Positions 1-64,000 of a stretch of DNA of 64,000 nucleotides are shown one piece after another. Location: positions 26,164,001 through 26,228,000 of the forward strand of contig OX597815.1 in the NCBI GenBank assembly GCA_951406725.2. Direction: 5' to 3'. The notes below the pieces were generated by a model, which had not been told where the DNA came from, ran no database searches, and worked only from the letters and a program-made list of their open reading frames with translations. The position numbers were made by a program, and so were the translations under genes. Source of the stretch: Octopus vulgaris. Its lineage: Eukaryota. The first letter of the stretch is position 1. Every line of letters begins with the position of its first letter.

Positions 1-103
1 CGAAAGACTAAACAAAATAGAGTCTATCCCAAATGAGTGAGTTGCGATTAAAACAACAACAACAACAACATAATAATAATAATAGTAATAATTGTAATAA
101 TCA

Positions 104-282
104 CTTTCTATTATAAGCACAAAGCCTGAAATTACATCGACCACTGTGCGTAACTGGTACTTAGTTAATCGACCCCGAAAGGCAAAGTCAACCTCAGCGG
201 AATTTGAACTCAGAACATAGCGGCAGACGAAATAGCGCTAATCATTTCTTCGGCATGCAAACGATTCTGTCAGCTCGTCGCC
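104..282 (-). mobile_element. SINE family B (tRNA-like head, central GACTTTGCCTTTCATCCTTTCGGGGTCGAT domain, Meta/Nin-like)
   Basis: Reverse complement matches the other copies at 6915, 22073, 23620 and 45627; GAGTTCAAATTCC B-box. Confidence 0.85.
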
Positions 283-284
283 TT

Positions 285-287
285 AAC

Positions 288-361
<74 letters not shown>

Positions 362-422
362 CAACAGCAACAACAGCAACAACAACAACAACAACAGCAA
401 CAACAACAACAACAACAACAAC

Positions 423-485
<63 letters not shown>
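285..485. repeat. (AAT)n/(AAC)n microsatellite
   Basis: Direct reading; explains the poly-N/L/I ORFs. Confidence 0.98.
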
Positions 486-573
486 CGTCATTTTTAACAA
501 AAGCACAGGGCCAGAAATTTAGAAAGGAGGTTGGTCAATTATTTTGTCAATTAATTTGTGGGTTGTCTCAAAT

Positions 574-1340
574 GATATCAAGATGGAGTTTGAACTTTTA
601 AAATGTACTGCGATTGTGATGACACGAGGAAAGCTTCTCAGATCAGAAAGATAAATGTATGCCAACTAGTGAAATAATGAAAGCAATTGAACCAGAATCC
701 GGATATAAATACCTAGGAATACTTGAGGTAGATGAAATAAAGCATGATGATATGAAGAGCAGACAAAGAAAGAGTATATACGGCGATTGAGAAAGATATT
801 GGATTCAAAGACTAACCATACTATTGAAGCAAGAAGACCAGATATGATCATATAGGGTAAAATAAACAAACAGTGAAAGATCATTAGTTTGGCAATTACT
901 TATGACAGCAGAGTCGATACAAAATAAATTGAAAAGAAAAATAGAGATATCAGGATCTAACCAGAAATCTGAGAAGACTGCGGAAGACCCGGACAACAAT
1001 TATTCCTATAGCAATTAGTACAATTGGCACAACACCCAAAATGCTACCATAAAGACTGAAAAAGTTTTGAATTGAAACATGCATCGTCGACCTGCAGAAA
1101 AGTACCATCCTATATTCTTTTCTACTCTAAGCACTAGGCTTGAAATTTTTGGGGAGGATGTTAGTCGATTAGATCGCCCCCAGTATGCAATTGGTACTTA
1201 ATTTATCTACCCCGAAAGGATGAAAGGCAAAGTCGACCTCAGTGGAATTTGAATACCATCGTATATTGTGCAAGAATCCTAAGGAAGATTCTTGAGATTT
1301 GAGACGACTTTTTATCACCAACGATTGTAGTAAGTATACA
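574..1340 (+). mobile_element. Decayed R4/Dong-type (RLE) non-LTR retrotransposon 3' fragment, interrupted by a SINE
   Basis: Translates to DIKMEF..KC, YKYLGILE, KEYIRRLRKIL, RRPDMII, YQDL and LQKSTILY, then resumes after the SINE as ARILRKILEI*. Confidence 0.85.
1117..1253 (-). mobile_element. 5'-truncated SINE B with 14-bp target-site duplication
   Basis: TACCATCCTATATT (1103-1116) and TACCATCGTATATT (1254-1267) flank the SINE core. Confidence 0.85.
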
Positions 1341-1729
1341 GCATGACATATATAAAAAGATATCTTTAATCGTATTGGCATACGGTTAATTATCGAAATT
1401 CGATTAGCTGTAAAAAAAAATAGAATGATAGAAAATCTGTCGCTTGTTCATCTAGTCACTTAATATATTCAGAACTTGTTGTATATATACATCCACACTC
1501 AGAAGCACGTGTTTTCAATATCTTCAGTTTTATGTGTACAGACAAGCAAACAAATGTAAAGAAGGGTTGGCATTTTTTTAAATATGTGCCCGTCTTTCAG
1601 TGTATGACAACGCCATTGTGTGGTAAGATATAAACAAGAAATCTTGCTTTAGAAACATAGGTTCCAGCAAGTTCTCACTAATACTTACAAAATTAGGTTA
1701 TATTAGCGAGTTTATATTCTCTGGCGAAG

Positions 1730-2040
1730 AACTCCTTAGATGTACAATGACGCATTAAAAGGCAGTAACCGAAGATAGAATACATTTACACACAGAACAC
1801 TAATACTAGCTAGTTAAAAAATATGGAACGAAGTATTATATCATATAAACCTCCATATTGTTTTAATGTTCGTTCAAAACTTCAACGTTATGCAAAAGCA
1901 TTTCCCCGTAGACATCATAAGATCTTCGATAGAATGGAATTAAGAAAGGCTACAGTTGCCTCAAAAACATCACTGCGTTTCTTCATACTGAAGAGAAAGC
2001 ATTCCAACGCGGATTCGCAAAACTCCATTTCTCTATAAAA
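1730..2040 (+). mobile_element. Decayed Penelope-like element fragment (RT thumb to GIY-YIG linker)
   Basis: YNDALKGS, RSIISYKPPYCFNVRS and KAFPRRHHKIFDR resemble PLE motifs YNEALKxSGY, RNIIWFNPPY and KHFP..HKIFNR. Confidence 0.65.
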
Positions 2041-3019
2041 TTGCAACAGACATATCTTCTATCTTAGCGGTAAATTTTTGTGATTATAATTTTGATTTAT
2101 ATTGATTTAAATTAAACAGTGATTTCGAGGGGCTATCGGTCGGCGGGCGCCGGTGCCCCTTTTATTATTATTATTTTTTTCCATCTTTGTCGTTTTCATA
2201 CACATTAATGTCTCTGTCCAGCCCGCAGCTACCTTTAACTGCGTACGACCTTCATGGTCAATTCGATGAAATAAAGTGAACATCTATTTCACAAACAGCA
2301 ATAAAACAAAAAAAAACTATACAGGGCTTATACAAAACGCTTTTGAAAGAAAGATTATTGCAAAGTATATACACATGCAGAAAGTGAGAAAGCCAACACG
2401 CCATCTCAAAATTAAATTGATTTTCGCATGATAGAATACACATCCTTTTTCGTTAATTGTCCCACAAAATGAAAGACGGGTAGCTTACGCAAACATTAAA
2501 TAATGGCAACAACAGATTATTTCGCAAACTTTGGCACTATTTGTAAATAACGATTTATGATTTAGGCACAGGGCCAGATGCAGACTATTTATAATAGAAT
2601 TCAATGTAAAATAAGAATTCAATTTCAGCCTAAATGTTTCTCTTTTACTTTTCACAAGTCGCAATATTATATTTTGGTTGAGCTGCCAAAAACATTAGAA
2701 AACAGGATTAAGAATTTCACAATATTTAGTTTCATCCATTTTATTTATTTGCAATTATTTCATCGTTTTGTTTTTATTTTTCGTACTCAGATTTATTTTT
2801 GAGTTCGATAAAATAAGTGACATAGTGATTTGCAATCTATACATCATAGACACACACACACACACACACACACATACACACACACACATACACACACGCA
2901 CACGCACAAGCACACGCATCCGCGAGCGCGGGCACACACGCACGCGCACAAACACACACACGCACGAGTGCTTCTCACCCATATATATATATGTGTGTGT
3001 GTGCGTATATGTGTGTATA

Positions 3020-3059
<40 letters not shown>

Positions 3060-3842
3060 TATATATGCACACATACCCATAACTTAGGTTCATAAAGAAA
3101 ATGTTTAATCCTGTTACTACATTAGTAAAAGGAAAAATTCCCTGAATTCTTCAGTAAATGAATCTATCTCAATCAATGTCCATGGGAGATTAGAAAAGCT
3201 AAATTCTTGATACAATTTTCTGAAGAATTTCTTCATGGTTATTTCAAAATATTATTGCTACATATATATTTAGTCTCTAAATTTTGGTTGATGTAATATG
3301 AAACCATTGGGAACAAGATATTATGACAAGCTTCTTCACTCTCGAATGACCCGGTTTATAACTACAAAATAAAAAAAGAAACAATTCACGGCTCTTTATC
3401 ATGAAAACTTCTCAAACTAGAATAAAATAGTTTGTCGTAAAAGAAAATATGAGACATTACGAGCAAAGCCCTTCGCTGATGAGATCTTTCAACTTCCTCA
3501 TCAGATCTCTCCACATGATTTCATTTTGTGAACAATTTCTACCTATTATTTGCAAATGGTGACCATCTTAGTTTTCTCGTATTCTACTGTTCAATTTTTA
3601 GAAGTATATACATGTATATAGTTATGCCCGAGACTGTGTGGTTAAGATACTCACTTTGCAACCACATGGTTTCGGGTTGAGCCCCAATGCATAGTAACCA
3701 GGGCAAGTGTTTTCAACAATAGCTCCGGACCGTCCAAATTAGATGGACAGTCCAAATTACATGACGTAAACTAAGTAGCTGTGATTATACATACCAGCAG
3801 CCAGTCGACGTCCACCGCGGTCCACACAATAACAAGGTCTGG

Positions 3843-3960
3843 TATTACTGGCATTCTGTCGGTTACGGCGACAAGGTTTCCAGCTGATCCGATAAACGGA
3901 GCAGCCTCCTAGTGAAATTAACGTATAAGTGGTTGAGCACTCCACAGGCACGTGTACCCT
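3843..3960 (-). mobile_element. 3' tail fragment of SINE family C
   Basis: Matches the 3' part of 30504-30875 (GTGGAGTGCTCAGCCACTT ... GTCGTAACCGAC). Confidence 0.8.
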
Positions 3961-4649
3961 GTCACAACCTGGGACCTTGAAGACTGCTATAACGCATGAA
4001 AGTATACTAGTCCCCTAATATTTTATATTCAACATTTTATCTATTCAATAAGACAATCAATACTTCATTTCATTTTACTATATATATATTATTTATACTA
4101 TATATTCTACATTCAACATTAATATTATAAAGAATATATTTAAAACATAAAAAAACAGGCAGAGTTGGAATTTTTTGAATAATATATTATATATATATAT
4201 ATTTCATATTTGTCGTCGTAACCGACGGAATACCAGTAATATATATATATTAGAAGATAGAAAAATGTGTAACATCGCCTGCAGGATACAAACGTGGCCT
4301 CAGTTGTAAATCATATTCTTTGAAAGTTTGTCACGTACACATGATGTATGAATATATATGTAAATTTATCTACGTATTTGTGTATGTGTTACTCTCCTGT
4401 ATATTTAAACAGATCTGCTACAAACAAAGAATAGAGTTTTATGGAGAAATTTTAACGGGAAAAAATAAACCTTAACAAAACATTTTTGTTCTCTATATTA
4501 GGATGTTTCCCATTTTTAAAATTCTTTATTTTCACCTAAATTGGGCTGTTTAAGAATTCATTGATTTGTCTCCCAGTGACAGAAAAAGAGAGCGAGAGAG
4601 AACGTAAGAAAGAACGTAAGGGAGAGGAATAAAGAACACATTCGAGCGA

Positions 4650-4703
<54 letters not shown>

Positions 4704-5077
4704 GCATGTGTGCGTGTGTATATGTATGTATAACCAAAGCATTTAAGAAATTTGAATAATGCCTCTAAAAATATAAACATTAGCATCTAAAACATTTGAA
4801 TAACCTAGAGAATACTTCTCCCGTTCTCCGTGGAATATATAGTGAGTAACGCTGCCAACGGTTGGCTGCACTGCGTTTTTATGATTTAAAGTTAGATCTT
4901 TTGTTTACATTTCTTCGGTAGTCAACTGTCTACCATCAGGTTATGAACGACCTTGCTACTGATACCTTTTTTTTATGTATATATATATAATCCATACACT
5001 AAATAAAATAAATTGAATAGGAAATATAGTCTTTAGAGGACTTTTATACGCTATTAGTATGGACAACTTGAAAAATT

Positions 5078-5700
5078 CTCTTTTATCTTTTACTTGTTTC
5101 TGTCATTAGACTACGGTCATGCTGGGGCACCTCCTTGAAAAAATTTTCAGTCGAATTTATCGACCCCAGTACTTATTCTATCTTTAGCCTAGTACTTACC
5201 TAAATCCTCGAGTATTTAGCTTAAGGTATATTCGCGCTCGACATTACAAAATGCGTCTGAATAAACATTGCCAGACAGCAAATAGAGACTCGGACATTGC
5301 TTAGAAAATATTTTTCATTTTTAACCTCGTATATAGTACGCACTAGAGATTTTGACCTTTAAATTTGGGGAAAAAAATGCGGATTATACACGAAGATTTA
5401 CGGTATTTTATTGGTCTATTTTGCCGAACCGCTAAGGTACGGGGACGTAAACACACTAACACCGGTTGTCAAGCTGTGGTGGAGGACAAATACAGACACG
5501 AAGACAAACGCACGCACACACACACATTACATATGCACGACGGCTTCTTTCAGTTTCCGTCTACCAAATCCACTCACAAGGCTTTTGATCGGCTCGAGGC
5601 TATAGCAGAAGACACTTGCCCAAGGTGCCACACAGTGGAACAGAATCCGGAACCATGTGGTTAGGAAACAAGCTTCTTACCTCACAGCCACTCCTGCGCC
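5078..5700 (-). mobile_element. SINE family A (GGAGTGGCTGTGTGGT head, GAAACAAGTAAAAGAGT tail), interrupted near 5200-5405
   Basis: Colinear with the full copies at 28791 and 38140. Confidence 0.85.
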
Positions 5701-6914
5701 GGTAAAAGTACCCCCAGCTGTACCTGTCCTCCAAAGAGTTCTATGAACATTTCTTCTCTTCGATTGAACATTTACTACCGGTTCACTCAATTGTAGTACA
5801 TATTTTTTATTCATATTTTGTCACCCAGGTTCGCCTCAGAGTTCTTTTCATTGTTACTCGAAACCTCAAGCAATCCTGTTTAGAGAAAACCTCTCTTAGG
5901 TTTTCTAACCTTTTGTACACAGAATCTAAAGCACTTTTTTTTTTATCAGACAAGCATTATTATTATGAACATAGGTATCAATGACATCGTCTTGTAATGA
6001 CCACATGCTAACCAAATCCCATTCCCGACTCGTGTTACAAGTTACACTTGCAACAAATGACAAGGAAATACAGATTCTCACATCCACCTCATACATATTT
6101 TCACATCCTCATCATGCAGAGAAAATTATGTCAAATTCGCCGAATATAGAAGGCACAACAGCATTTAAAGCATAATAAATACTGCATCTCAAAGGTAAGG
6201 TCACCTCTACAGGGTCAATCCATTGTACATAGGGTCAATTCATTGTACATAGAAGATTTTTACTATTTCGATAACATAACTAGTACTGCACCTTGAAATT
6301 TAGGCTGCTTCTTCAAAACCAGTGAATATCTTCGCTCTTAACAGCTACTAATTCTCTACCAAGTACATATGTACTCCAGTTTAGAGTACTAAGACGATGC
6401 AATTGATACACATACAAACATTCTCGACTATTTGTATGTGATTTACTTAACACTTTCACTTAACACGCTACGTATTTACAATAACTAGTTCATAGACAGT
6501 TTGCTTTCTCTATTATTACTAGTGCTGCTCCTGTTCCGAACATTGTAACATTCCCTAAATTATATCGAAGCAGCTTCTACTTCTCTCGTCACGCTTTCTG
6601 TGTTGCAGACCGAACTACATACTAAACATATTGCTTGATCATCTCTTGGCAGAATTTCAACAATCACACTCACAACCACGCACTTTATTTTATCAACAAA
6701 CATTGGCCTAGAGAAGTTCGAAGATTACCCTTACTATTATTTCTAGAAAAAAAAAAAACTTTTTTATATTTGGCATGAAACAACTTCAGTCAAGCACTAA
6801 TAATATTCTGGATGCAAGAATGTATTTCCCTTAAATTCTAGATTACACCTAAGAAAACTAAACAAAACAAACGAAACTTGCGGGAGAATTCATGATATGT
6901 TTATGGTTGCTTAT

Positions 6915-7142
6915 TTCTTTACTGCCCACAAGGGGCTACACACAGAGGGGACAAACAAGGACAGACAAACGGATTAAGTCGAATTTATTGACCCCAGTGC
7001 GTAACTGGTACTTATTTAATCGACCCCGAAAGGATGAAAGGCAAAGTCGACCTCGGCGGAATTTGAACTCAAAACGTAGCGACAGGCGAAATACCGCTAA
7101 GCATTTCGCCCGGCGTGCAAACGTTTCTGCCAGCTCGTCGCC
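6915..7142 (-). mobile_element. Full-length SINE B with 15-bp TSD
   Basis: TTTATGGTTGCTTAT at 6900-6914 and 7143-7157. Confidence 0.92.
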
Positions 7143-7507
7143 TTTATGGTTGCTTATGTGAGGAATTGATACTATATATAACACGCCAGTGGTATAAAAA
7201 GTTCACGTCAATGTACTTGAAACGAAAGTGTACCAGATAAAATCCAACACAAAAAAACCCTCCTTAATGTATAACACTTGTACATATTTCTACCAATCTC
7301 ACTAACTCTCTTGCACGAGCCACAGTACCTTAACACATAACCAGTTACTATCATTATGAGAGACGTTAATTTCTGCATTAAATGATGGTAGAAAACCAAG
7401 ATACATAGCACTATACGTGACTTAGCATTGCGACTATCCCTAGCATAGCTAGAGTGTGTGCCGCCCAGAGCAGCTCTTCAGTTTACAGAATGAGATAAGA
7501 CCATGAT

Positions 7508-7679
7508 CAATAGCGTAACCAAGGATTGGGGCGTCATGCGGGCGGTCCATCCCGAGCAACGCTTTCATGGGATCAATACTTTGAGGTCTGTTGTATAAGC
7601 TTGTATAGGTTGCATTAGTCCGGTAAAGACGTCAAAGTTAAGGGCTACCAAGACGGCACACACTGAAGCTGCGCCACTG
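7508..7679. mobile_element. Possible decayed hAT-type MITE
   Basis: Imperfect termini CAATAGCGTAAC and GCTGCGCCACTG (8/12 match); no clear TSD. Confidence 0.3.
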
Positions 7680-7925
7680 AATATAATTACCAGCATTGAT
7701 ACTGCGTTACATAGAAATGATTTTACGAACACCCAAAAGCAACATAAGAATCACAACCAAAACTACGTAACTAAAATAGCCAGCCCGATTACAGGTAAAG
7801 ACAATCTCAGAAGCAACGCCCCAGTACCGGTACTTAAACAGCAGAAATAAAATCGAACGTGCATTAACTAAACAAGGAAATAACAAAACCTATATAGAAA
7901 GAAACTGACAGATACATGTCTCTTT

Positions 7926-8175
7926 CTAACCGTTCAGTCGAAGTCGACTCTCGGTCACTCGTTGGATTAGTGTCCTCCAGTCAGTTCTATCCTGGGCTGC
8001 TTCTTTCAGATTGGCTATGTTCATTCCGGTATCACTCTTGATGGTGTCAAGCCAGCGGGTACTTGGTCGGCCTTTTCCTCTCTTGCCACTGACCATTCCG
8101 AGCATGATGTCCTTCTCCAGGGATTTTCTCTGTATAATATGACCGAAATATGCCAATCTATGCTTGGTGGTCCTA
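7926..8175 (-). mobile_element. RTE-clade LINE 3' end
   Basis: YFGHIIQRKSLEKDIMLGMVSGKRGKGRPSTRWLDTIK...DRTDWR, typical RTE/BovB C-terminus. Confidence 0.92.
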
Positions 8176-9073
8176 GCTTATCTGCTTAAGAACTTCTCCA
8201 TTGGTGAGCCTCGCTGTCCATGTATCCTAATGTAAATCCCAAAAGAACCAGAAGTACGCTATACAGTATTGACAAGCGAATGACAACATTAATAATTCTC
8301 ACAGCCACGTCAATCATATATCGCAATACACTCTTACACGCTCACATACATATACACTTGCACACGTTCATGCGCGTGCGTGCACACATATACACACACA
8401 AACACACACATACACACACTAATGATGAATTGGTTGTGATCGTCGGATACAATGTCTTGTAGTATTTGTTCCGATTTTCTACGCTCTAAGATCAAATTCG
8501 CCCTACATAATTTTTCGATAAAAATATACCATTCCAGGGCGGTTGATTAGCAGAGTTGTTGGTACATCGGATTAGATACCTATTCCGGCTTTTTGCGTTC
8601 TGATTTCAGATCCTGAAATGGCTTATAAAGTACTTCGTTGTCGGTTTAACACTGTGATTTGGCACTACAGGTACTTTTAAAGTTCAATCAGTCGTAAGCA
8701 TTCGGATCAGGCCTCAGGTTTGAGGGCATTTTCTTTCCTTCTTCGCACCAACCACCGAGACCTTGTTAAAAAAGGTAATAAAATAGAGTACATGTAAGTG
8801 TGTTTACTACTGATTCATTTATCACTGATCTCAGATAACACGATACGCTCTGTAGTAAACCATGGTACGCTTATCACGGATTGATCTGTGAGAAGCGTAA
8901 CATGGGTTGGTAATCGGTCAAAGATTTCGCTTCTACTGCAAAAATGTGCCCCGAAAACTATCCAAAATGCTCAGCTACCCAGAATGAATAGTCTATCACT
9001 TGCGTATAAATGACTGTGTTGCCAGCGTATATTTTATACGGATTTACGTATTTGTACCCATCAATAAAGGGCC

Positions 9074-9220
9074 AATGAAAAGGAAAAATTCGAAGACGCC
9101 TCGTCCTATCAAAAGTCGAAGGCGAGTGAACTTTAGAGAAAATCAAGAAAATATTTTACGGTGGAAGTTTTACTGCTGTTGGCTGCGAATTTGGTATCAA
9201 TGAATCTACCATTCGTTCCC
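9074..9220 (+). mobile_element. pogo/Tigger transposase N-terminal (HTH-psq) remnant
   Basis: MKRKNSK...RRRVNF followed, after a frameshift, by AVGCEFGINESTIRS. Confidence 0.6.
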
Positions 9221-9271
9221 TTTACAATGTACATTGAGAGGATTCAGTTATTACTGATTCCTTCATTATAG

Positions 9272-9316
<45 letters not shown>

Positions 9317-10069
9317 TGGAAGGGGAAACCTAACCCCATGATAAACAAAGAATTCTATTACTAAAATACAAAGAATTTTTACACCTATATCCCCAAATTC
9401 TGATAGCAACACATCGCAAAAACAAACAAATACAACGAATTGAACCTTGTATTTGTGCATACCACCTAGTCATTCGATACACTAAATAGCACTTATGTGC
9501 CAAACAGTACTCAATACATAAGATAGAGTATATTTATGTGTGCAACATCACCGTTTCATAGCAGAGAAACTCTGAGTTTCACGTGAAACGACAAATAATG
9601 TGAAACTGTGTCACGAACAAGGAACGTTTATACATTGTATATGTGTGTGAATGCGCATGCGTGTGTACGCGAATGAAAATTAAACAAACATATTGCACAT
9701 AAATATTTCTTCATTAATTTCAAGCAATTATACATTCCTCATTGACTTTGTATACTTAAGTACGCTTTACTTCATCAGTGTACCTGGCCATGGTTCACTG
9801 AGTTCGTTTTTCTTATTCATACTTCATTGATTTTATGTACCTTGCAAACAAACTAATTGACCGACAATTTCCATTATCACAGATATAACATAACATTTAT
9901 TACTCTGCTATGAAATTTTATTGTTTTGTCTCTAGTTTTTCTTCAAACGTTTTGTAATAACCAGATTTGCACAAGCTTGCTGTAACCTTCACACATATAT
10001 GTGTGCGTTTTGTGCGTATGTACGAGCGTGTAGGTGTATACACACACACACATATATATATAAAAGAAT

Positions 10070-10121
<52 letters not shown>

Positions 10122-10484
10122 ATATATATATATATATGTAATATATATGTGTGTATGTGTGTGTATTAATAAATATGTTTATGCCAACATTCATACACAT
10201 ATACAGAGAGAGAGAGGGGGGAGAAGAAACGCGAGAGTCACAAGCATGGTCCTACGGTTAAGAAGTTCGTTTCAGCCATTTGAGATTTCAAATTGAACTC
10301 CACTGTGTCACACCCTGACCAGATGAAGAATAGTTGAGAGGTCACATGCCTACTGGATCAGAATTTTAGTCTCTATATAGATGTGTGTATGTAAGAGTGT
10401 GTGTGTGCGTGTAGGAGTGTGTGTGTAAGAGTGTGTGTGTGTGTAGATATCATATGTATGTATGAATGTACGTATGTGTGCATG

Positions 10485-10530
<46 letters not shown>

Positions 10531-10644
10531 GTTTTGCATGCGTGTATAACATATCATCACTCTTCTTGATCTCTTGGCCACACACCGTAACTCCTGGATT
10601 TGCAGTGTTCTATACTCCTAAATATCGTTGTCCTATGATTTCAA

Positions 10645-10861
10645 AGGAGCGGAACTTTCTCCGTCCGGGTTGCGGATCCGTGGAATAAGCTGCCGGACGA
10701 GATAATGAAGATGCCGACGACCGCTCGGTTCAAAGTCTCCCTTGACCACAAATGGCCTGAACTCTTTACATGAACACCACCCTGTACATAACTCCATGTC
10801 CCCCTACATGGCCTTGCTTTTTGCTTTTTGAGCCAAAAAATTAACTAACTAACTAACTAAC
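10645..10861 (+). mobile_element. CR1/L2-type LINE 3' end with (TAAC)n tail
   Basis: FSVRVADPWNKLPDEIM...FKVSLD followed by a 3' UTR and TAAC repeats. Confidence 0.88.
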
Positions 10862-12169
10862 AAAGTATTAAATGGTTTATAAGGAAGTGCTTGAAAGTTT
10901 TTTGCTATTAAACTCCTTATCTATCTTGGCCCACTAACATGGAATTTTCTTATTCAAATCAATGATATTTCCTTATAGTAGACATAGGAAGTTCTCTAAC
11001 TATTCCGAGACAATCATCTGATGCTTATCAACTTCATTGAAGGCCTTGCAAAGACGAGATATAACAGATTCACATTTGAATGACCGGGTAGCTGTTTCAA
11101 TATTTAGCCTTAATATTGTAGAAGCTTTGATAGTTTTCCACCTGCTACATTTTTGATAATTTTCCACTTTGTATATTGGCCTTGAGAATCTGTTTTATTT
11201 CTCGCTTATAGCTAGAATATGGGTTGCAGGATAGATCCTGCATTTTACAATTCAGACAACTTTTGAAAATCATGTAATTCTGAAATCAGTTACGAAAATG
11301 TAAATAAATTTGTAAGATTGTAAAGTGCATTTTCAATGCTTTTACTTCTATTCATATGAAATTATAATTTGTTCTACAGTATACATACTTATATACATAC
11401 ATATATAATTATATGTACATGTATATGATTGTGTATGTGTGTGTGTGTGAATATACGCATGTATATGTAACCCAACGCTTTTTTTCTCCCTTTCTACATG
11501 ATTTAGTAAAACGAGCCGATGTACCACATGTTAAAATAGCTCTGAAATCTCACTAAGAAAAACACATACAACCACCTTAAAAATAAAAAAAGAGGACTCT
11601 AGATAAAAAAAAATAGGCAGGTGGTAGAATGTCTTTGAATATAGGTGTTAACAGTCAACACCGCTTAAGAGTTAGATAACAGCAGGGACAACAATTATCA
11701 GTATAGTTGTCAAGAAGTTACCAACAAAAAATTTAATATATTATTTCTGTTGAAATTGATCCAAAATTTCACAAAATTTCAGAAAAATTTCACAAGAAAT
11801 TCTGGGAAAAGTCCAGCAACATATACTTACTTGAAATTTACTGAGATATTTTAGTATTTTTCATTTTACACAGACAATCATAGATATATTACATAGCGTC
11901 GTCGTCGTCATATCCGCGAATTTATTTTCTTCTTCGCAGAACGCTTCTTTTATGATGATGCCGTTCATAACTCTGTATAGAAGAGTCGATGACATTGACT
12001 GCATGGTAATATTTGTGGAGGACAAGGTTAATTTTGTTGAGCCTTTTCCTCCCGTCTCTTACTTTTCTCTTCTGGTGGCTTCGGAGTTTTTGGTTCCGAT
12101 GGTGATGGAACACCACCACTTAGTACAGTCTCGGACTTGTATACAATTAGTCTGTCACTCTCTCTTCTT

Positions 12170-12495
12170 TTGTTTTCAGGCATTTTCTGGGGCTATGCTG
12201 GAACACCGCCTTTTAGTCGAACGAATCTACCCCCCACTAGGACTTATTCTTTAGAAGCCTTATTCTAACCGCTTGGTTACGGGTACGTAAACACACCAAC
12301 ATCTGTTGTCAAGCGATGGTAGAGGGGGGACAAACACGCACACACACACATACGACGGTCTTCTTTCAGTTTCTGTCAACCAAATCCACTCACAAGGGTT
12401 TCGTCGGCCCAGGGCTATAGTAGAAGACAAGGTGTGGGACTGAACCCGGAACCATGCGGTTGGGAAGCAAGCTTCTTACCACACAGCCACTCCTG
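12170..12495 (-). mobile_element. SINE family A
   Basis: Colinear with other family A copies. Confidence 0.88.
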
Positions 12496-12520
12496 TATAT
12501 ATATATATATACATACATAA

Positions 12521-12560
<40 letters not shown>

Positions 12561-12566
<6 letters not shown>

Positions 12567-12864
12567 ATCACGTGACCGACCAGACCATCAGATGTTGTTA
12601 CACATCGCTGGTCACAATGCATTCGCATTGTTTTAGCCTTCGAATGACGCCACCCCGCTGGCTAAGCGAGCAGGCCAACAGAAGAAAGATTAGGAGAAAG
12701 AGTGGTGAAATAGTACAGCAGAGATCACCCCACCCCCTGCCGGAGCCTCGTGGAGCTTTTAGGTGTTTTCGCTCAATAAACACTCACAACGCCCGGTCTG
12801 GGAATCGAAACCGCGATCCTGCGACTGCGAGTCCGCTGCCCTAACCACTAGGCCATTGCGCCTC

Positions 12865-12865
<1 letters not shown>
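12561..12865 (-). mobile_element. tRNA-Arg-derived SINE (family C head, alternative 3' tail ending CACGTGAT repeats; OR1/OR2-like)
   Basis: Head GGAGGCGCAATGGCCTAGTGGTTAGGGCAGCGGACTCG with A/B boxes, near-identical to the 30504 copy, but a different tail. Confidence 0.88.
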
Positions 12866-12907
<42 letters not shown>

Positions 12908-12927
12908 GTGTGTGTGTGTGGAGGCGC

Positions 12928-12963
<36 letters not shown>

Positions 12964-13499
12964 ATATACACACACACTCACATACACACACAGACACACA
13001 CACAAGCACACATAAACGCAAACATATGTGTGCATGTATACCTGCATGAGCTGCAGGGTTCAGTACTAAACTGCAGTTAACATCTGTCTTTGTTTAGACA
13101 ATCATGAGGAAAACGTTGAATTACATTTGAAACTGTGACGCTATGCTTACTGGCTGTTTATCTAACGGGGGAGCCAACTGCATATTATACATAATCAATG
13201 GTTTCCACTATCCCCCGTTGGGATTTTCATTTAGCTGCACTAATACCTTTTGGGAAAGTATGAACACTATTACTTTCCATTCCCACTAATCCCCATAAAT
13301 CTCAGACTGCATGTGTATTAAAGCTCAGAGGTTCATGCATATATGTAGATGGATATCTATCCTGTGTAAGCGTATAAGAGTATATGTGTGTGTTTGTATG
13401 CATGAGTGTTAGGAAGGCAGGGAGACGTCATTGTGCTGGATTAAGCAAACGGTCGTGTGAAATACATCAAGTTTTGTGCGATCTGATATATATATATGT

Positions 13500-13867
13500 A
13501 AATGGATGTATGTATGTATGTATGTATGTATGTATGTATGTATGTATGTATGTATGTATGTGTGTATGTATGTATGTATGTATGTATGTATGTATGTATG
13601 TATGTATGTATGTATGTGTGTATGTATGTATGTGTGTATGTATGCATGTATGTATGCATGTGTGTGTGTGTATGTGTATGTGTGTATGTATGTATGTATT
13701 TATAGATAATTATATACTTTGAAGTTGAGTATGTGTATGTGTGAATTTAGTTGCTAACTCAGCAGGTCTTACACAAACATTCGCTCGCTCCTACATCTAC
13801 ATTTATATACACTCTGTGTAAATGTTCTCTCTCTTTCTCCCTCTCCCTCTCTGTCCATATATATATA

Positions 13868-13929
<62 letters not shown>

Positions 13930-13963
13930 GTATATATATATTTACTTATATAGCTATATATAC

Positions 13964-13994
<31 letters not shown>

Positions 13995-14078
13995 CATGCA
14001 TACATATATATACATACATGCATATATATATATATATATATAAAATACATGCATAGATATATATCTACATACATATGC

Positions 14079-14109
<31 letters not shown>

Positions 14110-14144
14110 TACTTAATTACGTACCTACCTACCTACATACATAC

Positions 14145-14186
<42 letters not shown>

Positions 14187-14263
14187 CCTACCTACCTACC
14201 TACCTACTTACATACATACATATATATACATACATATACGTACATATACATATATATATTTAT

Positions 14264-14294
<31 letters not shown>

Positions 14295-14339
14295 GACATA
14301 TACATATACATATTTATACATACATGTATATATATATAT

Positions 14340-14396
<57 letters not shown>

Positions 14397-14428
14397 CATA
14401 TTTATACATACATTATATATATATATAC

Positions 14429-14481
<53 letters not shown>

Positions 14482-14500
14482 GCACACATACTCACACACA
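13500..14500. repeat. Compound (ATGT)n/(AT)n/(ATAC)n microsatellite field
   Basis: Direct reading; representative of many such fields (26.7-27.1k, 32.3k, 40.2k, 43.8k, 51.4-53.7k, 60-61.4k). Confidence 0.97.
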
Positions 14501-14865
14501 CACACGCGCTACTCATACTAACAGCAGCCAACTGCTGGAAAGTCATAAATATACAAATGATTCAATGAAGCAAAAGTGTACGTGGTTTCTGGGATAAAAA
14601 GAAATACATAAAAAGACTTATCGAACCGAATTATTCTTAACAAATTGTTAATTACTTCATATGCTTCTTTTCTATATTATAGTATCTCGTTAAATATATG
14701 CCTTTATTTTGCTTCTCACTTTCTTCTGGTTCTTTCTTTAAACTCAGCCTATTTTCCCTTACAACCATCCCACCCCCGCTCTCCCTCTCTGTCCTTCTTA
14801 TTCTTCTGTCTCTCCCTTTTCTCATTCACTCGGTCGCTCCCTTTACTTATATATTCTCTCCCCAC

Positions 14866-14900
<35 letters not shown>

Positions 14901-15180
14901 ACACAAACACCGAATCTTCTTTTTCCTCACATTCTCGCCGTTATGAAATGCAATCTACAGCTCTTTATCTGAATCAAAACTTACAACCTACAACCTACAT
15001 GTCTCACTCATAATTAAATCGTTGCCACATGCTAATTGCCTCCTTTTCCCCTTCCTCTTCCTCCTTCTTCTTCTTCCTCCTCCTTCTACCCATCTTTCTC
15101 CTCCTCCTCCGTTTTCGCCTCTTTATTGCTAAATTCACTTTCATCTCACTTTCTCTATTTTCGCTGCCATCTTCCATTTG

Positions 15181-15228
<48 letters not shown>

Positions 15229-15769
15229 ATTACCTCTTGCCTACTTTCTTTCCTTCTGCCGTGTATTTCTTTTTTATTTTATTCAATCTTTCTTTCTCTA
15301 CTGTTTTTCCTTCATTGTTTTAATTTTCTTATTTTTCACCTTCATTTTAAATCTTCAATTATTTCGTTATTTTATTTTTATTTCATTTTTTATTTTATCT
15401 ATTTTTATCTATTTTTATTTTATTTTATTTTATTTTATTTTATCAGCTCACGAGCTGTGGCCATGCTGGGGCACCGCCATTTATTTCATTTTTCACGCCA
15501 TTTTCTTCATCTACGTCTTCGACCAAACTCATCTCGCTCTTACATTTTACTCATTCTCTTTTCTTTCTGTATTTGTCTCTTATTCCTCGATAATTCTCCC
15601 CTCTCTCTCTCTCTCTCTCTCTCTTTCTTTCTTTATCACTTTTATCTCTCATCCCCCTTCTTCATCATCCTCTTTTCTCTCTCCATCGTCTCATATACTT
15701 TTCGTCTGTCTAATATCTCTCTAGAGGTCGCTTATTCTGTCCGTTTCTCCCCGCCTCCCTCTCTCTCTC

Positions 15770-15804
<35 letters not shown>

Positions 15805-16175
15805 TATCAATTTCTCGCCTCTCACACTCAGTCTCTCAGCCTCTATTTATTTACAGTAGAATCAACTACATACAGACCACTGTTCAGGTTTCCATTGATA
15901 ACAAAACAAACAAGCAAACAAAAACAGAGAAAAACCAAAACAAATAAGCTTCTCCAATAAGAGGTTTTATTGGGAGAAGGATGCAGTAAACAAGTAAACT
16001 CAGACAGACATCACACATCCACGCCCCGACTGTTTTTCACTAATTAGCACATTTAAACTATCCAGTGTTAAGCACAGATTAAAAAGCATGAAAACGGTTC
16101 GCTTGGTCGGGACAGCTCTAATTGTGGTTAATAGATAAAAGCCGTAAGAGAAAAAGTCAAAAGCAAATTGTAATG

Positions 16176-16224
<49 letters not shown>

Positions 16225-16566
16225 TAATAATAATAATGGTCGTCTGGTTCTCTAAATGGGCTGTATTTGAAAGCATTCGATTTTACAAGGTTATTTTATA
16301 TCAGTCCGCGCGCGAAATGAATCCGTAATGATTCTTTGGATATTAAGCCTCATTCAGCTTCCAGCCAACAACCACCCAGCACAGCTTTTGCTGTAAAAAG
16401 GAACGACGAACTGTGAAAATTAGTTTATCGTACGCTATTTATGATGTATTTTCCCTATTTAACATTCCCTGACAACTGCGTCTTGGAAAATTGGTGGCAG
16501 ACAGATTCTTAAAGAATTGCGCTTGTCCAATAATATAGATTCCGCATGTGTTTGTTAGTATGCGTT

Positions 16567-16606
<40 letters not shown>

Positions 16607-17505
16607 TGTGTAGGTTTGTGTAGGTGTACGTAAATGTGTTTGTCTTTGTTTTATGTGTGTGTGTGTGTGTAGTGGCGGGGGTTGTGTTAACGTCTGTGTA
16701 GAAGAGATGTATGTGAATAGTCGACAAGGGGGAGAGATAGCTTGATTTACGAAAACTGCACAATAAATCGACACACAAATACGTTCAAATACACACACGA
16801 TAAACACAGACAGTGGTATGATCACACCTACATAAACACCTACACACACACGCACACATATAGACAAAGGTACACACACACATATGTGGGTGTACGTGTG
16901 TGTGTACCCGTGCATATGTGTATGTGTGTGTGCGTGTGTGTGTGTGCGTGTGTGTGTGTGCATGGTTTTATGTCTGATAGCACTATTATATTCAATGCAC
17001 ACTTCCAAGAGACTATGTGGAGTCCGGTATACTCAAATGGATATACTGAAATGCATTAACTATATAATTAAATCTATAACATAACGTTACGCTGGTATCC
17101 ATGGCTATATAGTTAAGAAGTTCCTTTCGCGAACATTTAGTTCTGTGTTTGATCCCATTGCACGGCGCCTTGGACAAGCTGCTTCTACCTCGGCTCAATA
17201 AAAGTTATGTGTGTGAAATTAAGTGGACAGAAACTCTGCGCAGACCTCTTGATTCCATGTACGTGCGCGTATGCCTTATTCTACACGTTTCAGTCATTGG
17301 ACTGCAATCGTGATATAATTTATATTTAAATCATCTTAACCGTTTACATTATAGCTAATTGCTAATCATATTCTGTGGTTTTCTCCCCTCTCATAAACAT
17401 GGACGACTTTCCGTGTTTATATTAGGCTTTCTTAGACATTAGATGAGCAGCCAATCACATGGTGGTTAAGTAACTGCGAAATTGTCTGAAATTCTTGTGA
17501 TATGA

Positions 17506-17568
<63 letters not shown>

Positions 17569-17619
17569 TGTGTCTGTGTGTGTCTGTGTGCGTGCGTGCG
17601 TGTGTGTGTGTGTGCGCGC

Positions 17620-17664
<45 letters not shown>

Positions 17665-18616
17665 CGTGTGTGTGTATGTGTGTGTGTGTGTGTAATACTG
17701 ATGAATGTTGCGATGGAACATTTGTAAGTGCTTTTTCCTTGTTTTGGTTTTTTTTTCTCTTTTGAAAATTTTATTTCAGTTTGTTCAGAGCCCATTTCAA
17801 GAAGGAATAGTTGCACCATAGCTCACCTCCCGTGACATACGTAAAAGTGCTTTCGTGTGTGTATGTCTAGTATTTATTTTATCGGACACTTGAGTCAAAC
17901 CACTAAGCTATGAGGATTGTGAACAAACCAAGACTGGTTGTCAAGCGGTGAGTGTGGAGACAAATAACAACACAAAGAAATACAAAGAAACACACGCGCG
18001 CGCGTATGCTTTCCAGTATTTCGTTCGGTCATAGTTACTTCCCTTCATATCCGCTTGGTCGTCTTTGCTTTTTCCTTCAGTCGAGATAGCTTTAAAAATA
18101 TACCGATGTAGCCATCCCAATTGACATCTCTCCTTCCCGAGAGTCTGATTCAATTGAAATTATCTATGTTTTGATAGTACAAGCTTATTTTTGACTTGAA
18201 AGCACTCTAGCGACGAAGATACGAAAATGCTGGGTGCAGCTAGTTCTACGAGACCTCGTTGGTTTGCTTACTTTTGTCAAGATTTTGTCTGCTTCTTCGT
18301 TGCGGTTGCATTCAAAGAAGTTTCAATCCAACGTCGCATTTTTCTCTCCAGAAGTGGCGATGCATCATCCGTCCTACAGGAAACGTTTATTTTAAAGATA
18401 TCTGATTGAATATCTACGTTCAGCCGATACAACCTTTAGCGGACGAAACAAAAATATAAATAAAACAAAGCGAAAACAGTATATCTCTTGATTACTGAGA
18501 TTTGAAATGTCAGAGCTTTACTATAATATATTTTGAAAGCTTCGAATACAGTGCTCCAAATTCTTTTACTTGTTTCAATGACTGAAACCAGCGAAAGAAT
18601 AAAAGAAACCAATAAA

Positions 18617-19050
18617 GGTATCGTAGCCTAGTGGTTAGGGTGTTGCACTCACGATCGCGAGACCCTGGCTTCGATTCCTAAATCGGATGGTGCATTGTGT
18701 TCTTGAGCAAAATACTTCGTCTCACTTTGCTCTACGATCACTTCAACCCCTTACTCGTAAGGGGTTGAAGTGATCCTAGAGCAAAGTGTTAGACTTGGAG
18801 GTGAGAAAGAAATCAAGGGTGTTTAGAATGTTTGTGTGTCAATCAGGTATGACGTATGCGAGGGATAAAGCTATTTAAACTCTGTAGAGAGTTTAAAATA
18901 GCGAGCAATTCATTTTCCACACTGTCGACGTCAACGTAAGATGAGTTGTCGAGTACCTGTTCAGGTAAAGTTGTGCAGGTCGTTCGGCAAACGCTGAACA
19001 CTCATTTGTCGTATTCGACGGGAGAGTGCATCATATACATATACATCTTT
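18617..19050 (+). mobile_element. SINE family D split by a templated inverted insertion
   Basis: Head 18617-18750 and tail 18956-19050 match the reverse complement of 41062-41368. Confidence 0.75.
18723..18788. repeat. 66-bp near-perfect palindrome
   Basis: CACTTTGCTCTACGATCACTTCAACCCCTTAC-TC-GTAAGGGGTTGAAGTGATCCTAGAGCAAAGTG, one mismatch. Confidence 0.95.
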
Positions 19051-19351
19051 CCTTTCGGCTTAGTCCTCAAAATACATTGCTTTTTCCACCGCTCTCTTAA
19101 CGTTTCCTACCACCAGCAATTTTACATGTCTACATCATAGACATCTATCTCACTTAACCATTCTTTGACCACAGTAACATCAATACTCGACAACTCATCT
19201 CACGTTGACGTCGACAGTGGGGAAAATGAATTGCTCGCTATTTTAAACTCTCTACAGAGTTTAAATAGCTTTATCTCTCACATACGTCATGCCTGATTGA
19301 CACACGAACATTCTAAACACCCTTGATTTCTTTCTCACCTCCAAATCTAAC
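18788..19351. repeat. 168-bp inverted repeat pair (18788-18955 / 19184-19351)
   Basis: Arms align as reverse complements with about 7 mismatches. Confidence 0.95.
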
Positions 19352-20842
19352 AACTGCCGTATTTTTACTGTCTTGGCAGCTCATCAGATTACTGTTACAT
19401 CGCGCCTATCATCCACACATCCACCTATCCGCATACTAAGCAACGCCTCTTACTTCACTCAAAACCTGTTCGACATTTGGTGGAGGTCTCTGGTCTGCTA
19501 TTCAGATAGACTGTGAGTTCATTAAAATTATTGAGTAGGTGGCTTTATTTAATTATTTACTTATTTATTTTGAGCAACCTTTTCTGCATAGTCTGCATCT
19601 CTCGAGGATCTTCCACGAATGTAATAGCATGCTCTAACTCAGTGATTCCTAATGTGAAGCAAGCATTCCCACTGGTGGGGTCTGAGAAAACTGTGGTGGG
19701 CATGGGATCCAAATTGCTTTCTTTTCTTTTTAGTGGGACATGGAAATTGTGAAAATCTTCTCTTTTTTTCCGAGTCAATAGTGAACATTTATTTTTGTAC
19801 TCAGTACTTGATAAAAGAGTTAATGGTAGATTGATTTGCATTAAATATTTAAATATTTAAAATAAAGTTGTTGTTTTTTTCTCCAACCACCAGTTATCGC
19901 GGGACCTGGAGGAATATAGATTGGAAAACACTGCTTTAATACAAGGCGAATTTCTGTTTTCTATAGTTCAAAAGAAAGACGAATAGATGGCGTATCGTTG
20001 TGTGAATTTAACTTTAACTGTATCTACATAGTGTTTACACATGATATTTAAATTTAGTTCGTTTACATGTAGTTTGGCGATGGTAAATTTTACATCACAG
20101 ATAATTGCCTATACCTTACATGTTTAAATAAGGGAACATGCACTTATATCTCTGCATGCCATTATCCTCGGTTAATTTACTTAATCTGTATCTTATCAAG
20201 CTTTTCATACTGGTTGTACAATTAAAACTCTGTTGGCTTGTTAAATATTTTCGTAATGTTGTAATAAGCATTTAATAAATAAGAGAGGTGCGAACCAGAT
20301 AATGTTACGGCATCCCTTCTTGCTAGCGGATGGCAAGGAAATATATTTGACAATATCTTGAATTCGTTAGCTTTTGTGCATTGTCGAGCATTTAATCATT
20401 TGAAACAAGCTAATCATGTTTTTGGAAATATGGACGGATGACAGGAATCTATGTAAAATATGTAATTTTTTATTAGGTTTTCTCTGTGGTTTACGTTTGT
20501 CTGTGCTTAGTTCGAGGGTAACAACTAAGAAATTTACAATATTTAGATTTGTGGTGATAGATATTTAGTGGCGGTAACTTCTACAGTTATTATGCAAATA
20601 CTATGTCTATTAGCGTCTCTGTATATATACCTATTGTGGATGTACTAGTGTAAACAAGGAAGAGGTAAGTCTCTGCGCTGTCCAACAATCTCATCCATAG
20701 TGACGTCAAATGGACCCATGGGATCTGATTTTTTAAATCTAGACAGAAGCTTTGTAGCCAAGCATAATGATATCTATATCATTATTATCTATATACTTTT
20801 TATATTTTAGTTAAATTCTCGGTTATTTATTGATGAGGGTAC
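19184..20842 (-). mobile_element. Decayed Penelope-like retroelement (RT, linker, GIY-YIG, 3' UTR/pLTR)
   Basis: In order on minus: YPSI, DIDIIM, FDVTM, IG.YRD, NLNIVNFLVVTLELST..KP.RKPN, RNIIWFAP, YVDTVKVKFTQRYAI, KCSL. Many stops and frameshifts. Confidence 0.8.
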
Positions 20843-21468
20843 TAGGACAAAATACCTCCGAAGATAAAATCCTCCTCAACCCCTGACAAAATCCTCCGGC
20901 AGTCAATATCTCCCGGGATGTTGTTCTTTTTTTACAATATAAATATTTTAGGAAAGTAAAATTTCATTAAAATTTTTTTTATATTTCTTAGTTGATATTT
21001 TTGTGTATTGCTAGATAATATAAGTAACATACAACTAGGTCCGAAGTAATTGGCCAAATCCAGTGAAAATGTTACCCATCCCAGCAGGTCCACGTTCCTT
21101 AAATCTATAAATTCCGACAGTCATGGATTGGAATGTTACTTTGGTGTTAGGGTAAGCACATCTCTACAGAAGACATGGCATTGCAAGCACTCAAACGACG
21201 TTGCAACATTTTCCCCGACTTTTTCTGTAACCGACATATATAAAACTATTCCGATGCTGTGTGAAGCGAGATCCCTATTGACAAGTCACGGCAGTGCTAC
21301 TGTAGTGACTTAATTTAAGCTTCCTAATTCCGACAGTAATGGCGTAAGATGTTTCTTTGGCAGAGTGGTTAGCACAGTTATACGGCTCACATTTGAAGCA
21401 GCGTTCGAACCCTACAGGTGATGTTTCAGTCTATAAAATTTTTCACATTAAGTACATATGCTTATGCT

Positions 21469-21511
<43 letters not shown>

Positions 21512-22072
21512 GTGTGCGTGTAATTTTCCACACCTTTCTTCTCTTATTTAAAATGATATCCAATTTTTTAAACTTACAGAAATCTTAGTTCCAAATGTGG
21601 CTCATGTACTCTTTATAGACTTTATTTTATAAAATAAAACAAATTTACAAAGAGAGTGGTCCCCGTATTATTCCCCACTTTTTAATTCTACACGTACACA
21701 AATTCTTTTTGAAGTTATAAAATCCGGAGATGATTAAATTATCAATTTCAAATAAGCTATTCTTCAGTATACGAGATTCTGAATCTCATACTTCTTCCAT
21801 ATATGGTTATCTATAGGATTAAAAGAAAGGTTGCATTTCAAAGAAAAATCATGTGTAAGATTACACATAGCAAATATAAGAAGGAATTAAATTACATGAA
21901 CAGTTTAAAGTGGATGAAATTGCTAGAATTACCTATTCTTTCGTCATCATTGCAAAAGGTTCTAAAGCTCTTTTCCCTCATCTTTCTTTCCTTGGTGTTT
22001 TCTTCAAGATTAAATCCATTTTCTGACTGCTTCATAGGAAAAGATACAGTATGTGAGAAATTCTTTTATCTA

Positions 22073-22410
22073 TCTTATTTCGTTATTGCCCACAAGGGTC
22101 TAAACACAGAGAGAACAAACAAGGACAGACAAAGGGATTAAGTCGATTACATCGATCCCAGTGCGTAACTGGTATTTAATTTATCAACACCGAAAACCTG
22201 AAAGGCAAAGTCGACCTCAGCGGAATTTGAACTCAGAACGTAACAGCAGACGAAATACCGCTAAGCATTTCTCCCGGCGTGCTAACGTTTCTGCCAGCTC
22301 ACCGCCGGCCATAGTAGAAGACATTTGCCCAAGGTGCCACACAGTGGGACTGAACCCGGAACCATGTGGTTCCTAAGCAAGCTACTTACCATACTGTCAC
22401 TCCTACGCCT
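22073..22410 (-). mobile_element. SINE B (22073-22307) abutting a SINE A head (22308-22410)
   Basis: Both segments match their family consensus within the window. Confidence 0.85.
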
Positions 22411-23077
22411 CTGCCTCCGCTGACAAGAGAACGGCTGCTGTGCTTTACACCCGTAGAAATATTACTTCATCACGGTCTTCATACCCTACTTATATTGAAC
22501 AGAGTATGTTTTAAACAATTGCCGCAAAAGAGTAAAGTAGAATAAGAGAGAGAAAAAGAGAGAGAGAGGGTGGAGAAAGAAAGAGGGGTAACAGATTGTT
22601 CTCTGCTTATTAATTGTATAATTTCACACATTTTTTTTCTTAATATTATAAAACCAAAGAAAGATTAAATGCTCAATTCCAACAATTTAGAAAGACTAAG
22701 TGTTCAGTACCAATAACTGTTGAAATATCACGTTATCACACACTACATTCATTAAAAAGGAGAAGAATGTACGAGAAAACATTAGTTCTAAATACATTTC
22801 AAAAGGTGAGGTGGGAACAGCTGACATGCTTTTGAGCACGCAAGGTTTGGTCTAGGTCTGCTCTACCAGCATAATCTGGGTTTAATACAAAACAACTAAA
22901 ACTTATTCTTATGTTTGAGTGATTTTCCTGTCCGAAATAGAAAGAGAAAAAGAAAGAGAGAAGAAGAGAGTTAAAGAAAATGAAAGAAAAATAATAATAA
23001 TTAAATAGAAAAATAATTGTGGCCGGCATTTTTTAGGAGCAGGGGCGGTTAATCGATTACATGGGCTCCATTAACTG

Positions 23078-23461
23078 ACTCTTTTACTTGTTTCAGTCAT
23101 TTGACTGCGGCCATGCTGGAGCACCGCCTTTAATCGAGCAACTCGACCCCGGGACTTATTCTTTTGTAAGCCCAGTACTTATTCTATCTGTCTCTTTTGC
23201 CGAACCGCTAAGTAACGGGGACATAAACACACCAGCATCGGTTGTCAAGCAATGCTAGGGGACAAACACACACACGCATATATATATATACATATATACG
23301 ACGGGCTTCTTTCAGTTTCCGTCTACCAAATCCACTCACAAGGCTTTGGTCGGCCCGAGGCTATAGTAGAAGACGCTTGCCCAAGGTGCCACGCAGTGGG
23401 ACTGAACCCGGAACGATGTGGTTGGTAGACAAGCTACTTACCACACAGCCACTCCTGCGCC
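23078..23461 (-). mobile_element. Full-length SINE A nested in an older SINE B (23020-23600)
   Basis: SINE B sequence resumes at 23462 (TACTTTATTCTATTGACTCCGCAAGGATGAAA). Confidence 0.88.
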
Positions 23462-23619
23462 AAATACTTTATTCTATTGACTCCGCAAGGATGAAATGTA
23501 AAGTTGACCTCGGAAGTATTTGAACTCAACAAAAAGAGCCGGAAGAAACACCGTAAAGTATTTTGTCTTGTGCGCTAACGATTCTGCTAGCTTGCGGCCT
23601 TATGAGCAAACCAATAATC

Positions 23620-23798
23620 ATTTGTGGGAGGTGACAAGTCGATTACATTGATCCCATTATTCAACTGGTACTTAACGACCCCGAAAGGATGAAAGGCAAA
23701 GTTGACCTCGGCGGGATTTGAACTCAGAACATAAAGAAGGACGAAATGCTGTTAAGCATTTTGCCCGGCGTGCTAACGATTCAGCCATCTCGCTGCCG
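23620..23798 (-). mobile_element. SINE B
   Basis: Matches family B. Confidence 0.85.
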
Positions 23799-25600
23799 TT
23801 AAGCGTTAAGCAATAGAAATAGAAAGGAGAGAAATAGTTTATGACGGAAATAAGATGAGTGAGACCAAAAACGCTTCTCTTACCGTTTTACCATTTTCTA
23901 AATAGCTTGGCTGTCAATATCAAACTGGTGGTAAATATGTCAGTCAATCGAATGCCTTCGTAATTCATCCATTTCCCATTTGGAGTTGGGCTGGAGTTGG
24001 GCTGAACGATTGAAAGTAAGAATTATGTTGTACGAATTATCACCTAATTATGATAATTAATTGACACTGGTTTTAAATCAACTACAGCGGCAAAACTAAA
24101 AAAAAAAAAAAAAAAAATTATAAATTTGCAGAAATAAAGGTAATTAAGTGCTCCGCTGAATATACCATCACTTAGCGCACAAACATCACAATAACAACAA
24201 CAGCTATAGCAAAAAAACAACTACGCAGTAGTTAAAAGTTTAAAAAATAAATTCTATGCAACAATAGCGTTAAGAGAAAGAAACAACACCAACATCATAC
24301 GCATAACGAAAAAACGACAAACAGCGATAAAAATTATCGCCGAAATCAACTGAAAGAATGTGCTCAGCAATTTTTCCTTTCATGTAAATGAAATAACTAA
24401 ATAATTAAGACAATAGAGAAAACAGTATTAAACGTTAAAAATAAGAATATAAAAAAAATTAACGCCAAAAAAAATTCCTTCTTTGCATATTCTTCAGTTT
24501 TCTTTTCTTTTTTTTTTTTTTTTTTTTTTTGCTTTTGTTAAATCATCAGCACAGCTGATTAGAATGATCGTTTAAACATAGAGCAGAGCAAGAAGCGTCC
24601 TCAAAGAAGCGACCGGTGTTTTATGAAGACATGCAACGGACTTAATTTCACATTAGATTCTTTCCTGTAATAAAATCATTAGAGCAATAAATTGGTCGGT
24701 GTGTTGTTCTTTGTTCTTATTTTCTTTTCTTTTGAAGCCTGTGATGCTTCAAGAACTGGTTTTGTCTTGGTGTTCCTGGTTCTGTTGCCGGAGATGTTGT
24801 AGTTGTTGTTGGTGGTGATGGCGTGGTTGAGGGTGTCGGTTGTGGTGGCGGTAAACGTGATAGAAATGGCGATGTCGTTAACGGTGGTGTCGACATCGCT
24901 TTTGGTCGCGATAACGGTCGAGATAACGGTTGTATCTTTTGAGAAATGCAGCGAATAATAGCAAGTGATTGATAATAAACGATTAAGAGCAGACGATTAA
25001 TCTAGTTAATTAAAGGGTACAACGAAACACATTCCGCATGGTAGGTGAATCCGACAGAGAAAGAAATGACAAAGGGAGAAAAAAAAAGAGAAAAAGGAAA
25101 AAGGGAAAGGAAGAGAGCGTCAGAGACAGACAGAAATAGTCAGGGAGAGAGAGAAGCAGAGAAATACGTAGAGTCGAAAATTAAAAATAAAATAGAATCA
25201 TATTTACAATGCGAAAATAAAGATTGCAATAAACATACAATGTTTCGTCCATCATTCATTACCTCAGTAAAGACTTCAGGACAAAATTATTCGTAAAGTA
25301 AGAAATATCTCTAGCTAACAGGGTTGTACTGTAAAATCGAGTCAGTATTAGATCTAAGCTTAGTAATGATATAGATATAATCATTCATGATTCTCTACTG
25401 AAAAATATAAAAAGTATCGAAACGTCTGCAGACGATGGCGGGAAACCTTCAAATTGTTTTATTCCCGGGCAACACCGGGTATCCTTATACACGCGCGCGC
25501 ACACACTAACGCATACATACACACACATACACACACAGACGCACACACACATATATATACATATATGCACACATATAGGTGCATATATATACGCATATAG

Positions 25601-25646
<46 letters not shown>

Positions 25647-25702
25647 CACGCACGCACATATATATATTTGTGTGTATATGTATATATGTATATATATCTG
25701 TA

Positions 25703-25733
<31 letters not shown>

Positions 25734-25734
<1 letters not shown>

Positions 25735-26108
25735 CTCTCTTACTCTTTTACTTGTTTCATTTGACTCTGGCCATGCTGGAGTACCGCCTTTAGTCGAGCA
25801 ATTCGTAAGCCTAGTACTTATTCTGTCGGTCTCTTTTGCCGAACCGCTAAGTTACGGGGACGTAAACACACCAGCATCTGTTATCAAACGATGTTGTTGT
25901 TGTTGGGGGGGGTACAGACACACACACATATATATACATATATACGACGGCCTTCTTTCAGTTTTGGTCTACAAAATGCACTCACAAGGCTTTGGTCGGC
26001 CTGAGGCTATAGTAGAAAACACTTGCCCAAGGTGCCACGCAGTGGGACTGAACCCAGAACAATGTGGTTGGTAAGCAAGCTACTTACCACACAGCCACTC
26101 ATGCGCCT
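25734..26108 (-). mobile_element. SINE A
   Basis: Matches family A. Confidence 0.88.
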
Positions 26109-26159
26109 ATATATATTTATATTATTTTTCAGAATGATATAAAAAAAACAACAAGGTAA

Positions 26160-26530
26160 GTGGTTTGTTGGTAACCATCGTCCCTAGTACTTGGCTGGTA
26201 CTTCATTTTTGAAATCCCGAATGGATGAAATGTTGAGTTAACCTCAGCGGTATTTGAACTCGAAATGCAAAGAACCGGGACAAATGCCACGAAGCATTTT
26301 TTTCCGACACTCTAACAATTCTGCTAGCTTTAATAATGGTTTCTAGTTTAAGCACAAGACCAACAATTTTGAGAAGAAAAGTCATTCATCATCATTGACT
26401 CCAGTATTTTACTGGTACTTTCTTTTATCAACTCGAAATGATGAAAGGAAAATTGACCTCAACAGTATTTGTACTTAGGATGTAAAATGGTGGGACAAAT
26501 ACTGCAAGGCGTTTTCCCGGGGTTGTGATG
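26160..26530 (-). mobile_element. Two decayed tandem SINE B copies
   Basis: Two CTGGTACTT...GATGAAA...GACCTC...TTTG cores. Confidence 0.7.
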
Positions 26531-26596
26531 TCTCTGTCTGGTTGCTACCGCCACACCGCATACGTAATAATACTTGTAAATCACAGAAAAACAACA

Positions 26597-26647
<51 letters not shown>

Positions 26648-26648
26648 G

Positions 26649-26687
<39 letters not shown>

Positions 26688-26783
26688 ATCCTTCTACTAC
26701 TACTACTACACATACACACATATGTATAAGTAGATATATATAGAGAGAGTTTCAGATATTAGTAAGTACATATAATATATATA

Positions 26784-26819
<36 letters not shown>

Positions 26820-26821
26820 TG

Positions 26822-26882
<61 letters not shown>

Positions 26883-27270
26883 GTATATATGTATGTATAT
26901 ATGTATGTATATAATATATATTATGTATATGTATGTATATGTATGTATATATATATATATACATACATACATATATATGTATATAAATACAGAGATACAT
27001 ACATGTATACATACGCACGTACATACATTACATTACATACATACATACAAACATACATACACACACGCACGCACACACACATACATACATACGTACATAC
27101 ATACATACATACATACATACATACATACATACATACATACATAAGAGACGGTTCGTTCGCCAGACGACATAAAACTTTACTTTTTCAAGTGCAAATTTGC
27201 ACTTGAAATATAAAATACAAACCATCATCAACAGAAAACATTGCAACAACGACAATAGTGACATCAACAA

Positions 27271-27301
<31 letters not shown>

Positions 27302-27845
27302 TCCGTGTCTAAAACTTTCCCATAGTCTGCTTAATAACGAATATAAATACACTGTTTATCTCCGAGCTCATTTCTCGTTCGAACAATGGTAACAAATTGG
27401 AGACTTGAGGAAACGTTTCGATGTCTCTCGACAGAGACAAGCTGAAAACAATATTCAGCTTAGTGATTGAAGACAATTCTGGTTTTGGCTTCGAAAGCCT
27501 CGATTTGATATAGCTCACAATTCACAATGGTGCCAGACAAGAACTTTCGTTGAAATGCGTCGACCCTTAAAGAAATCGAGGAAAGGAACTGTCCCAAGAT
27601 TGTTAGAATTTTGTTCAACAACTTTAGAATGACACTTTCATTTCCTACTGATTCCCTCCGTTGCATTTCGCTTTGTTTCTTTCTTACTTTCTTTTTTTAT
27701 TTATTATATATTTAAACAAAAAATTCTATTCAAGATCAGCTATATTTCTATATATTTATGTGTAAATGTGTTTTTTTTGTACTTATGTTATTCATCATAC
27801 TGTTTCTTATTCGATTCGAATAAGTTGTGATTGCTATTATTATTA

Positions 27846-27876
<31 letters not shown>

Positions 27877-27881
27877 AATTA

Positions 27882-27939
<58 letters not shown>

Positions 27940-28312
27940 CATTATTATTATTATTATTATTAAGGCGGGTGAGCTGGCAGAAACGTTAGCGCGCCCTCGT
28001 GGCAAAAATTTGAAATAATAATTATTATCACCACCATCATCATCATAATTGTTATTATAACGAAAGACACCTCTACGGTCAAAGTTTAAATCATTCATAA
28101 GTTTTCCTCGACTTTCATCCTTTATTTATTATAATGACATGCGATGTGGAATCGTGCTTAAGCTATAAATCATTTTTTTGCCTCGTCTTAAGGTCATCGC
28201 TACAGATTTTTCTATAGAAATTATAGCCAGCTGGATATAATTTTGCAAGAAATCTGTGCGGGTAACCTTAACACGTGGTTTAAGTGCACTGCTAACACAG
28301 AAGTACACGTTA

Positions 28313-28711
28313 TCTTTATATATAAAAGTCAAGTTGTGTGTCTGTCTCCTACGATTTAGATTCCTAACTACTCCCACATTTTGCGGTGCAGTTTAACCAA
28401 AACCAGGTATCTTATAGTCGTGATTCATATCGAGCCTTCTGGGTATTAGCGCGCGTCTACGATGAGGCTACGATTTTAAAAAAAATTTACCATCATTTTT
28501 TTCCATTTTAATGCATTTTTTTCGCTATTATATAACGGAAGTAACTCTCTAAAAATGTCTACGATGAGTCAACAATTTAAAAAAAAAATTTACCATAATT
28601 TTTTTTCCATTTTTAATGCATTTTTTTGCTATTTTTTGGCTATAACTCTCTAAAAATGCTTATATAGTTATTTCCCTTACAAACCCGAGCAACGCCGGGC
28701 GATACTGCTAG
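28313..28711 (+). mobile_element. Non-autonomous Helitron
   Basis: Inserted between A and T. 5' TC, 3' hairpin CCCGAGCAACGCCGGG (28684-28699) and terminal CTAG; internal ~100-bp tandem duplication. Confidence 0.88.
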
Positions 28712-28790
28712 TTGACTTATAAAAACGTTTAATATATTTTGTAGCATATTATGGTTGCATAACGATATAGCATGTGCGTTCAAGTTAAGT

Positions 28791-29214
28791 TACTCTTACT
28801 CTTTTTACTCTTTTATTTGTTTCAGTAATTTGGCTGCGGCCATGCTGGAGCACCGCCTTTAGTCGAGCAAATCGACCCCGGGACTTATTCTTTGTAAGCC
28901 CAGTACTTATTCTATCGGTCTATTTTGCCGAACCGCTAAGTGACGGGGACGTAAGCATACCAGCATCGGTTGTCAAGCAATGCTAGGGGGACAAACACAG
29001 ACACACACACACACACACCCACACATATATATATATACATATATATACGACAGTTCCCGTCTTTCAGTTCCCGTCTACCAAATCCACTCACAAGGCTTTG
29101 GTCGGCCCGGGGCTATAGCAGAAGACACTTGCCCAAGATGCCACGCAGTGGGACTGAACCCGGAACCATGTAGTTGGTTAGCAAGCTACTTACCACACAG
29201 CCACTCCTGCGCCT
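28791..29214 (-). mobile_element. Full-length SINE A
   Basis: Complete head, internal microsatellite and tail. Confidence 0.92.
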
Positions 29215-30124
29215 ATATTATTAATTTTTTTTTTTTTTTTTTTGTCTAGTTGAGATCAGTGGATAACAGAATTGATGCAGTGCTGAACAGAACAGAACGA
29301 AAAGATTTGGCGCGGCTGTTAGGGTGTTGACGATTTGGCACAGCTGACTGTACATGAATATGTTTTTGCGGCAATACGTTTTGACACTGCCTCCCACACA
29401 CACACAAACGTACACATGCACGCTGCAGAAGTATACACATACTAATAGAGAGAGAGAGCGAGAGAGATGGGGGAAAGAGAGAGAGAGCTATTATATATAC
29501 ATGAAAATATAACTAGATGGTCACACATAGACAGAGAGGAGAGAAAATGAGAGAAATAATAAAAGTCTAATTTGAGACATTTTAATGTTTAATCAAATTA
29601 TATGTCAAGTGTGAATAACCCAAAAATAAAAAAAAGAGCCAACGTGTGAATAACCCAGCATGTCACACATGATACAGTGTCGAATCTACGATACTAAATA
29701 GGCAACGCTGAATAGACGGCGCCAAAAAAGCTGTGTCATAACGTCTCATGCCCTGGACAGAGGACTTTGTCATATTTAAGCTCGTAATTATATTTGAAAT
29801 GACGTTATAAGTTCAGTCTCTACTATTGTCAACTTTATAACATTCCATAGTTGGAAAATAAAGTGCTAAAGTTTGTTTAATCAAATTTTTCACCCTACAA
29901 AATCTATGGTTTTGTTACCTGTGTCAAAAATCTTTACGATTAATGCCATACTTAATTTAGGAAAGCGAAGATGACTAAGATAGTAAAAAGCTACATGAAA
30001 ATTCTATGCAGAATTTCTTTTTGTCTTCTTTGGGCAAGTATGGAAAAAGTGTGATAATTTTGCGTCAAGAATTGCTGCATTATAACTTTTCGCGTAAATT
30101 TTCGTATAAATCCAGCATTCTGAG

Positions 30125-30290
30125 GTGATTGGTTTAATCGATTACTTCGATTTGAATACTTGACTGGTACTTTATTTTATTAACTCTGAAAGGATAAAAG
30201 GCACATTTGATCTCCGCAGTATTTGAATGCAAAAAGCGGGAAGAAATGCATTTTGTCCGACGCTCTCACGATTCTGCCACCGCGCCACCT
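30125..30290 (-). mobile_element. Decayed SINE B
   Basis: Degenerate family B core. Confidence 0.65.
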
Positions 30291-30503
30291 TTAATCCTGT
30301 ATTATAATAGCAATCAAAATTGCCGAATCCTCACGAGATGCTGCAATTACTAACAGCTACAGCTACTTGAAATACCTTTGTAAGCTGCTATATCTACAGT
30401 TTGGCAGCGGATGTAAGTGGAACATTTTGTAAATTATAGTCTGGTTAACTAAAACTGATTCGTATTCTTGGGTCATTCACGCTTGACATATATTATTGAA
30501 TAT

Positions 30504-30875
30504 GTGGAGGCGCAATGGCCCAGTGGTTAGGGCAGCGGACTCGCGGTCATAGGATCGCGGTTTCGATTCCCAGACCGGGCGTTGTGAGTGTTTATTGAGC
30601 GAAAACACCTCAAGCTCCACGAGGCTCCGGCAGGGGATGGTGGTGATCCCTGCTGTACACTTTCACCACAACTTTCTCTCACTCTTACTTCCTGTTTCTG
30701 TTGTACCTGTATTTCAAAGGGCCGGCCTTGTCACTCTCTGTGTCACGCTGAATATCCCCGAGAACTACGTTAAGGGTACACGTGTCTGTGGAGTGCTCAG
30801 CCACTTACACGTTAATTTCACGAGCAGGCTGTTCCGTTGATTCGGATCAACCGGAACCCTCGTCGTCGTGCTTCC
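30504..30875 (+). mobile_element. Full-length tRNA-Arg(TCG)-derived SINE C with 14-bp TSD
   Basis: A box TGGCCCAGTGG, B-box-like GGTTTCGATTCCC; ATATTATTGAATAT at 30490-30503 and 30876-30889. Confidence 0.92.
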
Positions 30876-31141
30876 ATATTATTGAATATTCACGAGAATC
30901 TACAATTACTAGTTACTACAATCATACATGCCTCTGTAAACTACTACCACCCTACAGTGTGCCAGTGGAACGTTTGACAAATTAACTGATTTACGTTAAC
31001 GTTAAGCTTAACTTATTTGCATTTCACTGATTGAGGAATATATATATATATTGTTTTATTTATTTATTATATTGTTATTATATGACCGAACGCACGCGTC
31101 GTTTCTCTTCTCCAAGTAAGTTTATATATATATATATATAG

Positions 31142-31231
<90 letters not shown>

Positions 31232-32306
31232 CTACTTAACGTCGGCTTCGCGCTGAAAAACATAATCTCAAGGCAGCAAACAAACTACTATCTAATATCT
31301 ACTTTAATCTTTCTTTTTCAAGCAGCAGATATCTCAGGTTCCTGCAATCATTATTGTAAATTGTCGCACCATTCGGTGTATCAAAATCTGCGTATCAAGC
31401 TCTTATAGGTCGTTCGGAACACTAAATTCCTCCAATGCGTTTTTATCAATGTTTACAGCCTTTTTTTTTTTTCATTTAGGGTGTTTCTGGTTTCTACCAC
31501 TTCCCTTTTTATAATGGTGGTTTATATTTATGCAGAGTTTTCCGCCAGAAATTTACTGTTAGAGTATTAGAGTTACATGTCATTGGACATGCGTTTCTGA
31601 TGTATGTATCTTGTGTGCTAATTGTAGCCTTGTATTGCGATATCAGTATTGCTTCCCTATTCAAACGTATATTTCTGTGTGGAATTCTATAAACCGTGGT
31701 CGTATTTTCTGTTAATATTTTCCTTCTTAGCTTTATTCTAATGTATGAGGTGTAGTATATTGCAGTGTCTCTCTGTTTAAAATACAGGTGAGCCTACAAC
31801 TGAATGTTGCACTCGTCAGGTCTAAGTAACATTTGGAATTGATTATGGAAGCAATACTAATTCCGCAGTAGAAGTCCACAATTAACATACAATGTACACA
31901 TCACAAATACAAATACAATAACGGAGACCTACATTCCTCTAACGGTCAAATTTTAGTGGTAAAATTTGTATGAATATAAGCCATCCACTATTAAATAAAA
32001 ACGCAGTGCATAAGGAAAAACTACCCTACATCAGGAAGATGAGGTTGAAATAACCTCTGAAATTACTTTAAAATAAATTTTTAAACTGTATTGTTCCAAA
32101 GCTCTGTTACAAAATTACGAACAAAAATTTAAAAGATTACATTAGGACATAGTCGTGTTTTGAAAATTACGTTTGCACGCTCGCGCGCACACATTATTTC
32201 TTGGCTGTATAAAAAGAAAATATCTAATCGTTTTCAAGCATGTCTACATGCTTTCGTAGTTGTAATTTATTCCTATTTATTTGTGTAGATATACATATAG
32301 ATACAT

Positions 32307-32379
<73 letters not shown>

Positions 32380-32484
32380 TGTATATATATATATACATAT
32401 ACATATACATATATATATATATACATATATATATACACACATATATATATATATATATATACATATATGTATACATATATATAT

Positions 32485-32537
<53 letters not shown>

Positions 32538-32945
32538 CATACATATATATATAGGTTTGTATGTATATATGTTCGTACGTATGTATGTATCTATCTATAT
32601 ATATATATATACACATATGTATGTATGTAACGCGTGTATGTGTGCGTTTGTGTGTGTGTGTGTGTGTCATTGAGCGTGTGTATGCATACGTGTGCGTGTT
32701 TACGCAATTCTTAACGAATGGAAGAAAAAAAGTAATCGTTACAGAAAGAGGGGTCATGAAATTTAATTCGGCGGGCTGAAACCAATCTGATTGCAACAAG
32801 ATGTTTCCACATATGTTTTAACACCTGTTTCATTTTGCCATACAAAATTTTTTGTATTTATGTTCTTTTTATTTGTTTTCATTGCAAAATGATTAACAAA
32901 ACAGCACGGTGCGATCGCTCTTATTTACGCAAACTACTGAATTGT

Positions 32946-32996
<51 letters not shown>

Positions 32997-33041
32997 ATGC
33001 GTATATATAAATATGTATGTATATGTATATCTATGTGTTTG

Positions 33042-33083
<42 letters not shown>

Positions 33084-33105
33084 CATATATATGCATATAC
33101 TCTGT

Positions 33106-33533
33106 TACTCTTCTACTTGTTTCAGTCATTTGACTGTGGCCATGCTGGAGCAACGCCTTTTAGCAAATCGACCCCAGGACTTATTCTTTGTAAGCCGAGT
33201 ACTTATTCTATCGGTCTCTCATGCCGAACCGCTAAATTACGGGAACGTAAACACACCCGCATCGGTTGTCAAGCGATGTTGGGGGGACAAACACAGACAC
33301 ACAAACACACACACACACATGCACACGCACACACACATACACATATGTATATATATATGTACATACATACATATATACGACGGGCTTCTTTCAGTTTCTG
33401 TGTACCAAATCCACTTAGAAGGCTTTGGTCGGCCCGAGGCTATAGGAGAAGACACTTGCCCAAGGTACCACGCAGTGGAACTGAACCTAGAACCATGTGG
33501 TTCGTAAGGAAGCTACTTACCACACAGTCACTC
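33106..33533 (-). mobile_element. Full-length SINE A
   Basis: Matches family A; source of the spurious 338-aa ORF. Confidence 0.9.
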
Positions 33534-34118
33534 CAAAACCTATATAAACGAACATATAGAGATAAACACACACACACACACACACATCTATATTTATGTA
33601 TAAGTGTACTATCAACAGAAAAAATACTCTATCCTGTGAAAATGTCATTTAAAGTACACTGTATTAAAATAAGACCTAGTGCTAGGCTTTTCCCATTAAG
33701 ACACATGGTTAGGCAGGTTTTTATAACGTACTTTGTGTCTCCAAACAATCTTCTGGCTCTGAGCACATGGTTTTTTTTCTATTTGAAAATCAGAACGCTG
33801 ATACATGAGAAATCACGAGAAAAAAAAGACGAGAAAAATCGAGAAGGTTGATACACAATGTAGAAGGGTGAATAAAAACGGAAAAAGAAAAGAATAAAAA
33901 ATTATCGTAGAAGCCATAGTTAAACTAATTGCAGAATAATTCAACAGAGACGGGTTCAAAGACTGCGATACAGCTACTCAGTCCAGAGAAGGCAGCGTAT
34001 TCCAGTTCACCAAAAAAATTTATCCATTTGGTGAAAATTCTGAATGTGGAATTAAGTAGCTGTCACACATTGTTTTAAATTAAAAAATTCCACCAGATCG
34101 GAAACTGAGCTGCCCCCC

Positions 34119-34175
<57 letters not shown>

Positions 34176-34190
34176 GTTCCCCCCACCCCG

Positions 34191-34525
34191 CCGAGCATAC
34201 CGTCGGTTACGACGACGAGGGTCCAAGCTGATACGCTCAACGGAACTGCTTGCTCGTGAAACTAACGTGCAAGTGGCTGAGCACTCCACAGGCACGTGTA
34301 CTCTTAAAGTAGTTCTCAAGGAGATCTAGCCTGACGCAGAGTGTGACAAGGCTGGCCCTTTGACCATTTGAAAAACAGGTACTACTCATTTTAGCCAACC
34401 GAGTGGACTGAAACAACATGCAATAAAGTGTCTTGTTCAAGGACACAACGCGTCGCTGGGGATTGAACTCATGACCTTACGATTGTGAATCCACTACCCT
34501 GACCACTAAACCACGCGCCTTCACC
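34191..34525 (-). mobile_element. tRNA-derived SINE with GTGTCCTTGAACAAGACACTTT central domain and family C tail
   Basis: A/B boxes in the head; tail shared with the 30504 copy. Confidence 0.82.
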
Positions 34526-35358
34526 ATATGAATGTATGCATATATGTTTATCAATTATAAAATTCGGTGAATTTTCAATTTCTCTCGCTGATCGACAATT
34601 GAACAAGGAAACAGCTTTAGAAGCTCTGCTACTAAAACTTAGCGCGTGTGTACCCCACTTAGGAGAACACCACGAATTTATTTCCTGGCTAGTCCTATTT
34701 ATCAAAGAGATGGAATTTGTGCGTCATGATGAGGGGATCTTGAAGGGATATTTTTGAAGAGACTTCATTCTGTATATTTGTTACTTCTTTTATATTTTAT
34801 TGTAAGATGTTTAGGTTCCTTTGTTTCAAGGTAGACGGGAGTAACTCTTTTGAAAGTTGATTTGTTTAAGTTCTTTGTGCATTAAACATAATAGAAGAGC
34901 ATTTCTTTGTGGTTCTGTATCAAGTATGTTGTAGTCAATGTTTGGTTTGATTTCTTGTTTGTGTAAAAATATAAACAAGAACATTTGTTTGCAGTTAAAT
35001 TGTTTTTGAAAATTGATTTAAGTACATTTTCTTTGTGCGTGACTTTGTGTGTGTATGTGTTTGTGTGTGGTTATATATAAACAACAGCATTTGTTTGCGA
35101 TTCAATATAAGAAAAAAAAAGTGTTGTTGAGTTACTTTGTACTTACAGATAATTCTAGATTTCCAGAGTTTCAAAAACAGGATATACTTGAAAAGTATTC
35201 AAAATTTTATTGAATTCCTGTGGTTTGCGATGCAGACTTGCAAAGCCAAAGTAACAGGAATAAAAATGACGTCTTTGTGACTAGTTCTCTGTGTCCCTGT
35301 TTGTCGCTCTCTTTCTCTCTCTGTCTCTATCATCACTGTCTCTCTCTCTCTCTCTCTC

Positions 35359-35401
<43 letters not shown>

Positions 35402-35589
35402 TAAGCAATAAAGGGTTTAGCAACGAATTGCCTTACCACAGACCGAATTTAGAAATAGTAGTCAAAGAGTTATAGCTATTTCTTCTACTAAAAAGGGAGA
35501 TCTCAGTAAAAAACACAGCAATTGGAAGGCAGACACAAACAGGTAAGAGAGAATGAATTGACGGCAATCTATCATACAATTTTAAGTTA

Positions 35590-35689
35590 TCTACGGACGC
35601 ACGTTTCGAAATCAAGTTTTTAGGAAAGCATAAGAATTAAATATTAAATAATTCTACGTTACCCAAACTTCTTTTCTCTTCAGCGTAGA
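35590..35689 (-). ncRNA. Type I hammerhead ribozyme
   Basis: Stem I UCUACG/CGUAGA, core CUGAAGA, long stem II GAAA..UUUC, GAAAC-GUGC-GUC; predicted cleavage between 35596 and 35595. Confidence 0.88.
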
Positions 35690-36185
35690 ATACTATAATC
35701 ATAAGTGATTATATATTGAATTTTGAGATACTAGAAGGCACCAACTCAACTCAGTATCAGAGCGAGCTAGAATCCGCAACTAGTATCACCAAACTCAAAG
35801 TGTGAATGAAAGGATTGTGTCACCAGCCCCTTCCCACCCGCGTGTAGCCAAAACAAGATGCTATGGTCATCTACTGAGATAAAATATGGTTATCCGTAAT
35901 AATGAAGGGTGAAATTAATTAATTTGGAATAATTATCAATTACACCAAGTAGTCTTCGGCATGTAAAAGCCTCATTCGAGGAAAATTTAAGTAATACTAA
36001 GCAATAAAGGGTTTAGCAACGAATTGCCTTACCACAGACCGAATTTAGAAATAGCAGTCAAAGAGTTATAGCTATTTCTTCTACTAAAAAGGGAGATCTC
36101 AGTAAAAAACACAGCAATTGGAAGGCAGACACAAACAGGTAAGAGAGAATGAATTGACGGCAATCTATCATACAATTTTAAGTTA

Positions 36186-36285
36186 TCTACGGACGCACGT
36201 TTCGAAATCAAGTTTTTAGGAAAGCATAAGAATTAAATATTAAATAATTCTACGTTACCCAAACTTCTTTTCTCTTCAGCGTAGA
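36186..36285 (-). ncRNA. Type I hammerhead ribozyme (second tandem copy)
   Basis: Identical motif 596 bp away; predicted cleavage between 36192 and 36191. Confidence 0.88.
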
Positions 36286-36437
36286 ATACTATAATCATAA
36301 GTGATTATATATTGAATTTTGAGATACTAGAAGGCACCAACTCAACTCAGTATCAGAGCGAGCTAGAATCCGCAAGTATTTTATTTTTGCATTTAAATAT
36401 GTAATATGTACATCACTCTGAGCACGACATATGTACG

Positions 36438-36478
<41 letters not shown>

Positions 36479-36489
36479 AGTGTTCATAG

Positions 36490-37185
36490 TGCTTAGTATT
36501 ACTTAAATTTTCCTCGAATGAGGCTTTTACATGCCGAAGACTACTTGGTGTAATTGATAATTATTCCAAATTAATTAATTTCACCCTTCATTATTACGGA
36601 TAACCATATTTTATCTCAGTAGATGACCATAGCATCTTGTTTTGGCTACACGCGGGTGGGAAAGGGCTGGTGACACAATCCTTTCATTCACACTTTGAGT
36701 TTGGTGATACTAGTTGCGGATTCTAGCTCGCTCTGATACTGAGTTGAGTTGGTGCCTTCTAGTATCTCAAAATTCAATATATAATCACTTATGATTATAG
36801 TATTCTACGCTGAAGAGAAAAGAAGTTTGGGTAACGTAGAATTATTTAATATTTAATTCTTATGCTTTCCTAAAAACTTGATTTCGAAACGTGCGTCCGT
36901 AGATAACTTAAAATTGTATGATAGATTGCCGTCAATTCATTCTCTCTTACCTGTTTGTGTCTGCCTTCCAATTGCTGTGTTTTTTACTGAGATCTCCTTT
37001 TAGTAGAAGAAATAGCTATAACTCTTTGACTACTATTTCTAAATTCGGTCTGTGGTAAGGCAATTCGTTGCTAAACCCTTTATTGCTTAGTATTACTTAA
37101 ATTTTCCTCGAATGAGGCTTTTACATGCCGAAGACTACTTGGTGTAATTGATAATTATTCCAAATTAATTAATTTCACCCTTCAT

Positions 37186-37188
<3 letters not shown>
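36490..37188 (+). mobile_element. Retrozyme-like repeat, inverted arm, about 1.2 units (594-bp period)
   Basis: Reverse complement of the left array; 36490-36593 repeats from 37084; ends in (AT)n. Confidence 0.88.
36804..36903 (+). ncRNA. Type I hammerhead ribozyme (third copy)
   Basis: TCTACG CTGAAGA [36817-36885 hairpin] GAAAC GTGC GTC CGTAGA; predicted cleavage after C36897. Confidence 0.9.
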
Positions 37189-37226
<38 letters not shown>

Positions 37227-37250
37227 TGAGAGAAAAGGTATATGTATACG

Positions 37251-37317
<67 letters not shown>

Positions 37318-37321
<4 letters not shown>

Positions 37322-37463
37322 AACCAAAATTTTTGTGACGTTCTATGAAGAACGAATGCGGTTAAAATTATAGCAAATAATGAATAGAGCTTGACCAATT
37401 TCTGGCAATTATTTTTCGTATTTTTACATTTAAGTATGTAATCTGTACACCACTATGAACACT

Positions 37464-37496
<33 letters not shown>

Positions 37497-37893
37497 CGTA
37501 CATATGTAGTGCTCAAAGTGATGTACAGATTACATATTTAAATGCAAAAATAAAATTTAAGAAATAGAAGGGTTAATATATAGAAGTATTTAGACGGTTT
37601 CTGTTGCGCTCCTGCGACCGGGTGTTGAGGTTTATTGCTCGGATCCTCTACGGGTGATCGTGTGAATTTTCCGAGCCCCCCCCCCCCCACACTTTGTCAG
37701 CGCGGTTTTTTTTTCGTCATATTCCTTCAATATACGATGCCTTACACCTGTTACACATATTTTTTTCCATTTTTGCCACCTGGGCGCGGATCTATATATT
37801 AACCAATAGAAGTTGGTCAAGATCTATTCATTATTTGCTATACTCTTAACTGCATTCGTTCATCATAGAACGTCACAAAAACTGTGGTTACAC
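37318..37893. repeat. Foldback/MITE-like element with 86-bp inverted arms and an inner inverted repeat
   Basis: 37318-37403 vs 37808-37893 about 90% complementary; inner arms about 37421-37467 vs 37505-37550. Confidence 0.85.
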
Positions 37894-38139
37894 ATACACA
37901 CAACACACACGCACACGTACACACATACACACACACATGTTATGAACTAATCTCAAAGAAACTTCCCTTACATAGTATACAGACATACGGAGTGGTGAGT
38001 ACAGCAAATACCTCGCCATATCACGGTTCACCTAACACAGTTTATTATTTAAGCTTACGTCGATTCCTGCGTGATGTTGTTTTGCATTTATTATAAGATA
38101 AATATATACGAATTATAAAAATAATTTTTAAAATATGCA

Positions 38140-38553
38140 GTGCAGGAGTGGCTGTGTGGTAACTAGCTTGCTTACCAACCACATGGTTCCGTTTTCAGTC
38201 CTACTGCGTGGCACCTTGGACAAGTGTTTTCTACTATAGCCTCGGGTCGACCAAAGCCTTGTAAGTGGATTTGGTAGACGGAAACTGAAAAGAATCCCGT
38301 CGTATATATGTATATGTATATATATATGTGTATGTGTTTGTGTGTCTGTGTTTGTCCTCCCCCCCCCAACATCGCTTGACAACCGATGTTGGTGTGTTTA
38401 CGTCCCCGTAACTTAGCGGTTCGGCAAAAGAGACCGATAGAATAAGTACAAGGCTTACAAAGAATAAGTCCTGGGTTCGATTTGCTCGACTAAAGGCGGT
38501 GCTCCAGCATGGCCGCAGTCAAATGACTGAAACGAGTAAAAGAGTAAAAGAGT
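38140..38553 (+). mobile_element. Full-length SINE A
   Basis: Complete head to GAGTAAAAGAGT tail. Confidence 0.92.
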
Positions 38554-39494
38554 ACAGTACTGTTTCTACTTTGCGGATTTTCACCAATCGTGAGGGTTTT
38601 AGAACGTAATACCCGCGATAGTCGAGGGATTACTGTACACCACTTGTTCAAGCAATGACATTACTTATTTGTTGAATTATAGTTTTTCCATAATGATTTA
38701 GTCATTAGAAAACAATCGGCGATGACTGAATCTCTTAATGACTCCGATGCAGGTGAGAAGAAACAAGGAAATCACCAAAGCCAAATGCTTGCAACAGATT
38801 AAACTCCACTATTCCTTTGCCTGCCAGTAACTCAAGTGGTAGAGGATGGTGGAAAAATAGAAGAATAACCACCCAAGGAAAAGATATTTTCGACTGGCTT
38901 TCCTACAGTTTTTGCCAACCAAACGTCGCTCACACGATTTTTATGAATTCAAAACAATAGTTGGATGCACATACCCAAAATAACATTAAGATATTCCCTA
39001 CTACTGAACATAAACAATTGAATCACAATCTTGCTTCCACAGACGACTCCTTGTTCGTCCGCACACGTGAGACACATTGACCCATACTATTCTACATCCT
39101 CCCACACTTATCAGACACAACTTTACGAATAGAGCGATAAACTTCACGCTTCTCTCCCTTGACGCACGCTCTCAAGTTTGCTGGAAACATCTAGACTCCA
39201 CTCACTACGTGTCTTCCACTTAACATATTCTATTTTTGAGCAACCACTTTATTTATTCATTTATTTATTTATTTATTTATTTATTTATATACTTATTTAT
39301 TTATTTATTTATTTATTTTTCCCTCAATTCTGTTTTACTCTTATCTTTTCTATCTTGATAAAGGACAACACCCCAAAACAACGATTTCTCTTCCTTTCCC
39401 TTCCCTCTACAGAGCTTATACTTTGATTTTGTATTCTTAGTTAACGTTTTTGTTGTTTTGTATTTTTTTAGGCTAACTTTTGTTCGCACCTTAC

Positions 39495-39686
39495 CTGAGT
39501 ATCAATTTCCTGGATATTAATTACCGCGTTGACACAGACATAACTCGGATTAGCACAGGATTTATTATGAAATAATAGAAGAGAAACTTCTTTACCCGTA
39601 GGACGCTCACCAGACCTTAACCGATCGACATCCAAATTCCTAATTAATATGAAGAAAATATTTTTATAAGGATGCAATACGGAAAC
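39495..39686 (-). CDS. Candidate internal exon (192 nt, phase 0-0) of an unidentified host gene
   Basis: Branch CTAAC plus TTTTATTCTTTCCAG acceptor and CAG|GTAAGG donor. Only frame 0 is open: VSVLHPYKNIFFILIRNLDVDRLRSGERPTGKEVSLLLFHNKSCANPSYVCVNAVINIQEIDTQ. Confidence 0.5.
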
Positions 39687-39857
39687 CTGGAAAGAATAAA
39701 ATTGTATGTTAGCTCTGCTTCCTGAAGTGTGCCTTGCTCTCTAATTCTCTTAACGCCGCTAGGGGGAGTTATTGAAGAATTTACACGAGCATGTATGTGC
39801 GTATGTGTATATATGTGTTTACATATACTCAGTATTGGATGCAGAGTCGAGTGTGCA

Positions 39858-39906
<49 letters not shown>

Positions 39907-40270
39907 CATTTATGTAGTGGGTGATGGTTTCAGTCTGAATCAGATACTTTACGAATCTGCTTCTCAAACTAGCTTGTTTCAAATATTGAGAAATTTCAAA
40001 CATTACAGAAATTTCAACGCAGATATATTCAACACAACACACACACACACACACACACGCACACACACACACAACACACTCACACACACAACACACTCAC
40101 ACACACAACACACTCACACACACGCACACACATACACATACATATATATCCTCATTCATACACGCACATACGCGCACATACAAAAACATGTTGCACACTC
40201 AAATATATATATATATACACATGCAGTTATATACATAAATGTATGTGTCTATGTAGGTGTACATAGTATT

Positions 40271-40363
<93 letters not shown>

Positions 40364-40364
40364 G

Positions 40365-40440
<76 letters not shown>

Positions 40441-40788
40441 TGTATGTATATATATGTGTGTGTGTTTGTGTGTGTGTGTGTGTATATATCTTTAGGTATC
40501 GTGATGCAAACAGGAAAAATAGTATTCAAAATACAAGGATATGTATATTTTTATTGATATTTTGCAGAAGCAGTTGAGTGACTCCACGGCTGAGAGTTTT
40601 GTGCGTTTGCACTTATCATTTCTAATTTAAATGCTAACACACACGCGCACACACATACACACACATACATATATGCAAATGTACATACATTACATACACA
40701 TACATATGTATCTATTTATCTGCCTGTGTGTGTGCGTGTGTGTAGCTAATTTCTTCAGTCTGTATATTATAGATAGATAGATAGGTCT

Positions 40789-40852
<64 letters not shown>

Positions 40853-40863
40853 TTAGATAGATG

Positions 40864-40909
<46 letters not shown>

Positions 40910-41061
40910 TAAATAAATAAATAAATTATTCAATAGATAGATAGAATTCACGAAATATTTTATTGAATGACCTCAGGTAGCCAATAACAATGGACGTGCT
41001 TTACAACAGCGTCCTACAAGGTTTATACCTGAATATAATTATAACTATAATTTTAACTATA

Positions 41062-41368
41062 TACATGATAGACTCTCCCGTCGAATATGACGTATGAGCA
41101 TTCAGCGTTTTCCGAACGACCTACACAGAGGATTTATTTATAGTGATCAAATGTATGTACTGTACATTAGGTCATTCCCTCCATCAAATTGATGTTGTCT
41201 GGTGTCGAAATGATCGCAGGTGTCGATTTCAGGTGTCAAAATGATCGCAGAGCAACGTGAGATAATATTTTTTTCTCAGGAACACAACTCAGCATCCGGT
41301 GTAATAATTGAAACCACGATCTCGCAATTTTGTGGGTAACACCCTAGCTACTGGGCCATGCATCCGCA
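41062..41368 (-). mobile_element. SINE family D
   Basis: tRNA-like head; tail GTCGTTCGGAAAACGCTGAATGCTCATACGTCATATTCGACGGGAGAGT shared with 18977-19030. Confidence 0.75.
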
Positions 41369-41468
41369 CACGGACACGCACGCACGAACACACACACAGA
41401 CGCATACATACATACATAATACATACATACATACATACATACATACATACATACATACATGCATAATA

Positions 41469-41917
41469 TTGGGTTGTCCGAAAAGTTAGTGCCGATTTTT
41501 AAAGGAAAGAAAAAGGTCAATAAATACTTGCCATTACATTTTTAATCAACCAAATATGAACCATTTTGCTGCACAAATGCGTCCCTATCTTTCCTCTAAC
41601 TTGAAAGCACCCTCTTCCCAGAATTGAGGTGGTTTCATGGCAAATAATTCATCAAGGTATCTTTTTATGTCATCCAAGGAATTAAAATTTTTACCATTAA
41701 GACTATTCTGCAGAGACCTGAATAAGTGGAAATCCGAAGGAGCAACATCTGATGAATATGGTGGGTAGGGTAACACATCCCAGCCGAGCAGCAGCAATTT
41801 TTGTCTGGTTCCCAAAGCATCAAGTGTCGAAAATCAACTTTCTTATCTTCCATTTTAAAGGGTTACAGAATTAACACAGGTTATAAGAACATATAAGCCT
41901 TCTTCCGGACAACCCAA
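41469..41917 (-). mobile_element. Internally deleted mariner element with TIRs and TA TSD
   Basis: TA-TTGGGTTGTCCG...CGGACAACCCAA-TA; N-terminal MEDKKVDFRHLML joined to PPYSSDVAPSDFHLFRSLQNSL (YSPDLAPSD motif). Confidence 0.93.
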
Positions 41918-41994
41918 TACATACATACATACATACATACATACATACATACATACATACATACATACATACATACATACATACATACATACAT

Positions 41995-42550
41995 AAGAGA
42001 GTGTGGGGGTGTGCCGAACAACTTTTAATAAAGTAAGAAATCAGCGTAGAAACCTTGTGATAGTATGGCTTGACTCTAAGAAGGCATTCGACTCTAACCC
42101 TCATTCATGACTGTTGAAGTGCCTACACCTGCTAAAAGTACGCACCACCCTAATTGCTGCTATAGAGAGACTCACAAACGCGTGGACAATAGTTCCCACC
42201 CTTCCAACTGAGAACAGAATAATTGTTTCAGATAGTATAGGCATCTCAAAGGGAACATTCCAGGGAGATAGCCTTTCAGTACTTCTTTTCATTTTGGCAC
42301 TGAATTCATTACCGTTCCTACTGTAGAAAAGAAATAGTTGCATGTTAGGATCTTCAACTGCTAGAAATATCAATGTAACCCATAATTTCTTTGTAAATGA
42401 CCTCAAGACTTATGCTGAAAGCGTTAACAATGTCAAAAAACAACGGGAATTAATAACATTTCCATTTGATATAGGCATGGTGTTTGACCAAAAGAAATGT
42501 TCGTATTTGGATATAGAACGAGGAAAGTCAATTACACCCAAACTCATATA
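41995..42550 (+). mobile_element. R4/Dong-type LINE reverse transcriptase fragment (pseudogenised)
   Basis: [55 protein letters not shown]. Confidence 0.9.
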
Positions 42551-42639
42551 AATGTAAAAAAAATACAAACTGGGACAAGAACGCAAAACATTTAGAAGAC
42601 GATACAAAAAACACGGGCGGGACATAGAAATAGAACAAG

Positions 42640-42677
42640 TCTTTTATGTTTCGAGCCTACGCTCTTCGACAGAAAGA
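42640..42677 (-). ncRNA. Minimal variant hammerhead-like motif in a short dispersed repeat
   Basis: UCUUU CUGUCGAA GAGC-GUAG-GCUC GAAA CA UA AAAGA; sibling at 48878. Confidence 0.5.
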
Positions 42678-42731
42678 TACATAGAAAAAAACAAGGAGAG
42701 AAACAAGGAGAGAAAAAAATGCGTGTATGAG

Positions 42732-42791
<60 letters not shown>

Positions 42792-43839
42792 AATTAACTA
42801 AGTACAGCCAAGTCGGAGCTATAGTTTGTGCGTGTCTGCGCACGCGTTTGGACTTGAGTGTGGACAAGTGTGTGACTTTGAATGTATATGCGTGTACCTG
42901 TTCGCTTTTGTGTTTCTCTGCCAATCGCAGTTTTGCTGTTTGTGTTCTCATGATTTAATAGTTAATAACATATGAACTGATAGGATAAGAAGGAGCCTTT
43001 AAAGTAAGAAATAGGAGCCATTTGATTGACGAAAACCTTTTAAAACCGGTGACCTAAAATGGCTGCTATCCAATGAGAAAAACCAGTAAAAAGGCGTGTT
43101 TATATTTTGTTGACGTTGTTGATTTTTTTCATCTTGAACATTCATTTTCTGAAAGTATTCCAGCACTAACAGATGTTTTTAAAAGACAGTATATCTCAGA
43201 AGTGATTACAGAAATATTTTCCTTGATATTCCAGGAGGTTCAGTCGTCACATAGAAGCCACATTTATGAGCTGCTTTGCATCATAATATGGAACTACGTT
43301 TCTTTTGGAGGGTATGCCAAAGTGTATGCGTTGACGACTCAAGAGGTCGCTTATTCTGTCTGTTTCTCCCCGCCTCACTCTCAAGCTCTCTCTCTCTCTC
43401 TCTGTAATTAAGCGTCGTGCGTATTGGGAATATGAGCAACTTTCAATGTGTAATTCCTTCGATAACAGACTGCTCTCTCATCTTTATATGTATATTAGAA
43501 AATGGATCGAGTGGCGGTAAGGAACATAACGTGGAGAGTCACTGCTTTATGAAGCGTAACTTTTCCAAGTAGCGGCTTAAAGCAAGGATTATAAAAAAAT
43601 AGTCAAGCTAGACTTACTTACGATCAGGCGAATTTCTATTTTCCTCTTTTTTTCTTCCAGTCGCCAGGATGTCTGCCAACATATATGTGGGACACAGTAA
43701 AACCATACCTTCCTTTTAAGACTTGCCAGCCTGGCAGCATTCACGACTTTCAGGTTTCGTTTACATGTCATATGTTTTTGAGTGAAAGTATTTCACCATT
43801 TGACTCACTCACTCTCTCTCTATTTGTTTCTAGCTCTCT

Positions 43840-43915
<76 letters not shown>

Positions 43916-43932
43916 ATATATATATACATACA

Positions 43933-43968
<36 letters not shown>

Positions 43969-44026
43969 CATATATGTATATACATATACATTTATATGTG
44001 TGTGTATGTGTATACATATATGTATA

Positions 44027-44078
<52 letters not shown>

Positions 44079-44265
44079 TATACATATATATACATATATG
44101 TATACACATACACACACACACACATATATATATATGTATATACACACACAAATATATATACATATATATACACACACACACAGACACGCTCAGACATAAA
44201 TGCGATGCAAAAATATATAGTTATATGATATATATACTAATTCATATAAATTTATACACATTTAC

Positions 44266-44336
<71 letters not shown>

Positions 44337-44690
44337 CGGAGACAGACAGAGACGTATACATATGCACACGTTTAAATTAAAGACGAGATTGTGTTCGACT
44401 TTATTCTTTTATATGGGATATTCCCCATTGTTATTAGGATTTAAAAGTTTAATTGAAGTAGTAGCTGTTTCCTTTGTTTCATGTTGTTTCCGCTTACTCG
44501 ACTGGTGCTGCACCCTCCCGCTTCAAATGTTGCATCCAGGATATTCCGATCTATTAAGGGTTCGAGAATCGAGAAGGTGTGATCAGAACTACATAATTAT
44601 TTAAAGTAATTCGCTACGAAGTTGAAGTTAAAACCGCTTGCGAGTCACGACACTGTTCATGGCTATAAATGTATACGTAACGCGTGCGCG

Positions 44691-44774
<84 letters not shown>

Positions 44775-44885
44775 TCTCTCACTCTCACGCACACACACTC
44801 GCACAACCAGATAGAGAGACAGAGATACATGTAGGACTACATACATTCGTATATGTACACATCTCTGCATATATGTATGTGAGTG

Positions 44886-44966
<81 letters not shown>

Positions 44967-45129
44967 ATATATATATCTATCTATCTATCTATATCTATCT
45001 ATATATATATATGAGTGTGTGTGTGTGTAAAAAGAACCCCATTAAATTTGTGTGTGTGTGTATGTGTGTGTAATGTAATCGACTTATCCCTACTTCCAAA
45101 TTTTAGGCCTTGTGTCTATATTAGAAAGG

Positions 45130-45221
<92 letters not shown>

Positions 45222-45285
45222 AAGTTAATCCAAACATGAAAACACAAAGAGAAAACACAACGCAAGGACGTAGAACATATATATG

Positions 45286-45342
<57 letters not shown>

Positions 45343-45626
45343 TAGATTATATATATATGTATATGTATGTGGATATGCTACGAACATATAGATGTAAATA
45401 TATAAGTATATGTACACACGCAGATCAGATACACATATGTATGATGTATATATGTTTGCACGTGTGGGTGGGGACTGCTTATTTTGTCACTCTTTAAGCC
45501 TTTCGACCATTAATCTTTCTAAATATTCTGATTTATTTTTTTTCTGTTTCAATTCATTAATGCATAGCTTTAAACATTATTTTTATTTATTTTTTCTTTC
45601 TTTTTTTTTTTTTTTTTTTGAGACCG

Positions 45627-46072
45627 AGAGCTGCCAGAATCGTTAGCACGCCGGAAAAAATGCTCAACGGCATTTTGTCCGTATTTACGTTCTGAGTTCA
45701 AATTCCACTGAGGTTGACTTTGCCTTTCATCCTTTCGGGGTTGATAAATTAAGTGCCAGTGAAACACTGAGTGGAGGGGCTGATGTAATCGACTAGTCCC
45801 CTTCCTTAAATTTCAAGTCTTTGGACCTCTTGTAGAAATGATTATGCTTTTCCTTTTTTTTTTTTTTTTTTGCGGCAGAGCTGGCAGAATGTTTAGCGGC
45901 ATTTCGTCCATCTTTACGTTTTTGTTCAAATTCCACCGAGGTCGACTTTCTCTCATATCCTTTCGGGGTCGATAAAATAAGCACCAGTTGAGTACTGGAT
46001 CAATGAAATCGACATATCCCTATCTTCAAATGTTAGGCCTTGTGTCTCTATTAGAAAGGATTATTATTATTA
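45627..46072 (+). mobile_element. Two tandem SINE B copies with (ATT)n tails
   Basis: 45627-45845 and 45872-46072 match family B. Confidence 0.85.
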
Positions 46073-46143
46073 TTGAGTAGAGACTCCTTGTATCGATACA
46101 GACATTATGCTATGTGTGGTAATGAAGTTGGTACGCTTCACGT

Positions 46144-46660
46144 GAAGGTGAATGGCTCAGAGGTTAGAGCGTCGGGCTCACAGTCATGATGTAGCGAGTT
46201 CGATTCCTGGATCGGGCTGTGTGTGTTCTTGATCGGGCTGTGTGTGTTTCTGGTCGACCAGGTTTCTCATTTGTGAGGTCAAAGTTACCAGAACGAAATT
46301 TTGCAAACCAATTTGATACTGTCTACTGTGTAATAACATTAGAATGAAATACTCCATTAATATTCCGAGCTGTCTGCGATGTTGTACTTCCAAGAAAGAA
46401 CTCATATTTCAAAACTGTACGAATTTCCGACTTCCCATTTACTCAGCTGTGGAAATGAGTTGCGACATCACTGGAGCCAAGCTGTATTGTCCTTTGCCTT
46501 TCCCTTGGATAACATCGATGGTGTGGAGAAGGGAGGTTGGTATGCATGGGCGACTGCTGGTCCCCCATAAACAATCTTACCCGGACTTGTGCCTCGGAGG
46601 GGAACTTTCTAGATGCAATCCCATGGTCATTCATGACAGAAGTTGGTCTTTACCCTTTAC
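46144..46660 (+). mobile_element. tRNA-derived SINE family E interrupted by a mariner fragment
   Basis: Head with A/B boxes at 46144-46215; tail ending CTTTACCCTTTAC. Confidence 0.7.
46252..46430 (-). mobile_element. Mariner transposase N-terminal fragment
   Basis: TVSNWFAKFRSGNFDLTNEKPGRP (WF.RF..G...L.D.PRSGRP motif). Confidence 0.8.
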
Positions 46661-47638
46661 ACACCAGCTGTATATACTTTTACTATCAGTATGTGTAAAG
46701 CAGGCGATGAAATGAACTGATTATCTACATTAACACAGATTTTCGTGTAAGTTACGCAAGGTTTGTTACCAAAAGCGTGTGTCGAAAGAATATAATATAA
46801 TTTTTCCAAACTTCAGGGCTCTATAGAAATGGACTTATCTTTAGTTTCCGTTGCATTAAAAATATAAAGGATAAATATCCTTAGATGCTTTGTGAACTCG
46901 GCTATTGAGAGCTACTAATGCTCTCGTCATTGATACACACTGAACCAGCGAAAGAGTAAGCACTATCCACCTTTTGCCCAGTTGTCCAGTATCCAACTGA
47001 TTCAGCTATCCACGTTCTCAACACAGAATACTCTGAAGCTCTATTTTACATAAACAACAGAGCCAACCGGTTTCATAAATATTAGCTTCTGCTTCAGGTC
47101 GTCAACTTGCAGTAATTGCATATTTCCATGCTTATCTACAATTATTTATATGTGCACATCTTAGCAAAATACACAGACAGTTAAAATAGATTAAAGAAAA
47201 ACGACAGGGTCACGAATTTTCTTCTACACAAAAATAAATTTTTTTTTTTTTAATGAATATGGCATTATAAATCGCTGAGATTTACTAAGGCTAAAATAGC
47301 TATGAGAGGCTCTGAGTAAATATTACTGTATGGCTTCTATCATCAACTCTCTCCTCTAACAAATGGAACCAGCACTATGTAAAATTACATGAAAGGCTAA
47401 TAGTGACGTGAATAGTCAGTTACTAAATGTAAAGACTCGCTTTCTTTTACTGAAATTATGCCAAACTCTGCTCCACTCAACCACTCAAAATGTCAGTAAA
47501 AATAGCTTCAAAGCTTACATAAGTTCGAACTATACACTAGTTAATGTATATATTTATCATGACCACGTATGCGATGATATACATAATACCATATAAATGA
47601 TATTGTGTATATAATGTCACATATATAATGTCACATAA

Positions 47639-48011
47639 GCGCAGGAGTGGCTGTGTGGTAAGTAGCTTGCTAACCAACCACACGGTTGCGGGTTCAGTCC
47701 CACTGCGTGGCATCTTGGGCAAGTGTTTTCTGCTATAGGCCCGGGCCGACCAATGCCTTGTGAGTGGATTTGGTAGACGGAAACTGAAAGAAGCCTGTCG
47801 TATATATGTATATATATGTATATGTGTGTGTGTTTGTGTGTCTGTGTTTGTCCCCCTAGCATTGCTTGACAACCGATGCTGGTGTGTTTACGTCCCCGTC
47901 ACTTAGCGGTTCGGCAAAAAGAGACCGATAGAATAAGTACTAAAAGGTGGTGCTCCAGCATGGCCGCAGTCAAATGACTGAAACAAGTAAAAGAGTAAAA
48001 GAGTAAAGAGT
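47639..48011 (+). mobile_element. SINE A
   Basis: Matches family A with a small internal deletion. Confidence 0.9.
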
Positions 48012-48786
48012 ATATATGATATTGCGTATATAATGTCACGTATATGATATGGCGTATATAGCGACACATATATAATGTCATATAATGTCAAATACGTAAT
48101 ATCACATGTATAATATCACACATATGATACACATATGTCTCATATGATCAGCAAGCGAATGAGTGAGCTCTAAGTGGTCGTTCGATCTGCTCGAAGCAGT
48201 AGCTAAATTTCTCTCAAATAGCACAATATCCTCTTTAGAAAGAAAGGACAATGGATAATATACCCCTAGATACACTATGCTTAAATGAAAGGTTGGGTGG
48301 TCATAACTGAAATGCCTTTTCGAGAGTCTTGCTCGCTCAAAGCTGTTTGTATAAAACATCGAGTAAACTCATATTAGTAATGAGATAAACCCTGTAACAA
48401 AAGCAAAGCAATATATAAAACTGCTAATATTGTTGTCGTGGTTGATTATCCACGACGTAGTTCTAATCGAGTACACCTATATTTAGAGGCAGTCAAACCA
48501 TTGCTATCACGTCTCCCCAGCCGGTGTCACATTAGTCAGAAATGATATTTAACAATTGAAGTAGATGTCGTTTAAGCATAATGCATGCACTCACACACGC
48601 ATAGACATAGCTGCATAATTGAGAAATTCTGTAGTCTTCCATCATATGTAGTCATGATATAAAGTCTTCTAATATTTCAGATGTAGTGTTGTATATGTAG
48701 TATTGCATACATATTATTTCAAATGTGATATTGCATATGTCATCCTTTTCGTGTAGATATATGTTGCACATACGTATTTCAAAATA

Positions 48787-48990
48787 GGGAGTGTTTACGA
48801 AAAAAACAAAAGACGAAGACAGGTGATGTACAAAACAAACAGATGTATTAGTATAACGCTCAGGAATAAAAAAAAAAGTCTTTTACGTTTCGAGCCTACG
48901 CTCTTCTACAGAAAAGGACACAGAGAAAACAAGGAGAGAAACAAGGGGAGAAAAAATGTGTGTAGTGACTAACGATCTATCACGGCGACT
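48787..48990 (-). mobile_element. Short dispersed repeat carrying a minimal hammerhead-like motif (48878-48919); probable non-autonomous PLE derivative
   Basis: Shares about 85 bp with 42637-42725; motif CUGUAGAA GAGC-GUAG-GCUC GAAA CG UA. Confidence 0.55.
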
Positions 48991-49074
48991 GACCATGTAT
49001 TTCATAATATACGTGTTTCATATGTATTTTAAGTATAGTATTTCACAAATATTTTATGCCGTTCCTCATATTTA

Positions 49075-49108
<34 letters not shown>

Positions 49109-49210
49109 TAGTATGCAATATTATATATTTAGTCTTTTATATCTAGCTCTAGTCTTTTATAGGTGGTCATTTACATGTAGTATTTCACATTCAGCATTTT
49201 AGGTACTTTG

Positions 49211-49700
49211 GATGGGCTGTGAGTGCTGAGGACATGCGTAGGATTGAAAGAAATGAAGCTAGCATGATCCGCTGGATGTGTAATGTCAGTGTGCACACAC
49301 AACAGAATGTAAGCGCCCTGAGAGAAATGCTGGACATAAGAAGCATTGTATGTGGCGTGCAAGAGAGACATTTGCGCTGGTATGGTCATCTACTACGGGT
49401 GGGTGAAGAGAGATGTGTGAAGAAGTGCCACTCCCAAACAGTTAAAGGAATCCGGGTGTAGAGGTAGACCCAGGAAGACATGGAATGAGGTGGTCAAACA
49501 CGACTTTCGAACATTGGGCCCCTCACAGAGGCAATGACGAAAGACCGAGATCTCTGGAGATATGCTGTGACTGCGAAGACCCGACAAATAACGTGAACGT
49601 GAGTAACGTGAATCCATGGCTGTTTCCTGCACCAGCAAATAACGTGAATCCATGGCTGTTTCCCGTACCAGCTTCACATAGCGGTCCCAGCCCATCCAAA
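49211..49700 (+). mobile_element. RTE-clade LINE 3' fragment with short tandem duplication in the 3' UTR
   Basis: RNEASMIRWMC, RHLRWYGHLLR, RGRPRKTW, DRDLWR; TAACGTGAATCCATGGCTGTTTCC duplicated. Confidence 0.9.
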
Positions 49701-50547
49701 GTCTTTCTTATGTAATGTTTCACACGCAGTATTTGCAACGAAATATTTCATGTATAGTGCTTTATATGTAATCTTTCCAATATGTATTTTATATGCAGTG
49801 TTTTCCGTGTAGACTTTCTTATGTAATATTTCCTAAGTAATATGTAACACAGTCTTTCATATGTGTATTACATATGTAATTATAAATATGTAATATTTCA
49901 TATCGTGTATGTAATTCTATACATGTAACTTTTCATAAGTAACATTTCATACGTGTATTTGATATTTATGCAGCCTTTCATTATGCGTAGCGGTTAGAAA
50001 ATGTACGTGAAATACATAAGCGGTCTTCAGTCAGTGTAAAGAATTAATATAGCCAAATGGGAAGGTACGAGTCCTTTGTAGCTATGTATAAGAATGTAGG
50101 GGATTGTGTACGATGCGGTGTATGAGTACATATTTCTATGTTGAGTGTAAATATGTATAAGTATTTTGCGTATGTATGAGCGAGTAATTTGTATTTATAC
50201 TTCGGTATATACACTTATGTCTATGTATGTCTGCGAGCGCTTCGTGCGTGTATATGCATGTGCGTACGTGCACGTGTAATGTGTACATGTGTGCGTGCTC
50301 AGTATGTCTAAGGAATGTATTAAATAACAACAACAATAATAATAATAATTATATATATATATATATATATACAACAAAGGAAGCTAAAAGAGGAAAAGAA
50401 GAAAAAATTGGCGAAGTCAGGGACGGAGAAAAAGGAGTAGAAGAGATCTCACATCCATAAATATATATAAACAAACGTGTTTTAATCTGTGAGTGTATGT
50501 ATATGCTTATGTGTATGTATGTAGGATAAGGCTGGTGGGGGTGGAGG

Positions 50548-50619
50548 TTGATGATGATGATGATGACGATGATGTTGATGATGATGATGATGGTGATGGT
50601 GATGGTGATGGTGATGACA

Positions 50620-50661
<42 letters not shown>

Positions 50662-50668
50662 GTGATGG

Positions 50669-50723
<55 letters not shown>

Positions 50724-50828
50724 GGTGATGATGATGATGATGATGCTGATGATGATGCTGATGGTGATGGTGATGGTGATGATGATGATGACGTTAACGA
50801 AGATGGCGACGAGAACGATGATGAGGAA

Positions 50829-50876
<48 letters not shown>

Positions 50877-50910
50877 AAAAAGAAAGAAAGACAGAAAGAA
50901 AGAAAGAAGG
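50548..50910. repeat. (GAT/GGT)n and (GAAA)n microsatellites
   Basis: Direct reading; explains the poly-D/M/S ORFs. Confidence 0.95.
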
Positions 50911-51613
50911 ATAGCAAGAAAAAAAAACAGCCAAACAAATCTACAAATAAACTATAAAGAAAATATTTCGGTGGATTATGTCTTTCTAAGTTGGTTGATC
51001 TCCTTATATATTGTTTTACGGTTTACCTTTTAACCTAAAACCCTGTGAGGCAGAGGTAGGTGGCGCGCTTATTTTGTGCGGACCTTCACAGAAATAATAA
51101 CTTCCCTCTTGGTCAGTAAATCAAAATTTGGAGGAGCTATTTGCATTGACTTTTGTCGTGACACCGTTGCCTGTTTTACCTCCACCATAAAGAAACTCCG
51201 CGTGTATTGCCATTCCGTTTCTCCGAACGATAAAAGATATAAAGCAAGGAAAGGTCGTTATCCTAGGTGGACATGTGGAGATCGCACCAGTAAATTCGGG
51301 CCTACAAATTCTCTCTCCTTCCGTTAATTTATCTCTTACACTCACGAGAATACGCACAGGCGTGCATACGTATAGCTACATACATGCATGCATACATACA
51401 TACATACATACATACATACATACATACATACATACATACATGCATACATACATACGTACATACATACATACATACATACATACATACATACATACATACA
51501 TACATACATACATACATACATACATACATGTATGAATATGTCTTTGTAGATGTATGCACAATGGAGCAAGTTTACTGACTTATGTTCATATTACAAATTC
51601 CTATGTGTGTATA

Positions 51614-51726
<113 letters not shown>

Positions 51727-51733
51727 CATGAAC

Positions 51734-51767
<34 letters not shown>

Positions 51768-51790
51768 ATATATGTATATATATATGTATA

Positions 51791-51841
<51 letters not shown>

Positions 51842-51969
51842 GCACATAAACACGCACACACGCACAACACACACAGAAACACACGCACACACGCACACAT
51901 ACATACACATACATGTACGTACAGAAAGATAGTCACTACTCAGAACGTATTTACCTATACATATAGAAC

Positions 51970-52005
<36 letters not shown>

Positions 52006-52053
52006 TATATATGTGTGTGTGTATGTATGTATATATATATGTGTGTGTGTGTG

Positions 52054-52101
<48 letters not shown>

Positions 52102-52811
52102 CACATATATATATATATATATACACACATATATATATACACACACATATATATATACACCGACGTGCACACACATTCTACGCTCAGCATGCTTTGTCTC
52201 GTTTTCTATTTCCTTTTCTTCTGTACTCAGTATATTCTGGAAAATCTTTTCTATGCATATTATCAATAACAATTCCTGTTGCCTTCATAATAATAACCCC
52301 ACCTTAACATTTTTTTGGTCGACTTCATTGTCACCACGTATGCTGTTCATGATGCTGACGATGTTGCAGATGCTGCTGCTGCAGCCGCTGCTTTTGATGC
52401 TGCCGTTGACGAAGCTGAAGTGGCAGTGCTGCCGCGTACACTTTTTAAAAGCAGTTATGACATATTCAGCCAAGCCTGCAGTCATTTGTCTTCGTAGCAA
52501 AGAACCAGAGAAGGGATTTATTGAATATCCTGGTTATCATGTAAAGCCGACAGCTTGGAAATAGAAATCAGGAGTTTGATGTTGGATTTCTGAATCTATC
52601 CTCACTGATAATTGTTTTATTTATCTCTAACACTAAGCTCCGATTCGTATTATCAGATTTATTTGAGGGTGAGCATATGTTGGGATACATAAGTATGATT
52701 ACGGGCGAGCACCTACGGCCAGTAACTGTACACTTGCTTCATTAGTCGGGTGTCTCGATTCCATAAACCAGTTAGGAGCCCAAGCGTGCATTCATGATGA
52801 ATATATGTATG

Positions 52812-52876
<65 letters not shown>

Positions 52877-52917
52877 CATACATACATATATATATATATG
52901 TGTATGTGTGTGTATAC

Positions 52918-52958
<41 letters not shown>

Positions 52959-53099
52959 TATGTACATGTAAAAATGTATGTGCATATATGCATATAATAT
53001 GCAGCTATCTATCTACTTATCTTTCTATCTGTCTTTCTATCTATCTAATTATATTTCTGTCTCTCTCTGTCTCTCTCTGTCTCTCTCTGTCTCTCTCTG

Positions 53100-53171
<72 letters not shown>

Positions 53172-53338
53172 TATGTGTGTGTATGTGTGTGTGTGTGTGT
53201 ATCGAGACAGTTCGAAGAATTCAAGAATGTGTGAATTAATGTATGTGTGAGTACACCCACAGACGTACACACACACACGCACACACACATACATACACAC
53301 ACGTGCACACGCATAAGCATTATGCATGTATGTATATG

Positions 53339-53404
<66 letters not shown>

Positions 53405-54243
53405 CAAATTAGGAAAGCATGTGCGCATAATAAATGTATGTGTTATATAATATATATATATATGCATATATATATGCATACATATATACATGTATGTAAG
53501 TATATATATATATATATATGTATGCATATATATATATATATGCATGTATATATACATACATATATATATTTGTACATATATACATATATTTATATATATG
53601 TGTGTATATATATATATACACATACATACATACATACATACATACATACATACATACATACATACATACATACATGCATACATTCATACATATATGCATA
53701 TATGCATATACATATGTGTGTGTCCAGATAGGTATTGTATGTGGGTATGAAATTATAGTTATGCATACATTTGTTTAAGTAGGAAGGATTTATTAAATTC
53801 TTCGCAGAATTTGAGTAGGTCGCTGACATAGCGACGAGGCTGTTCGTTTGAGTCAAGAAAGTTCGAGGAATTTATGAATGTGTGAATTAGTGTTTGCATA
53901 AATGCATTTGTATGTGTGAATACACCGAAACACGCACACACGCCACCCACAAACTCACACACATACACACACACACACACATGCACACGCATAGATATAC
54001 GGACAAGCATATGCACACGTATACATATATATATAAATATTTCGTTTTTGGATTTGGTTTGCAAGATTCTTTATATGAGTTCGTGCGTTGAAGCATATTC
54101 TGTTGTGTCTGGGGAGAGTCATTTTCTTTTTGTGCCTTATTATGTAACACACACACACTGATAAAATTTCCACTTCTTTCTTATTTTTTATCGTCCCAAA
54201 ATTTTCGTTGCGTCTTGCAACCTTTTCAATAGTTTTGACTCTC

Positions 54244-54283
<40 letters not shown>

Positions 54284-54504
54284 ATGCATGTATGTATGTG
54301 TGCGTATGTATATAAATACATCTGTGTGTATGTGTGTGTGTGAGCATGTATGCACCACTTCACCTATATTCTTTTATTTTTTATTTTTTAATTTGCTGCA
54401 GTCATTTGACTGTGACCATGCTGGAGCACCGCCTTTAGTCTGTGTGTGTGTGTGTTTTGTGTATTTCTTGTAGGTGTGTGTGTGTGTGTATGTGTGTGTG
54501 TTTT

Positions 54505-54684
54505 AATTATCTCTTTGGGTACGGTACCGTCAGTTATTTTGCACCCGTTCTATTCCATCATATTTTTCATTTGTTTTTATTAATTTTTTATATTATTTCA
54601 CCCAAAAAATAGAAAATGTTGAAAAATGTGAAGGAACATAACGTGTGTTGAACTATAGGCTGTACCGTAGCTAAAGAGATGATT
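54505..54684. mobile_element. Small MITE-like element with 23-bp inverted termini
   Basis: AATTATCTCTTTGGGTACGGTAC vs GTACCGTAGCTAAAGAGATGATT (3 mismatches). Confidence 0.6.
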
Positions 54685-55189
54685 TAGGTATGCACACACA
54701 CACACACATATACACATACACACACGCACACACATATTTAGGGATCTAAAAATTATGGCCGCTCATAGAGTGGCCATTGCTTTCGCACTTATAAAGCGCT
54801 TAGCAATATAGGCGACACGTCAGACTTAAATGGCTGAAGGCAACTGCGGTTCATATAGTAAAACAAAACAAAAAACGGTAAAGCTACCTTCTCGATTCTT
54901 GCCGATTCATAAGGGCCTGCTTCCTGGCTTCGTCGTAGGATTACTCATTTTTGCCAGCTGATTGGAGCAACGTCAATGAAGAGTTTTGCTCAAGAACACA
55001 ATGCGGCGACTGGTTCAGAAATGGAAACAACAATCTTACGATCATGAGTCCAACACCCTGACCACTAAGCCAAACTGTGTTTATCTCCATTAATACCCAT
55101 CTCTCTCTGCCATTCTATCTCCCTCTCAATCCCTCTCTCTTAATACACACACGCACGCACATTTGTATGAGATATGCCTCCATTGGCTA

Positions 55190-55850
55190 TTACTGGCTGG
55201 CTGTTGTCTTCCAATTTTCCGACTATGCCGAGATCACGCAGTTTGTAACATATTCTATGATCGACTTAATCGAAGGCTTTCACTAAATCAAGATATATCA
55301 CTTTCACATTTCAGTGGTTGAGCAACTGTTTTAACATCCACTCGTACTGTTTTGGAGCTGGGTCTGACAGCTTCTCGATTGTCGAAAACCATGTCGGGTG
55401 TTAGCAATTCACTCTCTTCAAGGAACGTGTTTAGTTTCCTTTCAACAATTCGTTCTATGACTTACTATGTGAGAGCACAGAGAAATCCCTGCAATTTTGA
55501 GCAATTGCTCTGCTTCCACTTTTAATACCTTCTTTTAACATGCCTGGAAACTGGTCATTTGTGAGGAAGTTCAGGAAAGTGACAACAGTAGTTTTGTAGT
55601 TTGTTTACAGGGCTTTAGAAGGATTGTAGGGGACCTCTCGGGGTCAGTAGCTGAGTTTAGATTTATTTTATACCTGGCTAGAATCAGATTTTTAATGTTA
55701 AAGTAATCGATTGTTGATGCGTCCCTATATGCGGCTGTAATAGCCAAGAACTCATCTAACTTGCTCGCTTGCATGAGCCTCAAAGGAGGGATGAAAATAC
55801 TTGTGAATTGCTTATACACTATTTTCCTTATCCTTTGGGGGTTTGCAGTT
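55190..55850 (-). mobile_element. Decayed CR1/L2-type LINE RT fragment
   Basis: VIERIVERKLNTFLEE, HGFRQSRSCQTQL, IYLDLVKAFD.VDH, KLRDLGIVGKL. Confidence 0.85.
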
Positions 55851-55986
55851 AGTGAGCCATACATACATATGTACCACGTCCTATCGTAGTTGCTTTTTTC
55901 TTGTCTTTTTTCTCCGTTCTTTTTATTAACTGGATACATACATACACACACATATATGTGTGAATATACATATACATATACGTGCG

Positions 55987-56036
<50 letters not shown>

Positions 56037-56913
56037 AATATATGTACATAGAGGTATGTATACACAGGCATACACACACACACACTTGCACAACCGGGCA
56101 CAAATATACGTAAATAATCCCATTTATATTCCTTAATTGTTACATACTTTTCAATGTCTGTGGATTATGCAGTTTTTGATCTTTCTGAGAAATCCAAGTT
56201 CAGTTACGCTTTCATCCCACGAAGGCAGATATATTGATGCCTGATCCGATAATAATATCGATAAATTCAAGCATATATTTGAGATTCTGAACCGACAAAC
56301 CCCTTTACAACGAAGAAGCCATCAATTTCTTATATATTTCAGTACATTCACATCAAAAGACCGTTCAGAATTTACAGCATTTTGTTTTTCCCTTTTCTAA
56401 TAATATCGAGTCGATTGTCTTTGCGTATAAGTTCCCGATTTATTTTTGGAATCAACGATTTTCTCCAGATTCTCTTTGTCTCCGTATATTTGTGCGGTTG
56501 ATATTCAGCTCAGATTAGTTCTTTTGTTCGAGCAGACATATATGAACCAAGTCATTCCAACCGTGATATTCACGCTAATTTCTGGCATAACGTATCTAAT
56601 ATGACAGGGTGGTTTTGAGATGGATGTAGCTGCTATATCTAGCATCCTGTTTTACTGCGTTCAAGCATCCTCATTCATATATTTTTGTTATCTTCTTTCT
56701 TTTATCTTTTACTTATTTCAGTCATTACACTGCGGCTATGCTGGAGCACTACCTTGAAGAATTTTTAGTCCAATGTATCAATCCGAGCACTTATTTCTAA
56801 AGCCTGCTGTTTACTGATATGTTTGATTTATTTCGTTCGCTATTGATATTCCGACGCGAATGTCGTTTCAGACTATTGTAGCAAGCTTACATCCAGATTT
56901 CCAGCTGCTGATA

Positions 56914-57341
56914 GGCTTAGGAGTGGCTGTGTGGTAAGTAGCTTGCTTACGACCACATGGTTCCGAGTTCAGTCCCACTGCGTAGCACCTTGAGCAAGTG
57001 TTCTCTATTATAGCCTCGGGCCGACTAAAGCCTTGTGAGTGGATTTGGTAGACGGAAACTGAAAGAAGCCCGTCGTATATATGTATATATATACGTGTGT
57101 ATGTGTGTGTGTATATGTTTGTGTATCTGTGTTTGTCCCCCCAGCGTCGCTTGACAACCGATGCTTGTGTGTTTACGTCCCTGTATCTTAGCGGTTCGGC
57201 AAAAGAGACCGATAGAATAAGTACTAGGCTTACAAAGAATAATTCCTGTGGTCGATTTGCTCGACTAAAGGCGGTGCTCCAGCATGGCTACAGTCAAATC
57301 ACTGAAACAAGTAAAAGAGTAAAAGAGTAAAAGAGAAAGAG
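56914..57341 (+). mobile_element. Full-length SINE A
   Basis: Matches family A. Confidence 0.9.
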
Positions 57342-60144
57342 CAGGTAATATCTAGATATCATTCCCTTATGTTTGATTTTATAGAAGTTTCTTTACAATG
57401 TGATGCTACTTATTTGTAGACATCACGTGCCAAATTTTCCCTCTGTCTCTTTTTTTATCCCCTATACCAGTGCTTCTCAAGCTAACAACCTCCATCCATA
57501 CAAAATATTAAAGAATTTTTCATCCTTCCCCATTTCTTTATTGATGTAAAACAAAATATAGTTTACATGTGGTTTCTCTCGTTATATTAGCCATTAAAAG
57601 GGAGGTAATCACTTCTACATAATATGCGATATAGGAATCTGATTTTGACATTAAGGAATTATGAGGGAAAAAAATGCATAGAATTCGCAAATTAAATTTT
57701 TTTGTTTACTTTCTTGCAGGGGGTTATCATGTATAATACTGTTTTATTCTTTTTAGAAATCGCCAGCATGATCTAACTTATGATTTATTCACCACAGATT
57801 ATTTTTAAGAGGTGAGATATATTATCCAAGATGAAAATAATTACAATCCAAAGGAAGTTCATGCAATGTATTTTATTTCTATTTTCTTCACAGAACGGCA
57901 ATTGAATAGTTTACGAAACAAAGCGAAAGAAAGAACGTTCTTAGTTTGCATCCATATAATTCTTCTATCTTTATCGTGGTGATGGATGAGTTTAAAAAGT
58001 TTTAAGTCTTTTTATTATAAATGCTGCTCTGTCTGCTTCCTTTTAGTCTTCTCTGGTCCCTTCATTTCTTAGCTGCCTCACTTAAGTGCACATACAATAA
58101 TTGAGGATTATCATAATGTTAAAACCATTCTTTTAATCTTTTGGCGATGCCGTAACTTAGTTTACAGGCTGATATTGGAATATTGGAATTAATAAAGGTG
58201 TTTATCTTTCAATAATGATTTTGATGTTTATTTAAATTATAGCAATTTAAACTATTTTTAGTTTTTCTTCCCAATTCATCTATAATTTTCTCCGCTGAAT
58301 AACATTTTGCCGTATACAGTAAGTATTTCTCATTTAGATCACTCTTGGTGTTGTAAAACCACTTCAATGCTTCAGCGAAGGATACTAAGAGAAGTTAATT
58401 TGGTTTAGATTATTAATGAGAAGTGGATTTCAGGTTTGCTGGAAGTTATTATCATTGAGAAGTCAGTTACATTGACAGAGTGAATAAGATTACCTTTCTC
58501 ATCGGAAATAAGTCATGGAAGGCTATGTTGACTAGGAAGGTGTATGTCATAGAACTCCTTGAACAGCCAAGAGTTGTATCAATGACAGTTCTGATTGCTT
58601 CACTCAACTTCTTCCACTGGGGTCGTAAAAGGGAGCCGTACCTCGATGAAACTAATGCGTCAGCTAGGAGGAAATTGAAAATCATCTGGCAATATGACTG
58701 GAATTTTTATTTCGCTGTCTTACCAAAATTGTTTATAGATTATGCAAAAGATCTTTTATACCTTAAACTTTCCATTAAGGTAATTCCGAAGTTCATTAAC
58801 CACTAATAGTACATTTTTTAAAATAATTACTTCAAGATATTTAATATTGTATATTTCGGAATGTCGAGTTCCTAAAATTTCAAAACAGCTTCTATTTCTA
58901 CATGATGTATGGAAGTATGGTTGTTGTATACTTCATAGCAGAGTGAGGGCAATATCTAACGTACAAAAATTGCTATAGAGTTAATTAGTTCATTTAGGTA
59001 GCAGGTCATGCAGCTTCCTGTTTTATATCAGGCTACAACGATTGTAGAGGTGAGCCAACGAGGATTGCGTCATGAATCAACAAGGGAACTTCTAAACGAT
59101 TGATCGTTCAGCAAGAAGCAACATCAAAATCTTATTTGAAATATACCACACCATCTTAAAAAAGAAAGGACTTATTGGATAGTACAAGTTTAATTGACTA
59201 TATTTAAGTAATTAAAGCTAATTTGTACTAGTAATTACAGAAAGTCAGATAGAGTTTTGCAAAAAAGTCCTTGTTAAATCGGAATAATTGGTTTAACCGA
59301 TTCTCGCGTATCGGTTAAATGAAATTTCATTGATATTACAAAATATTTCAGGAGCTTCGAAAAAGGCTGCTCCTGGAATATTTTGTAATATCAATGAGAT
59401 TTTATATAAAGCAGTTTCATTTTTTTTTTATGTGTCAGTATCGAATACAATAGAGCAGAATGCAGGAATTAAATTGATTTTCCTATCAAACAGGAAATGT
59501 CTATGTGTTTTCGTGATGGTGAATTATAACAGTTAATAAGAATTTCTGTTTGAAGATTTCGACAGGGCCTTAGTATCACTTTGTTCATGTTATGGTTTAC
59601 ATAACTGCCAAAAAAAAATTTCTTTCCATTTTCTTCTTAGCTGACACTTGTGTTTTTCTCTTGTTTTCTTTTTACTAATAACACGGTTCAACACAATAAT
59701 ATATAAGAGGGAGCTCGCCCTAAAACTTTTTCTTACGCCTAATTTGTGAATCTTTCTCTGGCTCCTTGATTGAACTGAAGTACATAACTGTAATACTTCA
59801 ATTACGCGCACCCCAATGACTAACCATTATTTTCTTTTTTCGTCAGTTGTAACTATGGTATTCTAGCAACGTTTCTCAAAGTTATATAATTTGTTCGTAT
59901 TTGTACTTTTTCAGGAAAAACAAATTACACGGGGCATATGTGTTTTTCCTGAATAACGTTCCACATGCTATGCTAGCTTAGCCATTATCTTCAACTGCTT
60001 TTCCTCTGCTTTTATCGTGAATAACTGGCACAAGCTAACAAGTATTGAAAGAGTTTTGGCGAATAGTTTTCCAAGTCTATGTGGGCAGTGCAATGTCGTG
60101 TAAGTATACGTGTTAATGGACCAACTGCATATACACACACACAA

Positions 60145-60232
<88 letters not shown>

Positions 60233-60258
60233 ATGTGTGTGTGTATATATATATATAT

Positions 60259-60296
<38 letters not shown>

Positions 60297-60301
<5 letters not shown>

Positions 60302-60372
60302 CACATGCATAAAAATGTATGTAGGTGTGTGTATACATGCACACCTACATACATTTTTATGCATGTGTAAAT
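60297..60372. repeat. Perfect 33-bp-arm hairpin
   Basis: ATTTACACATGCATAAAAATGTATGTAGGTGTG / CACACCTACATACATTTTTATGCATGTGTAAAT with 10-nt spacer. Confidence 0.95.
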
Positions 60373-60403
60373 ATATATATATATATATAAATATACATAC
60401 ACA

Positions 60404-60501
<98 letters not shown>

Positions 60502-60957
60502 GATAAGCATGTATGTATCATTTAGCGAGTGCATATGTATGCGTCTGTGTGTTTATACTGTATGCATGCTTGTTTGTTGAGCTGGATAGTAAGAACTCAT
60601 GGGTATACGGATGAATCGGTGTAAGCATATATCGATGTCACAGTCGAAATGTCAGTACCAGTAGTAGAGAAGTTGAATGTCTAAGTGGTTCTTGTTGTTG
60701 TTGTTGTTGTTGCTGTAGCAGTAGCAGTAGCAGCTGTAGGAGAAGTAATGGGTGCGTATGCGATTCCTCCTATATTGCAGAGGATTTTGGTTGTTTATAT
60801 ATATATTTATTCTACTGGTTCATACACAAGCACACACACTCACATACATATACATACATACATGCATGCATACATACATACATACATACATACATACATA
60901 CATACATACATACATAAACACATGCATATATATACATACATACATACATATACATGT

Positions 60958-60990
<33 letters not shown>

Positions 60991-61309
60991 TATATGTATG
61001 TATGAATGTATGCATAAATATATATATATATATATATATATACATAAATATCTATATACGTGTATTTGTATATATGCATATATATGCATATATAAATACA
61101 TACATATATATGTATATATATATGTGTGTGTGTGTATATAAATATATACATATATATATATATACCTATACGTGCTTATGTGTAGTGCTTGTGTTTGTCA
61201 AATACATTTATATATATATATATACACACATATATATATACATATATATATACATATCTATCTATCTATATATATACATGTATACACACATACACGTATA
61301 TATATATGT

Positions 61310-61363
<54 letters not shown>

Positions 61364-62898
61364 ATTAAGTTTATTTTTCAAAACACAGATCAATAGCTCA
61401 AATCTAACGCTTTGTACCGAAATAAAACTCATCGTCTCAATTGTTTCTCTTAGAATTTGTAATAAAACTCAGAAGTTTCCTTAAACTTGTTTGTTGGTTT
61501 TTTTTTTCTTTTGTCTTTTCTTTTTTCTTAACCAATCAATGGATCAATTCGACCCGTCAATCGATGTTGTTTTTGTCTTCCAAAATTGAAATGTTCCACC
61601 ATAGTAACTTTATCGACATTCCGGAAAATATATGATTACTAGTTTTCGCGAAGATGAGAAGAACATTTTTAAAGTGAGCGTCTTCAAAACAATGGTTATC
61701 TTTAGTTTTCAAAATCAGTCGTCAAATGTTGCAGAACAATAGGAAGTCGCTCGCATTTGTAACGCCATTATTTCCTTCAGTCGGTTGACTGTGTGCGCGT
61801 AAGAAGCTTCCATTGTGTATGTGTATGAGCTTATATGGGTGTATGAGAAAGAGAGAAAGGGAGAGGAATAAAGAAATAACGAAAGAGAGAGAAAAGGAGA
61901 GATGAGGGATTTATTAATCACTAACCGCTCACTTCATGTGATCATAAGTAAGGCTTGCTGCGAAGCGCATATGTATGACGGGAGGCTAACAGATAAGGGT
62001 GAGTGTTAGAACGTTAGAACGCCTGACCAAGCGGTTGTCATCAATCCACCACTATTTGGGTCAATAAATATCATTGTGAACAAAGGTTAGAATCAATAAC
62101 TGAACAAGGAACCAGTCTGAGAAAGCTGAGCTGTAGTTCCCCTATCGTTAGTTCTTCGAACAAAGTTACAATTCTATTTATCAGGCAATATGTCTCTGAC
62201 ATTTATCAATTCGTTTTCATTTCGGTGTTTCAGATTAAGGAAGTGTGGTTACGCAACAGAGATGTTTCACTGTGCTGCCTATTGTTGTCTTTGAACTCAG
62301 TCACAAGTCCACCTCATTGAAAATGATTCCTTCAAAATATAATGCCGAACACGTCAACTTTCAAAAGAATATTAACAGAGAAAACAATGAGTTATTCCAA
62401 CCACAGCTATTTTCATTAATGCAACGTCTCTCACTGGCTTCACCGTTGTGGTGTCAAACGTCTTTATGCGGCAAGGGACAACAATACCAGGAAGTAATAA
62501 GGTCACACGCTCCGGATCTGAGTAACAACAGATCCAAGTTATGTTTTCATCTGAAATTTAATTTTGCTTATTCGACAGTTAATGAGGTAAAACGGAAGGG
62601 TCAATATATCACATGATATGGTGTTATGTGTTCCATAGAGCTTCCGGGAGAGGTAAACAGTAAGAAGATTTGCTTGTACACGATATATCCATTGTTGTCA
62701 GAGGGCACATTACATCTACAGACATCATAAACATACTTTATAACTAAATTTCCAGAGCATAATTATCATTAACAAAAATATGTTGTCACAAAGGAAATAA
62801 TGCATTACATTCACACACACGCATATAAACTGATATATATATATAAAAAAAATACAAGCACACACACACTCACACAAACATATATAATTTACTCATAC

Positions 62899-62941
<43 letters not shown>

Positions 62942-62978
62942 TACATACACACACATATATATGTATATAGTCAGACAG

Positions 62979-63036
<58 letters not shown>

Positions 63037-63058
63037 ATAGATAGTTAGATAGATAGAC

Positions 63059-63101
<43 letters not shown>

Positions 63102-63116
63102 AAGATAGAGAAAGAG

Positions 63117-63151
<35 letters not shown>

Positions 63152-63152
63152 C

Positions 63153-63248
<96 letters not shown>

Positions 63249-63480
63249 TGCAAATTCATCAAAAAGTAATATGCAATTATTACCTAAAGACTATTAATTA
63301 TTTCTCTTTGACAAAATATTTCTAACGTAATATTCTTAAGGAAATGTCTTCGAGGACAGATCTAAGCCATTGAGTGAAACATTTTAATTACACCGACCAC
63401 TTTAGTTTAGCTTCATAATACTCAACTTAGAACTTCATTACTGACGTCTTTCAGATTCTCTTATATGATGACACGTTATT

Positions 63481-63587
<107 letters not shown>

Positions 63588-63653
63588 TGATAATAAGGTG
63601 AATGAAGAGTTTGAACATTCAAACTTTACGTTTGTTTCCAGTTAGTTTATTCG

Positions 63654-63890
63654 TAATAGTTGTCCGACACGTGTTTCGATCACACTAACTGCATATTGTT
63701 ACATCCCCGTAAATTAGCGGTTCGGCAAAAAAGACCGATAGAATAAGTGCCAGGTTTACAAAGAATAAGCTCTGGGGTCGATTTACTCGACTATAAAGGC
63801 GGTGCTCCAGCATGGCCGCAGTCAAATGACTGAAACAAGTAAAAGAGTAAAAGAGTCAGTGCGATCGAAACACGAGTCAGACAATTATTA
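63654..63890. repeat. 37-bp inverted repeats (hammerhead 3' half) flanking a 5'-truncated SINE A (63699-63856, +)
   Basis: 63654-63690 vs 63854-63890, 5 mismatches; arms contain GAAACACG(T/A)GTC. Confidence 0.8.
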
Positions 63891-64000
63891 ACCCTTTGAA
63901 CTCTGACCTCCTGGACCTTATTTGATCATATACCTAGCACTCCACCGGTAGAGCGGTGCTACGGTATAGAGAAAATAAGCCATCCACCGGTAATCCGGTG

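What the first reader, a model, noticed from the sequence alone, without database searches (positions are those of the whole stretch)
35398..37188. Twin-priming geometry shows the array came from one multimeric or circular RNA
Seen: the left antisense arm ends at ...TGCTTAGTA (35398, fused to (TA)n), and the right sense arm starts at the same phase, TGCTTAGTA (36490), ending in CATTAT fused to (AT)n. Known: an inverted 5' segment whose 3' end matches the start of the non-inverted segment is the L1 twin-priming signature. Inference: a single retrotransposition into a TA microsatellite using TA microhomology, copying at least 2.8 units through three uncleaved ribozymes, or rolling around a circle. 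It would be direct mechanistic evidence for how retrozymes integrate.
Basis: partly seen in the sequence, partly recalled or inferred. Interest (0 to 1): 0.75.

Follow-up and report, generated by a model that had tools for sequence, protein, structure and literature searches.

The report
Two-armed retrozyme insertion, not L1-style

Summary
The letters are as described, but a 114-nt spacer between the arms was missed; it copies flank DNA about 260 nt downstream. The 596-nt unit carries a type I hammerhead motif; 274 exact motif copies lie in G000. Of 100 loci mapped, 46 are head-to-head. The L1 twin-priming phase match occurs in 4 of 46 against 3.2 by chance, so it is no signature. The real rule differs: outer ends sit at two fixed sites about 100 nt apart, one per arm, in 32 of 46 (16.9 expected). 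That is the one-sided Penelope 'tail'; a coding Penelope-like family here follows it in 3 of 3 inverted copies. Arms share haplotypes (4 of 248 discordant, 30% when permuted), so one event from one template type is supported, as is copying across ribozyme sites. Circle versus multimer is open for this copy; cleavage, circles and the mobilising enzyme are untested. The scan noted this two-end rule before on other DNA.

The parts
35359..35400 (.). left (TA)n target, preceded by (CT)n; likely primer end for the left arm
35398..36375 (-). left arm, 978 nt, unit phases 225 to 10; outer end at site A (phases 4-16)
35590..35689 (-). type I hammerhead motif, outer copy of left arm (predicted cleavage at C 35596)
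36186..36285 (-). type I hammerhead motif, inner copy of left arm (predicted cleavage at C 36192)
36376..36489 (-). 114-nt spacer: inverted copy of downstream flank 37451-37556; 2 nt (TG) shared with the right arm, 2 unmatched nt (or a 3-nt skip plus 2 shared nt) at the left arm
36490..37188 (+). right arm, 699 nt, unit phases 1 to 105; outer end at site B (phases 105-121)
36804..36903 (+). type I hammerhead motif: 6-bp stem I, CUGAAGA core at 36810, long stem II closed by G-C, GAAA at 36886, 2-bp stem III with near-palindromic loop, predicted cleavage after 36897 (phase 408)
   Evidence: not found by Rfam at gathering score
37094..37188 (+). one-sided 'tail' between end sites A and B (95 nt), present only on the right arm
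37186..37233 (.). right (AT)n(AG)n target; likely primer end for the right arm
37451..37556 (+). donor of the spacer, the centre of an older flank palindrome

Best explanation
This is a copy of a young non-coding 596-nt hammerhead repeat (a non-LTR retrozyme) whose two head-to-head arms were likely reverse-transcribed by a borrowed Penelope-like enzyme from both ends of a cut (TA)n tract, one arm starting at fixed site A and the other at fixed site B about 100 nt further along the same RNA, and then likely joined on the chromosome by end-joining repair that copied in 114 nt of the local flank. Steps: (1) shown: tandem units, one hammerhead motif each, no long ORF, TA targets, dispersed young copies. 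(2) Shown as a pattern: outer ends at A or B, one of each per head-to-head locus; inner ends scattered. (3) Inferred from PMC11167929: A and B are two internal reverse-transcription start sites; both target strands are cut and extended. (4) Shown: both arms of a locus carry one haplotype; inferred: same RNA or sister RNAs, the arms copying overlapping stretches. (5) Shown: arms cross the predicted cleavage site without scar; inferred: the template is covalently continuous there, usually a unit-length circle at family level, though this copy has one unit that differs and may come from a mixed multimer. (6) Inferred: the two cDNA ends are joined by microhomology-type repair; in this copy one end copied the flank first.
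For: A+B pairing in 32 of 46 head-to-head loci, A+A 2, B+B 0; permutation mean 16.9, maximum 28 in 50,000. Single-orientation loci end at A in 41 of 54, B in 9. A coding RT+GIY-YIG family in the same genome inserts in (TA)n and shows short end + about 35-nt tailed end in 3 of 3 inverted copies, short end in 10 of 11 one-ended copies (14 of 17 fetched loci held the anchor). In vitro, a Penelope-type protein cuts and extends both strands, starts at two internal sites that bound the tail, and uses uncleaved RNA (PMC11167929). Arm haplotypes: 4 of 248 diagnostic comparisons discordant against 30% permuted. 0 of 146 outer ends and 2 of 146 inner ends (2.7 expected) lie at the cleavage site; 48 of 155 segments cross two or more sites, up to five. 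Rare variants: 25 present in all units of their locus, 6 in a subset, 112 in one unit only. Inner joints: 24 of 46 with 1-5 nt overlap, 10 blunt, 4 with 1-3 nt, 8 with 8 nt or more; 5 of those 8 match element sequence within 66 nt of the joint. 14 of 42 simple two-arm loci, this one included, have neither arm nested in the other, so a DNA fold-back cannot make them. Hammerhead: stem I is wholly different yet paired in a sister family (L188, L193).
Against: No coding element sharing sequence with the unit was found: 36 of 37 GIY-YIG loci gave no match and the one hit (L119) was a separate TA-flanked sister fragment; the 781-aa family scored 57 against shuffles of 58, and no hammerhead was seen in it by a regex scan. 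In vitro the start site did not differ between strands (PMC11167929), which does not predict a strict A+B split. 14 of 46 loci are not A+B. This locus carries a private variant (phase 545) in 2 of 3 units, which a pure monomer circle does not explain; of four two-armed subset cases two fit shared first-copied units (L059, L070) and two do not (L051, L063). Inner ends lie within 55 phases of each other in 17 of 46 (8.6 expected, p=0.003), unexplained. The spacer differs from its donor at 3 bases, more than the arms differ from each other, and could be a later repair at the palindrome centre. Flank capture is seen in 1 of 46 loci. No RNA, cleavage or circle was tested.
Confidence: 0.65

Rival explanations
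1. L1-type twin priming for this locus: the right arm was primed first at B, ran 699 nt and stopped at a second primer annealed at A one unit upstream, which then copied 978 nt further; 2.8 contiguous units.
For: Right inner end at phase 1-3 against left outer end at phase 8-10, a 5-10 nt duplication like 10 of 32 L1 cases. The unit order G-A-A at phase 545 is contiguous. L050 also has a B arm starting at phase 1.
Against: Family frequency is at chance: 4 of 46 within 10 nt (3.2 expected); directed tests 3 of 32 and 4 of 32 against 2.2. The second primer site is a fixed family end, not a random internal microhomology. The spacer shows the inner ends were processed.
Confidence: 0.15
2. Self-priming or fold-back builds a hairpin intermediate that is cut with a stagger at A and B and inserted whole (self-priming was proposed for head-to-head Penelope copies in PMC3846280).
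For: A staggered cut would give A+B by itself. Inner ends are close in a subset: 17 of 46 within 55 phases; 4 of 30 A+B loci within 30 nt in unwrapped position, 1.4 expected, p=0.04. 28 of 42 two-arm loci are nested.
Against: 14 of 42 are not nested, this locus among them; arm reach is uncorrelated (Spearman 0.11, n=30); here the joint holds DNA of this very locus, which a pre-made intermediate could not carry unless added later.
Confidence: 0.12
3. Two independent insertions, a later DNA inversion, or misassembly.
For: The flank holds older inverted duplications; the spacer/right-arm joint and the empty allele were not checked.
Against: Arms share a variant seen in almost no other unit (171 of 174 units carry the other base) and obey the A+B rule; 46 of 100 loci have the same build; a contig of run X2 crosses the arm/spacer joint.
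Confidence: 0.06

Closest known systems
Metazoan non-LTR retrozymes (PMC7229834, passages; bioRxiv 10.64898/2026.07.22.740005, parts 1-2 of 5)
   Same: Tandem non-coding units, one type I hammerhead motif per unit, GC 35%, dispersed dimers to multimers; target-primed copying of a circle was already proposed as a model; Penelope origin proposed.
   Different: 596-nt unit (150-450 bp in PMC7229834; 51-972 bp in the preprint); long stem II; the passages read do not describe head-to-head arms, two fixed ends or TA targeting for retrozymes. RNA circles are not shown here.
Insertions of endonuclease-bearing Penelope-like elements (PMC8557442, PMC3846280, passages; PMC11167929, parts 1-2 of 4)
   Same: Inverted 5'-truncated copy head-to-head, tail on only one end, (TA)n preference, two internal start sites, passage through uncleaved ribozyme.
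   Different: No ORF; tail about 95-110 nt rather than 30-40; no coding partner with shared sequence found; near-strict one-site-per-arm split, whereas no strand difference was seen in vitro.
L1 twin priming (PMC11702581, passages; original model recalled, not read)
   Same: Both target ends are extended, cDNAs meet head-to-head, inner joints show microhomology or inserts, rare flank-templated inserts (3 cases in that paper).
   Different: In L1 the second primer sits next to the end of the first cDNA and arms do not overlap; here both start points are fixed, inner ends are scattered and arms can overlap on the template; no poly(A).

Membership tests
non-LTR retrozyme | tandem units each with a type I hammerhead motif | tested here: met
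   core, stems I-III and G-C closing pair present in all three copies; stem I changes keep pairing in sister family
non-LTR retrozyme | no protein coding, no LTR/PBS/PPT layout | tested here: met
   six-frame translation of the unit shows only short frames; PBS/PPT not scanned separately
non-LTR retrozyme | dispersed mobile copies | tested here: met
   274 exact motif matches; 100 loci mapped, most 97-100% identical
non-LTR retrozyme | self-cleavage and circular RNA | not testable with these tools
   indirect only: seamless crossing of the site and 25 rare variants shared by all units
Penelope-type insertion | inverted 5'-truncated copy with tail on one end | tested here: met
   A+B in 32 of 46
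Penelope-type insertion | AT-rich / (TA)n target | tested here: met
   flanks printed for all loci; a few exceptions such as L065, L150
Penelope-like element (autonomous) | RT + GIY-YIG ORF | tested here: not met
   none in the unit or the window
Penelope-derived (shared pLTR with a coding element) | sequence shared with a coding element | tested here: inconclusive
   none in 37 GIY-YIG loci out of 148 listed from 6136 candidates; Hydra and Poseidon types may be missed by this profile
L1-type twin priming | inner start of one arm within about 10 nt of outer end of the other | tested here: not met
   met by this locus but 4 of 46 in the family, 3.2 by chance
L1-type twin priming | second primer at variable internal microhomology; target-site duplication | tested here: not met
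   both ends are fixed sites; duplications cannot be read in (TA)n

The most novel reading that the evidence does not exclude
A Penelope-type enzyme pair primes the two strands of a cut (TA)n tract at two different fixed sites of one unit-length RNA circle, each copy runs round the circle past the other's start, and host end-joining seals the two cDNA ends in place; the flank piece trapped between these arms is a direct record that the head-to-head joint is made on the chromosome and not in a free intermediate.
Probability: 0.35. Interest if true: 0.7.

Novelty: new member of a known kind. Interest (0 to 1): 0.42.

Why it matters
How Penelope-like elements make their head-to-head copies and one-sided tails is called undefined in PMC8557442, and how retrozymes integrate is only a model in PMC7229834. 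This family gives countable predictions: one start site per DNA strand, overlapping copies of one template, sealing on the chromosome. They can be tested with the existing in vitro system (PMC11167929). The finding also corrects a tempting misreading: a single-locus phase match is not an L1 twin-priming signature.

Tried and rejected
Rfam at gathering score found nothing in the window; unconstrained folding of the ribozyme region is weak (z -1.56) and misses the core, the constrained hammerhead fold costs about 2 kcal/mol more. Search for the coding partner led nowhere: GIY-YIG loci, a sister-family search (25 of 43 matches fetched, none with a frame over 241 aa), a gapped ribozyme pattern (5 matches, none beside a Penelope-type ORF). 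RNA-editing idea rejected for this family: A>G 25 against T>C 34 of 189 variant alleles, p=1.0 (97 loci, 3 indel-rich copies dropped). Cleaved linear monomer as template rejected: no pile-up of ends at phase 408/409. No stable fold stood out around sites A and B (-34.3 against -31.1, sd 3.8, single-base shuffles). The empty allele could not be tested: contigs do not span the microsatellites; X1, X9, X17, X3 and X4 show no arm/spacer joint, which proves nothing. Look-up of earlier notes by sequence was blank. Rows dropped before counts: L033 (duplicate of L032 cut by an N gap); three small TA-split pieces of L056; L088 counted as single; arms under 20 nt are invisible to the mapping (L074, L142 appear to have such).

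Full report
Observation. The window shows (CT)n(TA)n, an antisense arm 35398-36375, a 114-nt spacer 36376-36489, a sense arm 36490-37188 and (AT)n(AG)n. With phase 1 set at 36490, the unit is 596 nt (594 in the right arm through a homopolymer difference). The left arm covers phases 225 to 10 (978 nt), the right arm 1 to 105 (699 nt). The spacer was not mentioned: it is the reverse complement of 37451-37556 with 3 substitutions and an 8-nt TA-length difference, and a genome search returned only the spacer, this donor and the other half of the same flank palindrome. A contig of run X2 at single-copy depth crosses the arm/spacer joint (30 letters on the arm side, 50 on the spacer side). A low-depth (3.9) contig of run X9 holds the flank version of the same 48 letters with 1 difference where the window's donor has 2, so part of the spacer/donor difference may be allelic.

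The unit. Each unit has a type I hammerhead motif: 6-bp stem I, CUGAAGA, long stem II closed by G-C, GAAA, 2-bp stem III whose 8 letters can pair fully with a second copy (-8.8 kcal/mol), predicted cleavage after 36897, phase 408. Short palindromic helix III and dimeric action are typical of metazoan type I motifs (PMC4209133, passages). A sister family (76-84% alike over phases about 490-115) has a wholly different but paired stem I. Rfam does not detect it. No long frame exists in the unit. Activity is untested.

Family census. The motif has 274 exact matches in G000. I fetched 101 loci: the 40 best full-unit candidates of 1882, 38 more from the first 100 listed motif places and 23 more from the first 100 of 121 places of a variant pattern; one duplicate was dropped. 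All had to contain the ribozyme region, which biases against short copies. Of 100 loci, 46 are head-to-head and 54 single-orientation.

Test of the twin-priming claim. In L1, the inner breakpoints lie 1-10 bp apart on the RNA in 32 of 32 inversions (PMC11702581, passages). Here the start of one arm lies within 10 phases of the outer end of the other in 4 of 46 loci (3.21 expected with uniform inner ends, p=0.40), 3 of 45 without this locus, and within 20 in 7 of 46 (6.1 expected). The upper bound for an excess is about 15%. The match at this locus is therefore not evidence of that mechanism, though it cannot be excluded for this one copy.

What the family does show. Outer ends cluster at A (phases 4-16; 85 of 146 ends, 54 at phase 10) and B (phases 94-121; 44 of 146), about 200 and 300 nt downstream of the cleavage site; none lies at the cleavage site. 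In head-to-head loci one arm ends at A and the other at B in 32 of 46; A+A occurs twice, B+B never; permutation gives 16.9 (maximum 28 of 50,000). This locus is A+B. The published Penelope footprint is an inverted 5'-truncated copy with a tail on one end only (PMC8557442, PMC3846280, passages), and in vitro the tail is the stretch between two internal start sites, with both strands cut and extended and uncleaved RNA as main substrate (PMC11167929, parts 1-2 of 4). A young 781-aa RT + GIY-YIG family in G000 lands in (TA)n with the same split in 3 of 3 inverted copies, but shares no detectable sequence with the unit, so the mobilising enzyme is not identified.

One template. Arms of a locus agree at 244 of 248 diagnostic comparisons (30% discordance when permuted), and many loci share private variants across arms. 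That supports one event from one RNA or sister RNAs. Of rare variants in multi-unit loci, 25 are in all units, 6 in a subset and 112 in one unit. Variants fixed in all units are most simply explained by a unit-length intermediate copied repeatedly, and the scar-free crossing of phase 408/409 (48 of 155 segments cross two or more sites) fits a covalent circle; this is inference. This locus is one of the six subset cases: phase 545 is A in the left outer and the right unit, G in the left inner unit. With adjacent start sites the template need span only 1.8 units.

The joint. Inner joints show 1-5 nt overlap (24), blunt ends (10), 1-3 nt (4) or longer inserts (8 of 46); five long inserts match element sequence within 66 nt, one is an iterated short repeat, one is unresolved, and this one copies the flank. 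Such joints resemble polymerase-theta-type end joining (recalled; PMC12426944 seen only as a search listing). 14 of 42 simple two-arm loci, including this one, cannot be DNA fold-backs because neither arm is nested in the other. Because the spacer is DNA of this locus, the joint was likely made, or remade, on the chromosome. Against a clean reading: palindrome centres can be repaired later (recalled), the spacer is more diverged from its donor than the arms are from each other, and inner ends are close to one another more often than chance (17 of 46, p=0.003), which I do not explain.

Novelty. The element is a new member of the non-LTR retrozymes with a Penelope-type footprint; the parts of the mechanism are published separately (PMC7229834 passages; bioRxiv 10.64898/2026.07.22.740005 parts 1-2 of 5). 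My searches listed no paper on a one-site-per-arm rule or flank capture in retrozyme insertions; the library lacks most subscription papers and I read no supplements. The scan's own notes report the same two-end rule for several other families in this and other genomes; I had stated my reading before seeing them and they are not independent support. What this locus adds is the negative test of L1-type geometry and the trapped flank piece. Interest 0.42.

Noticed in passing
window 37571-37804: High-copy element with about 14-nt terminal inverted repeats and an 8-nt target duplication (37563-37570, 37805-37812), hAT-like by that length (recalled); the loose end of a run X9 contig suggests an allele without it.
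   Followed up: partly
window 37285-37927: Older flank palindrome (arms 80-88% alike) centred on (CA)n(TA)n and split by the element above; the spacer donor is its centre.
   Followed up: partly
L155-L171 (e.g. L166:2439-4784): Young coding Penelope-like family, 781-aa open frame with RT, CxxC linker and GIY-YIG, many intact copies, (TA)n targets, about 35-nt one-sided tail, no hammerhead seen by regex.
   Followed up: partly
L172-L196: Older sister family sharing the A/B region at 76-84% with its own hammerhead (L188, L191, L193); its short arms end near phase 592, its long arms near 105-114; L174 holds three TA-separated tail copies.
   Followed up: partly
L133: Two A>G changes on opposite sides of hammerhead stem I, in all units of the locus, both giving G-U pairs; no family-wide A>G excess.
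   Followed up: partly
L056:1618-1778: Three 27-37-nt pieces of the tail region in alternating orientation, separated by (TA)n, beside the B end: possibly repeated abortive priming.
   Followed up: no
L032 and L033 (G000 C2, 8 kb apart): Same insertion and flanks twice, one cut by an N gap: likely an assembly duplicate.
   Followed up: no
L141 (near 3430) and L167 (near 1599), minus strand: Two unrelated type I hammerhead motifs of other families.
   Followed up: no
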